From Planctomycetota bacterium (GTDB lineage: Bacteria > Planctomycetota > Planctomycetia > JALXBF01): a DNA stretch of 53,544 nt. The position numbers and the translations under genes are program-made. The stretch is taken from NCBI GenBank assembly GCA_026991575.1, contig JALXBF010000114.1:1-53544 (forward strand), written 5' to 3'. The notes beneath the pieces were generated by a model, which was not told the DNA's origin, made no database searches, and was given only the letters and a program-made list of their open reading frames with translations. Shown piece after piece: positions 1 to 53,544 of the stretch (positions are counted from its first letter, which is position 1; every line of letters begins with the position of its first letter).

Positions 1-2
1 CC

Positions 3-584
3 AAGCGGGCTCGGCGAACCGAAGCAGGCAGGATCGCGTTTGACTCCGCCACGTTGACGGCCATCCCTTACTACGCCTGGGCTCACCGCGACGTGGGTGA
101 GATGCTCGTCTGGCTGGCGTGCACGCCGGAGACGGTGCGGCCTAAGCCGGTGCCGACGCTGGCCAGCCGTAGCCGGCCCAGCGCATCGCATACCTGGGTA
201 AACGACACGGTCACGGCTTTAAACGACCAGCTCGAGCCCACCAGTTCCTCAGACCACAGCATCCCCCGCCATACCTGGTGGGACCACCGGGGAACGCGGG
301 AGTGGGTACAGTACGACTTCCCGGAGCCCACGGTGGTGCGCGAAGTGGCCGTGTACTGGTTCGACGACACCGGCATCGGACAATGCCGCGTGCCACTACG
401 GTGGGAGGTGCTCTACCGTGATGGCAACCGGTGGAAACCGGTTCGGAACCTGACGCCGTACACGACGGAGAAGGATCGCTACAACGTGGTTCGCTTTGAG
501 CCGGTGAAGACCGAAGCACTGCGGATCGTCGTCCAGCTCAGGCCGGGCTTTAGCGGCGGAATCCTTGAGTGGCGGGTCAAGTGA
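3..584 (+). CDS. C-terminal part of a GH127 (DUF1680, beta-L-arabinofuranosidase-like) glycoside hydrolase with F5/8 type C (discoidin) domain; 5' truncated by the window edge
   Basis: Frame is open from position 3. LTAIPYYAWAHR..GEMLVW is the typical GH127 C-terminal motif, followed by a discoidin-like domain (EWVQYDF...VAVYWFDD...GILEWRV). Confidence 0.8.
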   Translation, partial: KRARRTEAGRIAFDSATLTAIPYYAWAHRDVGEMLVWLACTPETVRPKPVPTLASRSRPSASHTWVNDTVTALNDQLEPTSSSDHSIPRHTWWDHRGTREWVQYDFPEPTVVREVAVYWFDDTGIGQCRVPLRWEVLYRDGNRWKPVRNLTPYTTEKDRYNVVRFEPVKTEALRIVVQLRPGFSGGILEWRVK

Positions 585-590
585 GCGATC

Positions 591-2375
591 ATGCCGGAGC
601 CGGCCGGGACGAGCAGTGAGACGACGTCGGGTGCCCGCCGCTACAGCAAGGCTCCGGCTGCAGCCTGGCTTGCTATTGCGGCAGCGGCCATGCTCACCCT
701 GCTTGCCCTGTGGCCGGCACCTGTGCTTGCGCTCGGAGGCGCTGTGGTGCCGGCCGGGTTCTGGATGCCGGAGCGTGTGGGCCGAGTCCGCATCGTCTTG
801 GCGGCATACGCCGCGGCGCTTGCTGTGGTTGGGCTCCTGCGGCTGCGTCTACCGCCGGCCCATCCGGCTGTCCGGCCTGCCGCTCATTTTCTCCAGCCGG
901 CGCGCGTGTGGGCCGTGGCCGGCCTGTTGGTCCTTGCTGCAGCAGCGGTCCGGGGACGCTACGTGAATGCCCCTCTCGACTACGACGAGGCGTACAGCTT
1001 TTTGCATTACGCCCGCGGTTCGCTGCTGGAAGCCCTGGCACGTTACGACTCCACCAACAACCACCTGCTCAACAGCATGTTCATGTGGCTTGGGCATCGG
1101 CTCTTCGGTCCGAGCGAGTGGGCACTGCGGCTGGCGGCGTTCTTGCCCGGCATCCTGCTGCCGGGGCTCATCTACCTGGCTGCCCACCGGCTGGGCCAGA
1201 CGGTCGGTGCCCTTGCGGCCGGCTTGATCGCGGTATGGTCGCCGGCGCTGGTCGAGTATGCCACGAATGGACGGGGGTACTCGTGGGCAGCGGCGGCCAC
1301 TGCGGCTGCTGTGATTGTCCTGGCGCGCAACGGGCTGGGGAGTCGTCGCGATCGACTGTTGCTTACCTCGGCCGCCGTCTCGGCGCTATGGGCCGTGCCG
1401 GTGTGCCTGCCACTGGTGTTCGGACTGGCCGTGTGGCTGGTGCTGGCACGATCGTCTGAGCCGCTCGCGCCGCGTTTGCGCGACGTGCTGAGCTGGCTGG
1501 TGGTCGCGGGCATGGTGGGCGCGGCCTTGTACGTGCCTGGGTACGTTGCCCTGGGCTTACACGCAGCACGCAACCCGTTCGTACAGCCGCTGGCCCCGTC
1601 GCTGTGGCTGGTTCGTTTCCCACTGGCGGTTGCCGAGGGGTTGGGAATCAGCCTGGTGGAGCTACCTATGGACGGCGTGGCGGCCAAGCTGCACGGGGGG
1701 GCCGTATCGGTGTGGCGGGACTGGATTGCACACGGGACGACCGTGACCGCTGCGATTGCCGCATACGTGCCGGTTGCCGCAGCGCCGTTGCTCGTGCGCG
1801 ACAGGCGGCGGTGGTTGCTGCCGGCGCTGTTGCTGGCGGGCTACCTGCTTTTGTTCGCAGCCGCTCGGCTGGCGCCCCCGCCGCGCGTGTTCGTGCCGAT
1901 GCTGCCATTGCAGCTGCTGCTTGTCGGTGCTGTGCTGGATGTGCTGCTGAAGCCTTTAGCAGACAGCCGAGCGTTTGTGGCCGGGCTCACGAGCGTCGTT
2001 CTCCTGGCCACGGCTGGCTTCTACGCCGCCCGGCCGTTGCCGTACCGGCCGAGCGTTCAGTGCTGGCGGTTGGATGTGCCTGAAGCCGTGGGCATCGTGA
2101 AGCAGCATGCACACGGGGCACCGTTCTGCGTGCTTGCGTCGCTGCCGGCCGACATGCCGCTGCGCTTCTACCTGGAGCGGTCCCGGCTCAACTGGCGCTG
2201 GGGGGCAGACCGGGACTGCGGGCAGTGCTTCCTGCTGTGGCTCGGGGCTACCGCCGTTGAACAGGATGCGGTGCGGCGCGATCCGGTGCTGCGCAGCCAC
2301 GCCGACGAGCTGGCGCGGCGGCGGCCGGTCATGCTGACCAAGCTACGCCGAGCGGTCCTTTACCGCATGGATTGA
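591..2375 (+). CDS. Polytopic membrane glycosyltransferase, GT-C fold (PMT/ArnT-like, GT39/83)
   Basis: 594 aa with many TM segments; DYDEAYS acidic motif after the N-terminal TMs, NNHLL and NGRGYS motifs typical of this family. Confidence 0.7.
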   Translation: MPEPAGTSSETTSGARRYSKAPAAAWLAIAAAAMLTLLALWPAPVLALGGAVVPAGFWMPERVGRVRIVLAAYAAALAVVGLLRLRLPPAHPAVRPAAHFLQPARVWAVAGLLVLAAAAVRGRYVNAPLDYDEAYSFLHYARGSLLEALARYDSTNNHLLNSMFMWLGHRLFGPSEWALRLAAFLPGILLPGLIYLAAHRLGQTVGALAAGLIAVWSPALVEYATNGRGYSWAAAATAAAVIVLARNGLGSRRDRLLLTSAAVSALWAVPVCLPLVFGLAVWLVLARSSEPLAPRLRDVLSWLVVAGMVGAALYVPGYVALGLHAARNPFVQPLAPSLWLVRFPLAVAEGLGISLVELPMDGVAAKLHGGAVSVWRDWIAHGTTVTAAIAAYVPVAAAPLLVRDRRRWLLPALLLAGYLLLFAAARLAPPPRVFVPMLPLQLLLVGAVLDVLLKPLADSRAFVAGLTSVVLLATAGFYAARPLPYRPSVQCWRLDVPEAVGIVKQHAHGAPFCVLASLPADMPLRFYLERSRLNWRWGADRDCGQCFLLWLGATAVEQDAVRRDPVLRSHADELARRRPVMLTKLRRAVLYRMD

Positions 2376-2396
2376 GCAGCGTGGAAGGGAAGCTAC

Positions 2397-3662
2397 TCAC
2401 TGCAGGGGCCGTGCCGCACGGGCAGCGTCGCGCCCCAGACGATCCATGAACCGGCACATGTCCCGATCGAGCTGTTCGATGTTTGTCCCGAAACAGAGCG
2501 CGAAGTCCCTGAGCCGTTCCTCTTCGGAGTAGCCCTGCAGCACCTTCCGCTCGACCATCTTCTTCAGGTACTTCTGAAACTGTCTCGGGCGTCTCTCGGC
2601 CAGGTAGTACGTCAGAGCCCACGCTTCAGAGTACGCCTGCAGCACGTTGGCACCCTCCTTGAACGGCTCATCACTTGCCAGCAGCAGGACGATCTGACCT
2701 TCGGTCCGGTCGGCCCGATGTTTCTGAAAGGTTTCCCACCGCCGGTAGTTGAACGCCGGCTGGCCTGTGCCGGTGCCGTTCGCAGCAATCGCCGGGGATT
2801 CAAAGTACATAGCCAGTCCTTCCAGCAGCCATTTGGGATAGGCTGCGTACCGCTTCAGGAAGCCGGTGTTGTACACAAGCTGATGGGTGGCTTCGTGGAA
2901 CAGGGTGCTCAGGTTGTGCCAGTCGTTTTCCGCTTTGAGGCTGAAAGCAACGCGGTTGGATTCCAGTGAGTAGTAGCCGGCAAACTCCGGTGCGATGTCC
3001 CGGATACCGTCCATGCGCGCGTAGGACTCGAAGTCTTCGCGCTTGTCGAAGAGCAGCAGGACCAGGGGGAAGGGGGGGCGAGCCAGCGGCAGCCCACGCC
3101 GACTCGCGAAACGGCAATACGCCGCGTAGTGACGCTTCAGCAGCCGGCAGAGCCGACGGGTCGAGTCTCGATCGGCCGTGCTCCCGACCAGCCACGGGCC
3201 GGTTTTTGTCCAGCGGAACCGCCAGGGTAGTTCACGTTGCAGCTGCTGGCGCACTTCGTCGGCCGACATCGGCTGAAACGGGGTGTTCAGCGTGTAGACA
3301 CCGTTTAGCTCCCGGGTGGGCACGATCGTCAGGCTGCCGTCACGCTCGAGCACGATCAGGTGGCCGCCAGCCAGGCCCCAGTCCAGACCGGTGAGTTTCA
3401 TCGATTCGGTGACGACGCGAACGTGCTGCAGGGAAGCCAGGAACCCAAGCGACGGTCGAGCGGACCGGCCTACCGGAGCTGCCGTCCGAACGGGCCGGGA
3501 GACGGTGGACGATTTCAGAACCCACCGTACGGTGCCGCTTCGGGGCGATGCAACGCGAGGTGCTTTTTCCCTGGGGTCGCGGGCATTGAGCGAGCGGGCC
3601 TGGCACAGAAGCGACAAGAAGGCAGTGGCGAGCGCTACGAGCCAGTAGCTACGTCTTGCCAT
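2397..3662 (-). CDS. DUF1570-type secreted zinc metallopeptidase-like protein
   Basis: ATG at 3662 gives a signal peptide (MARRSYWLVALATAFLSLL); HEATH (HExxH) plus WLLEGLAMYFE gluzincin motif; YSEAWALTYYL. Confidence 0.75.
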   Translation of the reverse strand: MARRSYWLVALATAFLSLLCQARSLNARDPREKAPRVASPRSGTVRWVLKSSTVSRPVRTAAPVGRSARPSLGFLASLQHVRVVTESMKLTGLDWGLAGGHLIVLERDGSLTIVPTRELNGVYTLNTPFQPMSADEVRQQLQRELPWRFRWTKTGPWLVGSTADRDSTRRLCRLLKRHYAAYCRFASRRGLPLARPPFPLVLLLFDKREDFESYARMDGIRDIAPEFAGYYSLESNRVAFSLKAENDWHNLSTLFHEATHQLVYNTGFLKRYAAYPKWLLEGLAMYFESPAIAANGTGTGQPAFNYRRWETFQKHRADRTEGQIVLLLASDEPFKEGANVLQAYSEAWALTYYLAERRPRQFQKYLKKMVERKVLQGYSEEERLRDFALCFGTNIEQLDRDMCRFMDRLGRDAARAARPLQ

Positions 3663-3762
3663 TTTTGCCCCCGTTGCTGGCGATCGGTGCAGCCGACGGT
3701 GCGATGTGCCTGCTACGGAAGCATAGCTCACGATCTGGCCGGCGTCGGTCACCGCAGGCCAC

Positions 3763-4476
3763 CTACCGGTGCCGGAGCAGCGTTCGGAAAGCCAGGGCAT
3801 CGTCCCACATGGAGACGTTGTTGAAGAAGCAGTATGTGGTGCGGGCACGGCAGAGCCGGAGCAACCGTTGCAGGTCGTCTGGCGTGTACCGATAGCGGTA
3901 GCCACCAATGCCGTGGAGGCGGAAGTAATTCAGCTTTCGATGCACCGGCGTTCGCTGGAACGGATCAACGACATGGATTAGTTGCAGTTCCCGGCAAAGC
4001 TGGCGGACCAGATCATCCGTCCACCCCTCACCACGCGGCTCCCAGCCGAAGAGCAACCCGCCGCGATCTAAGCGGCCAAAAAACTTCCTCAGGTTGGCGA
4101 TGTGTTCGTCGGTAGGCGTGAACCGGGCCGGACACTGGAAGAGCACGACGGTGGCCCGCAGGGTGGTGGCGGCCTGTTGGGTTCGATGCCATGCGTTCCA
4201 GACCACGGACGTGTCGCGGAAGAAGCCGGCCAGGGCCCGGTCTGCAGGCGGCAGCTTGGAACGGCGATACGTGGGGCTGTCCGGCGGGTGCGTGATGGCC
4301 TGGTAGGCTTTCACGGTGAACTCGAACGTTTCCGGTGCCTCGGCGCGCCAGCGGGCAAGCGTCTCTGGCTGCGGTGGTTCGTAGAAGGTTTGCTGTACCT
4401 CAACGGCGTCGAAGCTCTCGTAACAGCGGTGCCGCGCCTTTGGGAAGCCGCACGTGCCAACAACGATACGTGCCAT
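3763..4476 (-). CDS. DUF72 domain-containing protein
   Basis: VGTCGF, VEVQQTFY, FTVKA, LFQCP, WEPR and YFRLHG motifs of DUF72. Confidence 0.9.
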   Translation of the reverse strand: MARIVVGTCGFPKARHRCYESFDAVEVQQTFYEPPQPETLARWRAEAPETFEFTVKAYQAITHPPDSPTYRRSKLPPADRALAGFFRDTSVVWNAWHRTQQAATTLRATVVLFQCPARFTPTDEHIANLRKFFGRLDRGGLLFGWEPRGEGWTDDLVRQLCRELQLIHVVDPFQRTPVHRKLNYFRLHGIGGYRYRYTPDDLQRLLRLCRARTTYCFFNNVSMWDDALAFRTLLRHR

Positions 4477-4491
4477 AGCCCGTTGCCCTCA

Positions 4492-6201
4492 TCAGAAGGC
4501 CAACGCGCTGCCTTCGATCCGCCGGTCCGCCTCGCCGATGAACAGTCCACTGCTCGGATCGATCATGGCTGAGTGTGCATCGCCGATGCGGCGCACCGGC
4601 ACCAGGCGGTGGCCTCTGGCCTCCAGCGCCCGGCGTAGCTGTTCCAGTTGCTCCGCGCGCTCGTACAACACTCGGTCCGGCATCCATTGGTGGTGCACGC
4701 GGGGAGCATCGACGGCCGAGCGCAGCGACATGCCAAACTCTAGAACGCCGAGCGTGATCTGGAACGAAGTGTTGATGATGGTACGACCGCCGGGGGAGCC
4801 GGTCAGCAGGAACGGCTTGCGATCACGCAGCACAATCACCGGCGTCTGCGAGCTCAGCATCCGCTTGCCTGGCTGCAGCCGGTTGGCCGGCGTGCCGATG
4901 TTGCCTGAGCGATCCGTACGGCCCGGCGTCCAGTTGAAATCGGTCATCTCGTTGTTCAACAAGAACCCACCCCCTTTGACCACCACAAGCGAGCCGTAGC
5001 TGTCCTGGAGCGTGTACGTGTTGGAGACCGCAAACCCCGAACGATCGGCCACGACGAAGTGGGTCGTGCACTTCGATTCGCTTCCGGTAAGGATGTCGGC
5101 GCCGAGTTCGTCGGACGGCGTGGCGCGGTTGAGGTCGATCGTTGCAGAGAGCCGCTTGAGGTAGCCGGGGCTGAGCAGCCGGCGCACGGGCACATGGACA
5201 AAGTCGGCATCACCCAGATAGCGCGCTCGGTCCAGATAGGCACGCCGCATGGCCTCGATCATCACGTGCAACGTATTCGGGTGCCACCGCCCCCACTTGC
5301 GGAGCGCGTAGGGCTCTACGAGCTTCAGCATCTGGCCGAGCACGATGCCCCCCGAGCTGGGCGGCGGTGGTCCGTAGACTTCGTAGTCACGGTAGCGGAC
5401 CCGGATCGGAGGACGAATGTGGGCGCGATAGCCGGCCAGATCCTCAGCGGTGATCAGCCCGCCGCCTCGGGCCATCTCCTCCAAGATGAGCCGTGCGATT
5501 GGCCCGCGGTAGAAAGCGTCCGGGCCGTGCTCCGCCAGCAGGCGCAAAGTGTTGGCCAGATCGGGCAGCCGCAGCCGATCACCCGCTTGCCACGGCCGTC
5601 CGTCCGGCCTACCGTAGACCCGTTTCATCTCAGCAGACGCTTCCGGATGCTGGAGGATGGCGTTTAGTGACCGAGCAAGCGGGGCACGGACCTGGAACCC
5701 TTCTTCTGCCAACCGGATGGCCGGCTCAAGCAGGCGGGCCCATGGCAGGGAGCCGAAGCGGCGGTGCGCAAGTGCGAAGCCCCGCACCGTGCCGGGCACG
5801 CCCACCGACAGATGCCCTCGGCTCCGAGCCGTGAAACCTCTCATCCGCTCGTAACTGGCGGCCCGAGGCGCGGTCTCGCGATATTCGACCGTGTACACCT
5901 GGGCGGACTGCGGATCGTACACCATCATGAAACCGCCGCCGGCCAGGTTCCCCGCGGCTGGAAATGTCACCGCCAGGGCAAAGCCCACGGCGATGGCTGC
6001 ATCGACCGCGTTGCCGCCGGCTTTCAAAATCTCAATGCCGGCAGCGGTCGCTTCAGGGGACACAGAGACGACCACACCGTTCCGCCCGCGGGCCTGCAGC
6101 GCCTGGTGCGAGCGATCCCCCGGCTCTGCGCCGACACGGGCCGGGACCATGAACACGTCGAGCACCAGCACAGCCAGCAATGCGATTCCGAATCGATTCA
6201 T
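4492..6201 (-). CDS. ggt: Gamma-glutamyltransferase (exported)
   Basis: GGNAVDAA, GGGFM, DYRE-like YRETAP, PPPSSGG, autocleavage TTHF, LNNEMTDF, GSPGG. Start placed at ATG 6201, which gives a signal peptide. Confidence 0.95.
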   Translation of the reverse strand: MNRFGIALLAVLVLDVFMVPARVGAEPGDRSHQALQARGRNGVVVSVSPEATAAGIEILKAGGNAVDAAIAVGFALAVTFPAAGNLAGGGFMMVYDPQSAQVYTVEYRETAPRAASYERMRGFTARSRGHLSVGVPGTVRGFALAHRRFGSLPWARLLEPAIRLAEEGFQVRAPLARSLNAILQHPEASAEMKRVYGRPDGRPWQAGDRLRLPDLANTLRLLAEHGPDAFYRGPIARLILEEMARGGGLITAEDLAGYRAHIRPPIRVRYRDYEVYGPPPPSSGGIVLGQMLKLVEPYALRKWGRWHPNTLHVMIEAMRRAYLDRARYLGDADFVHVPVRRLLSPGYLKRLSATIDLNRATPSDELGADILTGSESKCTTHFVVADRSGFAVSNTYTLQDSYGSLVVVKGGGFLLNNEMTDFNWTPGRTDRSGNIGTPANRLQPGKRMLSSQTPVIVLRDRKPFLLTGSPGGRTIINTSFQITLGVLEFGMSLRSAVDAPRVHHQWMPDRVLYERAEQLEQLRRALEARGHRLVPVRRIGDAHSAMIDPSSGLFIGEADRRIEGSALAF

Positions 6202-6370
6202 CACGAATCTCCGTCGCAGGGCGCTACAGCCGTGATACGCTTTCCCGTGTGCTACGATTTCCCCCTGAAGTATTCGTGCCCCACTTCCCGACGACACATC
6301 GCTTTCACGCCGTTGCCTGATCCCTGCCGTAAGCCCCCCCCCGGCGAGGCATGTTGCTACCGGCGCGCCT

Positions 6371-7273
6371 TTAGGGTTGCCGGTTTAGTTCGCGCAGCTT
6401 CCGCGCCAGGGCGCGGACGTGCTCCGGGCCGGCGCCGCAGCATCCCCCCACAAAGCCGGCGCCCAGCGCCAGCCAGGTTCCCAGCTCGGCCGCGAACGCC
6501 TCGGGACCGATCGGATAGACAAGCCGCTTGCCGCTACGCCGTGGCAGTCCCGCATTCGGCTTGGCCCACCAGCGGCCCTGACCCAGCGGTTGCAGCTGGC
6601 GAAGCAACCGGGTCATCTCTGTTGGACCGACGCAGCAGTTCGCACCGGCGGCATACACCGGGTAACACAGCGCCGCTTCCAGCACGCGTTCTGCTCGCCA
6701 GTTGTCCAACGTCACGAAGCCGTCGCCCGTGCGGCGGAAGTAACAGCTCACGACCAGGGGGATGTCTGCTGGGATGAGCGGAGCGACCGCCTCGATGGCC
6801 GCGATCGTCTCCTGGGCGGTGGGCATGGTTTCCAGGACGATGGCGTCGCAGCCGGCATCCAGCAGAGCACGAGCTACTTCCCGGTACGCATCCGTGACGA
6901 CCGACCAGTCGGTCGAACCTGCCCGGTGAGCGTAATAGGCGATCGGCCCGATGCTACCAAGCACCCGAGCGCGTCGGTCGGCTGCATGGCGCGCCAGTTC
7001 TACGGCACGGCGCCACGTGGCGGGCAGTTGGCGTTCGTAGCCGAGTTCTCTAAAGCGGAACCGATTTGCCCCGAATGTATTGGTGGTGACGTACTCGGCT
7101 CCGGCCAACACGTAGGCTTCATGGAGTCGTAGGACCTCGGACGGAGCGTGCAGCGCGAGGAGCTCGGCTGCCGCTGGTGGTGTCGACGTCACTTGGTAGC
7201 GGGTCAGCAGGAGGCTCGAGACGCCGCCGTCGAGCAACTGGACCCGGTCGCAGCTGTTGCGGCGTTCGGTCAT
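6371..7273 (-). CDS. Stand-alone homocysteine S-methyltransferase family protein
   Basis: LLDGG, TTNTFGAN, GSIGP, ETM, GANC and GGCCG Zn-binding cysteines, PNAGLP. Confidence 0.9.
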   Translation of the reverse strand: MTERRNSCDRVQLLDGGVSSLLLTRYQVTSTPPAAAELLALHAPSEVLRLHEAYVLAGAEYVTTNTFGANRFRFRELGYERQLPATWRRAVELARHAADRRARVLGSIGPIAYYAHRAGSTDWSVVTDAYREVARALLDAGCDAIVLETMPTAQETIAAIEAVAPLIPADIPLVVSCYFRRTGDGFVTLDNWRAERVLEAALCYPVYAAGANCCVGPTEMTRLLRQLQPLGQGRWWAKPNAGLPRRSGKRLVYPIGPEAFAAELGTWLALGAGFVGGCCGAGPEHVRALARKLRELNRQP

Positions 7274-7427
7274 CGTCGCGGCCGATGGCGCTGTTCTGTG
7301 GCTAGCCGGCGGTGTGGTTGGTACGGTTTAAAGGTCGGATTCCTTCGGTTATAGTTCAATGGTTCGAAGGACGTCGTTCCGGACCGATGCACCGCAGAGA
7401 CCGCCGTAGGGCATTGGAGTAGTCTCC

Positions 7428-8519
7428 ATGACCACTCACCATGTCATCTTCTGGCTGCTTGCCCAGCAGGGTATGGGGTGGTCCACCCCGCTGATCGTTC
7501 TTGGCGTGCTCTTGGTCATCGTGGGTGTGTTCATCCTGGCCCTGGTGCTCAAGTTCCTGAATCTTTACATCCAGTCGCTGACGACGCGAGCCGGCATCGG
7601 CATGTTGGATCTCATCGGGATGTGGTTGCGGAAGGTGAATCCCCATGAGATCGTGCGTGCCAAGATCATGGCTGTCCAGGCGGGGGTGCCGGTGGAGACG
7701 CGTCAGCTGGAGGCGCATTACCTGGCCGGTGGCCGGCCGCTGATGGTGGTCCGGGCGCTGATTGCTGCTCATCGGGCAAGCATCCCGTTGACGTGGAACC
7801 GCGCGGCGGCCATCGACCTGGCGGGCCGCGACGTCCTGGAAGCGGTGCAAACTTCTGTGTATCCGAAGGTCATCGACTGCCCGGACCCGTCGAAGGGTAA
7901 GGCGATGCTGGAAGCGGTGGCCAAGAACGGCATTCAGTTGCGGGCCAAGGCGCGCGTGACGGTGCGGGCCAACCTGGACCGGCTCATCGGTGGCGCTACG
8001 GAGGAGACGATCATTGCGCGGGTTGGTGAGGGGGTGGTCAGCGCGATCGGCTCGGCTGAGACGCATTACGAGGTGTTGGAGAACCCGGACCGGATCTCCA
8101 AGGCGGTGCTGGCCAAAGGGCTGGATGCCCAGACCGCCTTCGAGATCGTGTCCATTGACATTGCTGACGTGGACGTGGGCGAGAACATCGGCGCACGCCT
8201 GCAGGCCGAGCAAGCGGAGGCGGACATGCGGACCGCCCGAGCACAGGCGGAGGCAGCGCGGGCAAGGGCGGTGGCACGCGAGCAGGAGATGAAGGCGCTG
8301 ATTGCGGAGAACCGGGCCAAGGTCGTGCTGGCTGAGGCTGAGATCCCGAAGGCAATCGCTGAAGCCCTTCGCGCCGGCCGACTCGGCGTGCTGGACTACT
8401 ACGCACTGCGCAACATCCAGGCCGACACGGCAATGCGGTCCGCGATCGCCGGCGGTCCGGCCGGGGGCACAGGAGCTGACAGCTCCCAGCCACTGACCGG
8501 CGACAGACAAGAGAGCTAG
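7428..8519 (+). CDS. floA: Flotillin-like protein FloA (YqfA/UPF0365)
   Basis: N-terminal [42 protein letters not shown] and NIQADT hallmarks. Confidence 0.95.
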
Positions 8520-8558
8520 CCGCAGCGACCGCCAAGCCTGCAACAAGGGAACGGACTT

Positions 8559-9236
8559 ATGGGCTGGGAATGGCTAATCGTCATGATCGTGATGGCGATC
8601 TTCGGGCTTCTGGGTCAGTGGCTGGAGGCCCAGAAGCGGGAGCAGGCTCGTGGTGGGCGGCAGCGGCGACGACCAGCTCCCCAGCCGGTTGACCGGCCCG
8701 AGTCGATCGATGATCTGCTGCGCGACATCCTTGCCAGAGAGGCTCCGCCGGCCAAGGAACCCGCTAAGCCATCCCCGCCAGCCGGCCGCCCTGTCCCGGG
8801 CACGCCGCAACCGCCCGGGACGCGGGCGCCACGGCGCCGCCGGCGGCCTACTGCCGCCCGACGGCCCAAGTCGGCACCGCCGCAAGCCAAGCCGGTGCCA
8901 ACGATGGCCGAAGTCAAAGAGGCCGTCCGTGTTGACACTGCGGAGCTTCTCGCCGGCTTCAGAGAGGCAGGCCAGAAGGATCTCAGCGGTGCGTTCCCGG
9001 CAGGGGAGGACCTGGGCCGGCGGAGGCCTGTGGTCTCTGGGGAGCTGCTCGCGGGCATTGCGCGGGACGTACGCCGGCAGTTATTCGCTCCGGACAAGCG
9101 GCCACTCATCCAGGCAATCGTGCTCTACGAACTGCTGAGACCACCCGTCTGCGTACGCGACCATGCCCTGCCGGCGCTTCGCCCTCTGCCCACGCCGTTG
9201 TTGCCGCCGCCTGCTGCGAGTGAGGGGTGGTTGTAG
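8559..9236 (+). CDS. Membrane-anchored Pro-rich hypothetical protein (YqfB-like partner downstream of floA)
   Basis: N-terminal hydrophobic helix, Pro/Arg-rich linker, C-terminal LIQAIVLYELLRPP motif; co-oriented 39 bp after floA. Confidence 0.65.
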   Translation: MGWEWLIVMIVMAIFGLLGQWLEAQKREQARGGRQRRRPAPQPVDRPESIDDLLRDILAREAPPAKEPAKPSPPAGRPVPGTPQPPGTRAPRRRRRPTAARRPKSAPPQAKPVPTMAEVKEAVRVDTAELLAGFREAGQKDLSGAFPAGEDLGRRRPVVSGELLAGIARDVRRQLFAPDKRPLIQAIVLYELLRPPVCVRDHALPALRPLPTPLLPPPAASEGWL

Positions 9237-9257
9237 TGGCGGCCGCTTCAGCCCGAG

Positions 9258-9935
9258 CTAGTCGCACTGGCATTCACCCCGCAGGCCTTCGAGCCCTTCG
9301 CGCACCAGCCAGGGCACCATCAGCAGGGCCGCCACCGGATCAGTCCACCACCAGCCAAACGCTGCGTTGCCTGCCAACCCAAGGAAAAGCGTCAGCGACA
9401 GATAGGCACATGCCAGCGTCTCTTTTGCTTCCGCACGCAGCGCCCGGCTGCCCAACTCGTCGGCACAGCGCAGCTTTGCCCATGCTACCAGCGGCATCAC
9501 AATCAGCGAGAACAGTGACAGAGCGATACCCAGCCAGGATTCTTCCGGGGCTTGGCCGCCCAGCAGCACGTAGAGCGACTGGACGGTGACGTAGGCTGCC
9601 AGTGCCAGGAAGGTTATGCCCACGATCCGGTGCACCCGACGTTCCAGTCGCTCGCTACTTGCCTCTAACTCAGGCCGCAACAAAGCCTTGATTCGGGGCA
9701 GCACGGCAAAGGCAGCCACCGCTTCGATCATGCTGTCCAGTCCAAAGCCCACCAGTACGATGCTGGCAGCGCGAATGCCGAGCCAGACGGCAAGCGCCGC
9801 CTCGGCCAGGTTGTACGCCAGCGTCACGGTGACAAGCCACCATGCTCGCCTGGCGTAGGTGACCGTTTTCGAGGAGGGCACGACGGCAGTAATGGCGCGA
9901 TCTCCGGTCTGTTCGGCACACGTTTGCCGTGCCAC
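9258..9935 (-). CDS. Cation diffusion facilitator-like transporter lacking the cytoplasmic C-terminal domain
   Basis: YNLAEA, FGLDSMIE, ALRAEAKETLAC, WWWTDPVAAL; about 6 TM helices; ends in CQCD. Confidence 0.85.
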   Translation of the reverse strand: MARQTCAEQTGDRAITAVVPSSKTVTYARRAWWLVTVTLAYNLAEAALAVWLGIRAASIVLVGFGLDSMIEAVAAFAVLPRIKALLRPELEASSERLERRVHRIVGITFLALAAYVTVQSLYVLLGGQAPEESWLGIALSLFSLIVMPLVAWAKLRCADELGSRALRAEAKETLACAYLSLTLFLGLAGNAAFGWWWTDPVAALLMVPWLVREGLEGLRGECQCD

Positions 9936-10138
9936 GGCGGTGGCCGTGGCCGCCTCTGGGCGAGCAAGGCTACTCGGTTCCGGTTGCCCCTGCGGTGCGC
10001 ATCTGCTCGGGCGGTGCGACGGTGTTATCTTACGTGGCGGGTATCGGTCCGTGCCGGCATCATAACGCCCGTCCGCGACCGACCACCGGCTCCAGCCGCT
10101 TAGAATGGAACAAACCGCTCAGGAGCTGGCCAAGCCAC

Positions 10139-12382
10139 ATGGGACGGAACAGGTCGGAACCAAGCCGGAGGGGGGGCTTCGGGACTGCGGCGCAGCTTGC
10201 CCTTTGCGTGCTCGTAGCGGTCTGGACTACGGTCGCCACGGCTGCTGCTGCCGCTGCCCAGGAGACTGGTCACAAATCGGGCGAGGCGAAGAAGGAGCCA
10301 ACAACTGGTACATTCATCACGATCCGTGGCCCGGTCACTGGTCGAACGATTGCCTATCTCCGCGCCCGTCTGCGTGATGCGCTGCAGGGCGGTGCCGAGC
10401 TGATCGTGCTGGCCGTGCACGGTAGCGGCGACAGCGAGTTCGAGGAGTGTTTGAAGGCGGCACGGATCATTGCTGGGGTGCAGGGTGCGGTGACGGTGGC
10501 GTATGTGGAAGGCGAGTTGGGTGGCCATGAGTTGATGCTTGCCCTGGCGGCCGATCGTATCGTGCTCCACCCTAACGCGACGTTGGGCCCGATCCTGTCT
10601 CGCCGCGAGCCCCCCGGCATCGTGCGCATCTATCGGACGGCGTACGATGAGCTGCTGAAGCAGAAAGGGCGCGATGCGTTTGTGCCGGTCGTCCGCGCCA
10701 TGATCGATCCATCGGTGCGGTTGCTGTATGTGAAGGTCGCCGAGGGAAACCGGGGGCTTCTGGTTACCGATAGCGACCGTGACCGGGTGTTGGCGGGCAA
10801 GACGATCGTTTCTTCTGATGTCATTGTCGATGTCAACCAGCTGCTCAAGCTCGACGCTCGCCGCGCGCGGCTGTGGGGTCTTGCTGAGGCGCTCTACGAA
10901 AGCCGGGAGGCGGTGGCCGAAGCGTACGGCCTGCCGCTGGAAGTAAGCCGGCGCGAACGGAAACTACTCGACCGCGTTGTGGCCGCGCGGGTCGAGGTCA
11001 GCGGGGTTGTGGACTACCGGATGCGCGATTACCTGCAACGCACGTGTCGTGAGTTGCGCAGCCGCGGTGTCAACCTAATGTTCTTTGTGATCGACAGCCC
11101 GGGAGGGCTTGCGTTCGTCGGTTTGGAGCTTGCGCATTTCATCGACAAGGACCTGACAGACGTGTTGTCGGTTGCGTACATCGAGGGCGAGGGACTCAGT
11201 GCCGCGGCGTTCATTGCCTTCGGCTGTGACGAGATCGTCATGAGTCCGCACGCGCGGCTGGGCGATTGCGGCGTGCTGGAGGCGGGTTGGGGCGTCGTGC
11301 GCTATGCCCCGGAGAAAGTGCTCACGGACGTCAAGCAGCAGCTTGAGCTACTGGCAAAGTCCAACGGTTATCCAGTGGCCTTGATGCATGCGTTTGTGGA
11401 CAAGGACATCGTGGTTGTCGAGGCGTTGAACCGGCGCACCGGGGCACGAGGGTTCTTCCGCGTGGATGAGCTGGACAAGAAGCGGTGGCAGGTCATACGC
11501 ACGGTGAAGCGGAAGGGCGAGTTCCTGGAAGTGGACGCCGAGAAGGCGATCGAATATCGGCTGGCGGTCGCAACAGCCGGTAACTTCGATCAGCTGTGTG
11601 AACTGTATGGCGTGGATCCGGCCCGCGTCATCCGCGCGTCACCCACCTGGATCGATGCCCTCGTCTACTGGCTAACCCGCCCGTTCGTCCGCTTCTTGCT
11701 GATGACGATCGGCATCATCGCGCTGTACACCGAGCTGAAGCTACCAGGCATTGGACTGCCGCTGATCATTTCCCTGATCTCGTTCACCTTGCTGTTCTGG
11801 AGCCTGGTGTTGCATGGGACGGCGACCGCGCTGGAGATTCTTCTGTTTCTGCTCGGCATCGTGCTCATCGCGGTTGAGATTCTCTTGGTGCCCGGTGCCG
11901 GGGTCTTTGGGGTATCGGGCCTGCTGCTGGTCGTCGTGTCGCTGATCCTGGCCAGCCAGAGCTTCCTGTGGCCGGCCAACGAGGCGGAGTGGAATGAGCT
12001 GTTGACGAACATCATCGCGGTGGCGGGCAGCATCTTCACGGTCTTATTGGGTATGGCCCTGCTGGCCCGCTTCTTGCCCGGCATCCCGGTTCTCGGACAT
12101 CTTGCGCTCGAACCCCCCACGCCAGCACCCGCGACAGGCCCCGCAGCCGAACCGGGCACCGGCTCGGCCTCGCCTGGGGCCGCTACGGTGGGTGCGGAGC
12201 TTGTCGGTGCGGTCGGAGTGGCACTGACGCCGCTGCGTCCAGCCGGTCGGATCCGCATCGGTGAGGAGCTCTACGACGTGGTCACCAGGGGGGAGTTCGT
12301 GGAGGCGGGCCAGAGTGTGCAGGTGGTTGAGATTCAGGGGAATCACATCGTCGTCCGCCCGATCCGGTCAGCTGGTGCTTGA
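10139..12382 (+). CDS. nfeD: NfeD-family membrane-bound serine protease with two ClpP-like domains, TM bundle and C-terminal OB fold
   Basis: IDSPGG and GLSAA in the second ClpP-like domain; ELKLPGIG, EILLVPGAGVFG TM region; ALTPLRPAG..YDVVTRGEF C-terminal NfeD domain. Start is uncertain. Confidence 0.9.
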   Translation: MGRNRSEPSRRGGFGTAAQLALCVLVAVWTTVATAAAAAAQETGHKSGEAKKEPTTGTFITIRGPVTGRTIAYLRARLRDALQGGAELIVLAVHGSGDSEFEECLKAARIIAGVQGAVTVAYVEGELGGHELMLALAADRIVLHPNATLGPILSRREPPGIVRIYRTAYDELLKQKGRDAFVPVVRAMIDPSVRLLYVKVAEGNRGLLVTDSDRDRVLAGKTIVSSDVIVDVNQLLKLDARRARLWGLAEALYESREAVAEAYGLPLEVSRRERKLLDRVVAARVEVSGVVDYRMRDYLQRTCRELRSRGVNLMFFVIDSPGGLAFVGLELAHFIDKDLTDVLSVAYIEGEGLSAAAFIAFGCDEIVMSPHARLGDCGVLEAGWGVVRYAPEKVLTDVKQQLELLAKSNGYPVALMHAFVDKDIVVVEALNRRTGARGFFRVDELDKKRWQVIRTVKRKGEFLEVDAEKAIEYRLAVATAGNFDQLCELYGVDPARVIRASPTWIDALVYWLTRPFVRFLLMTIGIIALYTELKLPGIGLPLIISLISFTLLFWSLVLHGTATALEILLFLLGIVLIAVEILLVPGAGVFGVSGLLLVVVSLILASQSFLWPANEAEWNELLTNIIAVAGSIFTVLLGMALLARFLPGIPVLGHLALEPPTPAPATGPAAEPGTGSASPGAATVGAELVGAVGVALTPLRPAGRIRIGEELYDVVTRGEFVEAGQSVQVVEIQGNHIVVRPIRSAGA

Positions 12383-12592
12383 GCCGGACCGGATCCCAAC
12401 CTGGCTCCCGCCCAACGCCGCCACCCTCGGGCATCTTCCTCGGAAGAGGACCGCGTACGCCGGGTTGTCTCGATCGGTTGGTGCGCTGATCAATACGATC
12501 GCGCGCGCAGGATCGCTGGCTAGCTCTGCCGCCGGAGTCCGGCCTGGCTCGGATCTGCCTGCCAAGAGGCGAGCCGCCGATGGAGGGTGCCG

Positions 12593-13342
12593 ATGAAGGT
12601 TCTGCCCGTGCTGGATCTCAAAGGGGGCAAAGCCGTGCACGCGAAGGGGGGAGCACGCGACCGTTACGAGCTTGTGCACGGGGTCTTTGGCGACGGGAGC
12701 GACCCGGTCGCTCTGGCCGAGCGCATCCGCCGGCGGCTTGGCCTCGAGGAGCTCTACGTCGCCGACCTGGACGCACTGCAGGGGCAGGGCGATCAGAGCA
12801 GCATCGTTGCTGAACTGACCAGCCGCGGTTTCCGAGTCTGGCTGGATGCGGGGGTGCGCAGTGCGGCGGATCTTGCCCGTGTCGCGGCCGCTCAACCCGC
12901 CGTGCTGATCTTTGCGCTGGAGACCGTCCCAGACCGGCAGCGCACGGCCGAGTTGCGCCGCCAGTGGCTTGCAGATTATGCCCCGGAAGAGGGGGATGTG
13001 GCCTTCAGCATCGACCTCCAGGCCGGCCGGCCGGTGCCCAATCGGTTCCTGCAGGAGGCTGACCCGGTGGCGGTTGCTCAAGCCGCACGGGCGATTGGTT
13101 TCCGCCACCTGATCCTGCTGGACCTGGCCGCCGTCGGATCGGCCCGCGGCATTGCGGCTGCAGCGCTGGTGGCGCCGATCCGAACACACTGCCCGGAGGT
13201 GCGGCTCTATGGCGGCGGGGGTGTGCGTGGCCCCGAGGACCTGGCCGTTGCCTGCCGGGCCGGTTTTGACGGCTTGCTGATTGCAACTGCTTTGCACAAC
13301 GGGCAAATCGGTCGCGACAAGCTACAATTGCTGGAGACGTGA
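12593..13342 (+). CDS. HisA/HisF-related TIM-barrel protein
   Basis: PVLDLKGGKAVHA, LYVADLDAL, WLDAG, LLDLAAVG, GGGVRG, ATALH; GGAGGG RBS before ATG 12593. Confidence 0.85.
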   Translation: MKVLPVLDLKGGKAVHAKGGARDRYELVHGVFGDGSDPVALAERIRRRLGLEELYVADLDALQGQGDQSSIVAELTSRGFRVWLDAGVRSAADLARVAAAQPAVLIFALETVPDRQRTAELRRQWLADYAPEEGDVAFSIDLQAGRPVPNRFLQEADPVAVAQAARAIGFRHLILLDLAAVGSARGIAAAALVAPIRTHCPEVRLYGGGGVRGPEDLAVACRAGFDGLLIATALHNGQIGRDKLQLLET

Positions 13343-13447
13343 CGAACGATCGGGCGGAATGCCGGTCAATCTCTGGCACGACCAGCGATACCGGCTCGGT
13401 AGCGGGCGTCAGCACGCAGTTCGGCAGGCCCGTTCGGGGAGAGCACG

Positions 13448-13720
13448 ATGCCCCAGGCGATTGTCGACCCGGAAGAGCTGCGCCGCTTTGCCCAGCGGCT
13501 CAGGCAGTTTAACGAACAGCTGCAGCAGCAGATGGCCACGCTGCATGCCCAGCTGAGGGATCTCGGTGCCACGTGGCGCGACCAGGAGCATCGCAAGTTC
13601 ATGGAGGAATTCGAGCAGACGATGAAGGCCCTGCAACGCTTCGTGCACGCGGCGGAGGAGCATATTCCGTTCTTGCTACGGAAGGCGGAACGGGCTGAGG
13701 AGTATCTGCAGCAGCGGTAA
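13448..13720 (+). CDS. WXG100-family (ESAT-6-like) small helical protein, WRD variant
   Basis: 90 aa; VDPEELRRFAQRL N-terminus, central W (GATWRD) between two amphipathic helices; GGGGAG RBS; upstream of an FtsK/SpoIIIE ATPase. Confidence 0.85.
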   Translation: MPQAIVDPEELRRFAQRLRQFNEQLQQQMATLHAQLRDLGATWRDQEHRKFMEEFEQTMKALQRFVHAAEEHIPFLLRKAERAEEYLQQR

Positions 13721-13769
13721 CGACGACGATGCCCGCCGCCGGATGGGGCCTCTGCGCGGTGAGAAGGTC

Positions 13770-14342
13770 ATGGCCCGGAACCAGGCTCACGTAGCGTCGA
13801 TTGAGGCGTTGGAGGACTTTCGGGGCAAGGTGGCTGCCTTCTGCGAGCTTGCCCGCAACACGGCGGAGCTGGCGTTGCTGGAGGCGCGGAAATTCGAGAA
13901 CGCCCTCGCTGACGAACAACGCTACTGGGTTGCCCGGTTGAAACGGCTGGAAAACGAGCTTGCGCTAGCCAAAGCAGAGTTGCATCGCGTTCGACTGGCC
14001 ACGCCCAGGGGTGAGACCCCACGCGACGGCGACGTACGACTCGTCATCCGCCGGATTAACGACAAGATCGCGCATGCGGAAGCCGCACTGCGCGAGCTGT
14101 CAGCACTGCGCAGCGCAGCCGCAAGCTGCCGCGAGAGCCTGCGCAAGGAGCTGGCACAGCTAATCGAGCTCGTAGGCAAGGAGCCGGTACCGGCAGTCCA
14201 ACGACTCACCGCCCTGCTGGACCGTCTGACGCAGTACCTGGCCGTTGCGCCGCCGCAGACCGGTGCGACGACTCAGGGAGTTCGCCATGGTGCAGAAGAG
14301 AAGGGGGGCGGCGAGGGAGGGGAATCGCATGGCGGCGCTTGA
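13770..14342 (+). CDS. Helical/coiled-coil hypothetical protein in the WXG100-FtsK cassette
   Basis: About 190 aa, all-helical; N-terminus (AHVASIEALEDFRGKVAAF) resembles a WXG100 helix 1; overlaps the next gene by 14 bp. Confidence 0.7.
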   Translation: MARNQAHVASIEALEDFRGKVAAFCELARNTAELALLEARKFENALADEQRYWVARLKRLENELALAKAELHRVRLATPRGETPRDGDVRLVIRRINDKIAHAEAALRELSALRSAAASCRESLRKELAQLIELVGKEPVPAVQRLTALLDRLTQYLAVAPPQTGATTQGVRHGAEEKGGGEGGESHGGA

Positions 14343-14562
14343 ATCGGAAGCAACCAAATTGAAACGCGCTTTGACGGATCTGCGCCACCATTGGGAGGAC
14401 CTACAGCCGATCTGGCGCGACCGGGCGTCGCGCAGTTATGAGCAGGAGCTGTTGGAGCCGCTGATCGAAGCCACCGAACGCGCGATCCGTGCACTGGAAC
14501 AGGCCGCGGCCATGCATGCCCGACTGCGCGAACGAATCCGGCAGCTGCGCGAACAGGGTTGA
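14329..14562 (+). CDS. Second WXG100-like protein (77 aa), WRD variant
   Basis: ATG 14329 after GGAGGGG; MAALESEATKLKRALTDLRHHWEDLQPIWRDRASRSYEQELLEP, a helix-W-helix pattern. Confidence 0.7.
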   Translation: MAALESEATKLKRALTDLRHHWEDLQPIWRDRASRSYEQELLEPLIEATERAIRALEQAAAMHARLRERIRQLREQG

Positions 14563-14592
14563 GCACGACAGGAGAACTGTCCCTAAGTCGGT

Positions 14593-17500
14593 ATGGCCAC
14601 GACCCACGACCTCTTACAGCCGCTACACACGTCTGTGCTCGAGCTGATCGAGCAGTTCCGGTCGCTCGTGGCCTGGCGGCATGCACGCGAACGAGAGCTC
14701 CAGCGGCAAGCGCGTGAGAGCCAGGAGGCGCTTGCCCGCGAGCAACGTCAACGGACACGGAACATCGTCCGGCGGGTGGACGCGGCCATCGAGCAGCTAC
14801 GGCAGCGCGATGCCGAGCTGCGCGGCAAGGTGGCCGAGATTGAACGCCGCTATCACGCCCAGTTCAAAGAGCTGAAGCAACTGCTCAAGGCGCGGTACCG
14901 GCAGTTCCACCGTGCCGTCGAGCAGGCTCGTAAGTCCTACCGGGACGCCGCCTGGGAATCGACCACGATCCATGAGGCGACCAAGACCGGTGTCCGGGCC
15001 GACCTGGAAACCTACGGTAGCCAGCTCGAGGTTCTCGGCCGGCGGGCCGCGGCTGTCCGAGAGCACGCCATGCGGATTGCCGCGGACTGGTCAATCCCTC
15101 AGCTGGACGTCCCCGAGCACGGCCGCCCGCCTGCCGAAACAGCAGCCAAGCTCCGATCTGACCTGACCGCCGCCCAGGACCAGGCTGACGACCTCTTGCA
15201 GCGGGCCGGTTCGTGGCCTCGGCTGGGCACGGCCGGATGGCTGGCACTGGCCATCGGAGCATCGGTGGCCGTGGCAGTGACGGTAGCCGTCGGGGTCACG
15301 GTCCGTTGGCTGCCCGCTTTGCTGGGCTTTCCCCTGGTGCTGGTGCTGCTTGCAGGGTTGGCGTACCTAGTTCACTGGGTCGTACAGCGCAACCGCGTGC
15401 GGCGACTGCTCTGCGAAGCGGTGTCACTGGCCGCCTGGGTCGAGCGGAACCTGATTGCCTGTCGCCGCATGATGGAGTTGGAGGGACAGGAGCGGATCCG
15501 GCGCGATGCAGAACGACACCGCAGCGAGCTGAACCGGCTCCGGGCCCGTTTGCGTGAGGAGCTGCTGGCTGCACGCGACCGTTACCGCGCCGAGGGCCGC
15601 CGCATCCGCGACGGTGAGCTGCTGGACTTGCGCCGCATCCAGAGCGAGTTGCTCACGGCCCGCCAGGAAGTCGATGGCTTCCTGGAGCGGCGGCTGGCCG
15701 AGCTGCGTCGGGGGCGGTCGCGCGAACTGTTGGCCGCAAAGGCGTGGTACCGTGACCAGCAACAACGACGCCGCCTGCTGGCCGAGCAAGCACGCCGTGA
15801 TCTGGCAGCAGAGTTCGCCAGAAAGCTGCACTCGCTGCGCAACGACACCGCGAAGCTCTGGCAGGCCTGCCGGGAACGCTTCCCCGTGTGGCATCGGTTC
15901 GTGCCCGAACGGTGGCAACCAGCCGAAGAACCGGCTGAGTACGTGTTCATCGGACAAATGGACTACGACCTCATCGAACACGCCGGGGCACGGGAGGGGT
16001 GGTTTGCCGACCGGGCTGATGCCTGCTTTTGCCTGCCAGCGCTCGTGCCACTGCCGCCATCGGGTGCTCTTATGCTAGACGTCCCGCCGCAGCGCCACCG
16101 TGACGCAGTTGGCTGGCAGCGAAACTTCATTGCGCGTTACCTGCAAGCAGTGCCACCTGGCCGCTTCCGCCTCCTGCTGCTGGACCCGGCGTTCCTGGGG
16201 GATCCGTTCTCCGGACTCATGCACCTGGCCGACTATGATCGCAGCGTCGTGTCGGGCCGCATCTGGAGTGAGCCGCGGGCGATCGATCAGCAGCTGGAAA
16301 GGCTCCAGGAACAGCTCGAGACCGTAATCCAGGCATTCTTACGCGATCGGTTCGCCACGTTACGCGAGTACAACCGATCGGCAGGGGAGGTTGCCGAACC
16401 GTACCGCCTGGTGGTGCTGACCGACTGCCCCGACTCGCTGCCGGAGTCCGCTCTGCACCGGCTCCACGCGATTGCCACGAACGCGACCCGCTGTGGTGTC
16501 ACGCTGCTGCTATTGCGGCCGGCGCGCTCCTCGCCGCTTGGGGCGGTTGAGGAAGAGGTGCTCGGGCCCGTTTCGCTCAGCGGTCAACTTGACTACCCGC
16601 AACTCCGCTTCGACGAAGTCGCTGGTGAGCGGCTGCCACCTGTGGAACTGGAAGCGGCACCGCCCAGCGAGCTCTTCACCCGGCTGGTGCACCGGGTTGG
16701 GGCACTGGTTGCCGAAGCGGGCCGCGTGGAGGTGCCCTTTGAGCGGATCCTCCCTGAGCCTGCACAGTGGTGGCAAGCTTCCACACGCGACGGCCTTGCC
16801 GTGCCCCTGGGGGTAATCGGGGCGCAAGCCGTGCAGGAACTGCAACTCGGCCGCGGTACCGCACAGCACGTGCTCGTGGCGGGGCGCACCGGCTCGGGCA
16901 AGTCTAACCTGCTTCACGTGCTGATCACCTCGGCAGCACTCAAGTACAGCCCGAACGAATTGCTGTTGTATCTGGTCGACTTCAAGAAGGGGGTCGAGTT
17001 CAAAGCGTACGCCAGCTACGAGTTGCCACATGCTCGGGTGGTAGCGATCGAGAGCGAACGTGAGTTCGGCCTGAGTGTCCTGCAACAACTCGATCACGAG
17101 CTGCAGCGACGCGGTGAGCTGTTCCGCGCGGCCGGAGTCCAGGACCTGCCCTCCTACCGCAGGGCACGCCCCAATGAACCGATGCCCCGGATCCTGCTGA
17201 TCGTGGACGAGTTCCAGGAGTTCTTTGTCGAGGACGATCAGATTGCCCAGCAGGCTTCGCTGCTGCTGGACCGGCTCGTGCGCCAGGGACGTGCCTTCGG
17301 CATGCATGTGCTACTCGGGTCGCAGACGCTTGGCGGGGCATACTCGCTTGCCCGAAGCACGGTCAGCCAAATGGGTGTACGCATCGCGCTGCAATGCAGT
17401 GAAGGCGATGCGCATTTGATCCTGAGCGAGGACAATCCGGCGGCGCGCCTGCTGAGCCGCCCGGGCGAAGCGATCTACAACGACGCCAACGGACTGGTGG

Positions 17501-18498
17501 AAGGCAACCGGCGGTTTCAGATCGCGTGGCTGCCGGCGCCGGTGCGCGACCGCTACCTGGCCGAAGTGCGCCGCTTGGCGGAACAGGCACAGTGGCATCG
17601 CGACGTCCCGATGCTGGTCTTTGAGGGCAATGTGCCGGCCGATCTTGCTCGCAATGATGAGCTTTCCGATCTGCTTGCTCGACCCTGGCAGCCGGACGCT
17701 CCGCAACAGGCGCTGCAACTCTGGTTGGGTGAGTCGGTCGCGCTGCCGAGGCCGGTTGCGGCAATGCTTGAACCGCGCGCCGGTAGCAATCTGCTGCTGG
17801 TCGGCCAGGATGCGGTCGGTGCAGCCGGTATCCTGGTCTCCTCATTGCTGAGCGCAGCGGCACAGCGACCGCCTGCCGGCAGCGATGGGCTACGCATCTA
17901 CATCGCCGACGAAGCGGCTCCTGAACGTTGCCACCGCCAGCTCTGGCGCCAGCTCGCAGAGTTCCTGCCCCACCAGGTCGAGCTTCTTGGCTCCGGGCGG
18001 GCCGTCGAGGAGCTCGTGCTTCGGCTCGCCGACGAGCTGGACCGTCACGAGAGCGACGGTGCGGTAACGCTCGTCGTTCTCTATGACATCGCGCGGATCC
18101 GCGCCCTGCGGGCCGCCGATGAGCTGTTCAGCTTCACGGACACCGGGGGGCAGGACGGCGCAGACGTGTCGCGTCGCTTCCGCAAACTCTACGAGGAGGG
18201 GCCGGAGCGAAACGTGCACCTGCTGGTATGGTGTGACACGGCGGCTGGTGCCCAGCGGGTCTTCGGCCGCAGCGGGGTGCGAGAGTTTGGCCTGCGGGTC
18301 GTCTTCCAGATGAGCGCCAACGACTCCACCACCTTGATCGACTCCCCGGCCGCAGCCAGGCTGGGGGTGTACCGGGCGCTGTTCTACGACGAGGACCGAG
18401 GGACGCTGGAGAAGTTCCGACCGTATGCCGTGCCGGAACTGGTACAGCTCAAAGAGCTCGCACGGCGCATTGCCGCCCGCTTTGCGGCGGAGAGGTGA
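14593..18498 (+). CDS. Large FtsK/SpoIIIE-domain membrane ATPase (EccC/EssC-like)
   Basis: 1301 aa: coiled coil, 2 TM helices, coiled coil, then FtsK-like domains. Canonical HVLVAGRTGSGKS Walker A, LVDFKKG, ILLIVDEFQE Walker B, RQGRAFGMH arginine finger. Confidence 0.9.
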   Translation: MATTHDLLQPLHTSVLELIEQFRSLVAWRHARERELQRQARESQEALAREQRQRTRNIVRRVDAAIEQLRQRDAELRGKVAEIERRYHAQFKELKQLLKARYRQFHRAVEQARKSYRDAAWESTTIHEATKTGVRADLETYGSQLEVLGRRAAAVREHAMRIAADWSIPQLDVPEHGRPPAETAAKLRSDLTAAQDQADDLLQRAGSWPRLGTAGWLALAIGASVAVAVTVAVGVTVRWLPALLGFPLVLVLLAGLAYLVHWVVQRNRVRRLLCEAVSLAAWVERNLIACRRMMELEGQERIRRDAERHRSELNRLRARLREELLAARDRYRAEGRRIRDGELLDLRRIQSELLTARQEVDGFLERRLAELRRGRSRELLAAKAWYRDQQQRRRLLAEQARRDLAAEFARKLHSLRNDTAKLWQACRERFPVWHRFVPERWQPAEEPAEYVFIGQMDYDLIEHAGAREGWFADRADACFCLPALVPLPPSGALMLDVPPQRHRDAVGWQRNFIARYLQAVPPGRFRLLLLDPAFLGDPFSGLMHLADYDRSVVSGRIWSEPRAIDQQLERLQEQLETVIQAFLRDRFATLREYNRSAGEVAEPYRLVVLTDCPDSLPESALHRLHAIATNATRCGVTLLLLRPARSSPLGAVEEEVLGPVSLSGQLDYPQLRFDEVAGERLPPVELEAAPPSELFTRLVHRVGALVAEAGRVEVPFERILPEPAQWWQASTRDGLAVPLGVIGAQAVQELQLGRGTAQHVLVAGRTGSGKSNLLHVLITSAALKYSPNELLLYLVDFKKGVEFKAYASYELPHARVVAIESEREFGLSVLQQLDHELQRRGELFRAAGVQDLPSYRRARPNEPMPRILLIVDEFQEFFVEDDQIAQQASLLLDRLVRQGRAFGMHVLLGSQTLGGAYSLARSTVSQMGVRIALQCSEGDAHLILSEDNPAARLLSRPGEAIYNDANGLVEGNRRFQIAWLPAPVRDRYLAEVRRLAEQAQWHRDVPMLVFEGNVPADLARNDELSDLLARPWQPDAPQQALQLWLGESVALPRPVAAMLEPRAGSNLLLVGQDAVGAAGILVSSLLSAAAQRPPAGSDGLRIYIADEAAPERCHRQLWRQLAEFLPHQVELLGSGRAVEELVLRLADELDRHESDGAVTLVVLYDIARIRALRAADELFSFTDTGGQDGADVSRRFRKLYEEGPERNVHLLVWCDTAAGAQRVFGRSGVREFGLRVVFQMSANDSTTLIDSPAAARLGVYRALFYDEDRGTLEKFRPYAVPELVQLKELARRIAARFAAER

Positions 18499-18567
18499 GC
18501 GTGCGAACGGCAGCTAGTCAGAGTTGGTTCCGGCGGGCTCGGTGCGGGAGCGGCTTCGGGAGCCGCG

Positions 18568-18969
18568 TCAGTCGGAACTGAGCGACTGTTCCAGCACGTG
18601 CTCTTCCACGTAGATCGGCACGCCAAGCGTCACGGCGATCGCGATGGCGTCGCTGGGGCGGCTGTCCACCTCGATCAACTCGCCGTCGCGGCGGATCATG
18701 AGCTTGGCGTAATAGGTATGGTCCCGCAAGTCGTGGATGTAAATGTGCTCCAGTTCGCCGCCCATGCTCTCGATCACGTTCGTGACCAGGTCATGAGTAA
18801 GCGGGCGTGGTGTACGCAGTCCCTTGACCCGTCGATCGATGGACACGGCCTCGAACAGCCCGATCACGATCGGGAAGGTACGTTCTCCGCCCACCTCGCG
18901 CAGGTAGATGATCTGCTGCTCCCAGAGCTCGCTGATCACAATCCGGCAGAGTTCCATCTGGACCGCCAC
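18568..18969 (-). CDS. Bifunctional nuclease family protein (DUF151)
   Basis: FPIVIGLFEA, RPLTHDL and DSRPSDAIAIA motifs. Confidence 0.92.
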   Translation of the reverse strand: MAVQMELCRIVISELWEQQIIYLREVGGERTFPIVIGLFEAVSIDRRVKGLRTPRPLTHDLVTNVIESMGGELEHIYIHDLRDHTYYAKLMIRRDGELIEVDSRPSDAIAIAVTLGVPIYVEEHVLEQSLSSD

Positions 18970-19343
18970 GACGTGCTCTCCCGCAGTGCGACCACTGCAT
19001 CAGCCATGCGTGCATCTTCTTGTAGGTGATTATAAAGCCGACGGGTTCGGACTCGGCGCCACTGGCACTGGCCCGGACGCGTATGCCTGATCGTCTCGAT
19101 GGGCCGACTCGCGCCACCGGGTACGATCGCCCGTACGTCGGAATCGGTCTCGGGGGGGCACATCGGTCGGATCCTCTAGCCAGCCAGGTGAGAACCGAAC
19201 CGGTAACGGTCGTGGCCTGCGCGGTGGCGGAACGAACACGGAACAAGACCGAACCGCCCCGTACGGCTGGACCGCGGGAAGGCCTAGGGCGGTTTTCGCT
19301 ACGATAACGGGTCGTAGCGTTTGACCGCATGGAGTGATCACCC

Positions 19344-20465
19344 GTGCCCAAACCACTGAATGAAGTCCGTGTGGGGCTGATCGGAGCCGGAGCGGTTGCC
19401 GGGTACGTGCACGTGCCGGGCCTGCGGGTGGCCGACGCGGCGCGGCTGGTGGCCATTGCCGACGAAGATCGCTCCTTGCTGCAGCGACGTCGGGACCAGT
19501 GGGCTGTGGAGCGGCTCTACACGGATGCGTCGGACCTGATCGCTGATCCTGCCATCGACGCCGTCATCATCGCGACGCCGAACTACTTGCACGCCCCCCT
19601 GGCGGTCGCCGCCGCACGGGCGGGCAAGCACGTGCTGTGCGAGAAGCCGCTGGCGCTTAACCTCGACGAGGCGATCCAGATGGCGCGCGCGGCCCATGAG
19701 GCCGACGTCTGTCACATGACCGCGTTCACGTACCGGTTCGTGCCTGCGATGAGGTTCTTGAAGCACCTGATCGACAGCGGTGAGCTCGGTACCATCCGTC
19801 ACTTTCGCTCGCAACGGTTCCAGGACTGGGCAGAGACAAGCCTCGGCTGGCGGCAATACCGCCGGCTGGCCGGCAGCGGCGAGCTGGCGGACATGGCGTC
19901 TCACCGGATCGACTTCGGCCACTACCTCGTAGGACGCATTGCCGAAGTGTGCAGCGGGCTAAAGCAGTTTGTGCCCCGCGACCGCACGGCCGATGGCCGC
20001 CCGGTACCGCCGTCGGATACGGACGACTGGGTGGCGTTCATCGGTATCTTCGAAACTGGGGCAACGGGGGTCTGGGAGTGCACCAAGCTTGCCAAGGGCC
20101 GCGGCTCGGGCGCCACGGGCCACGATTTCGTCGAGGTCAACGGCAGCCGCGCTTCGGCCATCTATGAGCTGCGCCATCCGTACCGCGTGCTGTTGGGCCG
20201 GGCTGGCGAGTCCTACCGTGAAGTGGCCGTGCCGGACGAGTTTCTGAAGCATCCCCAGGCAAACCGCGATCCGCGGGCTGGCGATCCAGGCCAGGTGTGG
20301 CGGTGGGATGAGGACGTTGAGTTTATCGCAGCAATCCGTTCCGGACGCCTGCCTCAGCCGTCCTTCTTCGACGGCGTACGGTGCCAGGCCGTCATGGATG
20401 CCGTCCTCCAGTCATGGCAAGAGCGCCGCTGGGTGGAAGTGCCTCCGGATCCGTTCGCTAGCTGA
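19344..20465 (+). CDS. Gfo/Idh/MocA family oxidoreductase
   Basis: GLIGAG Rossmann motif, IATPN, HVLCEKPLA, DMASHRID. Confidence 0.92.
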   Translation: MPKPLNEVRVGLIGAGAVAGYVHVPGLRVADAARLVAIADEDRSLLQRRRDQWAVERLYTDASDLIADPAIDAVIIATPNYLHAPLAVAAARAGKHVLCEKPLALNLDEAIQMARAAHEADVCHMTAFTYRFVPAMRFLKHLIDSGELGTIRHFRSQRFQDWAETSLGWRQYRRLAGSGELADMASHRIDFGHYLVGRIAEVCSGLKQFVPRDRTADGRPVPPSDTDDWVAFIGIFETGATGVWECTKLAKGRGSGATGHDFVEVNGSRASAIYELRHPYRVLLGRAGESYREVAVPDEFLKHPQANRDPRAGDPGQVWRWDEDVEFIAAIRSGRLPQPSFFDGVRCQAVMDAVLQSWQERRWVEVPPDPFAS

Positions 20466-20472
20466 ACGCGCA

Positions 20473-21294
20473 ATGGCCGTGAAACGCTTCCCGTTCCTAC
20501 AGCATCCGGTACTGCCCGCTTGGGATGGCCACTGCCACCTGAACGGATGCCCGGGCCGTACCCCGACCGAACGAATGCACTGGCTGCTGGAACACGCCGC
20601 TCGGCTGGGCATCGAACGCGTCATCGTCTTCATGGGTTATCCGTTCGTGTATGACCCGGATCCTGCAGAGTTGACGCGTCAGAACGACCAAGTCCTGCAG
20701 GCGCTGGAGCACTGGCACGACCGGGCCCTGGGCTATTGTTACGTGTCGCCCAAGTATCCGGAGGCGAGCATTCGCGAGATCGACCGCTGCGTCCGCGACG
20801 GTCCGATGGTTGGCATCAAGCTCTGGGTAGCGGAGCGGTGTACGAGCCCTGGCACGGCGGAGATCGTCGAGCATCTGAGCCGCTACGGAGGCGTTGTCTT
20901 CCAGCATACGTGGCTGAAGGCGACAGGTAACCTGCCCGGCGAGAGCACTCCCGAGGACCTGGCCGCGCTTGCCCGCCGCTTCCCGCAAGTTCCGTTCATA
21001 TGCGGACACGCGGGGGGGCAGTGGCGGCTCGGGCTACATGCGGTGCGATCCACAGCGAATGTCCTGGTTGAGACCGCGGGAGCTGATCCGGTCGCCGGGT
21101 TTGTGGAGCGAGCCGTGGACGTTGTCGGTGAGCATCGCGTTGTTTATGGCAGCGACGCAGGCGGTCGGTCCTTCGCTTCGCAGCTGGGCAAGGTTTACGG
21201 GGCCCGCCTGAACATGAACCAGAAACGACTCATCCTGCGTGAGAACCTGCGCGCGGTGCTGCGGCCGATCCTGGAGGCAAAGGGACTGGACTGA
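20473..21294 (+). CDS. Amidohydrolase family protein (Amidohydro_2)
   Basis: DGHCH, GIKL, QH, GHAGG and YGSD metal-binding residues; ATG 20473. Confidence 0.85.
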   Translation: MAVKRFPFLQHPVLPAWDGHCHLNGCPGRTPTERMHWLLEHAARLGIERVIVFMGYPFVYDPDPAELTRQNDQVLQALEHWHDRALGYCYVSPKYPEASIREIDRCVRDGPMVGIKLWVAERCTSPGTAEIVEHLSRYGGVVFQHTWLKATGNLPGESTPEDLAALARRFPQVPFICGHAGGQWRLGLHAVRSTANVLVETAGADPVAGFVERAVDVVGEHRVVYGSDAGGRSFASQLGKVYGARLNMNQKRLILRENLRAVLRPILEAKGLD

Positions 21295-21361
21295 GCGCGG
21301 TGTCGGCCGACTCATGGCCCACTGCTGCGGTGCCCGCCGTACTTGGCAAGAGTTCGCAACC

Positions 21362-22126
21362 ATGCAGCTGATCGATGTCAACGTCTGGCTCGATTACCCC
21401 TTGCCCGGATACGAAGCCGAAGGAGGGCCGGCTGCCGAGCGGCTCCGCCAGCTCGCCGCAATGGGGATCATCGAATGCTGGGCGGGTAGTTTTGCGGCAC
21501 TGTTTGCGCCCGATCCTGAGCCGGCGAACCGCGAGCTAATCGCTACGTGTGCCGGCTGGCAGCGGCCGCGCGTTCGGCCTGCGGTAACGGTTAACCCGAC
21601 ACTGCCGGAGTTGGACCGCCGGTTCGCTGATCTGGCCCGCGCGGGGGTTCGGATCGTCCGGCTCTACCCGCCGGCGCACGGCTATGACCTTGCGGACGAA
21701 CCGTTCTGGCAGGCCGTCACTCTGGCAGCCAAGCAACGCATGGTGGTTCAGGTGGTATGCTCCGTGGAGGATCGCAGAACGCAGCCTCCGTCGGTAAACT
21801 GGCCCCTGGTTGATCCCACGCCGCTGAAGGCAGCGGCGGCTCGGCTAGCGGCGCCCGTCGTGCTCCTGAATTGTCCCGCTCGCCGCTACGGCGATCTCCT
21901 CCCGGGCGTGCGGAACGTGTTCGTGGACACGGCGATGCAGGAAGGTGCCGGCGTGCTGGCGAGGCTGATCGAACAGATCGGAGCCACGCGACTGTTGTTC
22001 GGCAGCTACTCGCCGGTCTTCTACACCGCCAGCAACCTGCTAAAGCTGATCGAATCACCCCTTCCTGAACGGCACCTTCGGGCCATCGCCTACCACAATG
22101 CCCGCCGATTGCTTCAGTCACAGTGA
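21362..22126 (+). CDS. Degenerate amidohydrolase-fold protein
   Basis: IDVNVWL, VRLYP, VFVDT, RLLFGSYSP and NARRLL match the fold, but the His/Asp metal ligands are replaced. Confidence 0.75.
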   Translation: MQLIDVNVWLDYPLPGYEAEGGPAAERLRQLAAMGIIECWAGSFAALFAPDPEPANRELIATCAGWQRPRVRPAVTVNPTLPELDRRFADLARAGVRIVRLYPPAHGYDLADEPFWQAVTLAAKQRMVVQVVCSVEDRRTQPPSVNWPLVDPTPLKAAAARLAAPVVLLNCPARRYGDLLPGVRNVFVDTAMQEGAGVLARLIEQIGATRLLFGSYSPVFYTASNLLKLIESPLPERHLRAIAYHNARRLLQSQ

Positions 22127-22136
22127 GGTGGGTTCG

Positions 22137-24824
22137 ATGTGCCGCACACCGTTCATCGCATCGCAGCATCACCGCTGTCTGCTCGCGGCGTTGATCTTGT
22201 CTCTGGTGAGCGTCAGCAACGGGAACGCTCAGGATGACTATCCGGACCTGTTTCCGTTCGTTCTGCCATGGGACGATGCGTCCGAAGGACCGACCAACTT
22301 GGCTCGATGGAATGCATGGACCGATCGCTCCATGCCCCGCGTACGTGTGACCGAGGATGGTCATTTTGCGATCGGGAATCGGCGAGTCCGCTTCCTGGGA
22401 GTGAACCTTTGCTTTGGAGCATGTTTTCCGCGGAAGTCGGCCGCCGAGAGGATCGCGGCACGCATGGCAAAGTTCGGGATCAACGTCGTGAGGTTCCACC
22501 ACATGGACACACGGAGGTATCCCCACGGGATTATCCGCAGCGACAGTGCTTCCAGCCGCGAGCTCGAGCCGGAAGCGCTTGATCGACTCGACTATCTGAT
22601 CGACTGCCTGGCGCGGCACGGCATCTACACGAACCTGAACCTGCTCGTCGGACGTCGCTTCAACCGACACGATGGCTTGCCGGCTGCCATCGAAGAAGTC
22701 GAGTGGAAGGATCAGCACGTGATCGGTTTCTTCGACGACCGCTTGCTCGCGTTGCAAAAAGAGTATGCCGCGAAACTGCTGCGGCACCGCAATAGGTATC
22801 GTGGCAGACGGTACGCGGAAGACCCGGCGATCGCGTTCGTGGAAATCATCAACGAGAACGGGCTGGTACATGCCTGGCTCGGCGGCCGACTGGACCGGAT
22901 TCCTGAAGAGTTTCTGGGGCTATTGCGTTCGCGCTGGAACGCCTGGTTGCGCCGCCGATATCGGTCCACCACGGAGCTAGTCGCTGCGTGGCGGGTGCGA
23001 AGCGATCCGTTGGGCCGGGAACTGCTGACGGCAACGCGCTGGCTCCTAGAGCGGCACGACGGGGCGCAGGCTGAATCGAGAAGAATCCGCACCAAGGTGG
23101 CGGGACGCTTCATGCCGGCACTGGTGGTTCGGGTATTCCGTCAAGGTACCGCCAACTGGCACATCCAGCTGACACATCCTGGTCTGTCGGTCCAACCGGG
23201 GCGACCGTACACGCTGTGCTTCTGGGGCCGGGCCGATCGGCCTCGCACCGTGCAGTTGGCGGTGCGGCAGGCGCATGCGCCATGGCAGGAGCTGGGCTTC
23301 AGTTCCACCATCGAGCTGGACGCTCAGTGGCGCCCGTACCGGTTCGCCTTTGTGCTGAACCGTGCTGATCCCAACGCGCGGCTCGAACTGAGCGGGCTCA
23401 ATCAAGCGGGGGCCCGGTTCTGGTTTGCTGCCCTTTCGCTCCGCGAAGGTGGCACGGTGGGTTTGCCGCCAACGGCCCGGCTCGAGGATGGTACGGTGCC
23501 ATTGGTGCTACGCAGGCAGCGCGGACAGTTCACACCAGAAGCGCAACGCGACTGGATACGGTTTTTGTGGCAGCTTGAGGATGAGTACTGGCGCGAAATG
23601 GCACGGTTCCTAAGGGAAGATCTTGCCGTCCGGTCGCTGCTAACCGGCACGATCATCGGGTGCAGCACGCCTCACTTGCAAAAGCGTTTCGACTGGATCG
23701 ACACGCACGCCTACTGGCAGCATCCGGTTTTTCCCGAGCGCCCCTGGGATCCGGAGAACTGGTTTGTGCCCAACTTGACCATGGTCAATGACGCCCAGGC
23801 CGGCACACTGTCGCGGCTCGGGCTGCGGCGGATTGCACGCAAGCCGCATGCAGTCAGTGAGTACAACCACCCGGCGCCGAACACGTACTCGGTGGAGGCA
23901 TTCCCATTGCTGGCTGCGTACGCAGCACTTCAGGATTGGGATGCGATCTATGGATTCAACTATGCGTCGCGTGCCGACGATTGGGACAGCCGGGCGATCC
24001 GGGGTTATTTCACCATTGACCAGCACCCCGGCAAGATGGTGACGTTGCCGGTTGCCGCGGCACTGTTTCGGCGGGGCGATGTGCGACCGGCTCGGCAGCG
24101 CGTCCTGGTGGGCTTGTCCGAAAGGCAAGAGCGTGCGTTGCTTGTTGACGCCCGCCCCTGGCAGTTGGTGCACGCCGGCTTGCTTGGCGTCGAGCCGCAG
24201 GCCGTCTTACGGCACCGGGTCCAACTGGATCTGACGGCCGCGGGCGAGCGGGCAGGACAGCTCAGCGGAGCGGCACGCGGCCGGACGGTGCAGGCTGATA
24301 CGGGTGAGCTGCTCTGGGATCGTCGCCGGCCTGACCGTGGCTATGTCCTGGTCAAGACGCGGCGAACGAAGGCAATCATCGGGTTCGCTCCGAAAGCGGT
24401 GGACCTGGACGGCGTACGGATCGAGGCGGTCAGGAGCATGCAGCGCGGCTGGGCTGTCCTTGCGCTGTCGGCCCTGGATGGTGAGCTACCTGATGGCCGT
24501 GGGCCGCGGGGCCCGTTCCGGGCGCTGTTGGTTGCGGTCGGGTTGGTGCAAAACAGGGGGATGCGCTGGGTGGTCGACCCGCGGCATGACCCGCTGCATG
24601 CGAGCCTGGGGCGGCACTGGGGTGGGCCGCCGACATTGGTGGAGGGCATTGAAGGAAGGCTGTCCCTGCCGGCGGCAGCGGGCGCCGGTCGGTATCGCGT
24701 GTACGCCCTCGATGAGCGGGGTGGTTGCCGCGACGCGTTGCCCGTTGACCGGACCGGCGACCGGGTGACTTTTGAGATTGGGCCGGAGCACCGCACGTTA
24801 TGGTACTTGGTCGAGTTGCAGTAG
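22137..24824 (+). CDS. Secreted clan GH-A (GH5-like) glycoside hydrolase with inserted CBM4/9-like module
   Basis: Signal peptide; RFLGVN, VRFHHMD, EIINENG (acid/base); CBM-like WHIQL..PGRPYTLCFW; DTHAYWQHP and VSEYNHP (nucleophile). Confidence 0.8.
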   Translation: MCRTPFIASQHHRCLLAALILSLVSVSNGNAQDDYPDLFPFVLPWDDASEGPTNLARWNAWTDRSMPRVRVTEDGHFAIGNRRVRFLGVNLCFGACFPRKSAAERIAARMAKFGINVVRFHHMDTRRYPHGIIRSDSASSRELEPEALDRLDYLIDCLARHGIYTNLNLLVGRRFNRHDGLPAAIEEVEWKDQHVIGFFDDRLLALQKEYAAKLLRHRNRYRGRRYAEDPAIAFVEIINENGLVHAWLGGRLDRIPEEFLGLLRSRWNAWLRRRYRSTTELVAAWRVRSDPLGRELLTATRWLLERHDGAQAESRRIRTKVAGRFMPALVVRVFRQGTANWHIQLTHPGLSVQPGRPYTLCFWGRADRPRTVQLAVRQAHAPWQELGFSSTIELDAQWRPYRFAFVLNRADPNARLELSGLNQAGARFWFAALSLREGGTVGLPPTARLEDGTVPLVLRRQRGQFTPEAQRDWIRFLWQLEDEYWREMARFLREDLAVRSLLTGTIIGCSTPHLQKRFDWIDTHAYWQHPVFPERPWDPENWFVPNLTMVNDAQAGTLSRLGLRRIARKPHAVSEYNHPAPNTYSVEAFPLLAAYAALQDWDAIYGFNYASRADDWDSRAIRGYFTIDQHPGKMVTLPVAAALFRRGDVRPARQRVLVGLSERQERALLVDARPWQLVHAGLLGVEPQAVLRHRVQLDLTAAGERAGQLSGAARGRTVQADTGELLWDRRRPDRGYVLVKTRRTKAIIGFAPKAVDLDGVRIEAVRSMQRGWAVLALSALDGELPDGRGPRGPFRALLVAVGLVQNRGMRWVVDPRHDPLHASLGRHWGGPPTLVEGIEGRLSLPAAAGAGRYRVYALDERGGCRDALPVDRTGDRVTFEIGPEHRTLWYLVELQ

Positions 24825-24940
24825 CGGCGAAACGAGCCGGTGACAGCTACCGTGGGTTCTTGGCGATGTGGCCTTGTTGCTGCGGCGCACGCGGTGTGGG
24901 CGCTCTACCCCGGTAGCTACCTCCGGTTCCCCTGACGCGG

Positions 24941-25495
24941 TCATCGGCCCGGAATGGGGTTTTCCGGAGCAGTAGTGTTGTCGTTGCGGAGCAAGTCCAG
25001 GTAGGCCACGCCAATCCGCGGCTCCTGGGCCAGTCCGAGCTGCTGCAGCAGGAGTTCGGTTTCCGCACGCGCCTGGGCTACCGCGTCCGGTCCGTCGCCG
25101 ATGGCCGTTTCCAGTTCGATGAACTGCCCCAGACCGTCGACGCGATCTAAGTGGATTCGCGTCCGACGGATAAGGTAGACAGTGCGTGTCTTGCGCACGA
25201 TGCCTTCCAGCGGCAGGCAGCAGAGCAGAACGCGCTTGAGCTGTTCGGGGGTTGCGGTCCGATAACTGTGATACTCAGAGATACGGGCCGCGGGCGTGTC
25301 AGGTCGATGGTACGCGATTAGCTCGGCGGTTGCGGGTGGTTGGATACGGAGTTTCAGGCGGCCCGCCGGTACGGCGAAGAAGTAATCCTCCTGGTGCAGA
25401 TCGGCGGCACGGTGCGCCAGTGAGTCGAGCGTCTGTTGCACGGTCTGGAACTGCTCGTGGCTGAGGCGGATTTTGACTTCGTTGTTGCGTGGCAC
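24941..25495 (-). CDS. cyaB: Class IV adenylate cyclase / CYTH domain protein
   Basis: NEVK (ExExK variant), QEDYFF, RLKLR, RKTR, HLDRVDGLGQFIELE, AYLDLL. Confidence 0.85.
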   Translation of the reverse strand: MPRNNEVKIRLSHEQFQTVQQTLDSLAHRAADLHQEDYFFAVPAGRLKLRIQPPATAELIAYHRPDTPAARISEYHSYRTATPEQLKRVLLCCLPLEGIVRKTRTVYLIRRTRIHLDRVDGLGQFIELETAIGDGPDAVAQARAETELLLQQLGLAQEPRIGVAYLDLLRNDNTTAPENPIPGR

Positions 25496-25897
25496 TGCAG
25501 CACTCCTGAGTGAGTGTCCTGGCCGAAGCGCCCGTTACGGCGCGCCGCGCGCACGGGTTCCCGCACGGTTCCGTCCTGGACACGGGCGGCCGCAGCGAGT
25601 ATCGTACCGAGAATGCGGTGGGCTGTCAGAGCGTGGTCAGCCGGCGCGCTGCAGAGAACGTCGGCTGTGCTTCTTCGACGCGCGCTGTGCAAGCCGGTGT
25701 GCGGAAGCGAGCCGCGCCGGGATCCCGGACGCAGGCGGCCATCGTGGCCGAGTGCTTGCGGGGGGGCCTGGCGCATGGCCGTGGCGGCGCGTCGGTGGCC
25801 GCAACCGAAGCAGGGGCAATGACCGACGGTCGGCAGGCGCGGACTTGGGCTCGCTGCCCCGCGTGCGGGCTGTTGGAGCGCGAGCGTCCGTTCCTGG

Positions 25898-25914
25898 TTG
25901 GCACAAAGCTTGCT
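25898..25914 (+). promoter_or_regulatory. Sigma54 (-24/-12) promoter of the nap-Rieske/cytb-hao operon
   Basis: TTGGCACAAAGCTTGCT matches TGGCAC-N5-TTGCW exactly, about 70 bp upstream of the napA ATG, within a long intergenic region. Confidence 0.8.
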
Positions 25915-25984
25915 GTCAGCCCATGTGAGCTTATGTCGGCGGGTTGGGTGTGAGCCTGGTGGGCTGTGCCCCAAGGGAGGCGCC

Positions 25985-28318
25985 ATGGCAGTAACGCGGC
26001 GAGAATTCCTCGGAAGCACGTTGGCTGCGACGGCGGCGGCGACGGCATCAACCAGTCTTCTGGTCAGTTGTGCCCAACAGCAAGAAGACCTCAAACGCAT
26101 CGACCTCTCCGGAGTGACGTGGAAGAAGGGGGTGTGCCGTTTCTGCGGTACTGGCTGCGGCGTGTTAGTCGGGGTCAAGGACAATCGCGTCGTGGCCGTG
26201 CAGGGCGATCCGGAGAATCCCGTCAACCGTGGCTTGCTATGTGTGAAAGGGTACCATGCGCCGCTGATCCTCTACGGCGCGGACCGGCTCACAAAGCCGT
26301 TGATCCGGCGCAACGGCAAGTTGGAACCGGCTAGCTGGGACGAGGCGCTTGACCTGATCGCAACCCGTTGGAAGGAGATCATCGAGAAGCACGGCCCGGA
26401 TGCCGTGGCGTTCTATGGGTCGGGCCAGTGGACGATTGAAGAGGGGTATGCGGCGCTGAAGCTGATGAAAGCGTGCATTGGCACGAACAACATCGAGGCC
26501 AATGCGCGGCTGTGTATGGCCAGTGCCGTGATGGGGTTCATGACCACGTTCGGCTCGGATGAGCCGATGGGCTGTTACGACGATTTCGAGAAGGCCGACG
26601 TGTTCGTCTGCTGGGGGAACAACTCCGCGGAAATGCACCCCGTGTTGTTTTCACGCATGACCATGGCGCGCGAAACGCGGCAGGGGGTTCGCCTGGTCGA
26701 CATCGCGCCGCGCCGAACACGCACCAGCGAAGTGGCCGACCTGTTCGTACAGATCCGGCCGCACACCGACTTGGCACTGGCTAACGGAATAGCCTATCTG
26801 CTGGTCCATCGCGGTTATATCGACCGCGAGTTTATCGAGAAGCACGTCGTGTTCAAGCGAGGCAAGACAGACATCGGGTACGGGACGGAGGACGGGTTCA
26901 AGTTCAAGGATCAGCCAGAGCGGATCACGTTCGACGAGTACGTGGCCTTCCTCGATGACTACAAGCCGCAGCGGGTTGCTGAGCTGTGTGGTGTGAAGGT
27001 GGCACGGATCGAGGAGCTCGCCCAGATTTATGGCGACCCGGCCACGAAGGTCGTTTCGTTGTGGTGCATGGGGGTGAACCAGCACGTCCGTGGCACCTGG
27101 ATGAACAACCTGATCTACAACCTGCACCTACTCACCGGCAAGATCTGTAAGCCGGGCAGCAATCCGCTGTCGCTCACCGGACAGCCCAGCGCGTGCGGCA
27201 CGGTGCGCGAGGTGGGAACGTTGTGCAATCGGCTTCCGGCTGACATGCTGGTTACCAATCCAGAGCATCGCAAGAAGGCGGCCGAAATCTGGGGCATTCC
27301 CGAGGAAAAGATCCCCGCTAAGGTCGGCTATCACACCGTGGAGATGTTCCGGGCGCTGGACCGGGGCGAGATCAAGTCGATCTGGATTCAGGTCACAAAT
27401 CCAGCTCAGACTCTGCCCAACGCGTCCCGGTACATCGAGGCAATGAAACGTCCGGACACGTTCATCATCGTTTCGGATGTCTATCCGACCGAGACGACCG
27501 AGGTGGCCGACGTGGTGTTGCCTTCTGCCTTGTGGGTGGAGAAGACGGGACTGTACGGGAACACGGAGCGGCGCACGCAGCACTGGGAAAAGATGGTTGA
27601 CCCGCCTGGAGAAGCGAAGCCGGACGTGTGGCAGATTGTCGAAGTGGCCCGTCGGATGGGCTACGGTCACATGTTTGACTTTGGTGGCAAACCGCTCGAG
27701 GAGGGGCTATTCGAAGAGTACCGCAAGTTCACACTGGGGACCGGCAAAGACCTGGCTCCTTATGAGGTCTACAAGCGCGTCCGCGGTCTGCGCTGGCCGG
27801 TGGTCAACGGCAAGGAGACGCCGTACCGCTACGTCGAGGGCTATGACCCGTACGTGCCGAAGGGTGCTGGGATCAGCTTTTACAAGAACAAGAAGGATGG
27901 CGGTCGTGCAGTGATCTGGGCGCGGCCGTACGAGCCGCCGGCCGAAGAGCCGGATGAAGAGTATCCGTTCTGGCTGACCACGGGCCGGGTGTTGGAGCAC
28001 TGGCACACCGGCACGATGACACGGCGCGTGCCTCAGCTCTACCGGGCTGTGCCGGAGGCGTATTGTGAGCTTCATCCGGACGATGCTCGGGAACTGCAGA
28101 TTGCCACCGGCGATCTCGTCAGGGTTGTGTCGCGGCGCGGGTCACTTCAGTTGCGCGCGAAGGTTGGCGGTCGAGGTACGCCGCAGCGCGGCATGGTGTT
28201 CATTCCGTTCTTTGATGAGGAGAAGTTAGTCAACCTGCTTACCCTTGACGCCTTCTGCCCGATTTCCAAGGAGCCGGACTACAAGAAGTGTGCGGTGCGG
28301 GTGGAGAAGGTCGGCTAG
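25985..28318 (+). CDS. napA: Periplasmic nitrate reductase catalytic subunit (Mo-bisPGD, 4Fe-4S)
   Basis: GGAGG RBS; Tat motif TRREFL; CRFCGTGC...C cluster; GSGQWT, NARLCMASA, DEPMGCYDD, GVNQH, SLTGQPSACGT, GRVLEHWHTGTMT, CPISKEPDYKKCAV. Confidence 0.95.
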   Translation: MAVTRREFLGSTLAATAAATASTSLLVSCAQQQEDLKRIDLSGVTWKKGVCRFCGTGCGVLVGVKDNRVVAVQGDPENPVNRGLLCVKGYHAPLILYGADRLTKPLIRRNGKLEPASWDEALDLIATRWKEIIEKHGPDAVAFYGSGQWTIEEGYAALKLMKACIGTNNIEANARLCMASAVMGFMTTFGSDEPMGCYDDFEKADVFVCWGNNSAEMHPVLFSRMTMARETRQGVRLVDIAPRRTRTSEVADLFVQIRPHTDLALANGIAYLLVHRGYIDREFIEKHVVFKRGKTDIGYGTEDGFKFKDQPERITFDEYVAFLDDYKPQRVAELCGVKVARIEELAQIYGDPATKVVSLWCMGVNQHVRGTWMNNLIYNLHLLTGKICKPGSNPLSLTGQPSACGTVREVGTLCNRLPADMLVTNPEHRKKAAEIWGIPEEKIPAKVGYHTVEMFRALDRGEIKSIWIQVTNPAQTLPNASRYIEAMKRPDTFIIVSDVYPTETTEVADVVLPSALWVEKTGLYGNTERRTQHWEKMVDPPGEAKPDVWQIVEVARRMGYGHMFDFGGKPLEEGLFEEYRKFTLGTGKDLAPYEVYKRVRGLRWPVVNGKETPYRYVEGYDPYVPKGAGISFYKNKKDGGRAVIWARPYEPPAEEPDEEYPFWLTTGRVLEHWHTGTMTRRVPQLYRAVPEAYCELHPDDARELQIATGDLVRVVSRRGSLQLRAKVGGRGTPQRGMVFIPFFDEEKLVNLLTLDAFCPISKEPDYKKCAVRVEKVG

Positions 28319-28374
28319 CGTCGTATCCCTGCCTGGGTCCGGTTCGTGTCGGGCTGTTGTGAGGAACGATACCG

Positions 28375-28974
28375 ATGAAACGGTCCTGGCTGGAGTGGCT
28401 GCACAAGCGAGATCCCAGAGCGACGCGGATGTTGGCTGTTGTGGCCGTGATCGCCGTGGCAGTTGCCATGGTGATGGTCGGCTGCGGTCAGTCGGGCCAG
28501 GAGGAGGTCACGGGGCGGTTTCGCGCTGACTTGCGGGCTTACTACGGTGCGCCCCCCGTGATTCCGCATCCGGTGGAGGCACTGGGACGCGGCAACTGTA
28601 GGGCTTGTCACGAGCAGGGGCTGATCTATCAGGGGCAGGTGGCGGTGGCCCGGCCGCATCCGTATGTGGGCGAGTGTCGGCAGTGTCATGTGGAGCAGTT
28701 GCCGGTGGAGCCCAAAGTGAAGAACAGCTTTGTTGGGTTGGCCGAGCCGGAGCGGCTGCCGCGGGCCTATCCGGGCGCGCCTCCGCTGATCCCGCACGAA
28801 ACACGCATGCGGGCCAACTGCACCGCGTGCCACGGCCCCCGGGGCCATCCGGAGCTGCGGACACCTCACCCGCGCCACTGGACCGAGTGCATGCAGTGCC
28901 ATGTACGGCCCGAGCCAGGGGTGGAACCGCCCGTGGTGAACAACTTCGCCACGTTGTGGGAGGCGACTCGATGA
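28375..28974 (+). CDS. napB: NapB-like tetraheme cytochrome c (two tandem NapB-like diheme repeats)
   Basis: Four CxxCH motifs (CRACH, CRQCH, CTACH, CMQCH) in two RAY.GAPP.IPH...CxxCH...PHP...CxQCHV repeats; N-terminal hydrophobic segment ending MVGC. Confidence 0.8.
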   Translation: MKRSWLEWLHKRDPRATRMLAVVAVIAVAVAMVMVGCGQSGQEEVTGRFRADLRAYYGAPPVIPHPVEALGRGNCRACHEQGLIYQGQVAVARPHPYVGECRQCHVEQLPVEPKVKNSFVGLAEPERLPRAYPGAPPLIPHETRMRANCTACHGPRGHPELRTPHPRHWTECMQCHVRPEPGVEPPVVNNFATLWEATR

Positions 28975-29453
28975 GTGACGAACCGATCAAAGAGCCGACA
29001 ACGGGTGATGAGCAGCCCAGTCGGCGAGGGTTTGTTACGACGGTGCTGATGCTGGCCAGCCTGGTCGCCAGCTACGGCCTTGGGCTGGTTTATTTCCTCC
29101 GCTTCCTCGTGCCGCCCATTCGCTGGCGCCGTCGGGAACTGTTCGTGACCACCGTCGACCGGGTGCCGTCGGATCGTGCTCTGGTCTGGGTCGGTCCGGA
29201 TGGGCAGGAGGCGCTCATCTACAACCTCAATGGCGAAATCGTTGCCTTCTCCAACGTCTGCCCGCACCTCGGTTGCCACGTGCACTACCGCCCCAGCGAA
29301 CAACGGTTCGTGTGTCCGTGCCATCAGGGGGTATTCGATCTGGAGGGCAACCCGATCGCCGGGCCGCCGGCCGAGGAGAACACCCCGCTGAAGCGATACA
29401 ACATCGTGGTGCGTGGCAACGCGGTGTACCTGGAAATCCTGGAGGAAGCCTAG
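28971..29453 (+). CDS. Rieske 2Fe-2S subunit of a Rieske/cytochrome b complex
   Basis: ATGA overlap with the upstream gene; Tat motif SRRGF plus TM anchor; CPHLGC and CPCH boxes; GPP. Confidence 0.92.
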   Translation: MSDEPIKEPTTGDEQPSRRGFVTTVLMLASLVASYGLGLVYFLRFLVPPIRWRRRELFVTTVDRVPSDRALVWVGPDGQEALIYNLNGEIVAFSNVCPHLGCHVHYRPSEQRFVCPCHQGVFDLEGNPIAGPPAEENTPLKRYNIVVRGNAVYLEILEEA

Positions 29454-29454
29454 C

Positions 29455-30495
29455 ATGGCCGGTTGGTGGGCACGACATGTACCGATCAACCAGGAGACCG
29501 TGCGGCACTTTACCAGCGAGCCGGTGCCGTATCACCTGCGCCGCTGGTGGTGGTGCCTCGGGGGGACTCCCGCCTACCTGTTCGTGGTCATGGCCACGAC
29601 CGGCATCCTGATGACCTTCTACTACGTGCCCCGGCCTCCGGAGGCGTACTACAGCGTCCAGCGGATCACCGAGGAGGTGCCGTACGGCTGGTACATCCGC
29701 AGCGTCCACCGCTGGGCTGCCAACCTGATGATCATCACGGTTATCCTGCACATGATGCGCGTCTACTTCACCGGCGCGTATCGCTGCCCGCGGGAAATCA
29801 ACTGGATGATCGGCGTCGGCCTCTTAGTGACCACGCTGCTATTCGGCTTCACAGGCTATTCGCTCATTTACGAGCAGCTTTCCTACTGGGGGGTAACCGT
29901 AGCAAGCAATCTGATGGAGGCCACCCCGCTGATCGGCCCATGGCTGGCAAGACTGATCCGTGGCGGCGCCGAGGTGGGCGAGACGACGTGGGTCCGTCTG
30001 TTCGTGTTCCACATCGGAGTGCTGCCCACGATCATGACGATCCTGCTCATCTGTCACTTCACGTTGATCCGGCTCCATGGCGTGACACCGTACCGGTTTC
30101 CCGACGAGCCCGAGGGTAAGACGTATCCGTTTTTCCCGGACCACGTGCTGACGGAGCTGGCCATTGGCGTGTTCCTCATGTTTCTGCTCACGTGCCTGGC
30201 CTGCATTTTCCCGGCCGAGCTTGGCCCGATCGCCAATCCGCTCGTGACTCCGGAGCACATCAAGCCGGAGTGGTACTTCTATTTCACGTTCCGGCTGTTG
30301 AAGCTCATGGGACTGACCTGGGCGGTTCTCACGTTGGGCTTCATGCTGTTCATCACACTGCTCTGGCCGTTCATCGACGCTGCGATCCGAAAGTACTGGC
30401 CCGAAAGCGAGCTGAGCGTGTACATCGGCATCGCTGCGGTCGTGCTGCTGTGCGTCATGACCGTGTGGGAGGCGATGGAAGGGACCGTGTTCTGA
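29455..30495 (+). CDS. Cytochrome b of b6 type (cyt b6 and subunit IV fused)
   Basis: CLGG, RSVHRWAA..LHM, FTGYSL, SYWG, FHIGVLP..CHF, and the PEWY Qo-site motif. Confidence 0.92.
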   Translation: MAGWWARHVPINQETVRHFTSEPVPYHLRRWWWCLGGTPAYLFVVMATTGILMTFYYVPRPPEAYYSVQRITEEVPYGWYIRSVHRWAANLMIITVILHMMRVYFTGAYRCPREINWMIGVGLLVTTLLFGFTGYSLIYEQLSYWGVTVASNLMEATPLIGPWLARLIRGGAEVGETTWVRLFVFHIGVLPTIMTILLICHFTLIRLHGVTPYRFPDEPEGKTYPFFPDHVLTELAIGVFLMFLLTCLACIFPAELGPIANPLVTPEHIKPEWYFYFTFRLLKLMGLTWAVLTLGFMLFITLLWPFIDAAIRKYWPESELSVYIGIAAVVLLCVMTVWEAMEGTVF

Positions 30496-30565
30496 GGACG
30501 CCGCGGTCTGTGGTGGATGCCGCTCCGAGAAAACCGTCACCCAGCGGGCTGAGTGGAGGGTCCGA

Positions 30566-31963
30566 ATGAGCCTGCGTGTGAAGCAACTGATCGTCGCCGT
30601 GCTGAGCCTCTTCTTCCTGGCCTCGCTGCTGATTGTAGCGTGGATCGAAGGTGGGAAACAGCGAGCAGGAGGCAAGCCGCGCATCGTGGTAACGGGGGTT
30701 AACGAGCAGTGCGTCAGTTGTCACGAGGACAAGACGCCTGTGATCGTGGCCCAGTGGAAAGACAGCGTGCATGCCCAGAAGGCAATAGGCTGCTATGAAT
30801 GTCACCAGGCTGAGGAGGGCGAACCCGACGCCTTCCGGCACGAAGGCCACATCATCGCGACGATCGTGTCTCCGAAAGACTGCGCCCGGTGCCATGAGAA
30901 GGAGGTGGCCGAGTTCACGGCCAGCCACCACGCACGGGGAGCCCAGTTCGTCGGGTCGTTGGACAACATCTTGGGCGAGATCGTCGAGGGGCCACTTGCT
31001 GCGCAGAACGGCTGCTGGCAGTGCCATGGCTCGCCAGTTCGTTTCCTACGCGACGATGCAGGCAACATCCTGAAGTATGAAGACGGTCGTCTGAAGTTCG
31101 ACCCTGCAACCTGGCCCAACACGGGCATCGGCCGGATCAACCCGGACGGGTCCAACGGCTCGTGCACCGCTTGCCACTCACGCCACGTGTTCTCCAAGGC
31201 GATGGCGCGTCAGCCGGAGGTGTGCGGCAAGTGCCATATGGGGCCGGATCACCCGCAAATCGAAATCTACTACGAATCCAAGCACGGTATCGCGTTCAAG
31301 ACCCGCATCGACGAGATGAACCTCGATTCGGACAGCTGGGTGCTGGGCAAGGACTACACGGCAGCGCCGACCTGTGCTACCTGCCACATGAGTGCGACAC
31401 GAAACCAGCCGGTCACTCACGACGTCGGCGCCCGAATCAGCTGGACGCTGCGACCGGTGGTGTCCAAGAAGCTGGAGAACTGGGAACAGAAACGGGAGGC
31501 TATGAAGGACGTCTGCAACCACTGCCACTCGCCCAGCTTTGTCAATGCGTTCTATGACCAGTTCGACGCAAGCATCGAGCTGTACAACAAGAAATTCGCC
31601 ATCCCGGCGCAGAAGATCATGGACGCGCTCCGCAAGAAGGGCAAGATCACGCCGACACCATTTGATGACGAGATCGAGTGGACGTTCTTCCTGCTCTGGC
31701 ACCACGAAGGCCGTCGGGCTCGTATGGGCGTCTCGATGCAGGGCCCGGACTATACCCAGTGGCACGGCTTCTTCGAGCTGGCCCACCGCTTCTACTTCGA
31801 GTTGATCCCGCAGGCCAAGGAACTGGCCGAGGGGGACGAGGAGTTGATGCAGCTGATCGCGGACATCGAGAACGCCCCAGAGCACCGGTGGAAGAAGGGC
31901 GGTCTGGACAAGAAGACGATCCAGCAGATCCAGAAGTTCTACCAGGAGCGCTACGGCAAGTAG
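30566..31963 (+). CDS. hao: Octaheme cytochrome c of the hydroxylamine oxidoreductase (HAO) family
   Basis: Eight CxxCH motifs (CVSCH, CYECH, CARCH, CWQCH, CTACH, CGKCH, CATCH, CNHCH); HSRH, CHMGPDHPQIEIY.ESKHG, APTCATCHM, WHHEGRRAR, GPDYTQWHG. Confidence 0.9.
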   Translation: MSLRVKQLIVAVLSLFFLASLLIVAWIEGGKQRAGGKPRIVVTGVNEQCVSCHEDKTPVIVAQWKDSVHAQKAIGCYECHQAEEGEPDAFRHEGHIIATIVSPKDCARCHEKEVAEFTASHHARGAQFVGSLDNILGEIVEGPLAAQNGCWQCHGSPVRFLRDDAGNILKYEDGRLKFDPATWPNTGIGRINPDGSNGSCTACHSRHVFSKAMARQPEVCGKCHMGPDHPQIEIYYESKHGIAFKTRIDEMNLDSDSWVLGKDYTAAPTCATCHMSATRNQPVTHDVGARISWTLRPVVSKKLENWEQKREAMKDVCNHCHSPSFVNAFYDQFDASIELYNKKFAIPAQKIMDALRKKGKITPTPFDDEIEWTFFLLWHHEGRRARMGVSMQGPDYTQWHGFFELAHRFYFELIPQAKELAEGDEELMQLIADIENAPEHRWKKGGLDKKTIQQIQKFYQERYGK

Positions 31964-31993
31964 CTGCTGGCGCACGGAACCACACCCGACCCC

Positions 31994-32030
31994 ACGCCCT
32001 GCTGTGGCCGCGCAGTGGGGCGTTTTCTTG
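31994..32030 (+). terminator. Intrinsic terminator closing the nap-hao operon
   Basis: 13-bp stem including G-U pairs (ACGCCCTGCTGTG/CGCAGTGGGGCGT), 4-nt loop, then TTTCTTG. Confidence 0.65.
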
Positions 32031-32057
32031 TGTGTCCGCCGACGCTCGGCCTATAAT
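32028..32057 (+). promoter_or_regulatory. Possible sigma70 promoter of rluD
   Basis: TTGTGT-N18-TATAAT, 38 bp upstream of the ATG. Confidence 0.4.
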
Positions 32058-32095
32058 GCGGCGAAACTCACCGAAACACACATGCCCCGATCCCC

Positions 32096-33256
32096 ATGAG
32101 CCAGAGAGAATTGCCGAGGGACGAGGCGCGCGAGGAACTGGTCGACGAGGCAGAACTTGCCCAATTGATGGAAGCCGGTCCGGCAGCGCCTGTTGAGAAG
32201 CTGCGCGACGCTCTCGGGCAGGCCCCTGCCGGCCGCCGCTACGACGGAGCCCTGAAGTTCGAATTCACCGTCAAGCTCCGTTCCCAGGGGAAGCGGCTCG
32301 ACCAGTACCTCGCCGAACGTCTCGGCCAGTACAGCCGCTCGCTGATTCAGAAGGTGATCAAGGCCGGCGCGGTGGAAGTCAACGGCCGAGCCGTGCGCCC
32401 CAGCTACGCCATCAAGAAAGGCGACCACATCAGGCTGTGGTTGCCGGAGATTATCGAGCAGTTGCCCGTGCCGGAGAACATCCCGCTGGACATCCTCTAT
32501 GAGGACGAGCTCTTCGTCGTGGTCAACAAGCCGCCCGGCATGGTCGTGCATCCCGCGAAGGGACACTGGCGCGGCACGCTCGTGAACGCACTCCGGTACC
32601 ACTTCGAGAATCTCAGCGGCGTCTCCGGTCAGCACCGACCCGGCATCATCCACCGACTCGACCGGGATACCAGCGGCGTGATCGTCGTCGCCAAGGACGA
32701 CCTAGCACATGTGGACCTGGCGCTACAGTTCGAGCACCGCAAGGTGTACAAGGAGTACCACGTGCTGGTCTGCGGTGAGCCGGACCGCGACAGCGACTAT
32801 ATTGAGCAGCCGCTGGGCCCGCATCCCACGCACCGTGAAAAGATGGCCATCCGTCGCGTCGAGGACGGCGGCAAGCCGGCCAGGACCTTCTATGAGGTGA
32901 TCGAACGCTTCGATGGCTTTGCGTACGTGAAAGCCGTGCCGCACACCGGGCGAACCCACCAGATTCGCGTTCACCTGGCTCACATCGGCTGCCCCGTTCT
33001 TGCGGACTACGCCTACGGGGGCCGTCGCCAGCTGCGTCTCAGTGAGCTGGAGGGGCGCGAGTGCGACCTGGCGGAGGATGAGATCTTGATTGAGCGTCAG
33101 GCGCTGCACGCCTACATGCTACGCTTGCGCCACCCACGCACCCGCGCAATGATGGAATTCGTGGCGCCGCTTCCTGAGGATTTCCGCCGCACCCTTGAGG
33201 CACTGCGCCGCTACCGGCCTAGCACACATCGTGGCCGCCGTCGCCCGCGCACGTAA
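32096..33256 (+). CDS. rluD: RluA-family 23S rRNA pseudouridine synthase with S4 domain
   Basis: RLDQYL S4 domain, VNKPPGMVVHP, HRLDRDTSG catalytic Asp, TGRTHQIRVH, QALHA. Confidence 0.92.
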   Translation: MSQRELPRDEAREELVDEAELAQLMEAGPAAPVEKLRDALGQAPAGRRYDGALKFEFTVKLRSQGKRLDQYLAERLGQYSRSLIQKVIKAGAVEVNGRAVRPSYAIKKGDHIRLWLPEIIEQLPVPENIPLDILYEDELFVVVNKPPGMVVHPAKGHWRGTLVNALRYHFENLSGVSGQHRPGIIHRLDRDTSGVIVVAKDDLAHVDLALQFEHRKVYKEYHVLVCGEPDRDSDYIEQPLGPHPTHREKMAIRRVEDGGKPARTFYEVIERFDGFAYVKAVPHTGRTHQIRVHLAHIGCPVLADYAYGGRRQLRLSELEGRECDLAEDEILIERQALHAYMLRLRHPRTRAMMEFVAPLPEDFRRTLEALRRYRPSTHRGRRRPRT

Positions 33257-33736
33257 GGGCCCTGTGCCGACTGCACTCCGACCGGCCGCCCGGCCCCGGA
33301 GCTCCCAGAACCCGCGGCCCGCCGAACGCTGTGGGCAGACGGCTGCACGACGCGCCGCCGGGGGTGGTTTGCATCGGGCCGAAACCGCGCTCGTCCCGAA
33401 ATGGTCCGGCACCGAGGTACCGGGCTCTCACGCGAGGTGGCAGTTCAGCGCAGCTGGCCAGACCAACAGCCGACCCTGCCGCACACAGTGCATCCGCTCT
33501 TCATGGTTCACTCTGCGCCGGCATGACGCGATGTGCCGATCGGTACGAGCCGATTGCCAGTATCTACAAGCTGGCTAGAAGACATGTGGCTGGCGCAGCC
33601 GGCAGGATGCACGTTCCAGGTCAGGAGTCCCCCGCACCGCAAGCAGGCAGGGGTGGCTATCGGTCACCGCCACGGCGCGGGGGTATTGTGTTCACCTCTC
33701 GATTCGGCTCGGATATGTCTACCCATCGGTTGTACG

Positions 33737-35260
33737 CTACGTGGGGCTAAGGATGTTCGTGGCTGCAGCCATGATTTTCTCTTCCGTGGCCTCCTCGCGC
33801 GTGAACTCGGCCGTCTTCCGACCCTCACACAGCACGAGGATCCGATCACAGACGGCCAGCAGTTCGGGCAGCTCGCTGGAGGTCATCACAATGCCAAGGC
33901 CACGGGCTGCGAGCCGGTCCATCAGCACGTAGATCTCAGCCTTCGCACCCACGTCTATACCGCGCGTCGGCTCATCAAGCAACAGCAATCTTGGCCGGGT
34001 CAACAACCACCGTGCCAGGATGCACTTCTGTTGGTTGCCGCCACTGAGGCTGGTGATCGGGGCTTCCGGCCCGGCGTGCTTGATGTTCAGCTCGTCCGTG
34101 GCCCGCTCGACCAACGCCAGCTCGGCCGTGCGCCGCACCACACCGGCAGCGGCCACCTCGCGCAGCGCAACCAGCGTGATGTTCTCGCGGACGGTCATCT
34201 CCGGGAAAAGCCCGTACCGCTTCCGGTCCTCGCTGACGAACGCAATACCGAGCTGGATCGCGTCCTGGACCGAACGGATCTGGACCGGCCGGCCGCTGAG
34301 CCGAATCGTCCCGGTGGGCGGCACTTCGGTAGCCCCGAAGATGGCTTCCAGCAGTTCCGTGCGGCCAGCACCGAGCAGGCCAGCGACGCCAAGGATTTCG
34401 CCACGGCGAAGCTGAAACGAGACATCCGCAACCCACGGGGAACCGTTGGCCCGCGGTACGGGCAACGTGAGCTCTTCGACTTCGAGCAGGACGTCACCGT
34501 CGCCAGACCGATGAACCATCGAGACAGCCTCGATGTCGCGGCCGACCATCCATGAGACAACCTGTTGCGGAGTGGTTTCAGCACGCGGAACGGTCCGCAC
34601 AAGCTGCCCGTCGCGCAGGACAGTGATCCGATCGGCGATGGAGAAGACCTCATCCATCTTGTGCGAAATGTACAGGACGGCGACGCCGTGGTCCTTGAGC
34701 TCGCGGATGACGCGGAAGAGCTTCTGGACCTCTGCCTCGCTAAGCGCCGAGGTCGGTTCGTCCATGATGAGGATGGCAGCGTCGAGGTTGAGTGCTTTGG
34801 CGATTTCGACCAGTTGCTGGTCGCCGACGCGAAGGTGGCGGACGGCGGTTTCGGGCTCGATTTCAGCGCCCAGTCGCTCGAAGAGCTGCGCAGTGCGGTG
34901 GTTCATGGCCGCGTCGTCAAGCAAGCCGAACGGCTTGCGGAGCTCGCGGCCCAGAAAGATGTTTGCCGATGCGGAGAGATCGTCAACGAGGTTGAGCTCC
35001 TGGTAGATGATGGAGATGCCGTGCTGTTCAGCGTCACGGGTGCCGGAGAACCGGACCGGTCGGCCGCGAATGATGATCTGGCCCTCGTAATCGGTGATCG
35101 CCCCGCTGAGGATCTTCATGAGCGTGGATTTCCCGGCGCCGTTCTCGCCGACGATCGCGTGCACTTGGCCCGGGTAGACCTCCAGCGTCACACCGCGCAG
35201 GGCTACGGTGCCTCCGAATCGTTTGGTGATGGCTCGGGCGACGAGTATCGGCTCAGCCAA
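33737..35260 (-). CDS. Monosaccharide ABC transporter ATP-binding protein (RbsA/XylG type, two NBDs)
   Basis: GENGAGKST, MDEPT, YISHK, SEDRK, LSGGNQQK, DEPTRGIDVGAK, SSELPEL. Confidence 0.93.
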   Translation of the reverse strand: MAEPILVARAITKRFGGTVALRGVTLEVYPGQVHAIVGENGAGKSTLMKILSGAITDYEGQIIIRGRPVRFSGTRDAEQHGISIIYQELNLVDDLSASANIFLGRELRKPFGLLDDAAMNHRTAQLFERLGAEIEPETAVRHLRVGDQQLVEIAKALNLDAAILIMDEPTSALSEAEVQKLFRVIRELKDHGVAVLYISHKMDEVFSIADRITVLRDGQLVRTVPRAETTPQQVVSWMVGRDIEAVSMVHRSGDGDVLLEVEELTLPVPRANGSPWVADVSFQLRRGEILGVAGLLGAGRTELLEAIFGATEVPPTGTIRLSGRPVQIRSVQDAIQLGIAFVSEDRKRYGLFPEMTVRENITLVALREVAAAGVVRRTAELALVERATDELNIKHAGPEAPITSLSGGNQQKCILARWLLTRPRLLLLDEPTRGIDVGAKAEIYVLMDRLAARGLGIVMTSSELPELLAVCDRILVLCEGRKTAEFTREEATEEKIMAAATNILSPT

Positions 35261-36093
35261 CGGTGGCGGCTCCGCGTGGCAATCGTGGAAATCTCAAACA
35301 GCACGAGGGTGTTTGGCAATCGGCGGTGCGGCGCGCAGGCGTTGCTGCCCGTCACCTTGTGGCGGTCGCGCGAAACTCGGACCCACTCTCAGCATGCTCC
35401 GGTTCAACACGGCGCCACAGCACCCTGTGCCGCATCATTGTAGCGCACGCGTTCAGTCGCATCGGCATGAGTGTCCACCCCACGGTCCAGAGCGGTTGGA
35501 CGAAAAACGAAGAGCACGACGCTCGCGGCCGTCCGTCACCGTGGCGGGCAAGCAAAGCAAGTCGGTGGCCGGCGGCCGGCTTGCGGAGGCCGACGGATGA
35601 GGCGGGGTGCAAACGACGGGGGAGGCGCGGAGAAGCGGAATTGGCTCACGGCTTGCGAACGTGTTGCCCCAGTTGGCCACGACAGGGCCTGGCCCTGTCT
35701 TACGGAAGCTGGGCAGGGAGAATTCAGCCGTTCCTCGCGGATCGCCCTCAGGCACGGGCTGCCCACGCCGGCTAGCAGCATGGCGTTCCGGGACCGTGTT
35801 CGCAGAGGCTTGATTGCAGTCGTCGTGGGACCGAACCGCTGTTGTCGCGATCGCTGGTCCGTGGTATGCACGAGCTGAGTCGGGGCGCGGGCCACGGGCA
35901 ACAGGTTCAGCACGCTGTAGGATCGCGGCGATGGTGCCGGTGACGGCCGCGGTTGCCCAAGTGCGATGCGCCTGGCCAGCGCGATAGTGCCCCATCGAGC
36001 AACATCCGTGGAATCGCGCGCGGCAGCACAACTGCGGCCTGCGACGGCTGGCGACTTCAGGCGGCGTGGCGGTCGGACGGAAAAGCCCAAGCA

Positions 36094-38040
36094 ATGCCCC
36101 TTGAAACCGCTCGATACATCTGGCCTTACGCGATGCTGGCCGCAATCGCCGCGGCCCTGCTCCTTCCCTCTCTGCATCAACCGCTCCTGGAAAACTACGT
36201 CGACCGACAGTGCCACACAGCGATGGTTGCCCGCAACCTGTTGAGGGGCGGCAGCCTGCTCTACCCGACGATCGACGTAGGCCCTTTCCCCGCGTACTAC
36301 ATGCTCGAGTTGCCGCTCTATCCCTGGCTCGCAGGCTGCCTGCATCGCCTGACACCGCTACCGCTGGACGCTGCAGGCCGGCTGGTGTCCTGCGTGGCCA
36401 CCATCGCCGCCACAGTTCTGCTGTTCGACCTGCTCCGCCGGAGCCACAGCGTCTACGCGGCTCTTTCGGCCTGCATCCTGGTGGTTACGACCCCTGTTGT
36501 GCTCCGCTATGGCCGTGCGTTCCAGCCGGACGCCCTGCTCCTGTTTTGCCTGGTACTCTCGGTGTGGGCGGCACACACGCGTGGGCCTATCCTGGGCTGG
36601 GCCTCTGCGGCCCTGGCCATCCTGCTCAAGGGCACCGCGGCGTGGATCGTGCTGGTAGTCGGCATGTGCCGGCGGGCGAAGGGGGATCGGTGGCCGCGGA
36701 TCGTTGCGGCGGGCGTGGTTGCCTTCCTGCCGGCAGCCGCGTGGTACCTGCACGCTGCGGCGGTTTCTCGGGCCACAGCGGCAGGGGTGTCAGCGGATTT
36801 CTGGGCGCTTCACAAGTGGCTGCCGCTGCATGGACTCGGTGTCGGGTCCGTGCTCGGCGAGCTTCTTTATCGACTCGGCTGGCGGAGCTTAGGGCCGGCG
36901 CTGTCTGTTGCGGCGATAGGAGGGGTCGTTCTCGGCTTGCACCGGCGGGTGCTGCCGACGTGGGCATCGTACTGGGCAGCCGGCTTGGTGACGTTTGTCC
37001 CCGTTCTGCTTCGGAAGGCGGACCATGAGCACTACTACCTGGTGCTCCTGCCAGCGGGGGCTGCCGCAGCGGCCGTCCTAGTTGACCGGCTGCGCAACCG
37101 GGAGGGGAGCTTGGGGAAACTGGTCTGGCCGGTGGCGGCCGGGCTATGCAGCGTGGCAGTTGTGGTTGCGGGCCGGGTGGCGTGGTCAACCCGTCAGGTG
37201 CCGAACGAATGGCGGGACGTGTTGGCGGCGGCAGCCGAACTGCGGCGGCTGACCCGGGCAGAAGAGCTCGTCGTCGGCCATTCCTCGGTGCTGTTCTATG
37301 CGGATCGGCGCGGTTACGCCGTCGCGCACCGGCCCGCGGACATCCGCCAGTGGCTGCTGAAATGGGGGCAGGAGGGCAGGCGTCTGGTACAACTTGCGGA
37401 GCAGCGAGCTGGTAGGCCCGGAGGGCACGCGGCATCGCTCGTGGCGCCCGACGTAGCCCGCCGCACCGCACGGGTCTCAAGTTCGGCGAGGACCGTTGGA
37501 TGGGGGAGCATGTCAGCGCCACCGCTAGGCGCGGCGGGCCGAACCGGGCTGAGCCCGTACGTGCTGTTGGAGCTTTATGCTCGGCATGGCGCGGTTGTGC
37601 TCGTGGAGCTGGACCGCAGCGTGGCTCTGGTGCCGGGTGGCCAGGCGTATCTTGACAGCCTGCATCGCCGGTACGCGGTGGTGAAACGGAAGCCGGGTGC
37701 GTACGTGGTCGTGCGGTTGCGCCGGGTGTCGCACCTAGCGGCGCGCGCGCCACGGGGCGCAACAGGATCAGCGCCCGACGGATTGGCGTCAGGACGTCAA
37801 CTCGATGTCATGCATGATGTTACTGATTCCAGAGGCGTCACGCACGCCGGCACGGACTTTGCCATGATGGCCCGGTACCTCCGCCGGCGCGGCGTCACCG
37901 CGACCGGCCCCTGGAATGTGGCCGCGAGAGCTGCCGTCGACGCGGACTGCTCCGACTGCGCTCGGCGCTGGACCTGCCAAGGAGGTAGCTCACGAGCAGG
38001 CTGTTATGGCCGGGGCCGGCCCGGTGGCCCGGCCGACTGA
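36094..38040 (+). CDS. GT-C fold membrane glycosyltransferase (ArnT/PMT-like)
   Basis: RQCHTAMVARN, LELPLY, GRAFQPD, LLKG and HEHYY motifs with many TM segments; the C-terminal tail is low-complexity and uncertain. Confidence 0.7.
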   Translation: MPLETARYIWPYAMLAAIAAALLLPSLHQPLLENYVDRQCHTAMVARNLLRGGSLLYPTIDVGPFPAYYMLELPLYPWLAGCLHRLTPLPLDAAGRLVSCVATIAATVLLFDLLRRSHSVYAALSACILVVTTPVVLRYGRAFQPDALLLFCLVLSVWAAHTRGPILGWASAALAILLKGTAAWIVLVVGMCRRAKGDRWPRIVAAGVVAFLPAAAWYLHAAAVSRATAAGVSADFWALHKWLPLHGLGVGSVLGELLYRLGWRSLGPALSVAAIGGVVLGLHRRVLPTWASYWAAGLVTFVPVLLRKADHEHYYLVLLPAGAAAAAVLVDRLRNREGSLGKLVWPVAAGLCSVAVVVAGRVAWSTRQVPNEWRDVLAAAAELRRLTRAEELVVGHSSVLFYADRRGYAVAHRPADIRQWLLKWGQEGRRLVQLAEQRAGRPGGHAASLVAPDVARRTARVSSSARTVGWGSMSAPPLGAAGRTGLSPYVLLELYARHGAVVLVELDRSVALVPGGQAYLDSLHRRYAVVKRKPGAYVVVRLRRVSHLAARAPRGATGSAPDGLASGRQLDVMHDVTDSRGVTHAGTDFAMMARYLRRRGVTATGPWNVAARAAVDADCSDCARRWTCQGGSSRAGCYGRGRPGGPAD

Positions 38041-38231
38041 GCACGCCGATGATCACGGAACCACGGGTAGTGCATAACGCGTCGGTGGGGCAAGTTCCGC
38101 AGGGCTGTGGCCACGGTGGCAGCCCCTGGGTGGAGGCGGTCGGTGGCGTCTCGATGCCCCGGGGACTGTCACACATTGAGAGCTTCGACCACTACGGCCA
38201 ATGAACACGAGTGGCAGGGCCGGAAAACGAC

Positions 38232-38260
38232 TTGAAAACCGGCTATGGACCTGGTAGACT
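38232..38260 (+). promoter_or_regulatory. Putative sigma70 promoter in a gene-free region
   Basis: TTGAAA-N17-TAGACT with an extended -10 TG. Confidence 0.45.
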
Positions 38261-38466
38261 GCGTAGTCCTGAAGGGTGCGTGGGGCGAGGAAGACGAGGC
38301 AGGTTGGCGTGGTCGCTGACGCTTCTGAGCCAGAGGGACCTGCTTGGGACCCACCACGGATGGCACTCCCAAAAGTGCCCTGTACTCCCCAGCACCAACG
38401 AGTGCTCGTGTGAGGCCGACAGGACGCAGATGGGTGCTTGCGCGAGCGCGCGTGAAGCTGGGAGGT

Positions 38467-38495
38467 TTGAGTCGGAAGCGAAGATGTGGTAATTT
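38467..38495 (+). promoter_or_regulatory. Second putative sigma70 promoter in the gene-free region
   Basis: TTGAGT-N17-TAATTT with an extended -10 TG. Confidence 0.45.
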
Positions 38496-39095
38496 AGAGA
38501 AAGCGGCTGACCCCGAAGGGGGGCGGTGTCCGGTTGACGACGTAGGTTTGGGCACCGCGCAGTGGCCGGAGCCGCCCCCTCTTCTTGTGTAACCAGGGCT
38601 GGACGAACGAACGGACGCTGACCAGCTTGGGCAACAGCCCGCCAGAACGGACCAATATCCTGCCCCTCGGGTACGGCATTTCCGACCCGCTCCACAGCAG
38701 TGGCCTCGTCTGTGCCCGCGTACGCCGTTAGCGAAGGTTTCGCTTAGGCTCCTTATCGTGGCTACGTAGAGACATCGCGGCGAGGCGCAGCAAGGCCTAG
38801 CGTCGGGCCATTCTCAATCCTCACGCTCCGGCACTCCGATCACCCAACCGCCCAGCGCCCTTGCCACCCGTTTGGAGCCATCAAGTGAGGCTTCCGAGCA
38901 GTCGTATCAAAGCGGCCCAGGGCGGCCGAATTCGTGGGGCGAATGCGTCATCGGGGTAGAACACGCAATCGGTATGTGCGTGCAACCCTTCCGTTTCTGG
39001 GGCTCCGTCGGTCGGAATGACCGGCGTGGTCCGTTCGCTCCATCGAGACGATCGGACCAAGAGTTGATCTCGGGGGGGTAGAGCGGCGGGAACGT

Positions 39096-39992
39096 TCAGG
39101 CACCGGGTAGCTTCTGGCAGTGGGTGAGGATCGCGTCCTGTAGCGCCAGGACGGCGCCGCTTTCGAGTCGGTGCTCCGGCCGGACCAGCACTAGCGTGCG
39201 AACCGTCTGTGGGCGCGTCACCCGCTTGTAGACTACCCCGGCCACCCTGTCCGCCTTTGCCGCCATCTCTGGCACGAGTGAAACGCCCAGTCCCGCCCGC
39301 ACGAGTCTCTGCACAGTCAGCAGTTGCGCGCTTCGGCACCGAACCATGGGCGTGTAGCCAGCCTGGGTGCACAACTCCAGAATCTGGCGGCCCAGACAAT
39401 GGAGCTCGGAAACCAGCACGAACGGCTCTCGCTCCAGGTCGGACAGCGCGATCGAACGCTTCCTGCTCAACGGATGATCCGATCGCAACGCCACCAACAG
39501 CGACTCAGCAAACAACGGCTCCACTCGCAGCCCGGGCTCGTCTACTGGATCGGCCAAGATGGCCAGGTCCAGCTCACCGACTCGGCAGGCATCGAGCAGG
39601 TTCTCGGTCAGATCCTCATGCACGCTCAGTTCGGCTCTCGGAAACTGCCTGCAGAAGCGGCTGATCAACGGCGGCAACAGATAGGGTGACACGGTGGGAA
39701 TCGCGCCCAGACTTACCCGGCCACAACCGTACGCGCCATGCTGATGAACTTCCTCGTACATCGTGGCCGCGAGGCGCAGAAGCTCGCAGGCTCTTCGGTA
39801 CAGCGTCTCGCCAGCCGGCGTCGGCCGGACAACCCGACCACGGCGTTCCAGCAGCTTTGTGCCGCACTCTCGCTCCAGCTTCTGCATCTGCTGGCTCAGT
39901 GCCGGTTGCGAAATATGACACCGGGCAGCCGCGCGCGTGAAGCTTTTCTCTTCAACCACTGCAACGAAATACTGCAACTGATAGAGCTCCAT
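39096..39992 (-). CDS. oxyR: OxyR-like LysR-family regulator
   Basis: LysR HTH (SFTRAAARCHISQPALS); GAIPTVSPYLLP; HCLGRQILELC reproduces the OxyR C-x8-C redox pair. Confidence 0.8.
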   Translation of the reverse strand: MELYQLQYFVAVVEEKSFTRAAARCHISQPALSQQMQKLERECGTKLLERRGRVVRPTPAGETLYRRACELLRLAATMYEEVHQHGAYGCGRVSLGAIPTVSPYLLPPLISRFCRQFPRAELSVHEDLTENLLDACRVGELDLAILADPVDEPGLRVEPLFAESLLVALRSDHPLSRKRSIALSDLEREPFVLVSELHCLGRQILELCTQAGYTPMVRCRSAQLLTVQRLVRAGLGVSLVPEMAAKADRVAGVVYKRVTRPQTVRTLVLVRPEHRLESGAVLALQDAILTHCQKLPGA

Positions 39993-40444
39993 GACACATG
40001 CCCTTTGCGTTCTGATTGCGACGCATTCTAACGGACCGCTGCTCATAGGCGACACTGCCCAGGCTCTTCAGGTGCCGTTCTGAGCACGCCTGCAACCGTG
40101 GCACTGCCCGGCGCACGCTGGCTGCCAATCGTGCACGAAGGTGGATGTGCCAACGCAGGTCTCGCACAGCCGCGGACAGTGTCGTTCTGCAGCTCGACGT
40201 CGTGTCTATTATGCGATTCGTTTGCCTGCGCCCAGGCTGCGCCCCCTAGCAATCTGCAAACCACCCTGGCGTCTACAGGATGCCGAATAACTGCCTACGG
40301 TGAAGAGCGGCAGTCGTTATCGACAACTGCGTCGCCATCGATGTTCCGAGGGGCGTACCGCTTGTTGGGCGGCCGCATTCTGTCAAGGCGGAGTTGATGG
40401 CTGGCTGTCTCTGTCCGGAGACGCTGCAAGACATCGCCCCATCT

Positions 40445-40509
40445 ATAAGTAATTCTTCGCTTCTTCATCACTCGTTCTTATTTGACTGCACGGTCCGAGT
40501 AGTTAGCAT
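40445..40509 (+). promoter_or_regulatory. OxyR-type operator abutting a sigma70 promoter
   Basis: ATAA-N7-TTCG-N7-ATCA-N7-TTAT (40445-40481) directly followed by TTGACT (40482-40487), N16 and TAGCAT; AT-rich island upstream of a GGAGG RBS. Confidence 0.6.
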
Positions 40510-40544
40510 ACGGACAGTGTGACTTCATAGGTTTTGGAGGATAC

Positions 40545-41978
40545 ATGATGCTCACTACCAGCTTTCGCGCCGGAGTCTTGGTCAAGGCGGTTGCCTGCGC
40601 CGGTCTGCTGCTGCTGCGACCTTCATCTGGGGCGGCTCAGTCCAAGGTTGCACCGCCTCCGCCACCGAGGGGCAAGACGAGCTATGCTCCCGTAGCACGG
40701 GGGGTGTCGTTCGATCGTATGGTGGCCCACTTCAGGCGGCTGAAACCGAAGGTGATGGCAGCGCACATGAGGCTCCTGATGGAACGCTATGACCTCAGCG
40801 ACAGGCCGTCGCCGGATGTCACGATGTCCGGAGGCAAGCCGATCCAGGTGGGGGTTCGAGTGAAGCTGCCGGATGGGGTGACTTGGGAGCAGCTCAGCCG
40901 AATGACACCGGAGGAGATTCGGCGCCAGGGACTGTGGCCTAAGGGGTTTCTGCCTCTGCCGCACCCGAACCATGATGAAGGGGGTATGCTGTTTCCCGCG
41001 CACCACATCGCCGAGCTGAAGCGACAGACGGGCCGCGACCTCACCAGGTTCGATCTCGACTTCGACCTCCCGGCACACCTCTTGCCGGAGTATCCGCCGC
41101 CGATGTATCTAACGACCCGTCCGGACCTGGGCGACGTGAGTCAGGGGAAGCTGGTCACACTGGCGAACTATTATGAGCTTTTCAACGGAATCCTGAACCC
41201 GAAGCAACTGGAAGGGCTGCGTCTTCTGGTGACGCCGTTCCCTCAGCAGCAGTTCAACGCCACGGGAGACCGCCGCTCCCTAAAGCCGCATCGCGGAGTC
41301 TCGTGTTTCGATTGCCACGTGAACGGCCACACCAACGGTGCAACCCACCTCGTTGGCGACATCCGCCCGCAGGCGTTTCGGCACCGGATCGATACGCCGA
41401 CGCTGCGAGGCGTGAATATTCAGAGGCTCTTCGGATCGCAGCGCGCGCTGAAGAGCGTCGAGGACTTCACCGAATTTGAACAACGCGCGGCTTACTTCGA
41501 CGGCGATCCGGTGATCGCGACGAAGAAAGGGGTGAACGTGCTTGAGCGTGGCAGCCAGGTGCATTTCATGGCTGAGTTCCAGGCCATTCTGGCGTTGCCA
41601 CCCGCTCCGAAGCTGCGCTGGGACGGCAAGCTGGATCCGAAGAAGGCGACGCCATCGGAACTGCGCGGCCAGGAACTGTTCTTTGGGAAGGCTCGGTGTG
41701 CTGAGTGCCATCCCGCCCCGTACTACACGGACAACCTCATGCATGATCTGAAGACCGAACGCTTCTATGAACCGCAATGGGTTGGCCGGCGATATGCGGC
41801 CGGGGATGGCCCGATCAAGACCTTCCCGCTCCGCGGAATCAAGGACTCGCCACCATACCTGCACGACGGCCGGCTGCTGACCCTGGAGGATACCGTCGAG
41901 TTCTTCAACTTGGTCCTGGAGCTGAGGTTGACGGCCGAGGAGAAACGCGACCTGGTCGCATTCCTGCGATGCCTCTGA
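40545..41978 (+). CDS. Exported di-heme cytochrome c peroxidase / MauG superfamily protein
   Basis: Signal peptide; CFDCH and CAECH; DTPTLRG, RGQELFFGKARC, KTFPLRGI..SPPYLHDG, DLVAFL. Confidence 0.8.
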   Translation: MMLTTSFRAGVLVKAVACAGLLLLRPSSGAAQSKVAPPPPPRGKTSYAPVARGVSFDRMVAHFRRLKPKVMAAHMRLLMERYDLSDRPSPDVTMSGGKPIQVGVRVKLPDGVTWEQLSRMTPEEIRRQGLWPKGFLPLPHPNHDEGGMLFPAHHIAELKRQTGRDLTRFDLDFDLPAHLLPEYPPPMYLTTRPDLGDVSQGKLVTLANYYELFNGILNPKQLEGLRLLVTPFPQQQFNATGDRRSLKPHRGVSCFDCHVNGHTNGATHLVGDIRPQAFRHRIDTPTLRGVNIQRLFGSQRALKSVEDFTEFEQRAAYFDGDPVIATKKGVNVLERGSQVHFMAEFQAILALPPAPKLRWDGKLDPKKATPSELRGQELFFGKARCAECHPAPYYTDNLMHDLKTERFYEPQWVGRRYAAGDGPIKTFPLRGIKDSPPYLHDGRLLTLEDTVEFFNLVLELRLTAEEKRDLVAFLRCL

Positions 41979-42021
41979 GGTTGGCCGATACCGAGCTGTC
42001 ACCATCACGACCATGCACGCT

Positions 42022-42065
42022 CCCCTCTGACGCGGCGGCTTTCGGTGCCGGCCGCGTCAGAGGGG
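42022..42065. repeat. Perfect 15-bp inverted repeat between convergent genes
   Basis: CCCCTCTGACGCGGC-N14-GCCGCGTCAGAGGGG. Confidence 0.75.
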
Positions 42066-42421
42066 CATGCTCGTAGCGGCGCGGGTCTGCATCATTCCAC
42101 GTCCACTGCTGATCAGATCCTCCAAAGCCGAACGCAGCGGAGGTCGGGCCGTTGCGACTCTCTACGTGCTATTGCCCTTCGCATGGCTAGCCGTCGCGTT
42201 CGCAAACGCGGAGGGCAAGCGGTGCGCGGCGACTCGGATTACCCGGTCCCTACTGTCCGTTGCCGGGGGGGCTGCGCCGTGGCGGCCCTGTTGGCGATGG
42301 CTTACGGGGTTGCAGGTCGCTTGCTTGCCGACGGGAGGCGTACCCGGTGGCGAGAAGGTCCATAGATCGGGAAATGGCCTCGACAGAGCCACCCGTTGAT
42401 CGCCGAAGCGATGGGGATGCG

Positions 42422-42721
42422 TCAGCCCAGGTCCTTTGATCGGCCGTAGACCTGATGCCGCGGGCGGTTCCGCAGAATGGATTCGCGCCCCCAGGCGGTG
42501 GTCTTGCGAAACGCGTCGCTATGGATGAAGTCCAGGAACGCTTGCTCGCTGTCCCACTCGCTTATGATCGCATACGAATTGGGATCATCGACCCGTTTGT
42601 ACAGGAACGACTGCTTGTGCCCTGGGGTCTGGTTCAGGACCGCCAGCACCTCCTGAAACTTCTGCTCGAACTGTTCGTTCTTTCCGGGGATCACGTCGTA
42701 GTACATCCCGACAGTAACCAT
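42422..42721 (-). CDS. Antibiotic biosynthesis monooxygenase (ABM/IsdG-like) family protein
   Basis: 99 aa after a GGAGG RBS; PGKNEQFE..F, PGH, YAIISEWDSEQAF..F..SDAF. Confidence 0.85.
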   Translation of the reverse strand: MVTVGMYYDVIPGKNEQFEQKFQEVLAVLNQTPGHKQSFLYKRVDDPNSYAIISEWDSEQAFLDFIHSDAFRKTTAWGRESILRNRPRHQVYGRSKDLG

Positions 42722-42786
42722 GTGCAGACCTCCATTGGCGAGCCCGGCGCGGCGTTGCTCGGGCAACGCGACAAAGTCGCCACCAC

Positions 42787-45072
42787 CTACGCGGAACGGG
42801 GTTCTTCGCTGGACGCAGCTGCAGTTGCCGCTGTATAGCCTTGCACAGCCTGAACCGAAGCTTTTAGCCGTCGCCACCCTCGGTCACATAGGTCCAGCAG
42901 GTCGAGCAGCAGGACCAGGTCTCCGGCCAGCGCTGCGACCATGGCCACGCTGGCGAGCAGACCAAAATGATACAACGGTTTGAACGGCGAACTCAGGAAC
43001 AGGGCAAAACCGACCACTAGGACAAGGCTGGTTAGCACGATCGGTCGACCAGTTGCCACGAGTGCTTCCCGGCGCGCCGCGAGCGGTTCCAGGCCACGGC
43101 GGCGGTGATGGTGGTAGTGGGCAAGCAGGTGAATGGTATCGCTCAGGGCGATGCCCAATGCGATCGTGGCTACCATGGCCGTGCCGGAATCCAACGGCAG
43201 ATCGACCCACCCCATCAGCCCGAACACGAGCGCGACCGGGAAAACGTTTGGCAGGAACGCCGCGGCCGACAACGGTACGGACCGGAACAAGACCAGGCAG
43301 ACGATGCCGATCACAACGGCGGCCGTGGCAAGGCCGCGGATCAGCCCCAGCACGAGCCCTTCGGACAGGACTGCAATCTGCGCAACATTGCCCGCCACGA
43401 TGCAACGGAATCGATCGGTAGGGAGCAGACCCCGGACGTGATCGACCAGGTCGCGAAAGCCGTTTTCGTCACTACGGCACATGAGAGTCACGCGCACTGC
43501 TTGCTGTCCCATGCGGTCGACAAGCCATCCGCTGAACACGGACTGGAATGCCTGGAAGCGGCGCAGGTTTCTGAGTGTGAAGCCACCGGCTGCCTCGGCC
43601 AGCCCGATTGAGGAGACGACCTTCAGAATCTGCGGGTGCTCCAGCTTCTGCAGCAAGTCGCGCACGGCGCGAATGTCGTCAGCGTCCCTGTGGCCGTCGC
43701 GCGGAACCAGGCACAGCTCGAGGCTGTAGATGCCGAAGCCGTGGCGGTCCAGATGATCCAGCGCGCGGGCGATCGGGTCGTCCGCGTGCACGAAGCTGAA
43801 TGGATCGGTGCTGACTCGGATCCTGGTGGCACCCAGGAAGCAGAGGGCAAAGCCGGCCACAAACGCCGCAAACCACCACCCGCGACGCCGGGTCACCGTG
43901 ATCAGATGCAGACGGAGCGTCCTGGTCGTGAGCAGGCGCGCAGACCGCGCCCCTGGAACGGGCAGCAGAGCCCAGACCGCAAAGGCAGCGACCACGGCGA
44001 GCATTGCCCCGATGGCCAGCATCGCGCCGAGCTGCCGGATCGGTTGTAACTCATTGAAAAGAAGCATGGCAAAGCCTGCGGAGGCTGTCACGGCGGCTCC
44101 GAGACAGGGCAACGCAACCAGGTTGGCGAACTCCGCCACGCGCTCGCTGTGTTCCAGGTGATCGAAGCTGGGGCTGTGATGACAGATGTGGATTGTGGTG
44201 ACCAGGACGAGAATGACAACTAAAGCTGGGCCGGCCATCGTGACGACATCCAGCGGCCAGCCCAGCAGCGCAGCCAGTGCCAGTAGCACGCTGGTTGCCC
44301 AGCCCGCTGCCAAGGTGCACAGAAGCGGTGCTCGGAGCGTGCGGTAGACCACGTAGAGGCTGACGAGCGTCACCAGCCACGACGCGGGGAGGGTCGTTGC
44401 GAGCACTTCGCGCGCCATCTGCTCCAGGCGGTGTTGCACTACAATCCCCCCGACAAGAAACGTTTCGATCTCCTCGGGCACCAACTCTGCCAGCGCGCGC
44501 CGAACTCCGGCCACGACCTGACGCCGCCTCTGGTCCCGCTCACCGGCCGGGAATTCCGCCAGCTCCACGTAGCTGACCAGCGTGCGACCGCAGCGATCGA
44601 AGAGGGCCCCAAGATAGAGGCCGTAGCGGTCCTGATCGGCGAGAAGCTGCGTTAGCGGAGTCAGCTCGACCTGGTCGGTTACCAACGACAGGTCATAGAC
44701 TCGGCGGACGCCGTCGATGGCAAGCAACGCCGCACGCAGCCGCCTCAGTAGGTAGATGTCCTCGTCTCGGACCGGCCGGGAGAAGTGGAGCGCAATGGCT
44801 AGCGTGTCGCCAACCGGGAAATGGCGGGCGAACTCGTCCCAGGCTGCCTGCAAACTTGCCGGCGTCCAACGCTCGGGTGAGTCGTTCACCTCCAGGGTCG
44901 CGATCAGCGCAAGCGACGTGGCGAACGTGACGGCTAGAAAGGCCACCAAGCCTAGGCGGTGGTGCAACAGACACTGGAGCACAGCCACCAGTGCTGCGCC
45001 CGAGCCATACCGCTGGGCCACCGTACGCTTCGCCGCTCCCACTGATGCTATCCCCAGTTGCCGAACTCGCAC
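42787..45072 (-). CDS. MMPL/RND-family membrane transporter
   Basis: Two-repeat TM architecture; PNVFP, IALGIALSDTIH, TGRPIVLTS. Start is uncertain. Confidence 0.85.
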   Translation of the reverse strand: MRVRQLGIASVGAAKRTVAQRYGSGAALVAVLQCLLHHRLGLVAFLAVTFATSLALIATLEVNDSPERWTPASLQAAWDEFARHFPVGDTLAIALHFSRPVRDEDIYLLRRLRAALLAIDGVRRVYDLSLVTDQVELTPLTQLLADQDRYGLYLGALFDRCGRTLVSYVELAEFPAGERDQRRRQVVAGVRRALAELVPEEIETFLVGGIVVQHRLEQMAREVLATTLPASWLVTLVSLYVVYRTLRAPLLCTLAAGWATSVLLALAALLGWPLDVVTMAGPALVVILVLVTTIHICHHSPSFDHLEHSERVAEFANLVALPCLGAAVTASAGFAMLLFNELQPIRQLGAMLAIGAMLAVVAAFAVWALLPVPGARSARLLTTRTLRLHLITVTRRRGWWFAAFVAGFALCFLGATRIRVSTDPFSFVHADDPIARALDHLDRHGFGIYSLELCLVPRDGHRDADDIRAVRDLLQKLEHPQILKVVSSIGLAEAAGGFTLRNLRRFQAFQSVFSGWLVDRMGQQAVRVTLMCRSDENGFRDLVDHVRGLLPTDRFRCIVAGNVAQIAVLSEGLVLGLIRGLATAAVVIGIVCLVLFRSVPLSAAAFLPNVFPVALVFGLMGWVDLPLDSGTAMVATIALGIALSDTIHLLAHYHHHRRRGLEPLAARREALVATGRPIVLTSLVLVVGFALFLSSPFKPLYHFGLLASVAMVAALAGDLVLLLDLLDLCDRGWRRLKASVQAVQGYTAATAAASSEEPRSA

Positions 45073-45170
45073 TCCTAGAGTGTTCGTCCGTGACGGTCTA
45101 TTCTAGGGTACGGTCCCCTGGAAGGCGTCTTCGCCCGTTGGACCTCCCCCCGCGCGACGGAGCTGTGACG

Positions 45171-53544: not shown

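Follow-up and report, generated by a model that had tools for sequence, protein, structure and literature searches.

The window analysed here, a 53.5 kb stretch of DNA from a vent planctomycete whose genome is 97.8% complete, carries five adjoining genes that, in the reading we consider fairly probable, form one sigma-54-dependent operon for quinol-driven periplasmic nitrate and nitrite reduction. According to this reading, a Rieske protein and a cytochrome b would act as a quinol oxidase of the complex III type whose quinol-oxidation site is intact, and a membrane-anchored octaheme enzyme would replace cytochrome c1/f, taking electrons from the Rieske cluster to its own catalytic heme. The substrate of the octaheme enzyme would most likely be nitrite (and hydroxylamine), reduced to ammonium, while a lipid-anchored, tandemly duplicated NapB (hereafter double NapB) would pass electrons from the same Rieske/cytochrome b complex to the nitrate reductase NapA. 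Such a pathway could conserve energy, possibly through proton translocation, since quinol would be oxidised via a Rieske/cytochrome b complex and not via NapC or NrfH.

Gene content and boundaries of the proposed operon

The operon comprises seven features, all on the plus strand, and no genes beyond the five named. A putative sigma-54 (-24/-12) promoter site (TGGCAC-N5-TTGCT, positions 25899-25914) lies about 72 bases 5′ of the ATG of napA (25985-28318), which encodes the catalytic subunit of periplasmic nitrate reductase (777 aa, with a twin-arginine leader). It is followed by the genes for double NapB, a cytochrome c with four CxxCH motifs (28375-28974), for a Rieske [2Fe-2S] protein of 160 aa with an N-terminal twin-arginine/transmembrane anchor (28971-29453), for a cytochrome b of 346 aa in which a b6-like N-terminal part is fused to a subunit-IV-like C-terminal part (29455-30495) and for an octaheme cytochrome c of the HAO/IhOCC family (465 aa, eight CxxCH motifs; 30566-31963). 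The successive junctions are a 56-base gap, a 4-base overlap, a 1-base gap and a 70-base gap; in the overlap, the Rieske ATG at 28971, a start codon that we checked, shares the letters ATGA with the TGA stop of the double NapB gene. The operon lacks a c1/f-type gene, and the octaheme gene, placed after the cytochrome b gene, stands where the cytochrome c1 gene normally sits. A terminator-like hairpin (31994-32023; 13 pairs, 8 of them G-C, with a T-rich tail after it) starts 30 bases 3′ of the octaheme stop codon; its weight lies in this position, because the whole scan yielded five terminator-like sites against 5.1 in shuffled sequences, which is no excess. The next gene encodes a pseudouridine synthase (32096-33256) unrelated to the operon. 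Motif and profile searches thus confirmed the features named in the sequence-only reading and their junctions (gaps of 70 bp or less, or overlaps). That reading began its span at 25898, where the longest frame opens with a TTG that is not the likely start codon; napA itself was borne out.

The family assignment is clear for all five proteins. NapA scores well above the cut-offs of two NCBIfam models (1053 bits against 904 for the equivalog NF010055, 1029 against 931 for TIGR01706) and contains the Pfam domains Fe4S4, Molybdopterin and Molydop_binding. The other enzyme of the NapA type in the host genome, encoded on C152, was rejected as a second nitrate reductase, being a formate dehydrogenase alpha subunit. 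Double NapB matches Pfam NapB (45.1 bits, cut-off 25.1) and its two halves are 49% identical to each other (E 5e-16); its best matches among solved structures are NapB chains, weakly (1OGY_B, E 0.011), and it reaches only 17 bits with the NCBIfam NapB equivalog, against a cut-off of 230. It has a hydrophobic leader ending in Cys and is, judging from this sequence feature, probably lipid-anchored. The pair resembles canonical NapAB (e.g., that of Rhodobacter sphaeroides, 1OGY) in that NapA passes the curated equivalog cut-offs and that its partner, encoded after napA, carries the proline-rich motif of NapB ahead of each first heme. It differs in the make-up of this partner, a four-heme tandem duplication with a putative membrane tether, and in that NapD, NapC, NapG and NapH were not found. 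In the Rieske protein (Pfam Rieske, 48.2 bits), the cluster boxes read C-x-H-x-G-C and C-P-C-H, and neither box varies in any of the 16 aligned relatives. Cytochrome b, from the third cytochrome b locus of the host genome, matches Cytochrome_B (180.6 bits) and Cytochrom_B_C (38.4 bits); its residues H85, H99, H186 and H201 and the quinol-site motif P-E-W-Y are the same in all 18 relatives.

Linkage of the Nap genes to the Rieske/cytochrome b-octaheme trio

The design that couples a Rieske/cytochrome b pair to an octaheme enzyme is real and widespread, and was proposed earlier in genome papers. The trio occurs in 19 of 32 genome loci, and the phyla represented include Planctomycetota, Acidobacteriota, Myxococcota, Spirochaetota and Fibrobacterota. 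In a sample of Planctomycetota, cytochrome b adjoins the octaheme gene in 12 of 28 loci, seven of which have napA directly downstream. Three other loci (L011, L014 and L016) have their genes in the window order (napA, double NapB, Rieske, cytochrome b, octaheme); among 80 metagenome loci, it was seen in 10 and the reverse order in five. The trio is thus conserved, with the Nap genes joining it in two arrangements. The link of Nap to the trio is optional, because napA was not seen in 16 of the 19 genome loci with linked Rieske/cytochrome b genes (at least 3 kb of upstream sequence in 11 of the 16) and because many napA-double NapB pairs adjoin other modules instead. Among the metagenome loci, napA lies directly upstream of double NapB in 67 of 80, the remaining 13 having at most 335 bases of upstream sequence.

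The trio without nap in most loci is what would be expected if the two parts were only co-regulated neighbours, with Rieske/cytochrome b serving the octaheme enzyme alone and NapA/double NapB using another quinol dehydrogenase. Elsewhere, the napA-double NapB pair adjoins a tetraheme/4Fe-4S/NrfD-type module or NrfHA, and the host genome encodes one protein of the NapC/NrfH family, an NrfH-type gene on contig C109. We nevertheless consider this explanation rather unlikely: the C109 gene is directly followed by a multiheme partner gene of its own, encoding a seven-heme HAO-related cytochrome, the nap-trio link recurs in two gene orders and in different lineages, the double NapB and Rieske genes share four bases at their junction, and NapH was not found in the host genome. 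The NrfH-type gene and the seven-heme cytochrome could serve nitrite reduction or feed Nap.

In the 97.8%-complete host genome, no NrfA, NirK, NapH, NapD, Hcp or NarG scored above the cut-off, and NirS gave weak family matches, none of them clear. These results fit the proposal that the Rieske/cytochrome b complex feeds both Nap and the octaheme enzyme, as do the two-order linkage in several phyla, the distribution of the octaheme anchor and a structure prediction; the NapC/NrfH-family gene on C109 limits it. A conserved and uncleaved N-terminal anchor is found only in octaheme copies linked to Rieske/cytochrome b, unlinked copies having ordinary signal peptides. The predicted complex of Rieske protein, cytochrome b and octaheme protein passed its controls, with a score of 0.70 against 0.49 for the best control, a run with cytochrome b replaced; the mark for this score is reached by 116 of 157 solved complexes and two of 215 mismatched pairs, a calibration that is approximate because the alignments used were those of this analysis. 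At least 90% of contacts are shared between runs, and the pLDDT of the partner is at least 86. In this heme-free model, octaheme residues 3-28 are predicted to pack on cytochrome b residues 228-250 and on the Rieske helix.

Reaction catalysed by the octaheme protein

The octaheme protein matches PF13447 with 103.3 bits (cut-off 21.9). Its closest solved structure is the archaeal IhOCC of Ignicoccus hospitalis (PDB 4QO5), which also has eight hemes (E 1.2e-46 with the single protein, 2.1e-59 with a profile); the match is E 1.7e-23 to Nitrosomonas HAO and E 1.7e-20 to 6H5L, the structure of Kuenenia HAOr. That an octaheme enzyme works reductively is usually argued from its lack of the cross-linking tyrosine. 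Judged by alignment, this lack is not clear-cut in the window protein: in the profile-profile alignment by hhalign, the conserved Y396 coincides exactly with the cross-link tyrosine of hydrazine dehydrogenase-type enzymes, and 29 of 31 loci retain Y396. One could thus imagine a P460-type heme cross-linked to this tyrosine and oxidation of hydroxylamine or a related compound, with Rieske/cytochrome b and Nap as the sink for the electrons or as one part of a redox loop. We regard this as very improbable. The MAFFT alignment moves the register of Y396 by four residues, two close relatives have phenylalanine at this position, and the aligned residue is tryptophan in IhOCC and histidine or tyrosine in IhOCC-like paralogs. 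Moreover, an HAO that passes its electrons to a Rieske centre would make little energetic sense and has, to our knowledge, no precedent, and the window offers no ammonia monooxygenase context. Finally, the nearest solved structure, IhOCC, is described as an octaheme nitrite reductase without P460 heme (PMC9250108).

The enzyme might also make or remove NO or hydroxylamine, either by one-electron reduction of nitrite to NO, like anammox HAOr, or by detoxifying hydroxylamine or NO formed beside Nap. A tyrosine-less Kuenenia HAO is reported to reduce nitrite to NO (PMC8042395, PMC12485887), genes for Rrf2-type regulators and hemerythrins adjoin the loci of relatives, and in the host neither NirK nor more than weak NirS matches were found to explain NO handling otherwise. 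Rrf2-type and hemerythrin genes are often NO-linked. Against this stand the much greater closeness of the octaheme protein to IhOCC than to HAOr 6H5L and a second-hand report that HAOs of Epsilonproteobacteria reduce nitrite and hydroxylamine (PMC8042395), and we give this explanation a low probability. Reduction of nitrite to ammonium remains the reaction that we favour.

Regulation, known systems and physiological role

The promoter site at 25899-25914 is the sole zero-mismatch match to TGGCACNNNNNTTGCW in the 53.5 kb window. Allowing up to two mismatches gives 37 matches where 30.2 are expected; the perfect site alone is therefore notable. The closest relative (L080) has a perfect site 48 bases before the start of its napA match, with flanks that hardly align, and RpoN is encoded in the host genome. 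Sigma-54 with NtrC-type activators is the classical control of nitrogen assimilation genes. The same machinery could thus be assimilatory, switched on through sigma-54 under nitrogen limitation and converting external nitrate to periplasmic ammonium for uptake, as proposed for Nitrospira; we take this to be a possibility of some substance, though not the likelier one. The conservation of the site in the window and in L080 despite diverged flanks argues for it, as does the finding of no nitrate reductase other than NapA in the host genome, so that any nitrate assimilation must go through NapA. On the other hand, sigma-54 activators also respond to NO and other signals, and neither an activator gene nor its binding site was identified; among 36 related loci outside the window, a single one has a sigma-54 site, whereas regulators of the Crp/Fnr and Rrf2 types, typical of anaerobic N-oxide respiration, adjoin relatives' loci. 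Two NirA-like sirohaem proteins of the host, both below curated cut-offs, could already perform assimilatory nitrite reduction.

The wiring of Nap, Rieske/cytochrome b and an octaheme enzyme is plausible and not new: it was published for Caldithrix abyssi in 2017 and, in similar form, for Nitrospira. C. abyssi is described as growing by nitrate ammonification with a nap-Rieske/cytochrome b-epsilonHao cluster (Kublanov et al., 2017; PMC5317091), a respiratory use that speaks against an assimilatory role here; its authors propose that Rieske/cytochrome b donates electrons to the tetraheme and/or octaheme enzyme and may generate proton-motive force. As published, this cluster shares with the window the combination of nap genes, Rieske/cytochrome b without cytochrome c1 and an HAO-family octaheme enzyme, as well as the absence of NapC and NrfA. 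It differs by its description in having napM (a tetraheme gene upstream of napA), napG, napH and other nap genes but no napB, whereas the window has tandem NapB after napA and no NapGH.

In Nitrospira moscoviensis and N. japonica, an octaheme nitrite reductase gene directly follows Rieske/cytochrome b (petBC), as in the window, and nitrite reduction is proposed to be coupled to the quinone pool (PMC6606698, PMC12342949, PMC5767232). These genes are reported to be co-expressed with nitrite as sole nitrogen source but, in N. japonica, not in the presence of added ammonium (PMC6606698), which favours the assimilatory explanation; as described, the Nitrospira system differs in its assimilatory role, its aerobic nitrite-oxidising host and its lack of a nap link. 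In the phylum of Candidatus Magnetominusculus (Nitrospirota; genome G301), 29 of 201 genomes have an octaheme homolog at E <= 1e-60; among the best 14 loci, Rieske/cytochrome b lies beside it in one (L170).

The sequence-only reading had drawn a parallel with anammox planctomycetes, which holds for the design but not for the branch of the octaheme family. The R/b-3 complex of Kuenenia stuttgartiensis (kuste4569-4574) is described as a Rieske/cytochrome b complex including an HAO-family octaheme protein, Kuste4574, a close homolog of HAOr (Kustc0458) that is thought to reduce nitrite (PMC12485887). The window protein, in contrast, matches HAOr 6H5L far more weakly than IhOCC, and its closest anammox paralog (47% identity) does not adjoin Rieske/cytochrome b.

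A Rieske/cytochrome b-type supply of electrons to Nap, in place of NapC, has a counterpart in Campylobacter jejuni, where it is shown genetically that Nap needs QcrABC, the menaquinol-cytochrome c reductase (Garg, Taylor and Kelly, 2018; PMC6195509); because electrons come through such a complex and not through NapC, nitrate reduction there is electrogenic and conserves energy. As described, QcrABC is a general complex with its own cytochrome c subunit, encoded away from nap, whereas the window has a dedicated cytochrome b locus within the nap operon and an enzyme in the place of the cytochrome c subunit.

Operon layout and the sigma-54 promoter

The operon described in the sequence-only reading, in which napA and a tetraheme gene are followed by genes for a Rieske protein, a cytochrome b and an octaheme HAO-family protein between a sigma-54 site and a terminator, was recovered with all seven features on the + strand (25899-32023). 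The sigma-54 site at the operon start (25899) is followed by napA (25985-28318) and directly after it by the gene of a 199-residue protein with four CxxCH motifs, hereafter the double NapB. The Rieske gene starts at 28971 within a 4-base ATGA overlap, and is followed by the gene of a 346-residue cytochrome b, in which a b6-like part is joined to a subunit-IV-like part, and by that of a protein of 465 residues, which contains eight CxxCH motifs and is matched by the model of the HAO family. A terminator-like hairpin of 13 pairs with a T-rich tail lies 30 bases past the last stop and ends at 32023. The four gene junctions (a 56-base gap, the 4-base overlap, a 1-base gap and a 70-base gap) agree with the earlier description of gaps of at most 70 bp or overlaps.

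Both flanking genes are unrelated to the operon: a pseudouridine synthase gene downstream and, upstream, a divergent gene for a CYTH-domain protein (24941-25495, - strand). Between the latter and the sigma-54 site are about 400 non-coding bases, in which one would expect an activator to bind. The GC content of the window is 0.61-0.68, and its genome (4.96 Mb in 191 contigs, the window being contig C114; 97.8% complete) probably comes from a hydrothermal vent metagenome, the one sample with a strong match to this DNA; no RNA sample is listed with it. Another Planctomycetota genome (locus L009) encodes an octaheme protein 85% identical to that of the window.

The sigma-54 site is the only zero-mismatch match in the window, and the genome encodes RpoN. 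In L080, the closest relative with upstream sequence (NapA 85% identical), the napA match begins 48 bases after a perfect site; none of the other 35 related loci has such a site before its first gene, the background of the scan being 18 sites per 460 kb. Since the site has been kept in L080 amid diverged DNA, which barely aligns with that of the window, and is absent from the other 35 loci, the promoter looks real and specific to the lineage of the window. The signal behind it may be nitrogen limitation, which would imply an assimilatory role as in Nitrospira, or some other signal. Reports on Nitrospira describe an octaheme nitrite reductase gene preceded by Rieske/cytochrome b genes, with co-expression on nitrite as sole nitrogen source (PMC6606698, PMC12342949, PMC5767232).

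NapA and a duplicated NapB

The first protein of the operon is over the cut-offs of both NapA equivalog models (NF010055, 1053.2 against 904; TIGR01706, 1028.7 against 930.55), and its N-terminal Fe4S4 domain (PF04879) and molybdopterin domains (PF00384 and PF01568) are all over theirs. The translated N-terminus contains a putative twin-arginine export signal (T-R-R-E-F-L, then hydrophobic residues 8-30).

The double NapB consists of two NapB-like halves sharing 49% identity (E 5e-16), each opening with the proline-rich motif that precedes the first NapB heme. Its best matches among solved structures are NapB chains, weakly; it exceeds the cut-off of the Pfam NapB model (45.1 against 25.1) and falls far below that of the NCBIfam NapB equivalog (17 against 230). 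A canonical NapB would have two CxxCH motifs, about 130-150 residues and a match to the NapB model. Judged by its sequence, the four-heme protein is a tandemly duplicated, compact NapB-like variant and not a canonical NapB. A cysteine at the end of its hydrophobic leader points to a putative lipid anchor. We found no named description of a tandem or tetraheme NapB in the open literature searched.

A metagenome scan with the double NapB yielded 80 loci, 67 with napA upstream and the other 13 having at most 335 bases of upstream sequence. Ten of the 80 have a Rieske gene downstream, then cytochrome b and octaheme genes as far as the contig extends, and in five the Rieske, cytochrome b and octaheme genes (hereafter the trio) lie upstream of napA, or only the cytochrome b and octaheme genes where the contig is cut. 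From the locus surveys and the other partners of the napA-double NapB pair, we conclude that the trio is the conserved unit, that the double NapB serves NapA as a general adaptor, and that the two have been joined repeatedly.

Among these other partners is a tetraheme/4Fe-4S/NrfD-type membrane module, which looks like an alternative quinol dehydrogenase for the double NapB. It was identified by Pfam in L130 (7428-10261), L141 (2779-5789) and L115 (1576-4283); L095 (2590-4056) has the NrfD-type part only, also by Pfam, and L135 and L144 show the ORF pattern of the module by size and heme count. In L114, the pair lies near NrfHA.

The Rieske/cytochrome b-octaheme trio

The 2Fe-2S boxes of the Rieske protein are invariant in all 16 relatives compared, and the four heme histidines and the P-E-W-Y quinol-site motif of cytochrome b in all 18, so that a functional quinol-oxidation site is likely from these alignments. 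The operon contains no gene for a cytochrome c1, f or diheme c subunit, and it is the octaheme gene that follows cytochrome b. Because two further contigs of the same genome (C170 and C37) also carry cytochrome b loci, the Rieske/cytochrome b pair of the operon would be a dedicated extra complex.

Structure prediction supports binding of the octaheme protein to the Rieske/cytochrome b complex. The three proteins together scored 0.70, against 0.49 for the best control, and a control without cytochrome b still scored 0.49. The 0.70 mark is reached by 116 of 157 solved complexes and by 2 of 215 mismatched pairs, a calibration that holds only roughly for a prediction made with our own alignments and with protein without hemes. 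At least 90% of contacts are reproduced between runs, and the pLDDT of the partner is at least 86. In the predicted complex, residues 3-28 of the octaheme protein contact residues 228-250 of cytochrome b and the Rieske membrane helix, and residues 72-78 and 108-112 contact the Rieske head.

The conservation of gene order proved partial: the trio is conserved, and L011, L014 and L016 have all five genes in the same order as the window, but the link to nap is variable and other orders occur. In the genome collection, Rieske and/or cytochrome b genes lie directly upstream of the octaheme gene in 19 of 32 loci, from Planctomycetota, Acidobacteriota, Myxococcota, Spirochaetota, Fibrobacterota and unclassified genomes. 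A Planctomycetota sample contained an octaheme homolog (E <= 1e-100) in 33 of 301 genomes, including that of the window, and in none of the 16 genomes from the window's own class. Cytochrome b adjoins the octaheme gene in 12 of 28 Planctomycetota loci fetched; in seven of the 12, napA directly follows the octaheme gene, so that their order differs from that of the window. In three more Planctomycetota loci, napA is paired with a gene for an unanchored octaheme protein.

A conserved N-terminal membrane helix that stays uncleaved is shared by the octaheme proteins linked to Rieske/cytochrome b, whereas unlinked ones have ordinary signal peptides. We built a tree of 86 rows, corresponding to the window and 85 of 86 loci (32 from genome contigs, 14 from the phylum of the Candidatus Magnetominusculus record, 28 from Planctomycetota, 9 from metagenomes and 3 from anammox genomes; the partial L040 was dropped). 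Well-supported branches force at least five changes of the linkage label on this tree, and parsimony counts seven; since the label changes repeatedly, anchored and soluble forms interconvert within a single clade of the enzyme.

In lists of same-strand, GC3-filtered ORFs, which disregard genes on the opposite strand, the relatives also share recurrent neighbours. Adjoining regulators are of the Crp/Fnr (L012, L026, L030, L031) or Rrf2 (L036, L038) type, and L026 has a hemerythrin. An Alginate_exp outer-membrane channel is a frequent neighbour, found directly upstream of the octaheme gene or operon in L022 (6508-7800), L026 (6731-7894), L030 (6612-7922), L031 (6033-7391), L019 (69-1199), L011 (1555-3198) and L012 (3861-5171), often with the Crp/Fnr regulator before it (the same four loci); this channel may be reserved for the entry of nitrate or nitrite across the outer membrane. 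Two Planctomycetota loci without nap genes, L037 (35-13050) and L039 (1906-13029), offer a quite different context, with the trio among a cytochrome c554-like tetraheme protein, a NapC-like protein with 11 hemes and an eight-heme protein of 1220 residues that has a PKD-like domain. In L027 (4401-6330), from Spirochaetia, the trio is preceded by a five-heme protein of 477 residues that includes a NapC/NirT-like region, and by a monoheme cytochrome c.

With its eight CxxCH motifs and a PF13447 score of 103.3 (cut-off 21.9), the octaheme protein belongs to the octaheme HAO family; 7998 of 8000 scored candidates match it at E <= 0.001, the best 120 being at least 60% identical. Its PDB matches are 4QO5 (1.2e-46), 4FAS (1.7e-23), 4N4J (3.1e-22) and 6HIF (2.4e-19). 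It is thus nearest to 4QO5, the octaheme cytochrome c of Ignicoccus hospitalis (IhOCC; 2.1e-59 with a 22-sequence profile), and much further from Nitrosomonas HAO (4FAS) and from Kuenenia HOX, HDH and HAOr. IhOCC is described as an octaheme nitrite reductase without P460 heme (PMC9250108).

The register around tyrosine 396 (Y396) of the window protein bears on the direction of the reaction. From sequence, an HAO is usually argued to be reductive when it lacks the cross-linking tyrosine, which is taken to be residue 467 in Nitrosomonas HAO. That residue aligns with a tyrosine in a reference HDH (an anammox protein that exceeds the equivalog cut-off for HDH and was aligned to solved structures); HOX also has a tyrosine there, and HAOr a tryptophan. 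Profile-profile alignment with hhalign of the window family against 14 anammox HDH/HOX-type sequences puts Y396 exactly on the cross-link tyrosine, but the methods disagree on the register: MAFFT on 46 mixed sequences shifts it by four residues, with H400 instead of Y396 on that tyrosine. A 66-residue piece around Y396 gave no match to PDB sequences even at E 10. In the profile search, a tryptophan of IhOCC aligns at Y396. Position 396 is a tyrosine in 29 of 31 loci and a phenylalanine in two; IhOCC-like anammox paralogs have histidine or tyrosine. Because phenylalanine variants exist and the protein is close to IhOCC, a cross-linked catalytic heme seems unlikely.

Electron routes and comparison with known systems

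NapA is the only nitrate reductase found in the genome, as NarG is absent over the cut-off and the second molybdoenzyme (contig C152), considered as a canonical assimilatory nitrate reductase and rejected, proved to be the alpha subunit of a formate dehydrogenase (768 bits against 666). The proposed route was NrfA-independent, and the best NrfA match in the genome is 19.6 bits, under the cut-off of 24.1; NirK has no match and NirS only weak propeller matches. Neither NapD nor Hcp was detected in the genome, and its two NirA-like sirohaem proteins are both below the cut-off. Of the usual NapC and NapGH donors, NapH has no match over the cut-off, and one NapC/NrfH-family gene lies on contig C109.

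This gene encodes an NrfH/NapC-family tetraheme protein (PF03264, 91.9 bits) and lies four bases before the gene of an HAO-related cytochrome (443 residues, seven CxxCH, PF13447 54.9 bits). The two (C109, 36312-38210; L007, 6313-8211) form a second, separate quinol-linked multiheme pair, which is the main alternative within the genome for reducing nitrite or for feeding Nap.

Electron flow through the Rieske/cytochrome b complex of the operon has precedents elsewhere. In Campylobacter jejuni, genetic evidence reportedly makes Nap dependent on a Rieske/cytochrome bc complex, with energy conservation (PMC6195509). Both this design and the hypothesis have already been published for Caldithrix abyssi, an organism that has no NrfA and grows by nitrate ammonification (PMC5317091); the concept is therefore not new. 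The window shares with that system the grouping of nap, Rieske, cytochrome b and HAO-family genes, in a genome without NrfA over the cut-off. It differs in that Caldithrix lacks NapC, whereas the window genome has the one NapC/NrfH-family gene elsewhere, paired with the seven-heme cytochrome. Moreover, the Caldithrix cluster is described with a NapM tetraheme and NapGH (PMC5317091), whereas the window genome has no NapH and its tetraheme protein is NapB-derived and encoded after napA. In Deferribacteres, nap is reported to be linked with hao without a Rieske complex (PMC6896113).

The parallel drawn with anammox HAO-Rieske/cytochrome b clusters holds for the design but not for the octaheme subunit, which belongs to another branch (PMC12485887). 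The window protein matches 6H5L (Kuenenia HAOr, Kustc0458), of the R/b-3 branch (Kustc0458/Kuste4574), at 1.7e-20 (2.5e-26 with the profile), against 1.2e-46 (2.1e-59) for IhOCC. Orthology with Kuste4574, which the same source places in the HAOr branch (PMC12485887), was considered and rejected; no Rieske/cytochrome b genes adjoin the closest anammox paralog. This paralog, found in L078 (9329-10993, genome G132) and L194, has 554 residues, is 47% identical to the window protein and carries a 50-residue insertion after window residue 304.

The operon is real and compact, and a good example of a widespread candidate module for respiration or assimilation. We also offer a more speculative model, which we think unlikely to hold in full. 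The octaheme protein would be a structural subunit in the place of cytochrome c1, turning the complex into a proton-motive quinol:nitrite oxidoreductase. NapA would be docked onto this complex by the lipid-tethered double NapB, in a single sigma-54-controlled membrane 'nitrate-to-ammonium respirasome' whose catalytic heme is perhaps tuned by the conserved tyrosine at the cross-link position of oxidative HAO. Such a heme would represent a state between the reductive and oxidative HAO branches. Apart from this model, if the Rieske/cytochrome b complex feeds Nap and the octaheme protein as proposed, a Q-cycle would be coupled to the reduction of nitrate and nitrite to ammonium, and each electron would yield more energy than in the textbook routes through NapC/NrfH; NrfA-independent ammonification would extend to many uncultured Planctomycetota, Acidobacteriota and others, and gene surveys based only on nrfA would underestimate nitrogen retention. 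The Rieske/cytochrome b-octaheme module has reportedly been noted in genome papers from 2015-2017 on, and to our knowledge no such complex has been purified. Particular to the window are the napA-first order, the tandem NapB, the lineage-specific sigma-54 promoter and a NapA that is the only nitrate reductase found; with these, it is useful as one more clean example.

Elsewhere in the window are encoded a DUF1570 protein, with a domain typical of Planctomycetota, and three paralogous PMT_2 (dolichyl-phosphate-mannose transferase-like) membrane proteins within 53 kb (591-2375, 35953-38040 and 52261-53544). A 1301-residue protein (14593-18498) has an FtsK/SpoIIIE ATPase domain in its middle, the remainder being without Pfam match at E <= 1e-5, and a DacZ-type diadenylate cyclase (50502-51548) combines a DacZ_P sensor domain with a DAC domain.
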